Source: Ranitomeya imitator
Lineage: Eukaryota
Length of the DNA: 64,000 nucleotides
Assembly: GCF_032444005.1 (NCBI RefSeq)
Contig: NC_091283.1
Coordinates: 499,038,001-499,102,000, forward strand
Direction of reading: 5' to 3'
Shown: positions 1 to 64,000 of the stretch, piece by piece
Layout: each line of letters begins with the position of its first letter
Position numbering within the stretch: position 1 is the first letter of the stretch
Made by a program: the position numbers and the translations under genes
The notes under the pieces: generated by a model
What the model saw: only the letters and a program-made list of their open reading frames with translations
Database searches by the model: none
What the model was told of the DNA's origin: nothing

Positions 1-1348
1 GCCTACAAATTGGGTATGGGGTGTAGAGAGACGGTGTGTTACACTCCAAGGTGTTCCCCAGGTTTCGTCCACATTGCTTTGATCTTCCGACTCTCGTTTA
101 GTAGTTGTTGAAAACTACACTGCATTAGGCCTACAAATTGGGTATGGGGTGTAGAGAGATGGTGTGTTCCACTCCAAGGTGTTCTCCAGGTTGCCTTTCC
201 TGAACTTCTATCTTCAGGCTCTCATTAAATTGTAGTTAAATGGAACAACTGCATTTGGCGTACTAGTTGGTTTGGGGCCTACTATCGGTGTCTGCCACTC
301 CTTGCTGTTCTCCTGGTTTCCTGTCCTGAAATTCCATTTTCAGGCTCTTGTTAAGTAGTTGTTAATGTTAGACTGCATTTGGCCTACTAGTTGGGTTGGG
401 GCCTACTATCGGTGTCTGCCACTCCTTGCTGTTCTCCTCAACTGAACAAAGCTGGGCCGCCTGTTTACTACGGTTGCCAATTTTGAACTGCATGTCGACT
501 ACTTACTGATTTGGGCCTACTCTCTGTGTCAGCCTCTCATTCCAGTTGTCCTCCACTGCAATGCCCCCTGGTTAGTCCTGTGTTACCAATTTTGAACTGC
601 ATTTAGCCCACTTTATTCTTTGGGCCTATATCTGTGTTTCCTCCTCATCCTGCCCATTGCCCAGCCAGTGATAGATGAGTCTGCTGGTACATTGACCCAT
701 AACGCAAAATTCCCCGTGCACGCTACACAGCAAGATTGTGACCCTGCTGAAAGTCCGGTTCCTCTTCCCGCATACCATACCACCTTACACGGGGACAAAG
801 AGGAAGGTGCAGATGAAAGTGCAGGTTCCTTCATCAGGTGGGGGGAGGAATACTAGTTGGCGACGTCACTGGCACAGGGCCTCTCATAGTACGCAAAAGT
901 GTTGCTGCCGGTGGGAGGCGCCCCCGCCGTGCAAACACACCGCTGTACTTTGAGGGGCCCTGTGCCAGTGCCAATGCCAACGAGTGGGCCCCCCCTGCTT
1001 GCTCAGGATCACAGCACTTGCAAAGTTTAAATACTTACCTCTCCCTGCTCCACTGCCGTGACGTGGTCCAGATTTACTGGGCCCACTAATTACTTGAACC
1101 AGCCCTACCCCCCACAACTTTAGCCAAATAACCCCCAATTTCAAATGCCTTCCAATTATTATAAGGTAAATTACGATTGACAAGCTACTTTAACAAGAAT
1201 GGATGTTTTTGCCATTAAAATGGGCAGTGTAGGTGTTTTCCTGGCCTCCACTCACTGCCGACTATGCTCCCCCATTGACTTGCATTGGGTTTCGTGCGAT
1301 ACCCGACTTTTCGCGATAATCGGCCGATTCCACTCGACTCGACTTCTA
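1..1348 (+). mobile_element. hAT-family non-autonomous DNA transposon fragment (same family as 8337-12083, opposite orientation; terminus truncated)
   Basis: 600-1348 matches the reverse complement of about 8350-9100 (ORF 620-856 resembles ORF 8580-9083). Internal ~128-bp and ~124-bp tandem units lie at 1-440. Similarity stops ~15 bp short of the TIR at 1348. Confidence 0.75.
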
Positions 1349-1920
1349 AGATAGTCGATCTAGCGATCTAGCGATGCGATCCAGCGATGCGTTCGTTTGT
1401 AACCAGGGTAAACATCGGGTTACTAAGCGCAGGGCCGCGCTTAGTAACCCGATGTTTACCCTGGTTACAAGCGTAAAACTAAAAAAAAACAAACAGCACA
1501 TACTTACATTCCGGTGTCCGTCAGGTCCCTTGCCGTCTGCTTCCCGCACTGTGACTGCCGGCCGTAAAGTGAAAGCAGAGCACAGCGGCTGTGCTTTCAC
1601 TTTCACTTTACGGCCGGCAGTCAGTGAGTGCGGGAAGCAGACGGCAAGGGACCTGACGGACACCAGAATGTAAGTATGTGCTGTTTTTTTTTTTTTAGTT
1701 TTACGCTTGTAACCAGGGTAAACATCGGGTTACTAAGCGCGGTCCTGCGCTTAGTTACCCGATGTTTACCCTGGTTACCCAGGGACCTCAGCATCGTTGG
1801 TCGCTGGAGAGCTGTCTGTGTGACAGCTCCCCAGCGACCACACTACGATTTACCTACGATCACGGCCAGGTCATATCGCTGGTCGTGATCGTAGGTAAAT
1901 CGTATAGTGTGACGGTACCC
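1349..1920. mobile_element. MITE with GGTACCGTCACAC termini (probably PIF/Harbinger-type), left end missing
   Basis: Right end GTGTGACGGTACCC followed by TAA. Contains two copies of the ~70-bp internal palindrome (1398-1469, 1709-1778). Homologous to 24474-25154. Confidence 0.8.
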
Positions 1921-3296
1921 TAACTCTTTCCAATCCTTGTGTGTGTCAACATAAAAATAGTTCCCAGAATAAAACTCACACATAAAGCCCCATACTGACC
2001 CCCCACAGTACAGTGACGCACATTGCTCTCTCTTCTCTCCAATATAGTGCCTTTCCACTCAAAATCACTAGCAAAGAACAAAACAATTAAAAGTAATTCA
2101 ATTAGTCCCATTCCCATGATGAGCAGAGCAAACCTCTTGTCTGTACTCCGTGTGGCTAGGGTATATTAAAAGCAATGTAGTGACGCCATCAAGCCTCCTG
2201 ATCTGAGCCTCAGATGGCACATGTAGATGCTGGATCGGAAAGCAGACCGCTCCCTGCCTCATCACTATATGCAACTGTGTCTGATTCCTAAATACGCAAA
2301 TACAGTTGAAGGTGGGAAATGTCGCTGTCCACTGACTTCTCTAGGCAATGGAGCAGATCCTCAAATACAGCTTCTAAAATTTGGGGCAAGGGGCATTCCA
2401 CATATTATTTTTTGTCCTTGTGTAGCCTTTCATCCAACCAACAATCCGTTAGGAACCTCCATGATAACTGTGAAGATACTTTCCGGAAAGACCCTTGCCC
2501 TCTTTAGCAAAAATATAATATGAAAAAACGTCAAACTGGCTTTCTAGAGTACCTGAGGAAGTGGTGGTCCAGATTTTTATCAAAGTTCAGCAGAAGAAAG
2601 CTGTATTTGGGGGTGACCATAAAACCTTGCTCTTGCCACCATGGTCCATTTGTTTTGGTTTCATTACAAAAATCCTATTCAATTTTATTTGTATTCTGTG
2701 TGTGAAATGATGCCAACAAAGATTATGATGCAATTACGCGTAGAAGTCCACATCGAGAGCGGACTGTTTTGGGGTCAGTTTGACACAAACCAATAGATGT
2801 CTCCAGCTGTGATACGTTCACTATGGTTTCTCACAAATTACTCTTTAGAAAATGATTCTTGGCAAACAATATCCTGATAAATCTTTGATGTCTAATACGT
2901 GACAAGATTACTAAGAGATAATTAGTTACTGGCTTGATTACCTGCAGAAAGACAGATAATGACACGGTACAATCTGTACAAAAAGCACTTCCCGCATGTA
3001 CAAGCTCCGAGCCTCAGTATTATAAATGATTCATATAATTACATGTGTCAGTGTCAATTTCCCATAAATGCAATTGGTAATTGTGGTTGGCACGGGTTTT
3101 GAATAGGACAGGATGCAGGGCTAGCCAAAGATTTATGCGGGCCCCTTGGCAAGTCCCTTCTGAAGAGTCTGCACATAATCAAAAAATTCTACATGGATTT
3201 TTATGATAAATACGGATGGAGTTTTTGCTAATTTATGTCACATTTTTCTCCTCATTATTCTCTGTATGGTAAAAATTAAATATTTTCCTGCCATAA

Positions 3297-3669
3297 GGCC
3301 TTTTTCACACTTCCGTCTTTTCAGATCAGTCACAATCCGTTGTTTTTTTGAGAATGCAGGATCCTGCAAAAAAATTTCCAGGATTCTGCATTTTCCCATA
3401 GACTTGTATTAGCGATGGATTGTGACGGATAGCCATCCATTTCATCCGTCATGCACTGGATCCGTCATAAAATAGCGGTCCGTCGTGCAGAGAAAACGTT
3501 CATTGTAACTTTTTTGTGCACGTCGGAAAATCGGTCAGCAACGCATTCTGGCTACAATGGAAGCCTATGGATGCAGGATCCGTCGCTGACCATCACACAC
3601 AGGAATCCAGCGATGGATCCCGTTTTTCCCTTCTGAGCATGCCCAGAAGGATTTTCGTGTCCGGGGAAA

Positions 3670-3703
<34 letters not shown>

Positions 3704-3820
3704 CCCGGACATTTGAATTCCGGAAATGTTTCCCTTGACAAATCCGAATGACGCATCCGTCGTTTCACAGGATCCGTCGCACATTGACGGAAAACAAAAA
3801 ACGCAAGTGTGAAAGTAGCC
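3297..3820. mobile_element. Harbinger-type MITE (GGC..TTTCACAC TIR) containing a (TC)n tract
   Basis: TAA|GGCCTTTTTCACAC ... GTGTGAAAGTAGCC|TTA. Many internal CGGATCC-type motifs. Related to 34597-35105. Confidence 0.75.
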
Positions 3821-4759
3821 TTACCAATCTCCCTCACTCCCCAAAAGCCTAAAATACCATGTGTAACTGTATCCACATGCTAAGGAGGAGACAGACAGCT
3901 ACAAGCTGCAAAGTTTGGAATTTGATCCTTTATTTTTGGAAAATATGGGGGTCGTACATCAGATAGGCAGTGGATTTTTTGTCTTTCTTTTATGTCCTTC
4001 CATAGTTTTATCTACAAAAGTTATAAACTTTTTTAGCTTAGTGTCTGAGGTCTGTTTTTTTCTACGACAAGTTGTACCATTTTTAGGTGTCATTTTACTC
4101 AAGTAAAAGCTGAATTTATATGAAATTTTTGTATGCGTTAAATACAGAAAAAAAAGTAATTTTGCCATAAAATTATAGTGTTCACTGTCTTGTACAGATT
4201 ATTCTAATCACAGATATATATGTAAAATATGTCTATGATATTTATCAATATGATGCTTATTTAATAAAGTGTCTTACTGAAATAAAATGCTTTTGAATCA
4301 TTATTTTGCAATGAACTTAAAAGAAAAATGTTGCTTTTCCCCATTTATCCACCTATATTGTACTAGTATAATGGGATATTACTGGATATTGCGATATTGT
4401 CTTCTACCATTCTTGCTTATGAGTCTCCCATGATGAACATCTAGGTTATAAGCAGAAGCGTGTTGGAACGAGATCCAATAGGATTTTTAGATAAGTTGCC
4501 CTTATATTGGGGAATGATTCTGCTCATTTTCTTACAGCTGCTTTAGGTCTAGGGTAGCTTTCTGTGATTGTTATGGATGGCACAATTGGAAACAACGGAA
4601 TATTATTCTCTGTTGCAATCGATGCAAGCAAGAGATAGGAACATATTATTGTGTTGATGTGGTAAGGCGACAGTAAGCGGGCACACCATTTCACAAATTT
4701 AGGATGCTAACCTCTATAGCTAGGTAGGATTGATCACAGACTGAATAGGAATGTAAGCA

Positions 4760-5781
4760 ACACTTCTCTCTATTATGGTAATTACCGGGTCTGGCGGTAC
4801 TTAAAGGGGTGGTTATGGAAGCGATGACCCGTTCCGTGGCCCTTGGCGTCCAATTAAATGGGATGAAGTGTAGTGGAAAATAAAGTGTATGGAGAGATGT
4901 TCGTCACGCCACCTGTGGTACTCGGCCAGGGACAGCTGATGCTGCTAAAAGGGGACCACTGGAGCTGATGGTGTTGCAACAGAGTTGGTATAGCTCCCTA
5001 CAGGAAGAGCTTAGTCCCTAGGGCTACCGGTGCAGTTAGTAAGGGATGATAGCTGGTGGGGTGCAGGACTGAGGGTGCAGGAAATAATTGGAGGATATAG
5101 GTATTGCAGTTTCCTTTACCTTTTACTGGTGAAAATGCAGGTGCAGTCCGGGGCACAGGTTACAGGTGTTGATGGGGACCAGCAGCCTGGGAGTATCTTG
5201 GGATCCACCTAGCCAGGTGGGTTTGCAAGCCTTTATTTGGCGTTGTGCTCTCTGTCCCTTGCTGCCTGAAGCTTTACACAAGTTCCTCTTAGTGTTTGTT
5301 TCTCCTAACCCATATGGTTGACAGCATGAGCCTTTCATCGGCACTGTCTTCACACTGGCAGCCCCAGACTCCTGACTTGCTGTGGTGCCTCGAGGTGTCA
5401 GATGGGCCAGGAGACCTGCAATCTCCTGCCCTCCAGTTCTAGTTGCTGGGCTTTTAGTACCCGTGTACTCCGGTGTCTGGTTTCTTATGTGCTTAATCCT
5501 GGGAAGAGCTCAGTCACAGTTCTTATCCCAGTCTCTCTCCTCACACGCTTTCTCTCCCTTCACTGTCTTACACTGAACTACCTAACCCCGCCTCCAGACC
5601 AGAACTTATAGAGAAGATACCCTGAAACTGGGTTTAGAGCTCCCCCTTCTGGTCTGGAGTCAGGAAGGTGTTGTATGTTTGTGTTACCTGCTAAGGTGAT
5701 CCCTCCTTACTCCCAGGCATGACATCACCCCCCGCGGGGAAGGCAATGCCATTGTGGCAACCGGACTTCTGGGGTGCCACA
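4760..5781 (-). mobile_element. Partial long LTR of the TGCAGCGCCCC...GGGGCGCTCCA family
   Basis: Reverse complement starts TGTGGCACCCCAGAAGTCC at 5781 and contains CCACAGGTGGCGTGACGAAC, shared with 46334-47562 and 61876-63141. Left boundary uncertain. Confidence 0.6.
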
Positions 5782-6338
5782 TTAACAAATTGAACAGTTT
5801 AATTTTAACAAGGGATTTATTCCTCACAGGGAGATGGAGCATGAAAGGGTATAGGGCAGAATAACAAGTGTAGAGTGATAGTAGTTTTTTGTAGAGATAG
5901 AAAATCTGGCCTGTTGTGGCGCCGACTCTAAGGGGAAGGAGCGTGCCGCACACCTCACTGCACGCTGCTGCTGGTTGGCGCCAAACTGCCCTCTACTGCG
6001 TGCATTTTTCCTTTTATCTTACACCGCCTCCCCAGGTCATGAGGTTGGTCCAGCTTCTCACTCCTTCCCCCTGTCATCAGGGGAGACAGCCTCAACTGTT
6101 CTGGACCCAGCGCAGAACAGGTACCTGCAGCCCGGTCTTTCTCCTTACACTCCCCCTCTCCTTTAGCTCTCCATTCCACGGGTGAGAATTCCTGTAGTAA
6201 ACGTTGACACTCCTCCATCTCTTGGATGATTTGCTGCCAAACTAATTGGTCTTGTTCGTAATGGTTGGGAGGTATTCTTGTTGTTGTTCGCTCTGTGCGA
6301 CATAAGTCGGGTTGAGTAGTTGAGTCAGATTGAGGGGG

Positions 6339-7680
6339 CTAGGATGAGGATGGAGCAGCCATCTCGGGAGTCTTAGGTTCCGATACCTCTTCTAGATTGA
6401 TGAGTAGTGGGCCATCCAGGTCAGAGGATTCTTCTTCTTTACAGTCGAAAGCTATTGAAGGGGATGTCTCAGGAACATTTAGCACCATTTCTGGTTGATC
6501 GGGATCGTGTGACAAGCAAGGACGTAGCATGCTTCGATTGACTACTCTAGTGGGGGTGTCTTTTTCCCCTTCAGGTTGAACCTCATAGACAGGACCATTG
6601 GATCCGATTAGGCATTTCACCAGATAAGGAGTTTTTCCCACCGATACTCCAACTTGCCTTGAGGTCGTTTGTCTCGAACCAGCACTCAGCCTCCAGCCTT
6701 GAGAGCTGTCCCTCGCAGGGGCATCGTCTCATGATGTTCAAGCTCCCAAAACTTGGTGTGTACCAATTGATGTAGAGTCTGTATGCGGTGTCGATGTTCA
6801 TGGACCCAGGTGGACACCCTGTCAGTGGGTAGTCCTCCTCCAGATCTAATTCTAGCTCGGTGATCTCTCGCCATTTTAGGCCTAACAGCAGAGTGTATGG
6901 CATGTACTCAGTTGTCTGTGTACCCGGTTGTTGTACACTCAGACTAATTCAGCTACATACTCAGGCCAGCGGACTTTCCTGTCGTCTTCCAACATTCCCA
7001 ACATCTCAATTAGTGTCTGGTTGAAACGCTCACAGGCCCCATTCCCTTGTCGATGGTAGGGCGTCGTCTTGGACTGCCCAATCTGATACAGGTGATGCAG
7101 TTCTTCCATCATTCGCTCTTGGAAACAGGCTCCTTGGTCAGAGTGGATTCTTTTCAGACAATGGTACACTTGGATAAAGTCTCTACAAATAGCCTGCGCC
7201 GTCGATTCGGCACTCTGATCTCGGGTTGGAATAACCACAGCAAATTTGGTAAAATGATCATTTATCACCAGACAGTGTTCATACCCGAGATGAGCTGGAC
7301 CCACGATCAAGTAGTCGATCATTAACACCTCTAGGGGTGTAGAAGTCTCAATGGTCTGCGTGGGGGCCCTCTGTTCCAGAGACTTAGCTAGTTCACAGTT
7401 CCCGCATCGCTGACAAGCCAGTATGGGCGCTTCAGTCAAGGCCATCTTCAGGGCTCGGAAGGTTTCTTCCTGACTAGCTCTCCACTGAATGGTCCGATTC
7501 TTCACACCAGATGGTACTCCCTTCAACACCTCCAGCAGGAGGTTGACAATACGAGTGAAATTTTTCATGAACAGTTGATAGTACCCAGTGAGTCCTAGAA
7601 ATGCCCTCACATCCTTCACTGTCTTCAGAGTAGGTCAGTCCTGTACTGCCGCTACCTTGTCACGTGCCGGTCTCACTCCT
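6339..7680 (-). pseudogene. Gypsy pol remnant: RT/RNase H connection fused by deletion to the integrase core and C-terminal region
   Basis: ORF 6939-7619 has VRAFLGLTGYY, then IDY..DHFTKF..IHSDQG..ERFNQTL (DDE core). ORF 6339-6641 has GPVYEVQP (GPY/F-like). Confidence 0.85.
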
Positions 7681-8200
7681 TGTTAGGTGTCGAGTTTCCG
7701 CCTCTGCGCAGGGGGAATCTTGAACCATCTCTGCTGCTGCGGTCTCCCATTCTTCTCCAGCCGCAGTGGAGTCTGCTCAGTGGAGACGTCGTTCCCAGCG
7801 TCTTGCTCAGTCTCACTCTGTGCATAGGATTACTGCTGCTTTTCCAGCTTCTGCCATTGTAGTGCGCTTCCTACCCACGTCCGGGTGTCTGGTGGTGTCT
7901 GCCAGCACGGCACAGTTCGCACTTCGGTGCTCTCAAACTATTTGTTATTACACCCAGTTGCGGTGTTGTGCACAAGTAGTCAGAACGGACTTCTACCCTG
8001 AGTCTTGGGACTGAGTTCGCTGACTCCTTGCTTGAACTCTTTAGTGCGGTATTGCGGTCCTGTGGCTTAACAGGGTTCGCTTCCACCGCCATTTAGTCCG
8101 TCATTACTTGGCAGCAGGTTCCATCTCTGCACGGTGGACCCCGGGCTGCGAACGCACCTTAATCTATCTTATTATTTGGTGCGTTCCGCTAGCCCTAACA
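7681..8200 (+). mobile_element. Solo LTR (520 bp) of the TGTTAGG...CCCTAACA family inserted into the RT region
   Basis: TG...CA ends with a 5-bp TSD CTCCT (7676-7680, 8201-8205). Homologous to LTR 45400-46271. Removing it restores the RT sequence QIEYL-HVLSTEGVRP-DKVAAV. Confidence 0.92.
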
Positions 8201-9069
8201 CTCCTTCAGTGGATAAGACATGCCTTAGATATTCGATTTGCTTGTGGAAAAGATGGCACTTCCGGGGTTTTACTTTCAGGCAGTGCTTCTTCAGCACCTG
8301 CTCCAACTGTTGAAGATGCTCCTCAAAGGTGGCTGCTAGAGTTGAGCAACTTTGTCAAAAGTCGGGTCTGGTGAAATCGGCCGATTATTGCGAAAAGTCG
8401 AGGGCCAACTGAAACACGAAACCCAAAGCAAGTCAATGGGGAATCAAAGTCGGCAGTGAGTGGAGGCCAGGAAAACACCTACAGTGCCCATTTTAATGCC
8501 AAAAACATCAATTCTTATTACTTAAGCTTGTCAATCTTAATTTACTTTATAATAATAGTTAGGCATTGAAAACTGAGGGTCATTTGGCTAATGTTGTGGG
8601 GGGGTAGGGCTGGCTCAAGATTTTCGTGGCCCCAGGAAACGCGGAATACCTCACGGCAGTGGAGCAGGGAGAGGTAAGTATTTCAACTTTGCAAGTGCTG
8701 TGATCCTGAGCAAGCAGGGGGGCCCACTCGTTGGCACTGGCACAGGGCCCCTCATAGTACGGCGGTGTGTTTGACGGCGGGTGGTGCCTCCCACTGGCAG
8801 AGACACTTTTGCGTACTATGAGGGGCCCTGTGCCAGTGACATCGCCAACGATTATGCCCCCCCACCTGATGAAGGAACCTGCACTTTCATCTGCATTTTC
8901 CTCTTTGTCCCCGTGTAAGGTGGTATAGTATGCGGGAAGGGGAACCTGACTTTCAGCAGGGTCAGATCCTGGCTGTGTAGAGTGCAAGGGGAATGTAGTG
9001 GTCTGGGTCAATGTACCAGCAGACTCATCTAGCAGTGGCTGGGCAATGGGCAGGATGAGGAGGAAACAC

Positions 9070-9480
9070 AGACATAGGCCCAAATAATAAAGTAGGCTAA
9101 ATGCAGTTCAAAATTGGTAACAGGACTAAACAGGCGGCATTGCTTTGTTCAGTGGAGGACAACTGTAATGAGTGGCAGACACAGTTAGTAGGCCCAAATA
9201 ATAAAGTAGGCTAAATGCAGTTCAAAATTGGTAACAGGACTAAACAGGCGGCATTGCTTTGTTCAGTGGAGGACAACTGTGATGAGTGACAGACACGGTT
9301 AGTGGGCTCAAATAATAAAGTAGGCTAAATGCAGTTCAAAATTGGTAACAGGACTAAACAGGTGGAATTGCTTTGTTCAGTGGAGGACAACTGTAATGAG
9401 TGGCGCAGACACAGTTAGTAGGCCCAAATAATAAACTAGGCTAAATGCAGTTCAAAATTGGTAACAGGACTAAACAGGTG
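9070..9480. repeat. ~114-bp tandem repeat (~3.6 copies) inside the hAT element
   Basis: ATGCAGTTCAAAATTGGTAACAGGACTAAACAGG recurs at about 9101, 9215, 9329 and 9445. Confidence 0.9.
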
Positions 9481-9927
9481 GCTTAGCTAGGTACAGGGGT
9501 GGGCTCCTCTGCTGAGCAGAAGACAGTGGTAGTAGGCGCAAAGTATTAACTGGTCTAAATGGAGGCCAGGGCCCCTGTATATTTTAACTATCATCTATCA
9601 TTTCAACAAATTTGTATTGGCAGTGCCATTGAAGGATTTAACAGCACAGACTACACAGTGGTGGAGCAGGGAGAGGTAAGTACTTCTTCATTGTACTCTG
9701 AGGGACTCTGTGACAGTGCCGTTGCCCAAGAATGGGCCCACCCACCTGTCCAGGCAAATGGCACTCTCACGGGTGCTTGCGCCAAGTGGTGACCACGGCC
9801 CTGTGGGGGGAGTCAGCCCATTTAGGGAGGTATAAAAATGGCCTATGGTGGACATTCAGCAGCTGCAAATGGAGGAATTGGAGAAGTCAGTAAGAGGAGG
9901 CCAAAAGCAAGACATTTTTCAGTCAAG

Positions 9928-10200
9928 CTACATGTCAGCAGGGGAAGGTGGGGCAAAATAATTTGAAATCCATGATTGGTTCATTTTAATGAAGGTTAGA
10001 TCATCCGGCTTTAAAAGCTGTTTTCCTACTCCCAGATAAGGGAGCCTTCAAGGCCTTGTGTAGCCAGATGATGACTCTGGCTCAACACCTCCAGCCTTAG
10101 GTGCTATTGTGCTTTTGTCACTACCACCAGATGCACCACCAGCACCATCAGTAACAGCTGGCAACCCCCGCCCACGGGCTCTTCCATCAGACTTCCTCAT
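9928..10200 (-). pseudogene. hAT transposase remnant: putative N-terminus joined in frame to the C-terminus
   Basis: Translates MRKSDGRARGRG...YTRP*RLPYLGVGKQLLKPDDLTFIKMNQSWISNYFAPPSPADM*. LTFIKMN is typical of the end of the hAT dimerisation domain. One internal TGA. Confidence 0.7.
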
Positions 10201-10656
10201 TTTTTGGAAAATCTAACCAAAATAACCATTATATGGTACTGTAAAACAAAGTAGAAGCTGTATATAAACTTGTTGAGAATTTAAATCTCCCTTTTTTGGG
10301 GGAGAGACTGAACCAAAACTCAGGCCCAGTGCATAAAACAACACAATGTAAGTGGCAGAAGGTGGCTGGCTTATATACTACAAACTAACAGGACTGAAAT
10401 ATATCCACTTTGTGAGAATTTAAATCTCACTTATTTTTTTGGTGAGACTGAACCAAACCTCAGGCCCTGTGCATAAAACAACACAATGTAAGTGGCAGAA
10501 AGTGGCTGTCTAATATACTACAAACTAACAGGACTGCAGTATATCCACTTTGTGAGAATTTGAATCTCACTTTTTTTTGGGGAGACTGAACCAAAACTCA
10601 GGCCCAGTGTATATAACAATGCAATCTAAGTGGCAGAAAGTGGCTGGCTGACATAC

Positions 10657-11219
10657 CACATTGTGACACACGGTCACAGAGGATTGCTCATTCTTGGGAC
10701 TATTCAGCCACTGCTGATACCCTATACCTATGGACACTTGAGCTGATATCTGGGCCTCTTGGCCACTGGAAACTCCCCTGATGAATCTCCGTGATTGGAG
10801 AGGAAACACATAGGGAGGCGTCTATCACATTTTTTATGCTGTGGGTGTCCATAGTAGGGCTCATTTGGGGCCTGTCCTTGTGAGGACAGGAGTCATTGCT
10901 GGGGCACGACAGGGGTTTAGGGAAAAGGTCCCCATTTCCTCTACCTCACCCTACTACTGTGGACCCTCCCTGGGACCCTGCATAACCTTTGTGGGTACCC
11001 TTTCGTCCATAATTGGTGAGATCAAACCAGTTTTTTATTAGAGCACAGTTTTCGGCGAGAGCACTTTATTTTGATATGTCTTTTGTTCTGTTTGTCCATT
11101 TTAAATGTAATCAGTAAAGGTTATGTTTTATTATTATTTGGTTATACTCTTCTAGCTGCTATATACTATTTACCCTAAGAGTTGTGCAACAGCTTGGTGA
11201 TTCTGAGCTGCAGCTGATT
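10657..11219 (+). mobile_element. 563-bp insertion with 10-bp TSD carrying a hammerhead motif (Penelope-like pLTR / retrozyme-like)
   Basis: GCTGACATAC at 10647-10656 and 11220-11229 duplicates part of the host repeat unit. No TIRs, no TG..CA ends, no coding remnant recognised. Confidence 0.75.
10773..10817 (+). ncRNA. Minimal type I hammerhead ribozyme motif (partly CpG-decayed)
   Basis: CTCCC-CTGATGA-A-TCTCC-GTGATT-GGAGA-G-GAAAC-AC-ATA^GGGAG: 5-bp stem I, intact CUGAUGA/GAAA core, 5-bp stem II. ACACATA is the CpG-decay product of ACGCGTA. Confidence 0.75.
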
Positions 11220-12091
11220 GCTGACATACGACAAACTAACAGGACTGCAGTATATCCACTTTGTGAGAATTTGAATCTCACTTTTTTGGGGGGAGACTGA
11301 ACCAAATCTCAGGCCCAGTGCATAAAACAATACAATGTAAGTGGCAGGAAGTGACTGGAAGATATATGAAAAAATACAAGGACTGTAGTACAATTTCAAT
11401 CTCCCTACAATGATCTCAGTCAGGACAAGTATGGCAGCAATAAAAAGGACTGCTGCACACAAAAGTGTGGACAAATAAACAAGATAACTGTGCAGAAAGG
11501 AGCAACAGGATTTTTGCTTTTAAAAAACCAATTGGTTCGCACAGCAGCGTGCAAACAGCAATGCAGCTATCAGGGAGCCTTATAAGGCAGCCTAATAAGC
11601 TACAGAGCTGATGCACAAAAATATAGCCTCCACTGTCCCTGCAAAAAAATGGTGGTGTTGGACAGTGGAAATCGCTACAGCACAAGCGGTTTGGGGGTTG
11701 ATCTTCCCTTCCTAACTATATCCCTTCTTCTGATGAAGCTGCAGCAACCACTCCCTATGCTAAGATCGGCAGAAGTAAGATGGCAGCTGGCGTGCACGCC
11801 CCTTTATAGCCCCTGTGACGCCGCAGAAAGCAAGCCAATCACTGTCATGCCCTTCTCTAAGATGGTGGGACCGAGACCTATGTCATCACGCTGCCCACAC
11901 TCTGCGTCCTCCTTCATTGGCTGAAAAATGGAGCTGAAAGCATCATACGAAACGTGACTTTTGCGCGCAAATTGCCGACCTCATGGCCGATCCCACACTA
12001 GGATCCGGTCAGGTTTCATGAAACCTGACTTTGCCGAAAGTCGGCGATTTTTGAATTTGTCCGATCCGTTTCGCTCAACCCTAGTGGCTGC

Positions 12092-12700
12092 ATAGATGAT
12101 GATGTAATCCAAGTAAATGAGGGTAGCTTCAAAGTTTAAGTCATCTCTACATCAATCGTTAAAAGGTCTCAGGCGCGTTGGTAAGGCCGAAGGACATCTG
12201 ATAGAATTCAAACAATCCCATGGGCAGTATGAATGCTGTCTTCGCCCGGTCATGCTCAGCCATGGCCACTTGCCAATATCTACTGGCCAGATCCAACGAT
12301 GAGAAGTATTTTGCTTTTCCCAGGGCAGACAATGATTCCTCAATTCTCGGTAGGGGGTACGAGTCTCGCATGGTGCAGGCATTCAATTTCCGGTAGTCTA
12401 CACAGAAGCACAGGGTCCTGCCCTTCTTTCGTACTAAGACAATGGGAGCAGCCCACGGACTTTAGCTCTCTCGGATGTCCCCACTCTGCAACATATGCGC
12501 AAACATCTCTTTCATCTCCTGGTACATTCATTTGTGGTTGGATTTTTCAACATCGCTGTGGTACATCCAAAATCATCATCATGATGAGCAAATACGTCCT
12601 GGTTACGCTCCAGCACTGCTTCCACTTGTTGTACCTGATGTGGTGAAAGTTCTGTTAGCTCAGCACGCATTTGTTCCTGGATCTGGCACCCTTCCTTTAG
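12092..12700 (-). pseudogene. Gypsy reverse transcriptase remnant
   Basis: Fragments GPCASV*TTGN, DSYPLPRIEESLSALGKAKYFSSLDLASRYWQV..KTAFILPMGLFEF..MSFGLTNAPETF. Confidence 0.9.
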
Positions 12701-13082
12701 GTGGTTAGGCGGTGGCTTGGAGGACACGATAACGGCCACTTTCCAGGGATCTCCTTGTTTCACCACCAACTGGACGGCCTCTGGTGGTATCAGCTTTTCT
12801 GGCATACCCATTATTTGTGCTACTTTACTTCTGGGTGGGAGCGTGAGATTGTCCTCTCCTAGGTTGACACATCGCACCGGTAAATTACCATCGTGAACGG
12901 TGGCTAACGTCCATGCAATGAGGAGCCCTAGAGGTAGTTAATCCATTAAAGCTGGCTCTATGTGGACTTCTACCCCTTAAAGGGATGTACAGGCTCAGAT
13001 GGGCAGAGTGAGCACAGTCTGACCTGGTGGTAAAACGAGGTTGGCAGCAGCCGGGACAACCATCTTACCCAATACTTTTCCT

Positions 13083-14475
13083 TCATTTGACGTCTCCTGG
13101 GCCTGGGCAACCCGTATTAACTGTTGGAACACTTTTCTCTGGGGAATGTGAGGGCTCCATCAATTTAGAAACACATCTGATCAGGATGTTCACGAGTTCT
13201 TTCAACACGTTCATTCCTAAAGTCACAGTGGGGCCATTGCCAGGGTTCCCGGCAGATAACATGACTCCTTTCTGGCTCACATCTTTGCCACACACAGTGA
13301 TTTGCATCCAGACCACCCCTGCAACTGGGATGGCTACCTGATTGGCTGCTGTCAATTTGATCACTTGGCCCCATTCAAACCGCATCACCTCAGGGAAATT
13401 ATTTCTGAAATAAGTCTCGGGCATAGTGGTCACTTGGGAGCCGGTATCAACTAAACAGTGGATGGCCCAACCATCCATTTTGGCCCATACGAGAGGACTC
13501 AGAGAAACCAAACTTGTGGGACTTCCTTCTTTCCTTCTTGGCTGCTCAGGCTCCGGTCAGCGTCCCCCAGCCACGGAGCCCACTAGTTTAATGCATGGTG
13601 GTTGAGAGGCCTCCCCCACGACGCGCATCCTCAGGCTTAATGTCCAGTGTCTCCACATACGAAACAAATCAGCCACCTTTCTGCCTGAGGTTGTCTTGTT
13701 TCCTGACGAGGCTCTGGATCAGTTCTGTCTCTGGAGGGGTTCAGGGTTACAGGAGGTTTCTTCCTTAAGTCGGACCATTCTTCTCGCATGTTCTGGATTT
13801 CCTTCTGGATTTCTCTCACCCAGCTTGGTTCAGTTGCAAGTGGAACAGATACCACCCCGCTCCAGACCTTCCCTGCTTGGGCTGTCATCCCCTGCCTCTG
13901 CTCAAGTGCGCCCGCTTCCGCCCCAACTTCTAGGAAAGACATACGCGGATTAACTCGCTAGTGCTCCACCAAGGCCTGTATAAGCAGCGTATCTCTAAAG
14001 CATGCCACTAGCTGGTCTCTCCAAATTACATCAGGAGGCCCTACACCTACGTCATCCCACTTAGCGATTGCAGCGTGGATCACCTGCAGTGCGTTCATGT
14101 ATTGCGTCACAGACTCCCCCTCCCTTTGGACACAACTAAACAAGCGCATGCGCAATTCACCGATGTCCATGGGGTCCCAGTGCATCTCCTCTAGGATTTG
14201 TAACACCTTGTGAAAGTGTTTCGCTCATGCGGGGGCCGGAACATGATGGAGACCTTTGACTCTGTGTCCAGGGCCATCATGGCAATCGATGCCTGCATCG
14301 CGGGGGTCATGGGGTGCATTCTCAACATACCCTTGACCAGCTCAGTCCAGCCCCTTAGCAAAGAATTGCTTCCTGTGAACTTTGGGAGGTTGCTAAGCAT
14401 TGCCCCCAGATATAAACTGGCCCTTGGGACACCCACGACCGCTTGGTCTGGCACCTCTGTGCTTATGGACTGCAT
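13083..14475 (-). pseudogene. Gypsy gag and aspartic protease remnants
   Basis: ORFs 14191-14475, 13958-14206 and 13637-13942 (zinc-knuckle remnant), plus 13083-13511 (LVDTGSQVTT ... ILGMN-like motif). Confidence 0.85.
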
Positions 14476-14491
14476 CCTGCTGACTATGCCA
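14474..14491 (-). other. Primer-binding site complementary to the tRNA-Ser 3' end
   Basis: Reverse complement is TGGCATAGTCAGCAGGAT versus the expected TGGCGTAGTCGGCAGGAT (two CpG-type changes), 2 nt from the LTR end. Confidence 0.8.
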
Positions 14492-15309
14492 AGTGTAACA
14501 AGGTTGGGGGAGCAGTGACAGGCAGAGCAAGGGTTAACAAATTGAACAGTTTAATTTTAACAAGGGATTTACTCCTCGCAGGGAGATGGAGGGTTAAAGG
14601 GAATCTGTCACCTAATTTTTCGCATATAAACTGCGGCCACCGCCTTTAGGTGCCTCTCCGACCTTTCCCCACACCTGTGCACTGCAGTATTTTGCTCTGC
14701 CCTCAACAGAGCAGAGAATTACGCCTGCGCAGTAGCCGCAGCAGAAGCAAGGAAGAGGACGTCATCTCATTCCTTCCCCTGATAAGAGGGAAGACAGCCT
14801 CAACGGTTCCAGAGCCAGCGCAGAACAGGTACCAGCAGCCCAATCTTCCTCCTTACACTAGTATATTTTTTGCCTTGAAATGTGCATAATAATAATTTCA
14901 GGGCCCCATAGTGACTAAAAGCAGTCTACACTATTCTCCTATAGCGGCGCCATCTCTCGGATGTTGGATTTTCTATTCTCGGTGGGTCACGTGTCATTGT
15001 GGGGTCATGGTGACTGATGCACCCAATCGATAATCCATAAGAGCAGATGTTCACTCAGACAAAATAGTAATGGCTGCTTCCAATCTATGAAAGCTGATTG
15101 GCTGCTGTAGTCAAATGACGGAACAATGTTACGTGACCTGCTGGGAATTGCAGTCCCAACATTGGAGGAATGACACTGTTGTAGGAGATGAGGATATATT
15201 GTTTTTATTTTCTATGTGACCTGAAGTGATTAAGCAGGGGTTGTCCAGTAGAGCCAAAGCAATTATGACTAAACTAGACAGTTTTTTGTTTTAGTTATCC
15301 TAGTTTAAT

Positions 15310-16090
15310 ACAGCACTATGCAAAAATGTAAGGTATGTGTGGAAAAATGTTGCAAACTTTGATTGCTTCCAAAAATAGAAATGTTAATAGTTTATTTTTT
15401 AGCAATTAAAATGCCGAGTGAATTAACAGAAGTGGAATCTAAATTTGATCAAATCATTATTTGGTGTGATCTGCCTTTGCCTTGAAAACAGCATAAAATC
15501 AAATTCTTCTAGGTACACTTGCACCTAGTTTTTGAAGGAACTCGGCATGGAGGTTGTTTCAAACATCTTAGCGGACTTACCACAAATCTTTTGTAGATGT
15601 AGGCTTCCACAAAACCTTCCGTCTAATCCCAAACAGACTTGATGATTGTGAGATCAGGCTTCTTTGTGGGCCATATCATCATTTCCAGGACTCCTTGTTC
15701 TTCCTCATACTAAAGATTGTTTTTAATGACAATGTTTCTATCTTTGGTCTCTTTCTCCTACTCCAGACTAAATTTGGTCCCACAATTCCATGGTAAGTCT
15801 GACCCGTGGGGCAGTGGGTCCGCAAACCCACAAGCATGACATTGATGTCCTTAAGAACTATCTTCCCATAAAGAAGAACAAGGAGTCCAGGAATTGATGA
15901 TATGGCTCCCACAGTTCCCATATCATTACAGGGTGTCTATCTGGGAATACATGAAGACATAGAAGGATTTGCGCATGCTACATTTAGAAAAGATCTTTGG
16001 TCAGTTCTTGAAGATGTTTGGAACAACTAAGTTCCTGTAAAAACTATGTGAAATTGTAACAACTATGAGAATTGATGCTTTGAAGATGTT
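15310..16090 (-). mobile_element. Decayed Tc1/mariner element remnant
   Basis: Reverse strand 15628-15673 encodes WPTKKPDLTIIKSVW, resembling the Tc1 WPxxSPDLNxIExxW motif. Boundaries approximate. Confidence 0.6.
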
Positions 16091-16506
16091 CTGAAGGCAA
16101 ACCACTCCAAATATTGATTTGTGTGACACTAGTCACTTCTCATGGCCAAGCCTGTGAGTCAGAATAGTCAAGGAGTCCAAGGTCAGAAGCCAAGAGGTTA
16201 CGTCATAAACAGAAGAAAGAGACAAAAGCTTTGTCAGGCAACATCCTGAGGTCAGAATACCAGGAAGATAATGGATCAGAGCTGATGTTAATCAGATTGA
16301 TGTCAGAACGAAGTCCAAGGTCAGACAACAAAAAATCAAGCAGACAGAACTCAAGGCACAGGGAGCACAAACCTCACTGGCTGAATGCATGTCTGGCAGA
16401 GGTGTTGTGAATTCTGTGGCTGAGTTCACTTCTGTGGTCACAAGTGGTATTGCAGTCTCTGGGCTTCCTCCCTCAGGTGTTTTGGTGAGCTCGTTGGCTG
16501 CCTTGC

Positions 16507-16545
16507 TATTTAGCTCCACCTGAGTCTGTCTTCCTTGCTCCTTGT
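16507..16545 (+). promoter_or_regulatory. LTR TATA-like box (TATTTA, 16507) and predicted transcript start / self-primer GCTCCTTGT (16537-16545)
   Basis: 30-nt spacing. GCTCCTTGT is the exact reverse complement of ACAAGGAGC at 17153-17161, just inside the LTR end. Confidence 0.7.
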
Positions 16546-17281
16546 CAATGTTCCAGTGTTGGATCTGAGCTACTGCATCTTTCCTTGGGCCTGCTGCTCT
16601 GCTAGATAAGTGCTTCTAGTTTGTTTTCTGTTTTTTCTGTCCAGCTTGTTATTATCTTTTGCTGGAAGCTCTGAGAAGCAAAGGGGTGCACCGCCGTGCT
16701 GTTAGTTCGGCACGGTGGGTCTTTTTGCCCCTTTGCGTGGTTTTCGTTTTAGGGTTTTTTGTAGACTGCATAGTTCTCTTTGCTATCCTCGCTCTGTCTA
16801 GAATATCGGGCCTCACTTTGCTGAATCTATTTCATTCCTACGTTTGTCTTTTCATCTTGCTAACAGTCATTATATGTGGGGGCTGCCTATTCCTTTGGGG
16901 TATTTCTCTGAGGTAAGTCAGGCTTGTATTTCTATCTTCAGGCTAGTCAGCTCCTCAGGCAGTGCCGAGTTGCATAGGTAGTTGATAGGCGCAATCCACT
17001 GCTGCTTCCAGTTGTGTGAGGATAGATCAGGTACTGCAGTCTACAGAGATTCCACGTCTCAGAGCTCGTCCTATTGTTTTGGGTTATTTCCAGATCTCTG
17101 TATGTGCGCTGATTACTGCACGCTGTGTTGCCTGATTGCCAGCCATAACAGTACAAGGAGCCATTCAATGATTTCCAATAGAGGGAAAAAAGAAATCCTG
17201 ACATCATTTTTTTTTCTTAGCTCTGTCTTCAGTCTTTTTTTTCCCCTAGACATTAGAGTGCTTCAGGACACAGCTGTGGAC

Positions 17282-20200
17282 ATGGATATTCAGGCTCTGT
17301 GCTCCTCAATGGATAATCTCGTTGTAAATGTACAAAAGATTCAAGATACTATTGATCAGAAATCGATGCTAGAACCAAGAATTCCGATTCCTGATTTGTT
17401 TTTTGGTGACAGAACTAAGTTCCTGAGCTTCAGAAATAATTGTAAGCTATTTTTGGCCTTGAAACCTCATTCTTCTGGTAATCCTATTCAACAGGTTTTG
17501 ATTATTATTTCTTTTTTGCGCGGCGACCCACAGGACTGGGCGTTTTCTCTTGCACCAGGAGATTCTGCATTGAGTAATGTTGATGCATTTTTCCAGGCGC
17601 TGGGATTGCTTTACGATGAGCCTAATTCAGTGGATCAAGCTGAGAAAAATCTGCTGGCTTTATGCCAGGGTCAGGATGATGTAGAAGTATATTGTCAGAA
17701 ATTTAGAAAATGGTCAGTACTCACTCTGTGGAATGAATCTGCACTAGCGGCTTTGTTCAGAAAGGGTCTCTCTGAAGCTCTTAAGGATGTAATGGTGGGA
17801 TTTCCTATGCCTACTGGTTTGAATGAGTCTATGTCCTTGGCCATTCAGATCGGTCGTCGCTTGCGCGAGCGTAAATCTGTGCACCATCTGGCGGTATTGT
17901 CTGAGAGTAAGCCTGAGCCTATGCAGTGCGACAGGACTATGACTAAAGTAGAACGGCACGAACACAGACGTCTGAACAGACTGTGTTTCTATTGTGGTGA
18001 TTCTACTCATGCTATTTCTAATTGTCCTAAACGCACTAGGCGGTTCGATAGCTCTGCCGTTATTGGTACTGTACAGTCCAAATTCCTTTTGTCCATTACC
18101 TTAATGTGCTCTTTGTCATCATATTCTGTCATGGCGTTTGTGGATTCAGGCGCTGCCCTGAATCTGATGGATTTGGATTATGCTAAACGTTGTGGATTTT
18201 TCTTGGAGCCTTTGCGGTGTCCTATTCCGTTGAGAGGAATTGATGCTACACCTCTGGCCAAGAATAAGCCTCAGTACTGGGCCCAGCTGACCATGTGCAT
18301 GGCTCCTGCACATCAGGAAGTTATTCGCTTTTTGGTACTGCATAATTTGCATGATGTGGTCGTGTTGGGGTTGCCATGGCTACAAACCCATAATCCAGTA
18401 TTGGATTGGAACTCTATGTCGGTAACCAGCTGGGGTTGTCAGGGAGTACATGGTGATGTTCCATTTTTGTCTATTTCGTCATCCATTCCTTCTGACATCC
18501 CAGAGTTCTTGTCGGACTTTCAGGATGTATTTGAAGAGTCCAAGTCTGATGCCCTTCCTCCGCATAGGAATTGTGATTGTGCTATCGATTTGATTCCTGG
18601 TAGTAAATTCCCTAAGGGTCGTTTATTTAATTTGTCCGTACCTGAGCACACCGCTATGCGCAGTTATGTGAAGGAGTCCCTGGAGAAGGGACATATTCGC
18701 CCATCGTCGTCACCATTGGGAGCAGGGTTCTTTTTTGTAGCCAAGAAGGATGGTTCGCTAAGACCGTGTATTGATTACCGCCTTCTTAATAAGATCACTG
18801 TTAAGTTTCAGTATCCCTTGCCATTGATTTCTGACTTGTTTGCTCGGATTAAGGGGGCTAGTTGGTTTACTAAGATTGATCTTCGTGGTGCGTATAATCT
18901 GGTGAGAATCAGGCAGGGAGATGAATGGAAAACGGCATTTAATACGCCCGAGGGTCATTTTGAGTATCTGGTGATGCCGTTCGGACTTGCCAATGCTCCA
19001 TCTGTTTTTCAGTCTTTTATGCATGACATTTTCCGTGAGTATCTGGATAAATTCTTGATTGTTTACTTGGATGACATTTTGATCTTCTCAGATGATTGGG
19101 AGTCTCATGTGAAGCAAGTCAGAATGGTTTTCCAGGTACTGCGTGCTAATTCCTTGTTCGTGAAGGGATCAAAGTGTCTCTTCGGTGTGCAGAAAGTTTC
19201 ATTTTTGGGGTTCATCTTTTCCCCTTCTACTATCGAGATGGATCCGGTTAAGGTTCAGGCCATCCAGGATTGGACTCAGCCGACATCTCTAAAAAGTTTG
19301 CAGAAATTCCTGGGCTTTGCTAATTTTTATCGTCGCTTCATCTGTAATTTTTCTAGCATTGCCAGACCATTGACCGATTTGACCAAGAAGGGTGCTGATT
19401 TGGTTAATTGGTCTTCTGCTGCCGTGGAGGCTTTTCAGGAGTTGAAGCGTCGTTTTTGCTGTGCCCCTGTGTTGTGTCAACCTGATGTTTCTCTTCCGTT
19501 CCAGGTCGAGGTTGATGCTTCTGAGATTGGTGCAGGGGCGGTTTTGTCACAGAGAGGTTCTGGTTGCTCAGTGTTCAAACCATGTGCTTTCTTTTCCAGG
19601 AAATTTTCTGCTGCTGAGCGTAATTATGATGTGGGCAACCGAGAGTTGCTGGCCTTGAAGTGGGCATTCGAGGAGTGGCGTCATTGGCTTGAGGGTGCTA
19701 AGCATCGCGTGGTGGTTTTGACTGATCATAAGAACCTTACTTATCTTGAGTCTGCCAAGCGCTTGAATCCTAGACAGGCCCGTTGGTCGTTATTTTTTGC
19801 TCGTTTTGATTTTGTGATTTCATACCTTCCGGGCTCTAAAAATGTGAAGGCGGATGCTCTGTCTAGGAGTTTTGTGCCCGACTCTCCGGGGTTATCTGAG
19901 CCGGCGAGTATCCTCAAGGAAGGAGTCATTGTGTCTGCTATCTCCCCTGATTTGCGGAGAGTGTTGCAGAAATTTCAGGCTAATAAACCTGATCGTTGTC
20001 CGGCCGAGAAACTGTTCGTCCCTGATAGGTGGACTAGTAAAGTTATCTCTGAACTTCATTGTTCGGTGCTGGCCGGTCATCCAGGAATCTTTGGTACCAG
20101 GGAGTTGGTTGCTAGATCCTTCTGGTGGCCATCTCTGTCACGGGATGTGCGTGCTTTTGTGCAGTCCTGTGGAATTTGTGCTAGGGCTAAGCCCTGCTGT

Positions 20201-21463
20201 TCACGTGCCAGTGGGTTGCTTTTGCCCTTGCCGGTCCCGAAGAGGCCTTGGACACATATTTCGATGGATTTCATTTCTGACCTTCCCGTTTCTCAAAAGA
20301 TGTCTGTCATTTGGGTGGTCTGTGATCGCTTTTCTAAAATGGTCCATCTGGTGCCCTTGGTTAAATTGCCTTCCTCCTCTGATTTGGTGCCTTTGTTCTT
20401 CCAGCATGTGGTTCGTTTACATGGCATTCCTGAGAATATTGTTTCTGACAGAGGTTCCCAGTTTGTCTCGAGGTTCTGGCGAGCCTTTTGTGGTAGGATG
20501 GGCATTGACCTATCTTTTTCCTCGGCCTTCCATCCTCAGACTAATGGCCAGACCGAACGAACCAATCAGACCTTGGAAACATATCTGAGATGTTTTGTTT
20601 CCGCTGACCAGGATGATTGGGTGTCATTTTTGCCGTTGGCTGAGTTCGCCCTTAATAATCGGGCCAGCTCGGCTACCTTGGTCTCTCCATTTTTCTGCAA
20701 TTCTGGGTTCCATCCTCGTTTCTCTTCAGGACAGGTTGAGTCTTCGGACTGTCCTGGTGTGGATTATGTGGTGGACAGGTTGCAGCAGATCTGGACTCAG
20801 GTAGTGGACAATTTGACCTTGTCCCAGGAGAAGGCTCAGCTTTTCGCTAATCGCAGACGCCGTGTGGGACCCCGACTTCGTGTTGGGGATCTGGTTTGGT
20901 TATCTTCTCGTCATATACCTATGAAGGTTTCCTCTCCTAAATTTAAACCTCGTTTTATTGGTCCGTATAGGATTTCTGAGATTCTCAATCCGGTGTCTTT
21001 TCGTCTGACCCTCCCAGACTCCTTTTCCATACATAATGTATTCCATAGGTCGTTGTTGAGGAGATACGTGGCACCTATGGTTCCATCTGTGGAGCCTCCT
21101 GCCCCTGTTTTGGTGGAGGGGGAATTGGAGTATATTGTGGAGAAGATTTTGGATTCTCATGTCTCTAGACGGAAACTCCAGTATCTGGTCAAATGGAAGG
21201 GTTATGCTCAGGAAGATAATTCCTGGGTTTTTGCCTCTGATGTCCATGCCCCAGATCTTGTTCGTGCCTTTCATGTGGCTCATCCTGGTCGGCCTGGGGG
21301 TTCTGGTGAGGGTTCGGTGACCCCTCCTCAAGGGGGGGGTACTGTTGTGAATTCTGTGGCTGAGTTCACTTCTGTGGTCACAAGTGGTATTGCAGTCTCT
21401 GGGCTTCCTCCCTCAGGTGTTTTGGTGAGCTCGTTGGCTGCCTTGCTATTTAGCTCCACCTGA
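17282..21463 (+). CDS. Gag-Pol polyprotein (Gag, CCHC knuckle, protease, RT, RNase H, integrase, chromodomain), ~1393 aa
   Basis: Motifs CFYCGDSTHAISNC; AFVDSGA; IVYLDDILI; VDASEIG..DHKNL..DALSR; HHCC then MDF..SDRG..ERTN; chromodomain YIVEKILDS..YLVKWKGY. The frame is open from 16982; the ATG at 17282 (MDIQAL) is the likely start. Confidence 0.95.
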   Translation: MDIQALCSSMDNLVVNVQKIQDTIDQKSMLEPRIPIPDLFFGDRTKFLSFRNNCKLFLALKPHSSGNPIQQVLIIISFLRGDPQDWAFSLAPGDSALSNVDAFFQALGLLYDEPNSVDQAEKNLLALCQGQDDVEVYCQKFRKWSVLTLWNESALAALFRKGLSEALKDVMVGFPMPTGLNESMSLAIQIGRRLRERKSVHHLAVLSESKPEPMQCDRTMTKVERHEHRRLNRLCFYCGDSTHAISNCPKRTRRFDSSAVIGTVQSKFLLSITLMCSLSSYSVMAFVDSGAALNLMDLDYAKRCGFFLEPLRCPIPLRGIDATPLAKNKPQYWAQLTMCMAPAHQEVIRFLVLHNLHDVVVLGLPWLQTHNPVLDWNSMSVTSWGCQGVHGDVPFLSISSSIPSDIPEFLSDFQDVFEESKSDALPPHRNCDCAIDLIPGSKFPKGRLFNLSVPEHTAMRSYVKESLEKGHIRPSSSPLGAGFFFVAKKDGSLRPCIDYRLLNKITVKFQYPLPLISDLFARIKGASWFTKIDLRGAYNLVRIRQGDEWKTAFNTPEGHFEYLVMPFGLANAPSVFQSFMHDIFREYLDKFLIVYLDDILIFSDDWESHVKQVRMVFQVLRANSLFVKGSKCLFGVQKVSFLGFIFSPSTIEMDPVKVQAIQDWTQPTSLKSLQKFLGFANFYRRFICNFSSIARPLTDLTKKGADLVNWSSAAVEAFQELKRRFCCAPVLCQPDVSLPFQVEVDASEIGAGAVLSQRGSGCSVFKPCAFFSRKFSAAERNYDVGNRELLALKWAFEEWRHWLEGAKHRVVVLTDHKNLTYLESAKRLNPRQARWSLFFARFDFVISYLPGSKNVKADALSRSFVPDSPGLSEPASILKEGVIVSAISPDLRRVLQKFQANKPDRCPAEKLFVPDRWTSKVISELHCSVLAGHPGIFGTRELVARSFWWPSLSRDVRAFVQSCGICARAKPCCSRASGLLLPLPVPKRPWTHISMDFISDLPVSQKMSVIWVVCDRFSKMVHLVPLVKLPSSSDLVPLFFQHVVRLHGIPENIVSDRGSQFVSRFWRAFCGRMGIDLSFSSAFHPQTNGQTERTNQTLETYLRCFVSADQDDWVSFLPLAEFALNNRASSATLVSPFFCNSGFHPRFSSGQVESSDCPGVDYVVDRLQQIWTQVVDNLTLSQEKAQLFANRRRRVGPRLRVGDLVWLSSRHIPMKVSSPKFKPRFIGPYRISEILNPVSFRLTLPDSFSIHNVFHRSLLRRYVAPMVPSVEPPAPVLVEGELEYIVEKILDSHVSRRKLQYLVKWKGYAQEDNSWVFASDVHAPDLVRAFHVAHPGRPGGSGEGSVTPPQGGGTVVNSVAEFTSVVTSGIAVSGLPPSGVLVSSLAALLFSST

Positions 21464-23510
21464 GTCTGTCTTCCTTGCTCCTTGTCAATGTTCCAGTGTT
21501 GGATCTGAGCTACTGCATCTTTCCTTGGGCCTGCTGCTCTGCTAGATAAGTGCTTCTAGTTTGTTTTCTGTTTTTTCTGTCCAGCTTGTTATTATCTTTT
21601 GCTGGAAGCTCTGAGAAGCAAAGGGGTGCACCGCCGTGCTGTTAGTTCGGCACGGTGGGTCTTTTTGCCCCTTTGCGTGGTTTTCGTTTTAGGGTTTTTT
21701 GTAGACTGCATAGTTCTCTTTGCTATCCTCGCTCTGTCTAGAATATCGGGCCTCACTTTGCTGAATCTATTTCATTCCTACGTTTGTCTTTTCATCTTGC
21801 TAACAGTCATTATATGTGGGGGCTGCCTATTCCTTTGGGGTATTTCTCTGAGGTAAGTCAGGCTTGTATTTCTATCTTCAGGCTAGTCAGCTCCTCAGGC
21901 AGTGCCGAGTTGCATAGGTAGTTGATAGGCGCAATCCACTGCTGCTTCCAGTTGTGTGAGGATAGATCAGGTACTGCAGTCTACAGAGATTCCACGTCTC
22001 AGAGCTCGTCCTATTGTTTTGGGTTATTTCCAGATCTCTGTATGTGCGCTGATTACTGCACGCTGTGTTGCCTGATTGCCAGCCATAACACAGAGGTCTG
22101 GAAGAAACAGCTCAGTTAAGTAGCATGGCAGTCACCTGGGATAATGAACACTTGGAGATAGCCAACGCCTCCCAGTCTCAGATTGGATAGTCAATCAACA
22201 CAGTTACAACTCAGAAAGCCCCTACACCAAACAGGAAGGCTGAGCTGTCAATCAAAGTACTGACAGCTTCAGCACACCCCTATACAGATTGGATGGCCGA
22301 GTTGTCAGTAACTGCATCCAAGACACACTGAGGGGCGGAACCCAGACAATTTGATTTAGATTTCTCTTCTCTTCATTCAAGATTGCAGCTTTTTTTCCAC
22401 ACCTGCCTAAAACTTTTGCACAAATTTACTTTCCAATTGCTTCCTCCATTCTGTAGCGATTATGATCATATTTCAAGGCTTTCATAGTTTCTAGCAAGTT
22501 AGCTAACAGAAATATGCCTTTTATGGAAAAACCCCAAATGATATCTAATTTAGAAAGCCCTTAGTATAAAATCCAATGATCAGATTCTACGCTTATGGAG
22601 GAGAAAAGTGTTTCTTGATCAGTTGTTTAGACAATCAGTCTACTCACGTTAATGGGCACAATGCAATAATAGATTTCCCCTGTGGAGGCATTGCAGAGGA
22701 ATTGAACACTTACTACAAGGATCTCCTTCACATTACAGCTGATTGTTGATCCAATATCCAATATTATGTTTTTCTTTAATTTAACGTATGAACCACACCT
22801 TTGTGTTCTTAGTTTCCACCCATTGTTTATAGAAAAGTTATACAGAGAGTGAGAGAATACACCTCCATATTATCATTAGATATTTTTTTCATACAGTGGT
22901 CCCTTCTCTTTTCATCTCTGCATTTCAAAACAGCCCAAACATTTTCTAAGACCCTTAACTATTTATTTTATTTTATCATCAATGGCGCTGTGTCAGGGCT
23001 TCTTTTTAGCAGGACAAGCTGTAGTTCTTAATGATTCCATTTTGAAATACTTATAACTATTTGATGGCTTATAATTTCATTTTTAGGGAAGCGAGGTGAA
23101 TATATAATAGCACTTCTGTTTTTTATGTGTTTTTATATTTTAATAATTTTTTTTTTATATTTTTTTTTTTCGAAAAGTCAGTTTAATAATGCAGTTTGTA
23201 AAGGCAAATTTACATTTTTGATTTAGATTTTCTAATTTTTGTTAATCACTTTTTGAACCCTCTTCTTTTATTTTAGTCCCAGTAAGGGACTTACAGAATG
23301 AGTGTGATATAATAGTCTATGATACATAAGTATTACATTGTATTATATACTCTGTTTTTTCAGTGGAATATTGCAGTTTTGAATAACACAATTCACTTCA
23401 CTTTTCAGAACTGTAAAGAAAATGGATATAGATCTTTTTCATCTTTTTCTCGTTTTTATTTTTCCAGATACTGTTTGATGACTGATTCATGCAGCCTTAC
23501 TTGAAAGCCC

Positions 23511-23512
<2 letters not shown>

Positions 23513-23549
<37 letters not shown>

Positions 23550-23750
23550 ATGCTGGCTGGATTGTATATAACAAGCACTTTTAACCTGTCGTATCCCCCT
23601 TATAGATTGTAAGTTTGTGAGTAGGATCCTCACTCCTCCTGGAACTGTTGAATTATGTGTTACTCAGTAATGTCTTTATTGTCTATACATGTCCCCGCTT
23701 AAATGAAAAGTGCTGGGGAATATGTTCGCATTATAGAAATAAAATTATTA
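23513..23750 (+). repeat. (TTA)n microsatellite followed by a decayed L2-type 3' tail
   Basis: TTA repeats at about 23513-23549, then TAGATTGTAAG...AAAGTGCTG.GGAATATG..TATAGAAATAAA resembling the L2 3' UTR at 57520-57676. Confidence 0.55.
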
Positions 23751-24473
23751 TCATGTTTCATGATTATTTCATTAATAGAACTGTGTCAGGGTTTGGTTTC
23801 TTTGCGGCCTCAAACGGAAATGTGTGCCAAGGTAGACACCACCTGTTTGGTCTCTTATTTGCTGGTTGTTATTGAAACTAGAAAATGACATTTCGGAAAA
23901 ACCATGATAAGTCGTTGCATTATTCCTTACGCTATTTTATGATAAACCATTGTATGGAGAATGCTAAAAAATGTGACAACGATGCCGTCTTGTTAGTTTA
24001 TGGGACTAGACTTTTAATTATGTATTTTGTATTAATGACGCACTTTAATAATGATGTGATTACTGTGTTTGGCTGACAACACTCGTTTGTTTAGTAGGTT
24101 CTGTTATTGCTTATGGGTGCAGTCTTTTAATAGTTTTGTTGGCATACAAAACTTCGGATATTGCATGATGGGCAATGAAATAGGTGTGTACATTCTCTTT
24201 TCTGGCTCCAGTTATAAGGGCTGTAAAGATAGAATAATTTTCAATTTTCTGTTAGGGAGAGTTGAGACCATTGATGAATCGCAATCCTTGATAACGAAAG
24301 GTCTGTCGGGAATTAACCTTTTTTTGGGATACATTTCCTGCTCCCATTTCTTTAGCAGGTGTGATGGTATCCTGTAAGGATTAGCATGACACCGACACTT
24401 GGGTGTAGATAACCAGTGTTATGCAAAACATGTGACTGTGATTCAAACACACAATTAACAATAGAGAGCTTAA

Positions 24474-25154
24474 GGTACCGTCACACTAAGCGACGCTGCA
24501 GCGATACCGACAACGATCCGGATCGCTGCAGCGTCGCTGTTTAGTCGCTGGGGAGCTGTCACACAGACAGCTCTCCAGCGACCAACGATCCCGAGGTGCC
24601 CGGTAACCAGGGTAAACATCGGGTTACTAAGCGCAGGGCCACGTTTAGTAACCCGATGTTTACCCTGGTTACCAGCGTAAAAGTAAAAAAAAAACAAACA
24701 CTACATACTTACCTTCCGCTGTCTGTCCCTCGGCGCTCTGCTTCTCTGCCCTGTGTAAGCACCGCTCTGCTTTCCGGCCGCTGTGCTTACACAGGGCAGA
24801 GAAGCAGAGCGCCGAGGGACAGACAGCGGAAGGTAAGTATGTAGTGTTTGTTTTTTTTTACTTTTACGCTGGTAACCAGGGTAAACATAGGGTTACTAAG
24901 CGCGGCCTTGCGCTTAGTAACCCGATGTTTACCCTGGTTACCAGCGAAGACATCGCTGAATCGGCGTCACACACGCCAATTCAGCGATGTCTGCAGGGAG
25001 TCCAGCGACGAAATAAAGTGCTGGACTTTCTGCAGTGACCAACGACATCACAGCAGGATTCTGATCGCTGCTGTGTGTCAAACTGAACGATATCGCTAGA
25101 CAGGACGCTGCAACGTCACGGATCGCTAGCGATATCGTTTAGTGTGACGGTGCC
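24474..25154. mobile_element. Complete MITE (681 bp) with GGTACCGTCACAC TIRs and nested palindromes
   Basis: TAA|GGTACCGTCACAC ... GTGTGACGGTGCC|TTA. Long inverted arms each contain the ~70-bp hairpin. Confidence 0.9.
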
Positions 25155-25349
25155 TTAAGAGATTTCAGCCTGTAGAAAATGGCAATAGTAATTATACTCG
25201 GTGTCTGAAAAATATAGTGAATTGGTCAGATGATGGAACTTTGCCACTGTCTTTATTAACATGTTGGGAAACTCTTTGCAGCTGGAGAATAGCAGTTTCT
25301 GAAGATTAGTCTCTCGGCATGGAAAACAGGGAAGCCTATAGTAGCTTAA

Positions 25350-26020
25350 AGGGTTGTTCAGTCCAAATTAACTGCAGACTTATGAATCCCCCCAGAGCAC
25401 ACACTGTGCGCTGTGGGAATTCGCCGGTTTCTGACCCGGGATTCCCTGGCTATGAGTATGTATAATGCATACATAATGCAAAAAAGAGGTGGACAGGCAC
25501 ATCCAATTACAGGCACATCTTGAAGCTTTATTCCAAATGGATATCTTTAAAAGTCCATACAAGGATGATGTGATACAGGAACCGCTCTGACGCGTTTCTG
25601 GTTCCTACTGTGCCCTTAGCAGTGGCTCTATGACAAAGGGCGCAATAGATGCCAGAAACTCGTAAGAGAGATTTCTGTACCACATCATCCTCATATGGAT
25701 TTTTAAAGATATGCAATTGGAATAAAGCTCCAAGATTTTTTATTACTGGATGTGCCTGTCCACCTCTTTTTTGCATTGGATATTTCTGGTTGGTCAGCAG
25801 CATTCGAACATCACCCTTTAAAATAAAGACAAGTGTTTCCTAAAATGTGATTACGATGGAAATTTTCTCTTCCATTTTTATATCATGCATACATACCCTC
25901 CAGTCCCGGGTCAGAAACTGGTGAATCTCTGCAGCTCACAGTGTGTGTGCTGGGGGAATTCATAAGTCTGCAAACACAAAGAGTGACTACAGACTTATCG
26001 ATTTTGACCGGACAATCCCT
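25350..26020. mobile_element. Kolobok/T2-type MITE (TTAA TSD, AGGG termini)
   Basis: TTAA|AGGGTTGTTCAGTCCAAA ... TTTTGACCGGACAATCCCT|TTAA. Inverted arms surround a central insertion. Confidence 0.8.
25476..25884. mobile_element. 409-bp insertion with 11-bp TSD: inverted duplication with head-to-head hammerhead-like motifs (Penelope-like remnant)
   Basis: ATGCATACATA at 25465-25475 and 25885-25895. Inverted arms 25476-25585 and 25670-25778. GAAACGCGTC on the minus strand (25598-25589) and GAAACTCGTA on the plus strand (25655-25664). Confidence 0.65.
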
Positions 26021-26197
26021 TTAAAAACAGTCTCTGCAATATATTTTTCTGCTGTGTCAAGATGGGGTAATTTATCACCACACTGGAACAACTACAGAGT
26101 CTGAGCCTATTGGAATTGTCCACCCTGATCCCTGATCTTTTTTTTTTTTAAACAGTCTTGCATGCCCTATTATAATAGTAAGCTGATTCCCTGCTAC

Positions 26198-26640
26198 TAG
26201 TGATGAGCGAGTATACTCGTTGCTCGGTTTTCCCGTGAAAGCTTGGGTGTCCTTTGAGTATTTAGGCGTGCTCGGAGATTTAGTTTTTGTTGACGTAGCT
26301 GCATGATTTGCAGCTGCTAGACTGCCTGAATACATGTGGGGATTGCCTATTTGTTAGGGAATTAGTGATGAGCGAGTGTACTTGTTGCTCGGGATTTCCC
26401 GAGCATGCTTGGGTGGTCTCCGAGTATTTATGACTGCTCAGAGATTTAGTTTTCATTCCCTCAGCTGAATGATTTACAGCTAACCCGAGGAACGAGTACA
26501 CTCGCTTATCACTATAGGGAATCACCACATGTATTCAAGCTGTCTAGCAGCCGCAAATCATGCAGCTGCATCAACAAAAGCTAAATCTCCAAGCATGCCA
26601 AAATACTCGGAGGACACCCGAGCATGATCGGGAAAACCCA
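26198..26640. mobile_element. hAT-type MITE (TAGTGATGAGCGAG end), right TIR lost, containing a same-family insertion
   Basis: Left TIR at 26198. The palindromic body resumes after 26522. Confidence 0.75.
26363..26514. mobile_element. 152-bp hAT MITE nested in a relative
   Basis: TAGTGATGAGCGAG ... CTCGCTTATCACTA with 8-bp TSD TAGGGAAT (26355-26362, 26515-26522). Confidence 0.88.
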
Positions 26641-28529
26641 GGCGCTATCCAGGTATCTTGTGAGTCTTCTTGCTTCCCCTTCATCCAGATAAGCATGCAA
26701 TGACTTGTCACCATTGTGGCCTTTGATTGGCTGCAGTGGCCACATGTACATATGGTTGGAACAGGATGTACAGCAGATCATTTGGATGTATGGGGATCCC
26801 GAGCATTGCTGGGTAGTGAGTGATGTGGGATAAATTAGGCTGTTTTTGATACTTTTTCTTGGCACTGCAGGCTTGTCTTTGTTTTTTTTGTTGCTATGCA
26901 AACCTTAGGACCAATGTGTCATTCACTCTCTGGAAGAGATGATCAATGACTCAACCCTCCCTCATTTCATGCTTCCTTTTTAACCTGTATCTCAGAAGGC
27001 CTCTTTGGTTCAGAAACCTCTCTGTATCTGTACTTGCAACAATGGGGCCATCATTATTTGAGGTTCCAAATTGAAAGCTGGACCTCAAGTGATGATGGTC
27101 CCAATAACTTTTCATAGACATAAGTCTTTTTCCGAAACTGGCAAGCAATGATATTTTCTCAGAGATCTCACCATTTGGTACTCAGCGTATGAACGCGCCT
27201 AGAATAGAAGTAGTCAAGTTAGTTAGTTGGAACAAAATTTTGCCTTGATTTCTCCATCATTGTCCTGACATGTTACATCTGTGTCTATTATCCAATATTA
27301 TGAGGGTTTTAATCATGTTAACAGTGACTCACAGTTGGTTGCCACAGAAGAAACTATGAGCCATGAACACAACTCATAGATAATATTCCACACTAAGCAG
27401 CATTCCTTTCCGGAGATATAAGTCCAGCCCTCCTTGGAATCAGAAGACGCCAATAAAATAGACAACAATTTACCTCTCCCATTAATTGCTCCAAAAAGTA
27501 CTCATAAAGTCTTAGGGGTACAAATGATTAGGTTGGCTTTTAGTTTTTTTGATTGATGGTTTAACTAGATGCAAGGTAATAATAAATATTTTATGAGTTC
27601 AGACCAGATATGGGTAGTATTGTAATCTCAATGACTTATTGTCTATGCTAAGCTTTATTGTAAGTGGAAGTTTCTGTGATTTAATGGATTAGGAGCTTAT
27701 GAAATGACATTTTATGGATTTATGGTAACTGCAACATAATGTAAATTGAAGAATGTGTGATGAAAGATGAAATGAAGTATAGTACATGCAGCTGCTTTTA
27801 TTAAAGGTCATTATTAAAGGTCATTTCATGCACATATCTGTTCCGCCATCAGATTAATGTAAGATTGAACCATATCTAGACACTTGATGATGGTCTACCT
27901 GATGAGGACCTAAGAATATCCGTATTATGATGTCGTAAAGAACACATCTCCTAGTACTACTTTTTTAACTTGTATTTGTGTTTCCAGTGCACTGTCAAGA
28001 TGAAAGAGTATATATGAGGACCCTGTATATCTGGACATGGTATATGGGATCTGTTTGGCCGTTACATTTGGACAATATCTGCTATATTGTAGCGCTCTTT
28101 AGTCGCACTGTCATTGGAGCACGGGCTCTGCCTGCCTTGGGAATTTTATGTGGGGACTGCCTTGTTGGGAAAGTGTATATGAGCGTACTCTCTGACTGGG
28201 GCAATGTGTAGAGAAGCTCTTTCTAAGAAAAACCATATTGGGGCACTATTAAGCTGACAATAATCACTAAAAGGGAAGTAGAAAAAAATGCATAGCGTTC
28301 TATAGTGTGCAGAACCGTAATCAGAAAAGCGTGGGACACATAAAAAGACAAATAGAGTTCAAAAGGTAGTACCAACTCCTTGGGATATGAAGGAATCAGC
28401 AGCAACTCTTCCCTTTCCCATACCCAGTCTGCTGGAGCATGCTGCTAAGCTACTAATAATAAAAAAAAAAGAGCAGGAGTAACACTGCGCTGCTGAAGAA
28501 AAAGCATTTATTGGTATATGGATGAAAAA

Positions 28530-28629
28530 CAGGGCCATGCATTTTGACCCTAAACTAGTGTCTTGTTCAAGAGGCTGTGTGATGAACTGATGAAGGCATT
28601 GGGTCAGTGCTGAAATGTGCAGTCTTCAT
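28530..28629. ncRNA. Head-to-head pair of decayed hammerhead-like motifs
   Basis: Plus strand: ATGAA-CTGATGA-A-GGCA-TTGGGTCAG-TGCT-GAAATGTGCAGTC^TTCAT (28582-28629). Minus strand: TTGAACAA-GAC..GTC-AAAATGCAT, consistent with a CpG-decayed GTCGAAACGCGT. Confidence 0.5.
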
Positions 28630-29336
28630 TTTCTTTCTCCACCTCCCCTTCTTCTTCCTCTTCTTCCTCTTCTCCAAGCTCTTTTTCAATTTTAGCTATT
28701 ACTATCTAATTGATGCATTGTACATGAAGGCTCTGAAAAACTAGATTACTATCTGGTATGTATGTAGGTGTATTTTTTGGCCTGAGTGCTATATGTTGGG
28801 GCAATGCCTAGTCAGAGCACTATTCTCTTAATAGATCATCCTACGTTGGTGTAAATAATCAGTATTATGATGAGGTGTATGTTAAAAAGCTGCAATCACC
28901 GATTTCTGCAGTTTGAACCTTTAAAAAAAACAAATAAAATAGGAAAAAACATGGCCGTGAAATAACCAATTATGATTAGTGGATCCTGTGTGATTAGCTT
29001 TGTGTAGAGGTGCTATCTGTCATTGTAATCCTGCCTCTGAGCCTGTTGAAAACTCTACTTAAAAGGACAAAGAGGACTAAAACTCTAGTGCCACCGATTG
29101 GAAGTAGCAATCCTAACTGTCAATGTCGACTGTTTAACGAGCCTTGTCACATGACTTAGGATAAGAGCCAAACCAGATCTCAATTTGCAGACACTGTGTT
29201 TTGGGGTACTGCCCCTCGACAAGGCTTATTTCAACTTCCATTTTGGGGGTGACAGGTTCCCTTTAAGTCTCCTCACCTCAACGTGCTTAACATGTCACTC
29301 TCCGCAAGGCGAAAAGATACTTCTTGGATCTTTTAA

Positions 29337-30621
29337 CCCCTATCTGACCTTGGACGGGATAGTACGTCCGAGGTCAGATCCCCTGCTTTGATGCAGGGCT
29401 CCGCGGTGAGCCCGTATCAAAGCCGGGACATGTCAGCTGTTTTGAACAGCTGACATGTGCCCGTAATAGGCGCGGGCAGAATCGCGATCTGCCCGCACCT
29501 ATTAACTAGTTAAATGCCGCTGTCATACGCAGACAGCGGCATTTAACTACCGCTTCCGGCCGGGCGGCCGGAAATGACGTCATCGCCGACCCCGTCACAT
29601 GATCGGGGGTCAGCGATGCGTCTCCATTGTAACCATAGAGGTCCTTGAGACCTCTATGGTTTCTGATTGCCGGTGGCTGTGAGCGCCACCCTGTGGTCGG
29701 CGCTCACAGCACACCTCCATTTCTGCTACATAGCAGCGATCAGCAGATCGCTGCTATGTAGCAGAGGCGATCGTGCTGTGCCTGCTTCTAGCCTCCCATG
29801 GAGGCTATTGAAGCATGGCAAAAGTAAAAAAAAAAAGGTTGAAAAAAATGTTAAAAAAATAAAAAATATATAAAAGTTTAAATCACCCCCCTTTCGCCCC
29901 AATCAAAATAAATCAATAAAAAAAATATAAAATCTACGCATATTTGGTATCGCCGCGCTCAGAATCGCCCAATCTATCAACTAAAAAAAAGCATTAACCT
30001 GATCGCTAAACAGCGTAGCGGGAAAAAAATTCAAAACGCCAGAATTACTTTTTTTTGGTCGCCGTGACATTGCATTAAAATGCAATAACGGGCGATCAAA
30101 AGAACGTATCTGCACCGAAATGCTATCATTAAAAACGTCATCTCGGCACGCAAAAAATAAGCCCTCAACCGACCCCAGATCACGAAAAATGGAGACACTA
30201 TGGGTATCGGAAAATGGCGCAATTATTTTATTTTATTTTTTTAGCAAAGTTTGGAATTTTTTTCCACCACTTAGATAAAAAATAACCTAGTCATGTTAGG
30301 TGTCTATGAACTCGTACTGACCTGGAGAATCATAATGGCAGGTCAGTTTTAGCATTTAGTGAACCTAGCAAAAAAGCCAAACAAAAAACAAGTGTGGGAT
30401 TGCACTTTTTTTGCAATTTCACCGCACTTGGAATTTTTTTCCCGTTTTCTAGTACATGACATGCTAAAACCAATGATGTCGTTCAAAAGTACAACTCGTC
30501 CCGCAAAAAATAAGCCCTCACATGGCCAAATTGACGGAAAAATAAAAAAGTTATGGCTCTGGGAAGGAGGGGAGTGAAAAACGAACAAGGAAAAACGGAA
30601 AATCCCAAGGTCATGAAGGGG
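29337..30621. mobile_element. piggyBac-type non-autonomous element (TTAA TSD, CCCC...GGGG termini), 1285 bp
   Basis: TTAA|CCCCTATCTGACCTTGG ... CCAAGGTCATGAAGGGG|TTAA. No transposase ORF. Confidence 0.85.
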
Positions 30622-32964
30622 TTAAAAGGAAGTATGAGTGAAAAAAAGGCCCAGTGACCTGTGTGAAAACTGCAACATTACTATTTTTTTAGATAAAGAT
30701 ACTGATAGGAAAAAAACAATAACCATTGGCAATATTTCTTTTTAATTTACGCAACTCAAAAACCTGATATAAATTATTGATTTTTTTCTGATGATGGCTT
30801 TCCTTTCACGACTATGCCCATATATTATATGCTCATACATGCATGAAAGTTTATTTCAAATCTTACCTCATCAGATAAAGTGTTATTATCATACGTGGGT
30901 TCTATGTTATTGTTTAAGAAGGATATTATTGTTTGTATAGTAATGGAGTAATTTTCTACTTTACATTTTGGGTGCTGCCACAATGGAGCATCTGTGCATT
31001 TTTGCATTTTGCCAAGGTTTGTTTGTTCTCCATTGGAGCTACTATTTTATTCTGACATCCATTGTAAGAAAAACAGAATGAGAAGGCAGGGATAGTTTAT
31101 TAATCTAATCAAGTAAATGTGAAGAATCACGAAGGTAAAAGGATAGACTGCAAACAAACGGCCAAATAAATATATACGGTAATGTGACAAATGAGTGGCA
31201 ATGGATCGCACCCCTGAAATTATTCAGCAACCTGGGTGATAGTAGGTCAGCTTTGTGGAATAATAAATAATAAAAATAAGGTAACTGATATTACTTAAAG
31301 AGGAGAAAATCCATCTTATTTTTATTGAGGAGTTGAAAAAAAAAATCTTTCTAATCTCCTGGTGACCCTCTGATCTGGAGCTGGTAGTGCCCAGAAACAC
31401 TGCGGTTTTTCTTTTTTTACCCACCTTTTTCTGAAATAAAGCACCACACCTGGTCCCATTTATTTCAATGGAACCAACAAAACCCATAACGGTTATGATA
31501 CCGTTCTAGGTAGAAAGAAGTCATATTTTGTTAACCCCGTACTTTCCTTTTAAATTTTGAACGTTTTTAGCAAATAACAAAATGAAGCACAAGTGTCAAA
31601 ATGAAAAAAGAAACAAAAGGTTGGAGCTGAAACATTGCCTTTGCACCCGGTTTTTGTCTACTTTTGTGTGTCTTGTGCCTTTTTTTTCTTTGTACCCAAC
31701 TCATTATTCCATTTGTGCCTTTTTTAAGCCTATTTGATATGTGCTCACCAAGTTTTGGCTCTCCGCTTTGTGAGCCAAATTTAGCAATTCCAGATGTTTT
31801 TGCCTAGTTCTTCAATTGCTAATTTTTCAAAAATTGCAAAATTTGGCACAACTGCACTCCAATCCCCTGTCCTACTGTTGTATTTTTGAGTACCCCAAAA
31901 GCATTTGGCACAATTGTTGCACCATTTTGCAAAACATGTGTCTTTTAGCACCATAAACATACAAAAACAGTTCAAGGCAGAAAAAAAAGAACAATTTTGA
32001 CATTGCGCCAAATTCATGAATCGCGGGTTTCATTTTGAAAAGTAGACGTAGTAGACTGCATCTAGGTATCGGCCTCCAGTAGGCGTATACACCCGAAAAT
32101 GATGCACAATAGAGCACGCGGTGACTCCGCCTGCACCATTATAGTAAATGATCTGTTGGTGCATACATTCAAAACCTGTTTTGAGGGGGTTTGGACCTAA
32201 GTCCTGACTGGATCACTGTGGGGAAGAACGCAGAGCGAAAGCACCTTAATGCTTGACTTTCCAATTTTCTGGGTGGTCTTACAGCAAATGCTATTCTGTG
32301 TCACAAAACATCATTTTATTGCTCTGAATTAATTTTGGATTGAAATTTTCAATGTAAACATTCTGAATATTATTAAAAAAAATCAATATCCCTTAAAAAT
32401 TTTGATGACTTAAACAGTAACAAAATCCTTTATACAATGTTTTACATTTTTTGTCTTAGTTGCACCAATGTCTTTCTATTATATCTATACTTTGCTCTGT
32501 GTGTAAATTTAGGCAGATGCTGTGCTCTCTTGTTTTTTGACTTGGGGACCCCCACTGATGTTCTTGCAATACAGAGGATGGAAAAATATAAAAAATTGTA
32601 TCAAAGGTTTAGCTACTCTGTAACCCTGCATTTGTTGCCTGATTACTATAGTTTTATATACATCTGTTGCACAATGTATTGTGTAGGAAATTCTGGAACA
32701 CTTGCATTTAGATTCTCAGATAGATTATTGGTTGTTTAGCAAAACTGTTCTTGTTATTGATTTAATTGCATTAGGCTGACATCCAGGAACAACAGCTGAA
32801 CATGAATTGCAGCTTTCTGCTATATGCCTGGTAGAAAAATAAGATAACACCCTGATGCTATGTAGATAATGAGTGTCCATCAACTGGGGAGAAAGATGTG
32901 TTAAAAGAAAATTGGCAGATGCAAAACTACTCCAATTAAACGGTGACACCCAAAGAGTATTTGG

Positions 32965-32971
32965 TATAAAA
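32965..32971 (+). promoter_or_regulatory. TATA box of the keratin gene
   Basis: TATAAAA ~100 bp upstream of an ATG in good Kozak context (ATCACCATGA). Confidence 0.75.
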
Positions 32972-33068
32972 GGAATGACTAAACCAATACATCCATCTGT
33001 GGTCCTGTCTCAGATCCAGCTGTGGAATCTTCTTTGTAGCATTTTGTGGTAGAATATTTTTCATCACC

Positions 33069-33680
33069 ATGAGCATTAAGCAGGGATCTGGATCTAGGAG
33101 CTCAGGGTCGAGCTCAGTAACATCAAGCATTAGAGTATCTTCAGGAAACCAAAGCTCTGGTGGACATTATGGTGGTGGGAAAACTTCAGGGAGCTATGTG
33201 GGAAGCGTCAGGGGTGGAAGCTTAAGTACTGGTTTTGGTGGTGGACACTTTGCTGGATCTGGCTTTAGCAGTGGATCTGGTGTTGGTGCTGGTTGTGGAT
33301 TTGGCGGCTCTGGTTTTAGTAGTAGTTCTGCATATGGAGTAGGTTCAGGATATGGAGTTGGTTCTGGTTTTGGGCAAGGCTCTGGATTTGGTGGTAGTGG
33401 GTTTGCTGGAGGAGTAGGTTTTGGAGGTTATGGTTTAGGCTTTGGAGGTAATCAAGGTGCAGGACATGGAGGAGACCAAGGTCTTCTGTCTATCAATGAG
33501 AAGCTTACTATGCAGAACCTGAATGATCGCTTGGCTACATATCTTGATAAGGTGCGATCTTTGGAGGAGGCCAATGCCGAACTGGAGAGAAAAATACGCC
33601 AATGGTATGAAAGCCAGGGTCCTAAACCAGCTCAAGACTATGGCCACTACTTTAAAACAATTGAAGGTCTACAGAAAAAG
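33069..33680 (+). CDS. Keratin exon 1 (head and coil 1A)
   Basis: ATG ... CAGAAAAAG|GTGAGA, phase 0. Confidence 0.96.
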
Positions 33681-36564
33681 GTGAGACGTATTACAGAAAT
33701 GTGAAAGAATAAGAAAAGTAATGTTCAGCGCTATTTAGGTTATGAGGTGCAGACATGTTTAGGTACTGAGTTAATTTATACAGTTGATATGTTTTACGTT
33801 TTGTAATAAAAATATCAGAAATTTGACAAACATTTTTTAAAATTTGCAATTTTCAAAATTTAAATGATTGTCCCTTTAATCCAGGTAGTCACATCACACA
33901 AAAACATTAATAAGTAACATTTCCTTCATGTCGGCTTTACATCAGCACCATTTTTGAAATGTTGTTTTATTTTATTATAATTTGAGGAGGTTTAACAATG
34001 TAGCTGTAATTTTTATTTTTTCAAGGAAATGTACAAAACTTATTTTTTAAGGGACCTGTTCAGTTTTGAAGTGACTTTGGAGGCTTTATACATTGGAAAC
34101 CTCTAAATGTGATACAATTTTAAAAACTGCACTCTTCAATGTATTCAAAATTGCTTTCAGGTAGTTTATTAACCCTTCAGTTGATTTTCAGTAATTAATG
34201 CAAAGTGGTATAACAGGAATGAAAAAGTTTATTTTTACCACCTACGGTAAATGTCACTAACTTCTGAACAGGCCACTATAGCCGGCAGACGTTAAGACCG
34301 TTATTTGGCCATGAACTGCCATGGCAAACATCAGGACTGCATGATCTAGATCTCAGAATGCCAATGGGGTTGAAGAGGTAACCCCCACACTCTGTTAACT
34401 ATTTAGATGCTGCAGTCGCTATTGACAGCAGCATCTAAGGGGTTAAAAGGCCATGGTCGATGCTAACACTGATCGTGGCTGATGCAGCACGTTGTCAGCT
34501 ATAGTGTACAGCAGACAACTGCTGGATTGTCACCTGTCGGAGGATACTGTTCTCTTATATCGCAGGTCAGTAAAAAGATGTATTGGTGGTCATTAAGGCT
34601 GCTTTCACACATCAGTTTTTTGCCATTAGTCGCAATCCGTCCAATTTTGAAAAAAATGGACCTGTCGCAGATTGTGAAAAACCGATGCGACGGATCCGTT
34701 TTTTCTCCGGATCCAACTAGCGGATCCTGCTAATTGTATCCTAAAAAAATCGGAGCATGATCAGTTTAAAAAAACGGAATCCATCACCAGATTCCGTCAT
34801 TTGACGGATCCGGCACCATAGGCTTCCATTCTAGGAAATGACGGTCGGTGACAGATCCGTTGCTGTCCGTTTTTTCGACGGACACAAAAATCGTTACCAT
34901 GTCCGTTTTCTCCAGCTGCCGAACTGACAATTTTAGATGGATCCGGCGAACAACGGATGAAACGTGAGGCCATCCGTCGCAATCCGTCGCTAATACAAGT
35001 CTACGAAAAAAAAACGGATCCAGCGGCAACTTTTGCCGGATCCGTTGTTTTCAAAATTCATCGGATTGTGACTGACGGCAAAAAAACTGATGTATGAAAG
35101 GGACCTAAGAGGTTAAGTTGTAGATACTTAAGTTGTGGTAATTAATGTAAATTGCTGGAGACTGTTACTTGCTTACATCTCTCATTTTATTTATCCATCT
35201 ATCTACAATCCAAAGCATACAGAAGATATATGCAATTATTGAATATGGGAAATTTAAACTGCGTTACTTCTATATAGAATAAACATAGAACATGAAGGTA
35301 CAAATTTGCTAATTCGTCTAAGCCCATTAGCCATGGCAAGGCGACATTTCTCTGACGGGACCCTAAACCTAATTTTCATCATACATATCTCTCTGGGGCT
35401 AAAAGCCTTAATATTTAAAGGATAGATAGGATCCAGCCTTACTTAAAAAACAGATTTAGGCTGATGGAATTAGGAGTGCTTTGCCAACTATGGAGGCAGT
35501 CACAATCTCAAAATGTATATTACAAAGAAAAACAAACTCACTAGTAACTCCTAACAGAAGAAACCAAGTGTGAACATGCGCAAGCTGCTGTGACTGTACT
35601 ATGCGCGAAACAGAGAGTACAGCAGCACTCTGCAAGCGCTAAGATGTATGCAAACATTGAATATGTGACATTTACATTTGTTTTCTGAGGATATTCTATA
35701 TAGCAGTAATCCAGCTATCTATCTATTATCTATTTATCTCATATCTACACAAGGCCAAGTCGACCTGTCATTGGCTACAGCAGAATAAAGTGAAGGTTCT
35801 GGAGTGGCCATCTCAGTCTCCTGACCTCAATATCATTGAGCCACTCTGGGGAGATATCAAGCACACAGTTCACTCTAGACAGCCCAGGAATTTATAGAAA
35901 CTGGAGGCTTTTTGCCAAGAAGAGTTGGCAGGTTTACCATCTGAGAAAATAAAGAACCTCATCCACAACTACCACAAAATTCTTGAAACTGTCATTGATG
36001 TTAGAGGGGGCAATACACGGTATTAAGAAATGGGGTATGTGAACTTTTGATCAGGGTCATTTGGATGTTTTGGGCTGTCATTATGATTTAAAAAGAGAAA
36101 ACACAGTAGTTTGACAATAAATGGATTCACCCAACCACAAACTGTGAGTGGAGAAAAAGTTTTGGTGTTATCATTCATATTATCTGAAAAAAGTCCAAAA
36201 AAGCAAAAATTCTGCCAGGGTATGTAAACTTTTGAGCACAACTGTATGTTTTCTCTTCCTCCATCATGAAGCTGAAATCTGGGAAGAGATTGGAGAGTCT
36301 TCTGAAGTGGACTTATACTGCAGCCCTATCTCTTATCCATCTATATTTATTATTATGTATTATGCTTTGCTTATATAGCGACCTTCATATTCCACAATGA
36401 TTTACATACATTATTATTGCTGTCCCCAATGGAGCTCACAATCTAAACTCCTTATCAATATGTCTTGGAGTGTTGGAGGAAACCAGAGAATCTGGAGGAA
36501 ACCCACACAAACATCGGGAGAACATCCATCTATGTTTGCATATCTCATATTTATCTATCTCATG

Positions 36565-36595
<31 letters not shown>

Positions 36596-39500
36596 ACATA
36601 TTTCATATGTATCTTTTCATCTATCTCCTATAATTTCTGTACTTCACATCTCTCAGTTCCCTTTGGATCATATTAATCAAGCTAACATTTAGATGAGCGA
36701 GAGAGGGCAGTATCTTACTTCTTTTGCAGGATCATCTAAAAAAATATTTGATCCTTCTACTCATAACATAGACAATCCTTTTCTTGTAGGGGATCAAAGT
36801 TTAGACTTGCCACAGATTAATAACATATCTGGCAAAGACATGCAAATTAACCACTAATGTGCCAAAACAATGTTCCTAACCATCACTGACATCTTTAAGT
36901 TGCTGTGTATATACAAGAATCATGGAACTTGGGTTTCCAGGTTAAATGCTGAGTACCAGTTCCACTGTCTGTATTTTCTTTATGAAATAAAGCTAAGTCT
37001 TCATTTTTGAACTTTTGTTTGCAAATTTAGATCCAAGAAGCCACTGTCAACAATGGCCATGTGGTCCTTCAAATTGACAATGCCCGACTGGCAGCTGATG
37101 ACTTCAAACTCAAGTAAGATGGTTATGATGTAAATTTATTGTTATTTGATGCCCAAAAGTCTGCAAACAATGATAATTGATATCTTGACAGGTATGATAA
37201 TGAGCTGTTCATGCGTCAATCAGTGGAAGCTGACATCAATGGTCTGAGGAGAGTCCTGGATGACTTGACTTTTTCAAGAAGTGACCTCGAGTCACAACTT
37301 GAGAGTCTGAAAGAAGAACTTGTGGCTCTGAAGAAGAACCATGAGGAGGTAGCACAATGTCTTACTGAATTTACCTACTTGTTGAGCAGTATAATGTAAC
37401 AAGAAGTTATAGTAGATGACTATCACTAGGAGGTGCTGTGTATTCATATAATCTAACAAAGACTTTGATTATCTAATTGCTCAGGAAATGAAGGCTAGAA
37501 GTGGACAGGTCCAGGGTACCGTTAATGTGGATATGAATGCAGCTCCAGGAATTGACTTGCAGAAAGTGCTTGGTGACCTGAGACATGACTATGAGTCACT
37601 CATGGCCAAGAACCAGAAAGATATTGAGGCTTGGTATCGTAATAAGGTGAGTTGTGACAGTTATAGAATATGTGAAAAATATAATAATAATAATTTTTAT
37701 ATAGCGCTAACAAATTCCGCAGCGCTTTACACACATTATCATTGCTGTCCCCATTGGGGCTCACAATCTAAATTCCCTATCAGTATGTCTTTGGAATGTG
37801 GGAGGAAACCGGAGAACCCGGAGGAAACCCACACAAACACGGGGAGAACATACAAACTCTTTGCAGATGTTGTCCTTAGTGGGGCTTGAACCCAGGACTC
37901 CAGCACTGCAAGGCTGCTGTGCTAACCACTGCGCCACCGTGCTGCCCCACGGTATATAAAGATTACATGTTTAATTAATGTACTGAAATAATACATTTAT
38001 CCTTTAGACTGATGAGCTGAGCAAGCAAATGACTAATGACTCCAATGAAATCCAAACAACCAAGTCTGAAGTTACAGAGTTAAGGCGTACCCTCCAGAGT
38101 CTTGAAATCGAACTTCAGTCCCAGATCAGTATGGTAAGTGAATCTTCTAAAAGCTATTCTTCTTTCTATGTAATGACTGTTTATCATACATTTAGACTTG
38201 AGCTCCTCAAACACTTCTTATTAGAACTCCACCTGACAGAACATCATGATGACCGTGCCTCACCAATGCTCAAACATATCGACTCAACTACATTGCAATG
38301 GCTTTCTTTTAGAAATATAACTGGTATTAGTTATTATCAGGCTTTTCTAAAACTTAAAAATGTATTTATTTCAGAAATCTGCTTTGGAAAGCAGCCTAGC
38401 GGAGACAGAGGGACGTTACTGTATGCAACTGGCAAAACTCCAGCAACACATCCAAAGCGTGGAAGCAGAATTAGCAGAACTGCGCTGTGATATTGAAGGC
38501 CAAAGTCAGGAGTACCAGAATCTTCTGGATATCAAGTCTCGTCTGGAGCAAGAGATCAACACCTATCGTAGTCTTCTGGATGGCCAGGGAAGCGAGTAAG
38601 TGAAATTAACCATGCATCTAAGGATCTGGACTAAAGTCCACATATTAATGAAAGAGTAGAGTTATGCTTCTATGTAGTTGGGATGTGAGCTATTGGAGTT
38701 AGGTTACAGCTTGCTAAGAAAAACTTGGTACTAGTACTAACTTTATTCCATTTGACCATTCCATTATGACATAAATTGCCTCCTTTAGATTATACAAAAC
38801 CTAACCGGAAATAACCCAAACAATTAGAAATAATATAGTTGTATAGGTTTAGAAAATCTTGGCTACTTTCCAAAAATAGTACCACATCTGTTGTCAAGGT
38901 TGGAGGTGATGTTACACCTCAGGCCCATTTACTTCAATACTAGGAACAACCCATGGATAGGAAGAAGAAAAAGACATATTTTACTAATTCTAGTCAGCCA
39001 ATTTAAATTCTTTTTCAACATAATTCACTGGATAAATATATTGTGGTGGAGGGTTTTGTCATGTAATGGAGGCTTTTACCCGCTGATGTAAATAACAAAC
39101 TTATTTATTTTCTTACAGATATCCTAAAGGCTCCTCCTCTTCCACCTCCACCTCTAATTATTCATCATCAGGTTCCCAATCCGGACAAGGTATGATTTCT
39201 CTACCAAGGAGATTCATGGGATGGGAAAATCTTTAAGACTCAAATCCTAAAGAGATTGTGGTACTGTATATCTGCAAAACCCAGACAAAGAAAACGTTAT
39301 ATGGAACCTAACCCAGATCATTATTGGACCCTATGGTAACTGAAATTCAGTTGAATAAATCATAGGGAATGTCCAAATCTGGTGGCTGTTTCTTCCATTT
39401 TAAATATACCATTTGTGGTGCTACTCTAGGTTGGAAAACCTTCTGGTTATCAACCTAAATTTAATGGACTCAACCAAGGGGCTCTGCTAGGGAGAAATTT

Positions 39501-40674
39501 TTGACATTTATGGGGTTCATATAAATTAGTTTGTTGTTCTCTTTTAAGATTTTCCATGTTTATGTATAGGAAGGACTATGTTTAGCAGAACATCAATCCA
39601 TGACACATTTGATGCATTTTTCCTGAAGTAAAATAATCTAATGAAGGTTCACAATGTTATTATACCACCATGTAACCACTCTAGAAGTGGATCATCATCA
39701 GTTAAGACTTCCCAGATGTGGCAATGTAAAATCCAAAAAAGAGAAGGGCATTAGTCTTACTCTTCATGAACAGTACAATAGCTCCATGCAAGCCTCAAGT
39801 TGAGGAGAACCATAATATTGTGCCCATAGATGTCTACAAGACCGTAATCGACCTCTGTATGTCTCTTTGTTCATCTGGAGGCAAACAATGTTGCATTGCT
39901 TCTTGGGGAGGTAATGTCCATAGTATGGTGCCATATGAAGACTCCATGTGTTGACACAGAGAATGACAGCCTCATAATATAGATTCATTGGGCACCATAT
40001 TTTACTTTACAGGCTTTGATTTTGCTTGAGCAGACGGATAGACTTCAAAGGGGAATTATTGTTTCCCACATAGATCTCCTTGTTGAAGATTCCTTCTCTC
40101 TTGTTTGGGGAGGAAAGCAGAAGGCAACATCCATATTATGGCTCTATATAAGAACTGCACAGAGATATAATATAACACCACTGCAAGTCTATTATGTACA
40201 TGTATGTTTCAGATTTCATCCAGAGGCATACAATGTACTATTACTGCAAAATGTCATTATAATACGGCTGTATATTAAAGCCCCATATGGTGACACAGAA
40301 TGCGGAACCTCAGTAATAAGGAGCTATAGGGACTCTGTGTGTCTCCTTACAGGGTGATACTATAGATCTCCTTTGTGAAGATTTCTTCTGTGTATAGCTT
40401 CGCTATACAATGTTTCTCATCACCTCTGAGCTTCTTGATCCCACCAGCTATTTTCTAGTCTTTTTCTAATTATACTGTTGCAGAATACGTAATGATTCTA
40501 ATGAACAATTATGTAGTTTGTTCTGTTCTGGGCTTGGTGAACAATTTACTCAAAATTAGAATGCTTATCTATGAAGGAGGTGAAACTCATAGAAACCTTG
40601 TGTCTTTCTCCAATTTAGGTGGCTCCTACCATTCGAGCTCACAGCAGCACTACCAATCTGGATACAGAAAGTGA
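33069..40674 (+). CDS. Type I (acidic) keratin, 8 exons, 495 aa, Gly/Ser-rich head (epidermal KRT9/10/12/24-like; exact ortholog unresolved)
   Basis: join(33069-33680,37031-37113,37192-37348,37485-37646,38008-38133,38375-38595,39119-39189,40619-40674) = 1488 nt, all introns GT-AG. Exons 2-6 of 83/157/162/126/221 nt match the conserved type I keratin pattern. Motifs [42 protein letters not shown]. Confidence 0.96.
33790..35112. mobile_element. Decayed piggyBac-type element in keratin intron 1 (right end interrupted by a MITE)
   Basis: Shares the TTAGATGCTGC..GCAGCATCTAA-type hairpin with 29337-30621. Right end GGTGGTCATTAA|MITE|GAGG-TTAA. Left boundary approximate. Confidence 0.5.
34597..35105. 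mobile_element. Harbinger-type MITE with 3-bp TAA TSD
   Basis: TAA|GGCTGCTTTCACACATCAG ... CTGATGTATGAAAGGGACC|TAA. The empty site restores the host terminus. Confidence 0.85.
35747..36244 (+). mobile_element. Tc1/mariner 3' fragment (transposase C-terminus and right TIR)
   Basis: Encodes [29 protein letters not shown]. Ends GTAAACTTTTGAGCACAACTG|TA. Confidence 0.88.
36371..36526 (-). mobile_element. Truncated V-SINE-like element
   Basis: Diverged match to the 3' half of the SINE at 37679-37947 (GGAGGAAACC...GAGGAAACCCAC). Confidence 0.7.
37031..37113 (+). CDS. Keratin exon 2
   Basis: TTTAG|ATCCAA ... CTCAA|GTAAG; [28 protein letters not shown]. Confidence 0.95.
37192..37348 (+). CDS. Keratin exon 3
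   Basis: GACAG|GTATGAT ... GAGGAG|GTAG; [24 protein letters not shown]. Confidence 0.95.
37485..37646 (+). CDS. Keratin exon 4
   Basis: CTCAG|GAAATG ... AATAAG|GTGAG; [13 protein letters not shown] (linker L12). Confidence 0.95.
37679..37947 (-). mobile_element. Full-length tRNA-derived V-SINE-like element in keratin intron 4
   Basis: Reverse strand shows A box GGTGGCGCAGTGG, B box GGTTCAAGCC, central GTGGGTTTCCTCCGGG..CCGGTTTCCTCCCAC domain, an L2-like tail and (TAT)n. Confidence 0.9.
38008..38133 (+). CDS. Keratin exon 5
   Basis: TTTAG|ACTGAT ... AGTATG|GTAAG; [24 protein letters not shown]. Confidence 0.95.
38375..38595 (+). CDS. Keratin exon 6 (coil 2B, helix termination motif)
   Basis: TTCAG|AAATCT ... 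AGCGA|GTAAG; [22 protein letters not shown]. Confidence 0.95.
39119..39189 (+). CDS. Keratin exon 7 (Ser-rich tail)
   Basis: TTACAG|ATATCC ... GACAAG|GTATG; keeps frame, [23 protein letters not shown]. Confidence 0.85.
40619..40674 (+). CDS. Keratin exon 8 coding part
   Basis: TTTAG|GTGGCTCC ... AAGTGA; [17 protein letters not shown], in frame with exon 7. Confidence 0.8.
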
Positions 40675-41348
40675 ATGGATTTCATTGCCCATGCTAGCAA
40701 TATTCCCGGGCTCTAGTCTTATGAATGTTCTTTTCTTCAAGTCTATCAAGAAACTAACCCGATGCTGGAGTTAATGGCTTAAAAATTATCTTTCTGTAAA
40801 ATAACCTAATTCATTGATCATCTTGAATAGCTGGTCTAGTTTAGTAAACCATCTTTTCATGTATATTTTGGGGAAATTCTGTGATAATGAGGGGAGGTGG
40901 TCTTTTATTTAGGATCATCATCTGTTGGTCAGAGCAAAGCTTAGTTATAAAGAACATCTCTTGTTCTGGAGGATCTGTCTTTGAATGTGCACTGTGTAAT
41001 GCTTATTTTCTCCTGTAGCGGTGCTGCAGGATAATTAAGCATCCCCACAGATTGCAGCTAATAGTTTCCCCACAGATTGCAGCTAATTCTTGAGGCACCC
41101 AACAATCGACACAGTTTAAGATCAGTTAGGGGACCATCTAACAAGAAAGGATTGTCCAAAGCAGAGAACCCCTTTAAGATTTTCCAGGAACCAAAAAGTT
41201 ATAGAACAAAGTTAGCGCATGTTACATATACACACATATATTTTTATCAACAGTTGTTTTCATAACACCGTGACACATTGTTCTATGGCTGAGTGGGTCT
41301 TTGCTATGTATACTTCTCTTGGCATGCAGGAGTCTTCTTGAAGTCTTT

Positions 41349-41354
41349 AATAAA
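41349..41354 (+). terminator. Polyadenylation signal of the keratin gene
   Basis: AATAAA ~675 nt after the stop, with ATTAAA and a GT-rich tract shortly downstream. Confidence 0.65.
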
Positions 41355-42747
41355 GCTTTGCTATGTGAATTTCAACCAATATTTTGATTAAAACATTTAT
41401 TGTGTGGATGGATATGACCTCATCATCATGGCTTAGTCAGTTTGCCTGTAATTTCATCCATGCCTTTGATCCTGTGTAATACGAGTATAAAACTGTCATT
41501 ATGGGAATGTAGGAGTATGAAGACCTTAAAATCCACATCGTGCCAACAGTCATAAATTTTTATATACTACAAACTAAAGTTATAGGACTGGTTCATACTT
41601 GATTGTACTTCAAGTACAAAATTTGATGGCATTGCATGCCAGAAAAAGTAATCTTAGTTTAGTGTATCTTCTGAACCATCAGACATGTATCTTCAGGTCA
41701 GTTTCAGATGGCTGTAATATGGACATCAAGGCAATGTTGCCAGATCACACGTGGTTATACTGACTTGAGCTTAGATCACCAAAGGGTTTTATAATAAATT
41801 AAAATGGAACAGAGCTTTCAGCAATCTTGTAATTTATCTTATCACAAAACTCTACTTCTTTTGCCACACGTGAAACTCTTCTTCCTCTACCTCATGCCCC
41901 TGAACTAATTATTCACTCTGAAAAATAAAAGCTCAACTCTGAAGCTCAAGACAAGATGGACTGCCAGTACAGTGAGATGTCATGTTACTCCACCTATAGC
42001 AATCAATGGAGAGGGCAGGGGTTGGGAGGAGCAGAGTGAGTAAACAAGCAGAGGCAGACACAGAAAGATCATACTGAGCTTTCTAACAAGTCTTGTACCT
42101 CATCCCAGAGCTACATACACAGATACACTTCTCAGTACTGTTGTTTAAGTTATTCCATGTTTTTACTGATTTTGTCAGTCTACTAACTAAGAAATCAACA
42201 GCAGAAATTTGTCTTTGCGTGTTGTATATGGAAAACATGATGGCAGCTATTCTTCTTCTTCTAGCTCAAAATCACTTGCAATTTAAGAGATCGAGCATGC
42301 AGAGGGGAAAATTGTTGAACATGCAGGATACAAATCATCTAATTTCTAGAAGTGGTGCTATTCCTCATGTTCACACACAGGACAGCTTATTCATAAAAGT
42401 TACTTGAAATTAAAGTTTCACTTTAAGCTTCATTTATTAGAGCTAAGGAAGGAGAGAATGTTGTTAACATACTATAGTCCTTTAGTATTTATTAATTGAA
42501 AAGCTATACAGCATAACCATATTGCAGCCATCTGAAATTGTACTTATCATTGTCATCTTCAAAGATTGATATTTACAATGTATTGACTTAACAAGTGACA
42601 AGGCAGGTTGTCTGCAGCCTTAGCCCCTTTAATTTCAGTGGCACTAAGCTTCAATACCAAACACAACCCATTGACAGATTTGACTTTATTTCTGAACTGT
42701 TTAGGTAAAGGTATTGCTGGACTTGTCTTTGAAAGAAATACATGCAT

Positions 42748-42749
<2 letters not shown>

Positions 42750-42782
<33 letters not shown>

Positions 42783-42921
42783 GCACCATTTATTCCATGG
42801 CGCTTTACATGTGAGGAGGGGTATACATAATAAAAAACAAGTACAGTAATCTTAAACAATACAAGTCACAACTGGTACAGGAGGAGAGAGGACCCTGCCT
42901 GCGAGGGCTCACAATCTACAA
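42750..42921 (-). mobile_element. L2 LINE 3' end with (TAA)n tail
   Basis: Reverse complement matches 57520-57676 (TGTAAAGCGCCATGGAATAAATGG..CTATAATAAT). Confidence 0.85.
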
Positions 42922-44129
42922 ATATAAATGACAACCAACAAACTGCCTTTCTATTAAAGTGCTGTTATTAATGTAATAGCATAATAGAAAGGCAGAAAGA
43001 GGGATAAGCAAGAATATATATACTATAATAATGTTTATTAAACAATTATCAAAAGAGCAGTATACATATAAATGGCAGAAGATCTACTAAAACAATAAAT
43101 CAATCGAGATAGAGATAGAAAATTGATCATAATAGATCAAAAAACCATCCTGAAAGAAAGAGGCAATAAGTCCCTCAAAAGAGTACTCCCCCAGTCAGTA
43201 TATAATATATGCAAAACATCGGTACAAACTATAATAACTGACCATAAAATATAGCAAAATAATGCAAAAATCAATGATGCATGCACCATAGAATAATGTA
43301 TAGAGAATGACATAGATATTATTAACTAAATCTTATAAATAGAAAATAAGACAAAAATAGGTGACGCTATGTCATAAATAGCCCAGGGAAAGAATTTATC
43401 ATAAATGCAGTACAATAAATGTCTTGGAATAAAAGGTCACTAAATAGCAGCAATAATTATTGGATGAAACAAAACTGAGTAACACTAAGTCATAGGTGAC
43501 CCATGCATAGCATAAGTCATAGATGCATAAGGTGTGTAGCAGGGACGGGGGGGTAGGGTGATGCCGCAGTGAACTGTGCCTTTGCTGTACCCAACTCTGC
43601 CATCCTGCACATGGGATCTGTGACCTCAGGGAGCGTGCATGCCCACTGCTCACATGGCACATCGAAAGGAGCACATCTGCATCACAAAAAAATGTATTTC
43701 CATGTAAAACTGAGTTTTTCAGCATGTGAATCATGCGGGACAGTTTGCCTGGTTTACTATATTCATATTAGCTAGAGACAGACACAAGGTGAACAGTTTC
43801 TCAATAGGACAGTGCCCACCTTACTTTGCAGCACTAGAAAAAACATAGAACACCATAAAACATGCCAAAACATAACTTGGGTGAGTCAATATAATAATAG
43901 AGTTCAATGAAACATTTCTCTATATAGGGGTGTGACGGTACATCTTAAACCGCCCTCCTTACATGTAGCCTACGACTTCTTCCCTACAACATTGGGTAAT
44001 GTGAGATCAATATAGGAAAAAGGCTGAAACATTGGGAAATATGAAGAAATATTTGAAATGGTCAGAAACAGACATATTATAAGACAACATTTAGAAAAAG
44101 ATTTACCATAAGAAAAGGAACTAAATCAT

Positions 44130-44400
44130 CACAACCGAGACAACAAAATGGTAAAACAATACATAACAGAAAGTCAATGTTTTTGTTAGATCCCACAATC
44201 TCTGAGGACATGACTGTATCCCGTGAAGGGAGTAGATGTCAAGTTCGTGTTTGTCATGATTTAGTGAAGAGGTTTTATCTAATAATAATGCACCTCTGGG
44301 GCTTTTAGCATCGTGATGGAACAGGTTCAACACATCCCAGCACAATGGGACCTTTCATGCAAGCATCCAAAGCGAGTATGACCAGGTTATCATTCGCTCC
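44130..44400 (-). mobile_element. Possible heavily decayed Penelope-like GIY-YIG C-terminal remnant
   Basis: Reverse-strand fragments LFHHDAKSPRGA and GSNKNIDF resemble the C-terminal HF..H..P.GL / GLN..xDF motifs of PLE ORFs. Weak. Confidence 0.25.
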
Positions 44401-45795
44401 CTCCACCCACCAAGTTAATCCAGAAGCACTTAAAGTATATTAACAATTATAGGACTAAGATTGATAATCTGTATGATGGTTGTTAGAAGGATTGCTGTCT
44501 TTACTTTGTCATTAATGGGGGCAGGGGTGTAACAAAGATTTATAAGGCCCCATAGCTACACTTGGACTAGAAGGACCCTATTCCACCATAAGTAAAAAAG
44601 GAAAGTTTAAGATCTGTATGGTTTTTATAGCTTGAGACTATTCTTCTCTTCAATGATTTATCACTTTTATGCATCCCAGTAATTAATAGACTTCCTTTCT
44701 TTGTCCTGTACAATTGCAAGATTCTTCTCACAATCTACAATTTCTTCCTACATTTTTAGTATTGAGTACTTGCTTATTCTTACCACAGGGGTCCCTTGCT
44801 ATAACGGTTGTTACATTCTTGAATAGAGGTGATCTAGAAGAGCTGAAAGGTACAAATTAGTAACGTAGCTAGCGAGGGTGCAGGGTGAAACATTTGTTCC
44901 AGGCCTAGTTACATGACAGCTGGTGCTCCAGATCACTCGGTGACTGCCACTGGTTGCCAATTCATTTGAGACTGATGGTAGAGTAGGGAGCTATTGACTT
45001 TTTGACTAACATTCTCCATCGTGTTGAACTGCAGCTTACAAAATTGTAAGGCTGCACTCAGGTCACCAGCATTACTGCACTGGTGACAGAATGATGTCAC
45101 TGCATGTGATGCCTATATTCTGCCAGCAACAGCACTTGGCTCCTTCACTCAGGAGTCCCAGTTAGGTGACTATTATTTATTTATTGGGCACATAAGAGAA
45201 AGTTTAAAGGGCCACTAAAGGGGCAATATTACTTTTTTAAAGGGAACTAAGGAGGCATTATTGTTTTTAAAAGTGCATCATTTTAAGAAGACATTAGGGA
45301 GCATAGTTATTTTTAGGAAAGAACAATGGACCGATAATTACTATTAAGGGAGCAGTTATGCACCTGTGTCCCTCGCAGCCTCGGTCGTCCGGCTACCAGT
45401 GTTAGGAGTCGAGTTCCCGCCGCTGCACAGGGGGAATCTCGAACCATGTCTGCTGCGGTCTCCAATTCTGCATTGGCCGCAGTGGAGCCTTCTCAGCGCA
45501 GACGTTGGTCCCAGCGTCTCACTGAATCTGATACTGTGCAAAGGGTTACTGCTGCCTCTCCTGGCTCTACTATTGTACCCTGCACTGGTCTGCGGCGAGC
45601 AGGCTTTTCTGGGACTAGGTCCTGCTTTGCACGCACTGAGCATGCCCAGGGTAAGATCTCTTAGTGGAGATCAAGGGTCACATGCTCAGGTACTGCAGCA
45701 ACTTCGATTGGTCCTCCAGGTAGGTCCTGTACATGATCAAGTTCTGTGGCAGCCTTCCATTGGTCCTTCTAGGAAGGTTCTGTAGGTGCTACAGC

Positions 45796-45835
45796 TATAA
45801 AAGGTTCTCATGACCGCACGGCCATGCGCTAGTAT
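45796..45835 (+). promoter_or_regulatory. LTR TATA box (TATAAAA, 45796) and predicted self-primer GCGCTAGTAT (45826-45835)
   Basis: 30-nt spacing. Exact complement of ATACTAGCGC at 46274-46283. Confidence 0.75.
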
Positions 45836-46333
45836 CAAATATGTACGAGCTCAGCGTCAGTGTGGTCGTGTGTGTGGTCAGGGACCCGGCTGAAATAAGC
45901 TCCTAGAATGCTGGCAACTCCGGCGAGGAGTTTTGTGTATGCAGTCAGGGAACCGGCTGAAATAAGCCCATAGAATGCTGGCACCTCCGGCGAGGAGTTT
46001 ATGTCTGAATTCAGGGCTGGCTAATAGCCATTAGAATTCCGGCTCCACCGGAGAGGAGCTGCGTGTTGGTTGGACTGCATGACCACTGTTGGCTCTACAC
46101 AGTAGCTGTGTCCCCTGTGAGCTAAACAGGGCACAGCGTTCTCTTTACTATGGGCTCTGTGAAGTAACAGAGTTCGTTTGTACTAATTTGCTTCGCAGCA
46201 GGTTCTTTCCTGCATGGTGGATCCCGGGTTGTATTGGGTAATATATTGGGTGCATTCCGCCAACCCTAACAGTATACTAGCGCCAGGATCTGGCTAAGTA
46301 ATGTCGGATGAACAGCGATTGCAGGTGTACATC

Positions 46334-47562
46334 TGCAGCGCCCCAGAGTCCTTGTCGTTGCAGTAATGTCGTTCTTCCACCAGGGGGAGTGATGTTACGT
46401 CTGATGGCACCAAAGGAGTTCACCTTACCAGGTATCACAAAATACACAACACACTTCACACTCCAGTCCACCAAGGGGAGCTAAGGGTTCTATCTATTAG
46501 GCCACTCCTCACATTAGGGTAAAACTGGTGGGTTGGGGAGGAAGTTAGGGAGTTCCCGGCTGGAGACCGACGAGGAAAGGTCTCCAGGTCGAGCTGGCTG
46601 GAGTGATCTCCAGTCAGATCCAGACTGCGGTCTGAGGAGGACAGAAAGTACACGGAGCTGCGCCTGCAACCCATGCGACAGCATCCTAAGAAAGGAAACG
46701 AAAGGAATTGTGTTGTAGGGAGTGAGCCACGAAGTCACAGCAAAAAGAGAACAAAAACCAGAAGGAGTCCTGTCCTGAGAGAGGCTGCCTCCTTCTGGAG
46801 CGCGGGCCGGTGGCCGGAACACTGAGGGAGTAATAGACTCTACGCTTTACTTCAGAGACCGTAAGGGCAGTCAATTCCAAGTTGGCTGTCCGACCTAAAC
46901 ACCTAAGCAGACACGGTGGCAATTGTGGAGGAGGGGCATCACTAGGGTCCCTATAAAATAGCCTCAGGCCATCACCGTAATACGGGTTTGTCCTATCCAT
47001 CTGGGGGACAGAGAGAGAGAAAGATATAACATCCACAAAAGTTGTGAGGACCTTACCGAGTTGCTCAGCAGGTGGGTACTACAATGCACGAGCGCTAGAA
47101 AGAAGGCTACTGATTTCCACCTGGATAAGGGGACTCTGGAATTGCCAACAGACTGGCCGGACCCTGCCTACCCTGTCATCTGGCACTCTGGACTGTGGAT
47201 GCTGAAGCCTTCAGTAAAGGTAAAGAGACTGCACCCATTGTGTCCTCATTATTCGCCACGCCTTACATCCTCCACCATCACCATCTACACTTCTGGGAAG
47301 CCCTGGAGAAATACTTCACCTGTGGGAAGGTACACCATCTAGCTGCCATAACATCACCCCAGTGGACCCCTGAGCAGCGTTGGTCACTCTGACTGAATAC
47401 CACAGGTGGCGTCACGAACATCACCATTATCTACGAACTCTGCCTTTTTTTGGGCGCCCCTCATAGGGCCAAGGTCCGGGTCGGGCCACCGTGACATCCT
47501 CGCTGAGGGAACTGAAGGACCCGGTACCGAGTACCCCATTGCCCTTACGTGGGGGCGATCCA
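46334..47562 (+). mobile_element. Solo LTR (1229 bp), TGCAGCGCCCC...GGGGGCGATCCA
   Basis: 4-bp TSD CATC (46330-46333, 47563-47566). Homologous to 61876-63141. Excision restores the host gag frame. Confidence 0.9.
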
Positions 47563-48401
47563 CATCCAGCTGCTGGAGGGCCAGTTGGCGTCTCTTGAGC
47601 ATGTAACCTCGGTTGTGGATGTTACCGCAATAGCTGTTCAGGCTGCTAGCATGGCTGCAGCAGCTTTACCCACTGCCATCTATGTTCCGACTTTATCTCA
47701 CCTCCCATTGCCTGAAAAATACTCTGGGGACAGTAAGTCCTGTAGGAGTTTCATGAGCCAGTGTGGTATACACCTCGAGCTCCTGGCTGCACGTTTTCCC
47801 ACAGAGCGGGCAAAGGTGGGATTCATAATCTCTCTCCTGTCGGACAGAGCTTTGGAGTGGGCTACACCACTGTGGGAGCGCAATGATCATATGGTGCGGA
47901 GTGTTCCTCGGTTTCTGGACACTCTGAAACAGGTCTTTGTAGGACCTCAAGTCACCCATGATACAGCGCTCCAACTGCTGGCTTTGACTCAGGGTTCGAC
48001 CTTTTTTGCCATTTTGCTGTCCACTTCCGGACATTAGCGTCTGAGTTGGAATGGTCAGATAAAACCCTCATTCCTGTATTTTGGAGGGGGCTGGCTGACC
48101 ACGTGAAGGATGCTTTGGCCACTAGGGAGATTCCCGCCACCCTGAGGAGCTCATAGCTGTGTCAACTCGCATAGACCTTCGTTTTCACGAGCGAAGGTTG
48201 GAGCAAGCCCAGTGTAGGCAGAGGTTTCGGCTGGCTCCCGCCTTCGCCAGACCTTTGGAATCTCCAGTCCAGGCATCCGAGTCACATGAGGCCATAGAGG
48301 TGACACGAGCGGGGTCCAAGTCCCAGTCCGCTCGTGCACTTAAGGTCTGTCATGTTTGCCGGCAGTCAGGATATCTTGCCTCCAAGTGTCCTCAGCGGTC
48401 G

Positions 48402-48466
48402 GGGAAACGTCAGCGTCTAGTGGCAGTTGGAGGAGGTACACTAGACACGGCGACGTTTGCCTCTAA
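48402..48466 (+). promoter_or_regulatory. Predicted -1 ribosomal frameshift signal (GGGAAAC + pseudoknot)
   Basis: GGGAAAC 48402-48408; stem GTCTAGTG/CACTAGAC (48415-48422/48439-48446); loop TTGGAGG can pair with CCTCTAA (48460-48466). Confidence 0.7.
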
Positions 48467-51400
48467 GTTGTCCTTCAAGGGGACAATTACCATAGGCCCA
48501 TCCACTCTTATGGTAGAGCTATGCGTGGACTCTGGGGCGGAGGGCAATTTTATGTCATCCGCTTTCGCCCAGCGTCACGCAATACCCCTGGTGATGCTCG
48601 CCAAACCAGTAACCGTTTGAGTGGTAAATGGGTCGACACTGCTCTCACAGATTACCCACCAAACCATTCCTTTCACTCTTTCTGTGTCTCCATCACATCA
48701 GGAGATTATCTCTCTATTTGTCATTCCTGAGGGAATTGATGAGGTCCTGTTGGGGATACCATGGCTACGCTATCATTCTCCTCATATAGAGTGGTCCTCA
48801 GGGAGAATTTTTGGATGGAGTAAATCCTGTGAGGGTAAATGTCAAAGGGAGTGCGTTCAGGTTGCTACAACAGAGGTACCCGCAGATCTTTCCTCTCTCC
48901 CCAAGCACTATTGGCCCTATGCGGATGTGTTCTCCAAAAGGGCTGCGGAGACCCTTCCGCCTCACTGCCCCTATGACTGTCCTATTGACCTCTTGCCTGG
49001 TGCTGAGCCTCCCCGGGGTCGAGTCTATCCGTTATCTCTCCTGGAGACGGAGGCAATGTCTCAGTACATCCAAGAGAATCTGGCAAGAGGATTCATTAGG
49101 AAGTCAGTGTCACCTGCAAGGGCGGGGTTCTTCTTCGTGCAGAAGAAGAGTGGAGACTTATGTCCATGCATAGACTACAGGGGTCTTATCGCCATCACCG
49201 TTAAGAACAAGTACCCACTACCCCTGATATCTGAGCTTTTTGATAGGCTACGGGGAGCAAGGGTATTTACTAAATTAGATCTGCGGGTGTGCTTACAACC
49301 TGATTCGCATCCGTGAGGGGGACGAATGGAAGACGGCTTTTAATACCAGGGATGGGCACAATGAATATCTGGTGATGCCCTTCGGGCTCTGTAATTCCCC
49401 AGCCGTTTTCCAAGAATTTGTGAACGACATCTTCCGGGATATGCTCACCACCTCGGTCATAGTCTATCTGGATGATATTCTCATCTACTCTCCAGATATT
49501 GACTCCCATCGGAGAGATGTTCGCAAAGTCTTCGACCTCTTACGGGCAAACTCCCTCTACGCCAAGTTGGAGAAGTGTGTGTTTGAGAAGGAGTCCTTGC
49601 CTTTCCTTGGTTATATCATCTCTGCCCAGAGTTTGGCTATTGATCCTGCGAAGCTGCAGGTTGTGATGGACTGGCAGGAACCCCTTTCACTTAAAGCGGT
49701 GCAGCGCTTTATGGGGTTCATTAATTACTATCGCCAGTTCATCCCACACTTCTCAACTTTGGTAGCTCCCTTGGTTGCCCTCACCAAGAAGGGAGCAAAT
49801 CCCAAGTTGTGGTCAGAGGATGTCTCCAAGGCTTTCCTCTCGGTTAAGTCACACTTTTCTAGCACTCCCATTCTACATCGCCCCGATGTAGATAATCCAT
49901 TTATCATGGAGGTGGATGCTTCATCCGTTGGTGCAGGAAAAGTCCTTTTCCAAAAGGATGCTCAAGGTTGGAAGCATCCTTGCTTCTTCATCTCCAAGAC
50001 CTTCACACCGGCGGAGAGGAATTATTCCATCGGGGACAGGGAGTTGCTAGCCATGAAGTTGGCTTTCTCAGAGTGGATACACCTCTTGGAGGGAGCTCGC
50101 TTTCCCTTCCAGGTTTTCACTGACCACAAGAACTTGGTACGTATATCTACAGACGGCCCAGCGGCTGAATTCTCGCCAGGCTAGATAGTCCCTGTTCTTC
50201 TCCCAGTTTCATTTTACTCTTCATTTTCTCTCCGGGGAGAAGAACATTCGCGCCGACGCTCTCTCCCGCTCCGTAGTGTCATCTGAGAAGGAGGAGGAGC
50301 CTCGGCTTATTGTCCCTTCTGAGAGCTTGAGAACTGTAGCTCTGGTTTCGCTAGAGTCTGTGCCCACGGAGGTTCTCTCTTGGGCTCACTCGTCCAAAGT
50401 GGGTGGGCATTTTGGGACCAAAAAGACATTTGAGCTTTTGGCGAGAACGTACTGGTGGCTGCATATGGCCCGTGACGTCAGGGACTATATTCAGGCATGC
50501 GTTTCCTGCGCCCAGAATCGGTCTCCTCGGCAACAGCCTGCTGGGTTGCTTTACCCCCTACCGGTGGCAGACAGGCCCTGGGAAATGGTCGGGATGGACT
50601 TCGTGGTGGGCTTACCCAAGTCTCGTAGCTGCACCGTTATCTGGGTTGTCACCGATCATTTCTCTTAGATGGTGCACTTGGTGCCGCTTCCACGGTTACC
50701 TTCTGCACGGGCCTTGGCGGCGTTATTCATAAAGCATATTTTCTGTTTACATGGAATGCCTAATAAAATTGTCAGTGACCGGGGTCCCCAGTTCGCGTCT
50801 CGGTTTTGGAGAGAGCTCTGCCGTTTACTCAGCATAGAGTTGAATCTCTCCTCTGCATACCATCCCGAGACGAATGGGTTGGTAGAGAGGACCAACCAGA
50901 CACTGGTGACATACTTGTGGCATTTTGTCTCTGCTAGGCAGGATGACTGGGCATCTTTGCTACCTTGGGCGGAATTTGCCTTGAACAAAGCCGTAGCCGA
51001 TTCCACTGGGCAGACTCCTTTTCTCCTTAATTACGGCCAGCATCCGCGTGTCCCTGTGCCCATGCCCGTGTCATCCACCGATTCTAGGGTGGCAGACTGG
51101 GCGGTGGAGGCACGTGACATTTGGGACCGCACACAGGATGCCATCCGGGCCTCCAAGGAGAGAATGAGGGTTTCTTCTGATACACACCGGCGCCCCGCTC
51201 TGACCTTTGCTCCTGGCGACTTAGTGTGGCTCTCCGCCCGTAACATCAGGCTGCGAGTTGAGTCCACTAAGTTTGCGCCTCGCTACATTGGCCCGTTCAT
51301 GGTTGTGGAAAAGGTCAACCCTGTGGTCTACCGTTTGGCTATTCCTCCACGCCTTGGTATCACCGACACTTTTCACGTTTCTCTCTTAAAAACTGTTCAT

Positions 51401-52491
51401 TTGTCCCGGTTTTCTGAGTCATCTGCCGGGACATCGGGTTCATCCACGGATGAGTTTGAGGTGAATGCTATCGTGGGGTGCAAGGTGGTACGTGGCAAGA
51501 AATTTTATCTGGTGGACTGGAAGGGTCATGGTCCAGAAGATACAACCTGGGAACCTGTGGAGCACATTCGGGCTCCGCTGCTCATTGCAGCTTTTGTGCA
51601 TAGCGAAGCTCAAGGATGGGTGGGGCCCTAGGAGGGAGGGTAATGTTAGGAGTCGAGTTCCCACCGCTGCACAGGGGGAATCTCGAACCATGTCTGCTGC
51701 GGTCTCCCATTCTGCATCGGCCGCAGTGGAGCCTGCTCAGCGGAGACTTCGGTCCCAGCGTCTCACTGAATCTGATACTGTGCAAAGAGTTACTGCTGCC
51801 TCTGCAGGCTCTACTATTGTAGCCTGCACTGGTCTGCGGCGAGCAGGCTTTTCTGGGTCTAAGTCCTGCTTTGCACACACTGAGCATGCCCAGGGTAAGT
51901 TCTCTCAGTGGAGATCAAGGGTCACATGCTCAGGTACTGCAGCAACTTTCATTGGTCCTCCAGGCAGGTCCTGTACCTGATCAAGTTCTGTGGCAGCCTT
52001 CCATTGGTCCTTCTAGGAAGGTCCTGTAGGTGCTACAGCTATAAAAGGTTCTCATGACCGCACGGCCATGCGCTAGTATCAAATATGTACGAGCTCAGCA
52101 CCAGTGTGGTCGTGTGTGTGGTCAGGGACCCGGCTGAAATAAGCCCCTAGAATGCTGGCACCTCCGACGAGGAGTTTTGTGTATGCAATCAGGGACCCGG
52201 CTGAAATAAGCCCATAGAATGCTGGCACCTCTGGCGAGGAGTTTATGTCTGAATTCAGGGCTGGCTAATAGCCATTAGAATTCCGGCTCCACCGGAGAGG
52301 AGCTGCGTATTGGTTGGACTGCATGACCACTGTCGGCTCTACACAGTAGCTGTGTCCCCTGTGAGCTAAACAGGGCACAACGTTCTCTTTACTATGGGCT
52401 CTGTGAAATAACAGAGTTCGTTTGTACTAATTTGCTTCGCCGCCTTGCTTAGCAGCAGGTTCTTTCCTGCACGGTGGATCCCGGTGTAACA

Positions 52492-54272
52492 GGCCAGTTT
52501 AACCCCCCCGCCCAGAATATACCCGGGGTTAAAGTGGCTTAGGTCAGATTTTACCCCGGGTATATTCTGGCCTAGCCCAAACTATACCCCGGGGTAAAAA
52601 TTGGACTAGTCCAGTTTCTACCCCTACAGGTCAGAATATACCCCAGCTGCTGTAGATCAGGCAGCACACAGGGCCCCAGGCAGCACACAGGGGCCCCAGG
52701 CAGCGCACAGGGCCCCAGGAAGCACACGGGGCCCCAGGCAACACACCAGGTCCCAGGCAACACACAGTGGCCCCAGGCAGCATACGGGACCCCAGGCAGC
52801 ACACGGGGCCCAAGGCAGAGCACGGGGCTCAAGGCAGCGCATGGGGCCCCAGGCAGAGCACAGGGGCCGCAGGCAGCGCACAGGGCCCAAGCAAGCACAC
52901 AGGGGTCCCAGGCAGCACATGGGGCTCCAGGCAGCGCACAGGGGCCCCAGGCAGCACACGGGGCCCCAGGCAGAACACGGGGGCCCAGACAGCGCACAGG
53001 GGCCCCAGGCAGCGCACAGGGCCCCAGGCAGTACACGGGCCCAAGGCAGCGCACATGGCCCCAGGCAGCGCAGGGGGCCCCAGGCAGCACATGGGGCCCC
53101 AGACATCACACATCGCACAGGGGCCCTAGACATCTTAAGCTAGTTTCACATTTGCGCACGGCTGTGTACGCTCTCAGTGAAGCCCTGCCCATTGTCGCTC
53201 TCGCTAATTAAGCTCCGCCCAGGTGCACATGCGGCCGCATGCGGCCTGCGTACCCTATCTTTATCATTGGGTGCGCAGGCCCTGCGGATGTTTGCGTTTG
53301 CATCCGCATGCGTTGTTTTGACGATTCGGTGAACGCAAGAAAATCCAACTTGCCTTCGCCGTGGGTTGCTGCACCATCAAAAGAACGTCGGCGGAGCTTA
53401 ACCGGCGGGGCGCAGCAGTGGTCAAGGCTTCACTGAGAGCGTACGCATGCGCACGGCTGTACGCAAATGTGAAACTATAATTGAGTGATATACTCAAGAG
53501 CAGGGCCCCAGACATCGCACAGGGGGTCTCGGACAGCGTACAGTGGGTCCCAGACAGCGCACAGGGGACATGCACTCTGTCGATTTCCCCCCCTTGCACG
53601 CTATCTCTTACCCCCTTGCTCACTGCCTCTGTGCGTTATCTGGGAGCCCCTGTGGGCTGCCTGGGGTCCTGTGGGCTGCCTGGGGCTCCTGTGGGTTGCC
53701 TGGAGCCCTGTGCGCTGCCTGAGGCCCCTGTGTGCTGCCTGGGGCCCCTGTGGGCTGCCAGGGGTCCTCTGCGCTGCCTGGCGCCCTGTGTTCTGCCAGG
53801 GGCCCCGTGTGCTGCCTGAGGCCCCTGTGCGCTGCCTAGAGCCCAGTGGGCTGCCTGGGCCCCTGTGTGCTGCCTGGGGCCCCTGTGTGCTGCCTGAGGT
53901 CCTGTGCACTGCCTGGGGCACCGTGCGCTGTTTGGGGCTCCATCCGCTGCCTGGGGCCCCTGTGTGCTGCCTGGGCCCCTGTGTGCTGCCTGGGGCCCTG
54001 TGTGCTGCCTGGGGCCCCTGTGCGCTGCCTGGGGCCCTTTGCGGTGCCTGGGGCCCCAGTGTGCTGCCTGGGGCCCCTGTGGGCTGCCTGGGGCCCCTGT
54101 GTGCTGCCTGGGACCCTGTGCGCTGCCTGGGGCCTCTGTGTGCTGCCTGGGCCCCTGTGCGCTGCCTGATCTACAGCAACTGGGGTATATTATGACCTGG
54201 ATGGGTATAATCTGGACTAGTCCAATTTATACCCTGGGATATAGTTTGGGCTAGGCCAGAATATACCCGGGT
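52492..54272. mobile_element. Foldback-like element: long inverted repeats built from a ~19-20-bp GC-rich minisatellite
   Basis: 52553-52650 matches the reverse complement of 54166-54272. GGGGCCCCAGGCAGCGCACAG arrays face each other (52641-53566 versus 53626-54166). Confidence 0.8.
53138..53480. mobile_element. Harbinger-type MITE inside the foldback arm
   Basis: TIR TAGTTTCACATTTGCG (53141) / CGCAAATGTGAAACTA (53477), with internal inverted CTCTCAGTGAAGCC. Confidence 0.75.
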
Positions 54273-54289
54273 ATACCCGCAGCTGTCCT

Positions 54290-54669
54290 CCCCAAATGTC
54301 ACTCTCCTGTGCTTCCCTCTCCTGCACGCTCACTAAACAATATTCTTCCTTTCATATTCTCTCTCTTTCTCCAGGAGCTGTAGAAACTCTGGCTACACGG
54401 CCGCTTCAGTACTTCCAACACTCAAGGTCTGACTGCTCTCTTTTCTGTCCTCTGACAGACTGCCCGACTTCCTTTCCCTCCAGACCAGAATAAAGGGAAG
54501 TTCCCCTTAATCTGGGTTCAGAGCTCCCCCTTCTAGCCTGGAGTGTGAACATGCTGTGTGTATGGTGGTTACCTGATAAAAGGAATCTTTCATCGCCTCC
54601 AAGCGTGATATCACTCTCCCCATGAGGAAAGCAATGTCACTGTGATAACCAGAACCCTGGGGCGTCACA
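54290..54669 (-). mobile_element. Partial LTR (5' part) of the long-LTR family
   Basis: Reverse complement begins TGTGACGCCCCAGGG. Contains AGAGCTCCCCCTTCT as at 5636-5650. Confidence 0.6.
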
Positions 54670-54913
54670 CTCACATCTTGGCACATGGAGCCTTCTTGGT
54701 CGCCAAAACTGAACGGCCGTGCTGCTCTAAGGAAGTATGTCCGCCTCTTCTGCGACACGCTGGTGACTGCACATATGCAATGATGTCATCACGCATGCAT
54801 TGGCATGTACGCGCGACACTCACCAGGTTATAAGTCCAGAAGTGGAGCTGCAGGGGATCATATGAGAGGTAAGTATGGAAAACTTTTTTTTAATAAAATG
54901 AATTAAATGGCCT

Positions 54914-55290
54914 TGGGGGGAGCAAATGATGATGAATTGAGGGTGGAGGACGGGGGACAGTGAATGATGATATATTGAAGTGGGGGAGCACAAGTAATGA
55001 TGAATTGAAGGGGGGTTGGTGGACAGCAAATGATGAATTGAGGATGGGAGACGGGGGACAGCAAATGATGAATTGAAGGTGGGTGTGAAGAGAGCAAATG
55101 ATGACTTGAGGGTGGGGATAGCCAATAATGATGAATTAAGGGTGGGGTACAGCAAATTATCATGAATTGAGGGTGGGGGAGAGCAAATGATGATGTGAGG
55201 ATGTGGGGAGAAAGCAAATGATAATGAATTGAGGGTGGGGGATGGAGGATAGAAAATGTGGGGGACAACAAATCATGATGAATTGGGGTG
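54914..55290. repeat. Degenerate ~35-bp minisatellite
   Basis: GAGCAAATGATGATGAATTGAGGGTGGGG-type unit repeated about ten times. Confidence 0.75.
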
Positions 55291-55969
55291 GTAATATGCG
55301 GTCTGCTCACAGTGTGGCGGTATGTGTACCTTGTATGTGGTATTATTGGTCATTTTAAAAATGTATGTGACACATTCCCTTAAAGAAAAATAAATAAAAA
55401 TATACCTAAAGAGAGTGTTGGATATTTTAAGAATTGTTTCATAGGTTAGAGTTGAGGATACATTGTTGTCATGGTTGCTTAAAAAATCTTTTGGACAAAA
55501 CAAAATTTGATAGCTATATATGTGATATGGTGTTCGATTGGAACGGTTAATGTGTGATTGGTGAGGACGTGGTGCAGAAGTGGAGTTTTTCCAAAAGTGG
55601 GACTGTGAAAGGTTCGAGGGGTGGAAGTGGAGCTGTGGTGGCCTGAATATTTTGTCAGTATGGACCCCTGAAATTCCTGGTGGCAGCCCTGTAACTATAC
55701 TGTGACAATCCATACACTGGGCGGCAGACTTGTGCCACTAATAACTACAGACCACATGGCTACTATTTGGCCCATAAGTGTGGATGGAGATACAGCTAAA
55801 TTCCACCATTAATTCTGTGGTTTAAGTGTCAGAACAACAAGCACAATTATTGTCAATAGATCATACCAGCTACATGGAGCCTCAGGCAACACACTGCACA
55901 GAATGGAGCAGAGCAGCGCATTGGAAAATGTGGCTAACTGTTTTTCTATGTCATTTCTATGTCTAGGTC

Positions 55970-57676
55970 ATCCCAAACCTCACCACAGTCTACATCCCAA
56001 CCCTAACCCATCTCTTCAACCTATCACTAACAACTGGTGTTTTCCCCTCAAGCTTTAAACATGCCTCCATCACACCTATCCTCAAAAAGCCCTCTCTTGA
56101 CCCATCCTCTGTATCTAGCTATCGCTCTATATCACTTCTCCCTTATGCCTCCAAACTACTGGAACAACACGTTTACCTTGAACTGTCCTCCCATCTCTCT
56201 TCTTGCTCCCTCTTTGACCACTTACAATCTGGCTTCCGGTCACACCATTCCACTGAAACTGCCCTAACTAAGGTCACCAATGACCTCTTAACCGCCAAGC
56301 AGAGCGGTGACGTCACCGCTGTGCTTTCTGGCTGGCCGGCGCTGACACAGGATGCAGGAGGAGTGCAGAGAAGCACAGCGCCGGGGACAGACAGCTGAAG
56401 GTAAGTATGTAATGTTTTTTTTTTTTACATTTACGCTGGTAACCAGGGTAAACATCGGGTTACTAAGCGCGGCCCTGCGCTTAGTAACCCGATGTTTACC
56501 CTGGTTACCAGTGAAGACATCGCTGAATCGGCGTCACACACGCCGATTCAGCGATGTCAGCGGGAGATCCAGCGCCGAAATAAAGTTTCAGACGATCTGC
56601 TACGACGTACGATTCTCAGCGGGGTCCCTGATCGCAGTAGCGTGTCAGACACAGCTAGATCATAACGATATCGCTGGAACGTCACAGATCGTGCCGTCCT
56701 AGCGATCAAAGTGCCACTGTGTGACGGTACCCTTAACATGGACAAAACAGAATTCATCATCTTTCCCTCATCTCACCCTCAACGAACCTATCCATTACAG
56801 TAAATGGCTGCCCACTCTCCCCAGTCCCACAAGCTCTCTGTCTCGGGGTAATCCTTGACGCTGATCTCTCCTTCAAACCACATATCCAAGCCCTTTCCAC
56901 TTCCTGCCGACTTCAACTAAAAAATATTTCACAAATCCATTCATTCCTCAACCAAGAATCTGCAAAAACCCTAGTCCATGCCCTCATCATCTCTCGCCTT
57001 GACTACTGCAACCTCCTGCTTTGTGGCCTCCCCTCTAACACTCTCGCACCCCTCCAATCTATTCTAAACTCTGCTGCCCGACTAATCCACCTGATCCCCC
57101 GCTATTCCCCAGTCTGTCCCCTCTGTCAATCCCTTCACTGGCTCCCCATTGCCCAGAGACTCCACTACAAAACCCTAACCATGACGTACAAAGCCATCCA
57201 CAACCTGTCTCCTCCATACATCTGTGACCTCTTCTCCCGTTACTTACCTACACGCAACCTCCGATCCTCACAAGATCTCCTTCTCTACTCCCCTCTTATC
57301 TCCTCTTCCCACAATCGTATACAAGATTTCTCTCGCGTATCACCTCTACTCTGGAACCCTCTACCACAACACATCAGACTCTCGCCTACCATCGAAACCT
57401 TCAAAAAGAACCTGAAGACCCACCTCTTCCGACAAGCCTACAACCTGCAGTAACCACCGATCGACCCAACCGCTGCATGACCAGCTCTACCCTAGCCTAC
57501 TGTATTCTCACCCATCCCTTGTAGATTGTGAGCCTTCCTGGGCAGAGTCCTCACTCCTCCTGTACCAGTTATGACTTGTGTTGTTTAAGATTATTGTACT
57601 TGTTTTTATTATGTATACCCCTCCTCACATGTAAAGCGCCATGGAATAAATGGCGCTATAACAATAAATAATAATA
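55970..57676 (+). mobile_element. 5'-truncated L2 LINE (RT C-terminal part and 3' UTR), internally deleted at a MITE
   Basis: [41 protein letters not shown]; LNMDKTEF; ..FKKNLKTHLFRQAY* (57453). Tail ends in (AAT)n. Confidence 0.92.
56298..56732. mobile_element. GGTACCGTCACAC-family MITE, right half only
   Basis: Ends GTGTGACGGTACCC|TTAA. Perfect 35-bp-arm hairpin at 56436-56511. Confidence 0.85.
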
Positions 57677-57699
57677 CTTTTAGTTAGTACTTGTGATGG

Positions 57700-58950
57700 G
57701 GGCATCATATTATGTGGGGTACATTGGGGGCAGTTATACTGTGAGGAGGTGTTGTGTGTCATAATACTGCATGTGAGGGCAATCATACTCTGTGTGGGGG
57801 TAATCATACTGTTTTGGTGGTTTTGGAGGCAATATCATTGTGTGATGATTATACTATGCCATCATACTATGTGAAGGGAACTGTGGGGAGCATAATAATG
57901 TATTTGGGGGTCTGCAGAGGCCATAATGCAGTGTGCGGGTCAAATATGGGCCATAAAACTGCATGTGAGTGACTGTACAGCTATCATACTGTGTTCATGG
58001 GAATCATGACTGGTGTGTTTGGGTGTGGGGAGGGAAGATTTTGAAGGCGTCATACTATGTTCTGTGGCAATGGGGGGCATTACACTTTGTGGGGGGCTGT
58101 GGGGCCTTCATACTGTAGGTGGGATAACTGTAGAAGCATAATACTGTGAGCGGGAACTGTAGGGACATTATACTGTGTTGGAGTACTGTGGGGGCATAAT
58201 ACTGAATGGGGACCGAAAATGTGTGTAGAGGAACTCTGGGGGCATCATACTGTTTAGTGGGCATTTTAGATACATCATAGTGTATTGGTGGTTATAAGGG
58301 CATGATACTGTGTTGTTGTGCACTATGGGGACTGTGTGTTGTTGTGCACTATGTATCAGACTGTGTTGGTAGTACTGTGGAAGCACGATGCAGTGTTTGG
58401 GGGAGCTGTGAGGGCATCACACTATGTGGTGGAGTGTGGGGGACATAGTACTGTGGAGTGCTATGAGAGCCATCATATTTTTTGCGCCATAGAGCTATGG
58501 AGGCAATCAAACTGTGTGGGAAGCTGTGGGGCATCATGTTGTGTGGGGTGCTGTGGGGACCATCATACCTTGTGAGAGGCACTATGGGTCAATCATACTG
58601 TAAGTGGGGTTTTTGAATGCTGTAACACTGAGTGTGGAGGTATGTGGGAGCCATCATACTTTGTGTGCTGGACTGTGGAACCATCATACTGTGTATGGGG
58701 AGGCTGTGGGGACATCATACTGTCTTGGGGATGTGTGGGAACCATTATACTGTGGGGGGATGTGATGGCATGATACTGTGTGGGGGCCTCATAAAGTGTG
58801 TTGTAGAACTGTGGGAACATCATACAGTATGGGCCCCCACATGGGCATCATTCTTTTTTGAGAGATTAATAGAAAACACTAGACTGTGATGGTGGGTACT
58901 GTTTGGGAGCATCATACTGTTCTGGAGGCACTATGGTAGCATTATACTTT
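57700..58950. repeat. Degenerate strand-biased repeat built on CATCATACTGTGTGGGGG-like units
   Basis: The motif CATCATACT(G/T)TG recurs many times with irregular spacing in G/T-rich sequence. Confidence 0.6.
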
Positions 58951-59100
58951 GTTTAACGTATTGTGGAGGCAAGTGTACTGTGTATGGGTGCTTTGAGTGC
59001 CTTCATTTTGTGTGAGTAGGACTCTGGAGGAAATATACCCTGTTGTGTTCTCATAATGTGTGTGGTGAAAATGTTTGGGGGAAGATTTTGTAGGTGCAAA

Positions 59101-61590
59101 TGTAAGGAGGAGAGCCAGACTCGGCGTGCTTCATCCGGGATGTATCCAGAACCACCGGTGCTGTCACCTGAGTTGCAGGGGGGAGAGTTTAGTTTCCTGA
59201 ACCGACCCTTGAACCCAAAGCAAGGGGGAGTGGGTAGGATAAAAGGGCGGCAGTGCACAGGAACGGTGGGAATTGCGGTGGGAAGTTGCAGAACGCAGAA
59301 GCTATGTGTTAAGCTCCCTGCGCAGGAGAAATTAGGCCCAAGCCATAGGGGCGTGCAGGTGACTGCTTACACTTGGCGTAGTGGGCAGGATGCAGTCTAC
59401 TAGTGTGGAGGGGGCAGACCAAGTTTCCGGAGAGCACCCCAGGTCTAGCATTTCCTTGGGGGCCATGTTAACCAACCTACCAAAGTTTAATGGAAACAAT
59501 ACCATGTTGTGTAACTGGATTGAGTGTATTAGGGGATGATGAGGAAATCCCTGTCTTCCGGAGTACTGTCAGGACGATGACAGCAATGCAGGATCCAGTA
59601 CAGACGGGCACATCGGGAAGTATTCCGAGGCAATCTCGTGATGAATGGGTTACTGTTGTGACCTCGGCTCCACTGGAAGTTTGATGGTTGACTATTTGAC
59701 GGTTGGACCAGCCTATCAGGGTTATGAACATTGCCTGGTAATAGTGGATCATTTCACCAAATTTGCGGTAATGACCCCGACCCGAGACCAAACTGCAGAG
59801 TTCGCGGTTTACGCCATCTGTAAAAATTTTATTCAAGTATACAGCTACCCGCAAAGGATACATTCGGACCAGGGAGCCTGTTTTCTGGGAAAAGTGATGG
59901 AATAACTGCATCGGTTGTTCCAGATCGAAAACTCACGGACGACTCCCTATCACCCTCAAGGGCCTGTGAAGGTTTCAACTGAACCCTCATTCAAATGCTG
60001 AGGACCCTGGAGGAAGATAGCAAGGCCCACTGGCCAGATTTTGTATCGGAACTGGTGTTGGTCTACAATAGCAGAGTCCATAGCACTACAGGGTACACAC
60101 CCTATATCCTACTCTTCGGTAGACCTGGCAAGGAAATTACCGAGCTGGAACTGAATCCGGAGGAGGACTCCCCGCGGATGGGGGAGTCCACCTGTATTCT
60201 GTCTTCATACACGTTGATACGGTGTGTGATCCGACATACGGCATAAACCACTAATGTCTCCCAAATAAGCAGACTGTTCTCTGTAGTCTAACTTGTTTAT
60301 TGGTAAACATGAGCGCGGTAAAACTATAAGAATACAAATGATTTGAGTAAGTATTGGGCAAATAATAACATGACTGCAACTAACAGGGAAAGCATACAGG
60401 ATGATGCAACTTCTATAATAACTACATACAGCAGGTAACTGAAATCACATTTCCTGTGTACTGGCTGCTATACAGTTAATCACACTCTGTACAACATTAC
60501 ATAGCAAGAACAGGGATAATGGTCTTACCGGATAATCTTAACCAGAATGGCAAGTAAGTGAGGTAGTTCAACACAGCAGATTAACACGTGTGTCCAGGGA
60601 AATACACAGAGAGAAAATGGAGTTTCCCCTTCCCATGATACCTTGGTGAATCCCAGAATGCAACACTCTAATAGTTACTGAAAAACACAGGTAATAAATG
60701 TAACCACCACTGGGTGGTGCTATAACACAGCAAAACCAAAACTATGGTATTAAACCTTTTTAAAGCTAGATACGAAACCTGACCTTCGCTAGAATGGGCA
60801 GAACAACCTGGGTATGTGAACATTGTCAACGGTTACAGACTTTACCCCATCTGTTGCAGACTAAGTTTCAAGAACTGGAACATCCCGAAGTGCCTCCACT
60901 ACGATGGACAACTCTGCAGTCTGGAGATCGGGTATTGGTGCGAGGCAAGACAAACTCGGCTATCGGTGGGAGGAAGCGCCACACCAGGTAGTGCATCAAG
61001 TCAACCCTGGAGGAATAGGTTATGTAGTTCGACCCGAAGACAGAGAAGACGAGTTTCGATCAACTGAGAGCCCTACCGTAATCCAAATTGAGGAAGAGGA
61101 GTATTCTGAATTGTTGCCTGCCAGTAGGAAAGGGAGAAGAGTGGACACCTGAGACTCCTGGGGCTCCTGTGATTCCAGATAGAGCTGTTTCACCTGTCCC
61201 CTGGACTCGGCAGAGACTCCTAGTTTACGACGTTCTGAATGATCCGCTGCATGAAAATATTCCAACCACTTTATCAAGAGTACTTCATCTGGCGACAGAT
61301 CGTGAAAGGAATAGGAGAATGCCAACACTTGCTCCAAGAACTCTTGCCCGTGGAATGGCGACCACAAAGGAAGGGGGAATGTAAGGAGGAGAGCCAGACT
61401 CGGCGTGCTTCATCTGGGATGGATCCAGAACCACTGATGCTGTCACCCGAGTTGCAGGGGGAAGAGTTTACTTTCCCGGACCGACCCTTGAACCCAAAGC
61501 AAGGGGGAGTAGTTAGGATAAAAGGGTGGCAGTGCACGGGAACGGCGGGAATTGCAGCTGGAAGTTGCAGAGCGCAGAAGCTAGGTGTTA
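59101..61590 (+). mobile_element. Internally deleted Ty3/Gypsy element related to 5782-14857 (LTR-PBS-gag 5'/integrase-PPT-LTR)
   Basis: LTR 59101-59371 (TGTAAGGAG...GCTTACA); tRNA-Ser PBS TGGCGTAGTGGGCAGGAT 59374-59391; gag start MQSTSVEG..LPKFNG; integrase DHFTKF..IHSDQG; PPT 61368-61379; 3' LTR from 61380, cut by a MITE. Confidence 0.88.
60195..60805 (-). mobile_element. Probable solo LTR (611 bp) inserted in the integrase 3' region
   Basis: 5-bp TSD ACCTG (60190-60194, 60806-60810). Ends TATTCTGTC / GGCAGAACA form an imperfect inverted repeat. AATAAA on the minus strand near 60300. Confidence 0.7.
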
Positions 61591-61591
61591 A

Positions 61592-63507
61592 GGTACCGTC
61601 ACACTGAACAACATTACAATGATAACGATAGCGATCCGTGATGTTGCAGCGTCCTGGATAGCGATATCGTTGTGTTTGACACACAGCAGCGATCAGGATC
61701 CTGCTGTGACATCGCTGGTCGTCGCTGAAAGTCCAGAACTTTATTTTGTCGCTGGATCACCCGCTGACATCGCTGGATCGGCGTGTGTGACACCGATCCA
61801 GCGATGTGTTCACTGGTAACCAGGGTAAATATCGGGTTACTAAGCGCAGGGCCGCGCTTAGTAACCCGATGTTTATGCAGCGCCCCAGAGACCTGGTCGT
61901 TGCAGTATGGCGCTCTGCCACTAAGGGGAGCAGCGGTACGTCTGATGGCATTAAGGGGTTCTCCTGACCAGGTATCACTAGAACACATTACACTTCACAC
62001 TCCGGCCACTAGGAGGAGAAAAAGGCTTTATTTATTGGGCCACTCCTCACACTGGTAAAACTAGGGGCTGGGGAGGAAGTTAGTCAGAAGCTGACTGGGT
62101 TGGAACCAGGCAACATCCCGTGGCGGGGGGTGTTGCGGGGAGAAGGCACAGGGGGGTCCCTGTCAGGTGTGGGAACCTGGCAGGTGCCTAGCGAACAGAA
62201 CAGAACGTAACGGAACCGCGCCTGCACACCCTGCGGCGGTATCCAGGAGAGAGACACGAAGGGAAGGATATTGTGGAACAGTGTAAACGAGATCAGCACA
62301 AAGGAGAGCCAGTAAGAGTCATGCCGAGAGAGAAAGGCAACATCTTACTGAGGCGCGTAGTCGGTGGCCGGATCACCGTAGGAGTAACTGACTTCAGGCC
62401 TTACTTCAAATTCCGCTGGACAGTTAATCATAGGTTGGCTGTCTAACTTCTACACCTACGAAGACATAGGGGGCAACATTGGGAGAGGGGCATCTCTAGG
62501 GTCCCGGAAGACCTCCAAGCCTTCCCGTCATACGGGTGGCGTCCTAGCCATAACATACCTGGGGGACGTTAGAAACTAGTAACATCTGGAACCAAAGAAC
62601 GAGAAAGAGAGCTGTAGAGAACGAACAAACGAGAACAGCAGTTGTGAGGACTATTCCGAGTGCTCAGCAGGGTAGGACTACAACACACAGACGCTATTGG
62701 TAGGCAACGATTTCCATCTGCGAAGGAAACTCTGGATGTGCCCATCGGACTGGTCGGTCTCTGAGAGCCCTGTTAAACGTACTCTGGATGGAGGATCTTG
62801 AAGCCTTCAGTAAAGAGGTAAAGACAACCTTGCAACCTTGTGTCCTCATTATTGCCTGCACCTCACACCATCACCATCCACCTTACTGGGAAGCCCTGGA
62901 GACATACTTCACCTGTGGGAAGGTATACCATCCAGCTGGCATTCCATCGCCCCAGCGGACCCCACAGCAGCGTCGGTCACCCTGACCGAACACCACAGGT
63001 GGCGTCACGAACCCCTGACAGACTGTACTATCACCTTTATTGGACGGGTCACGACCGGATCCAGCCACCATGACAACCGCATAACCGAGCAGAAAGGACC
63101 GGTACCGATTGACTTGTGGCCCTGTGTCTGGGGGCGCTCCATTTACCCTGGTTACCATTGTAAATAAAAAAAACACATACTCACATTCCGGTGCCTGTCA
63201 CGTCCCCCGGCGTCCGCTTCCCTGCACTCCTCCTGCATCCTGTGTCAGCGCCGGCCGGCCGGCCGTAAAGCAGAGCACAGCGGTGACGTCACCGCTCTGC
63301 TTTACGGCCGGCGCTTACACAGGATGCAGGGGGAGTGCAGGGAAGTGGACGCCGGTGGACGCGACAGACACCGGAATGTAAGTATGTGGGTTTTTTTTAC
63401 ATTTACAATGGTAACCAGGGTAAACATCGGGTTACTAAGCGTGCCCTTTGCTTAGTAACCCGATGTTTACCCTGGTTACCCGGCGACTTCGGCATCATTG
63501 GTCGCTC
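61592..63507. mobile_element. GGTACCGTCACAC-family MITE split by a solo LTR and cut by a CR1 LINE
   Basis: TTAA-GGTACCGTCACAC at 61588-61604. The palindrome is interrupted at 61875 and resumes at 63146. Confidence 0.88.
61876..63141 (+). mobile_element. Solo LTR (1266 bp), TGCAGCGCCCC...GGGGGCGCTCCA
   Basis: 4-bp TSD TTTA (61872-61875, 63142-63145). Confidence 0.9.
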
Positions 63508-64000
63508 ATAGTAACATAGTAACATAGTTAGTAAGGCCGAAAACAGACATTTGTCCATCCAGTTCAGCCTATATTCCATCATAATAAATCCCCAGATCTA
63601 CGTCCTTCTACAGAACCTAATAATTGTATGATACAATATTGTTCTGCTCCAGGAAGACATTCAGGCCTCTCTTGAACCCCTCGACTGAGTTCGCCATCAC
63701 CACCTCCTCAGGCAAGCAATTCCAGATTCTCACTGCCCTAACAGTAAAGAATCCTCTTCTATGTTGGTGGAAAAACCTTCTCTCCTCCAGACGCAAAGAA
63801 TGCCCCCTTGTGCCCGTCACTTTCCTTGGTATAAACAGATCTTCAGCGAGATATTTGTATTGTCCCCTTATATACTTATACATGGTTATTACATCGCCCC
63901 TCAGTCGTCTTTTTTCTAGACTAAATAATCCTAATTTCGCTAATCTATCTGGGTATTGTAGTTCTCCCATCCCCTTTATTAATTTTGTTGCCCTCCTTTG
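63508..64000 (-). mobile_element. CR1 LINE 3' end (ORF2 C-terminus and 8-bp terminal microsatellite), runs off the window
   Basis: ORF 63617-63970: LGLFSLEKRRLRGD..TRGHSLRL..FFTVRAVRIWNCLP. Terminal (CTATGTTA)n repeats. Confidence 0.92.

What the first reader, a model, noticed from the sequence alone, without database searches (positions are those of the whole stretch)
16507..17161. Self-priming (tRNA-independent) geometry in the intact chromovirus
Seen: there is no TGG-type tRNA PBS after the 5' LTR. Instead, CA|GT-ACAAGGAGC (17153-17161) is the perfect complement of GCTCCTTGT (16537-16545), which lies exactly 30 nt after a TATA-like TATTTA (16507). Established: fission-yeast Tf1 primes minus-strand DNA with its own cleaved 5' end, and this has been proposed for the vertebrate sushi group. 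Inference: the transcript starts at about 16537 and loops over ~600 nt to prime itself.
Basis: partly seen in the sequence, partly recalled or inferred. Interest (0 to 1): 0.7.

Follow-up and report, generated by a model that had tools for sequence, protein, structure and literature searches.

The report
Self-priming chromovirus lineage in poison frog
A young jumping gene in a frog-like genome has no tRNA docking site; the nine bases after its left repeat pair with a stretch 30 bases behind its TATA-like box, related families keep this pairing with different letters, and so it likely starts copying itself with the tip of its own RNA, a trick known from yeast Tf1 and already proposed for vertebrate relatives.

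Summary
Observation confirmed. 16403-22090 is an intact Ty3/gypsy chromovirus: identical 748-bp LTRs and one gag-pol-chromodomain frame. No TGG follows the 5' LTR; 17153-17161 is the exact complement of 16537-16545, 30 nt after TATTTA. The co-variation test passes. In four sister families 6 of 9 paired columns change and all 36 pairs stay Watson-Crick. Of 36 elements whose ends were fixed by target duplications, 30 carry an exact complement of 9 nt or more at about TATA+30, and 6 carry it with 1-2 mismatches. No cross-family swap was perfect (0 of 132). Self-priming is therefore likely, but the transcript start, cleavage and priming were not observed; no usable RNA data were found. The mechanism is known (Tf1) and already proposed for vertebrate Tf1/sushi elements, and this scan noted similar signatures in other genomes. 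Specific to this sub-lineage: a 9-nt primer, 6-bp target duplications (other families here make 5), and no detectable leader helix of the Tf1 'pretzel'. Verdict: variant of a known kind, moderate interest.

The parts
16397..16402 (+). left target-site duplication CAGAGG (6 bp)
16403..17150 (+). 5' LTR, 748 bp, TGTT...AACA, 100% identical to the 3' LTR, A-poor (15% A)
16507..16512 (+). TATA-like box TATTTA, aligned and identical in four sister families
16537..16545 (+). predicted first 9 nt of the transcript, the likely self-primer (T|G start)
   Evidence: the start itself is inferred
17122..17152 (+). predicted U5-end hairpin closing on the base just before the primer site (U5-IR-like)
   Evidence: pair probabilities 0.9-1.0 in a constrained fold; prediction only
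17151..17152 (+). 2-nt spacer GT between LTR end and primer site
17153..17161 (+). primer-binding site ACAAGGAGC, exact complement of 16537-16545
17282..21463 (+). single open frame, 1393 aa: Gag with CCHC knuckle, protease (DSGA), RT (YLDD), RNase H, integrase, SH3, chromodomain; stop lies inside the 3' LTR
21330..21339 (+). polypurine tract AAGGGGGGGG, followed by TAC and the 3' LTR
21343..22090 (+). 3' LTR (holds the second copy of the primer sequence at 21477-21485)
22091..22096 (+). right target-site duplication CAGAGG
45796..45835 (+). second, decayed chromovirus (B): TATAAA at 45796 and GCGCTAGTAT at 45826, again exactly 30 nt apart
46274..46283 (+). element B primer site ATACTAGCGC after CA|GT, complement of 45826-45835

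Best explanation
This is an intact, recently amplified vertebrate chromovirus whose primer-binding site pairs with a 9-nt stretch of its own LTR, and it likely primes minus-strand DNA synthesis with the first nine bases of its own RNA. Inferred steps, by analogy with Tf1: Pol II starts about 30 nt after TATTTA, at G16537; bases 1-9 pair with 17153-17161 next to a U5-end hairpin; the element's RT/RNase H cuts after base 9 (T16545); the freed 3'-OH is extended through the GT spacer into U5 and R; the strong-stop DNA jumps to the 3' R. Also inferred: plus-strand synthesis would copy the primer into the new binding site, so a change in the primer is passed on to the site. That would let the two 9-mers drift together, which no tRNA-primed element can do.
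For: Shown in sequence. (1) No TGG; exact complement 2 nt after the LTR. (2) Four sister families, 56-74% identical over LTR plus leader, align at TATTTA, primer and CAAT; 6 of 9 paired columns vary and 36 of 36 cells stay Watson-Crick. (3) 36 elements with ends fixed by exact TSDs: 30 have an exact run of 9-11 nt at about TATA+30, and the other 6 have their best site in the same register with 1-2 mismatches. (4) 12-family swap matrix: own pairs average 0.98, swapped pairs 0.52, 0 of 132 swaps perfect, 0 of 200,000 permutations reach the observed sum. (5) TATA-like hexamer at -29 to -31 in 13 of 13 families, background 0.4-2.6% each; -1/+1 is pyrimidine/G in 12 of 13. (6) A prediction made beforehand held: for the old LTR family that element A interrupts, the site predicted from its TATA+31 bases appears 2 nt after the LTR end in 3 of 30 loci; the other 27 show unrelated flanks, as solo or 3' LTRs would. 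(7) RT tree places it among vertebrate chromoviruses, with fungal ones outside; the frame is intact with RNase H. Literature: self-priming is stated as the common feature of the Tf1/sushi group (bioRxiv 2022.12.06.519325, PMC6317226, PMC4600332; passages read). About half of Tf1 cDNA keeps a single-stranded copy of the PBS (PMC11042837, passage).
Against: No transcript start, cleavage product or cDNA end was observed. Nine base pairs is shorter than the 11 recalled for Tf1 and than the 10 or more used as a cut-off in PMC6317226. The leader helix that Tf1 needs is not above shuffles in A, A2 (two copies) or A3 (55-88% of 60 shuffles do as well). The high predicted pairing probability in A (0.98) is not special: 8 of 44 shuffles reach about 0.98 and the median is about 0.9. 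The families share ancestry and the TATA pattern was chosen after seeing the data, so the p-values overstate independence. No poly(A) hexamer was found in the four LTRs of this clade, so the R/U5 border is unknown. Priming in cis and in trans cannot be told apart.
Confidence: 0.9

Rival explanations
1. The paired stretch is the primer, but transcription starts further upstream and the primer is cut out of the RNA at both ends, or comes from a second RNA molecule.
For: The start was not mapped. Tf2 uses alternative starts (PMC5341516, passages). Sequence cannot tell cis from trans.
Against: The pairing begins about 30 nt after a TATA-like box in 13 of 13 families, at a pyrimidine/G step in 12 of 13. 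That spacing is the usual vertebrate TATA-to-start distance (recalled).
Confidence: 0.05
2. The pairing is a conserved RNA structure for packaging, dimerisation or translation, and another primer is used.
For: Co-variation proves pairing, not priming. The clade lacks the Tf1 leader helix.
Against: The partner starts 1-4 nt (mostly 2) after the LTR-terminal CA, the position where minus-strand DNA must start. No other primer fits sites that differ in every family.
Confidence: 0.03
3. A host tRNA fragment primes, for example a 5' half of tRNA-Thr(UGU): the complement of the site ends CT-TGT like an anticodon loop.
For: Half-tRNA priming exists in some copia lineages (PMC6317226, passage). The full tRNA set of this genome was not obtained: one search returned 63 places, and the 30 fetched held only tRNA-Lys(ttt).
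Against: An anticodon stem-loop built on the site's complement has 0 matches in the genome. Sister families have other letters at these places, matched by their own LTRs. No Rfam match over 16403-17300 at E up to 1.
Confidence: 0.015
4. Chance complementarity.
For: One 9-mer in one LTR has about a 1% chance.
Against: The register and the compensatory changes recur across 13 families and in a prediction made beforehand.
Confidence: 0.005

Closest known systems
Tf1/Tf2 (Schizosaccharomyces pombe) and Tj1 (S. japonicus)
   Same: Ty3/gypsy chromovirus; no tRNA site; PBS complementary to the predicted 5' end of the RNA; single gag-pol frame as in Tf1/Tf2; predicted hairpin just before the PBS.
   Different: 9-nt pairing (11 in Tf1, recalled); 616-nt loop; CCHC knuckle present (absent in the fission-yeast elements per bioRxiv 2022.12.06.519325); 6-bp TSD (Tj1 has 5 bp, PMC4600332); no detectable leader helix; priming shown by experiment only for Tf1.
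[quoted passage not shown]
   Same: Vertebrate chromovirus lineage, abundant in frogs (PMC4131045, PMC2774666, passages). Self-priming was proposed for the group by Butler et al. 2001 (cited in the papers read; the paper itself is not held). RT-RNase H is 60-65% identical to fish and Xenopus elements.
   Different: No named V-clade sequence was in my tree. This clade has one frame, while non-yeast Tf1/sushi elements mostly use a -1 frameshift (bioRxiv 2022.12.06.519325). It makes 6-bp TSDs and has no AATAAA, whereas the fish Sushi LTR model has one near the 3' end (PMC3601003, passage).
Plant Tcn1-clade chromoviruses and TAR copia elements
   Same: Self-priming predicted from the same kind of LTR-PBS complementarity (PMC6317226).
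   Different: Different hosts and clades. Plant LTR elements almost never have 6-bp TSDs (0.4% in that survey).

Membership tests
Ty3/gypsy chromovirus | LTRs and gag-PR-RT-RH-IN order | tested here: met
   (best PDB match Ty3 Gag-Pol, E 6e-140)
Ty3/gypsy chromovirus | chromodomain at the integrase C-terminus | tested here: met
   PF00385 at aa 1284-1331, E 2e-12
Tf1/sushi group (fungi/vertebrate chromoviruses) | RT-based placement with vertebrate and fungal chromoviruses, apart from plant ones | tested here: inconclusive
   quick tree of 45 rows (14 families from this genome, 31 of the 120 listed proteins): nested among vertebrate elements, fungal rows outside, plant rows further out. No Tf1, sushi-ichi or Amn-san sequence was available and the careful search did not finish.
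Tf1/sushi group (fungi/vertebrate chromoviruses) | no tRNA-type PBS; PBS complementary to a 5' LTR stretch | tested here: met
Tf1/sushi group (fungi/vertebrate chromoviruses) | the complementary stretch is the real 5' end of the RNA | not testable with these tools
   only assembled contigs of uncertain type were available; TATA-like spacing supports it
Tf1-type 'pretzel' priming structure | helix involving the bases just before the PBS | tested here: met
   predicted hairpin 17122-17152, pair probabilities 0.9-1.0; prediction only, co-variation not tested
Tf1-type 'pretzel' priming structure | helix between the leader after the PBS and the LTR | tested here: not met
   not above shuffles in A, A2, A3 (fractions 0.55-0.88); A4 not tested. 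Above shuffles in B1, C, F, G1 (0.00-0.03), borderline in D and E1 (0.07-0.08).
Tf1-type self-priming | RNase H cleavage frees the primer, which is extended by RT | not testable with these tools
   RNase H domain present in an open frame; activity not shown

The most novel reading that the evidence does not exclude
A dendrobatid sub-lineage of vertebrate chromoviruses has simplified self-priming to a 9-bp end-to-site duplex beside one hairpin, without the pseudoknotted pretzel that Tf1 requires, and has also shifted its integrase stagger from 5 to 6 bp. Primer and site would drift together because each replication round copies one into the other.
Probability: 0.4. Interest if true: 0.55.

Novelty: new variant of a known kind. 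Interest (0 to 1): 0.4.

Why it matters
Self-priming has been shown by experiment only in fission yeast; for vertebrate elements the papers read state it as a proposal. This genome holds at least 13 families in which primer and site co-vary at a fixed distance from the promoter, which is strong comparative support and gives exact, checkable predictions for transcript starts and cDNA ends. A tRNA-free primer would also put these very abundant elements out of reach of silencing by tRNA fragments (inference). The 6-bp versus 5-bp duplication within one genome offers a natural comparison for what sets integrase stagger. The principle itself is not new.

Tried and rejected
Transcript start: no RNA holder listed. 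Eight runs laid were all contigs covering U3 as well. One contig begins at 16531, but three runs of the same study do not repeat this, so it was not used. No splice joint was seen. Whole-leader folding as evidence: rejected, since shuffles do as well. In the 5-bp families and in A3 the nested model gives primer pairing near 0; for the 5-bp families this is expected if the leader helix makes it a pseudoknot, while A3 (0.04) is unexplained. AC/GT end symmetry as support: holds in this clade but not in family B, so dropped. tRNA catalogue: incomplete. Viral contigs: no relatives. Targeting of other LTR promoters: 0 of 29 flanks hit the LTR set. Rows dropped: of 82 stretches, 22 gave no full element and 24 more lacked an exact TSD with CA ends, leaving 36; these include window element B, whose ends the script mis-called and which was read by hand, and L223, a non-A element with an apparent 6-bp match at mis-called ends. 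Of 24 stretches, 13 gave no LTR pair or no called ends and 2 had mis-called 5' ends. Searches looked for the A4 junction at the wrong place; one search corrected this. Five primary papers were not held (Butler 2001; Levin 1995; Lin and Levin 1997 RNA and 1998; Atwood-Moore 2006); they are cited only through other papers. Supplements (REXdb tables, Figure 4D and S10 of the S. osmophilus preprint) were not seen and may list primer lengths or TSDs that bear on novelty.

Full report
Element. The window lies on contig C2 of a 5.96-Gb genome. The RT-RNase H region is 99-100% identical to proteins named from Ranitomeya imitator and 72% to one from Dendrobates tinctorius, so the host is probably a dendrobatid poison frog. 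Element A spans 16403-22090, with two identical 748-bp LTRs and one 1393-aa frame carrying Gag, protease, RT, RNase H, integrase, SH3 and chromodomain. It is young: all 40 scored copies, of 816 candidates, match the 898-bp query at about 100%, and 5 of 8 further full-length copies keep the full frame.

Observation. The complement is exactly 9 nt, begins 2 nt after the terminal CA, and lies 616 nt from its partner. For one element this has about a 1% chance, so relatives were needed.

Co-variation in the nearest families. Three sister families (A2, A3, A4; RT 91-94% identical to A) align with A at TATTTA, at the 9-mer 30 nt later and at the following CAAT. Their 9-mers are GCTCCTTGT, GCCTCCAGT, GCCGGTTAT and GCCACTTGT. 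Six of nine columns vary and all 36 cells pair with their own site. Within families at the fixed register: A2, 24 of 30 perfect, 5 with one mismatch, 1 not scorable. A3, 23 of 30 perfect, 4 with 1-2 mismatches, 3 not scorable. A4, 14 of 30 perfect, 4 with 1-2 mismatches, 3 shifted by a one-base insertion after the TATA box, 9 not scorable. The mismatches seen there are one-sided, as expected for decay after insertion.

Co-variation across the genome. From 82 stretches, 36 elements had ends fixed by an exact target duplication, independently of the primer site. Thirty have an exact complement of 9-11 nt starting about 30 nt after a TATA-like box. The other six have their best site in the same register with 1-2 mismatches. 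In a 12-family swap test own pairs averaged 0.98 and swapped pairs 0.52, with no perfect swap in 132; the A2 representative was a decayed copy scoring 0.8 and was kept. A TATA-like hexamer sits at -29 to -31 in 13 of 13 families (pattern chosen after seeing the data). The second chromovirus in the window shows the same layout with other letters (45796, 45826, 46274). For the old LTR that A interrupts I predicted the site from its TATA+31 bases before searching; 3 of 30 loci show that site, with decay, 2 nt after the LTR end, and 27 show unrelated flanks.

Mechanism. Shown: position, complementarity, co-variation, promoter spacing, intact enzymes. Inferred from Tf1: start at G16537, duplex formation, cleavage after base 9 by RT/RNase H, extension through GT into U5. 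In Tf1 about half of the cDNA keeps a single-stranded copy of the primer site (PMC11042837, passage). If the same holds here, a primer change is written into the next generation's site, which explains free joint drift. One family shows a possible intermediate: L084 has a G-U pair and L070 an A-U pair where five other copies have G-C at that position; this is a single case.

What differs from Tf1. The S. osmophilus preprint (10.1101/2022.12.06.519325, passages) describes three helices needed by Tf1. In A a hairpin is predicted to close right before the site. The leader helix is no better than shuffles in A, A2 and A3, yet clear in B1, C, F and G1 and borderline in D and E1. The A clade also makes 6-bp duplications: 13 of 13 A-clade elements against 5 bp in 23 of 23 others. 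One search adds 7 exact and 2 one-mismatch cases among 11 rows with called ends, and adds 2. Positions 1 and 6 of the duplication are G or C in 25 and 27 of 30 copies, symmetric about a 6-bp centre. Three paper searches found no description of 6-bp vertebrate chromoviruses, but the library lacks Repbase and most subscription journals.

Against. No RNA evidence either way. Folding probability is not independent support. No poly(A) hexamer in the four A-clade LTRs. The tRNA set was not complete, though a targeted half-tRNA pattern found nothing.

Known context. Self-priming is given as the common feature of the Tf1/sushi group, including vertebrate members (10.1101/2022.12.06.519325, PMC6317226, PMC4600332; passages only). 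Amn-san chromoviruses are the most abundant LTR elements in the frogs studied in PMC4131045 (passages; the words PBS and priming do not occur in it). PMC2774666, PMC3601003 and PMC5341516 were also read as passages. Butler 2001 and the Levin papers were not held. The quick RT tree nests the A clade (SH-aLRT 94) among frog and fish chromoviruses, without named reference elements. Earlier notes of this scan report like signatures in ray, shark, moss and other genomes; I did not check them.

Verdict. The mechanism is known and already proposed for this group. The new parts are the multi-family co-variation and a sub-lineage with a 9-nt primer, no detectable leader helix and a 6-bp duplication. 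Novelty: new variant of a known kind. Interest 0.4.

Noticed in passing
window 16397-16402 and 22091-22096; L191-L198, L211-L220, L293-L306: The A clade makes 6-bp target duplications with G/C at both ends, while other chromovirus families of this genome make 5 bp.
   Followed up: yes
window about 16122-16402 and 22091-22208, minus strand: Element A sits antisense inside an old LTR of another family with the same self-priming layout; the duplicated site covers that LTR's predicted start. None of 29 other A flanks hit the LTR set, so this is probably chance.
   Followed up: yes
window 16910-16918 and 17205-17249: Splice-donor-like GAG|GTAAGT in the LTR (GAG|GCAAG in the three sisters) and a pyrimidine tract ending in AG before the gag start. 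An intron here would remove the primer site and give a translation-only RNA. No joint was seen in contigs.
   Followed up: partly
window 16403-17150 and sister LTRs: None of 12 poly(A) hexamer variants occurs in the four A-clade LTRs; AATAAA or ATTAAA near the LTR end was found in only 4 of 9 other families. How the RNA ends is unclear.
   Followed up: partly
window 16546-16550: CAATG directly after the primer is kept in the four sister families (most copies) while the primer changes; it may mark the cut site or open a short upstream frame.
   Followed up: no
L203, L204, L209, L230: One family has LTRs that begin TA rather than TG, with clean 5-bp duplications.
   Followed up: no
L112, L121, L127: One family has 4 nt rather than 2 between the LTR end and its 10-nt primer match.
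   Followed up: no
L097 and neighbouring hits on G000 C7 near 143.72 Mb: Tandem array of chromovirus copies at about 5.1-kb spacing, like the tandem elements described for Tf1/Tf2.
   Followed up: no
window about 46341-47552: Element B is decayed and its gag start appears to be interrupted by an insertion of about 1.2 kb (read by eye).
   Followed up: no
window 33069-33704 and 38029-38490: Glycine/serine-rich frame and a coil-like frame that look like exons of a type I keratin gene (recalled resemblance, not tested).
   Followed up: no
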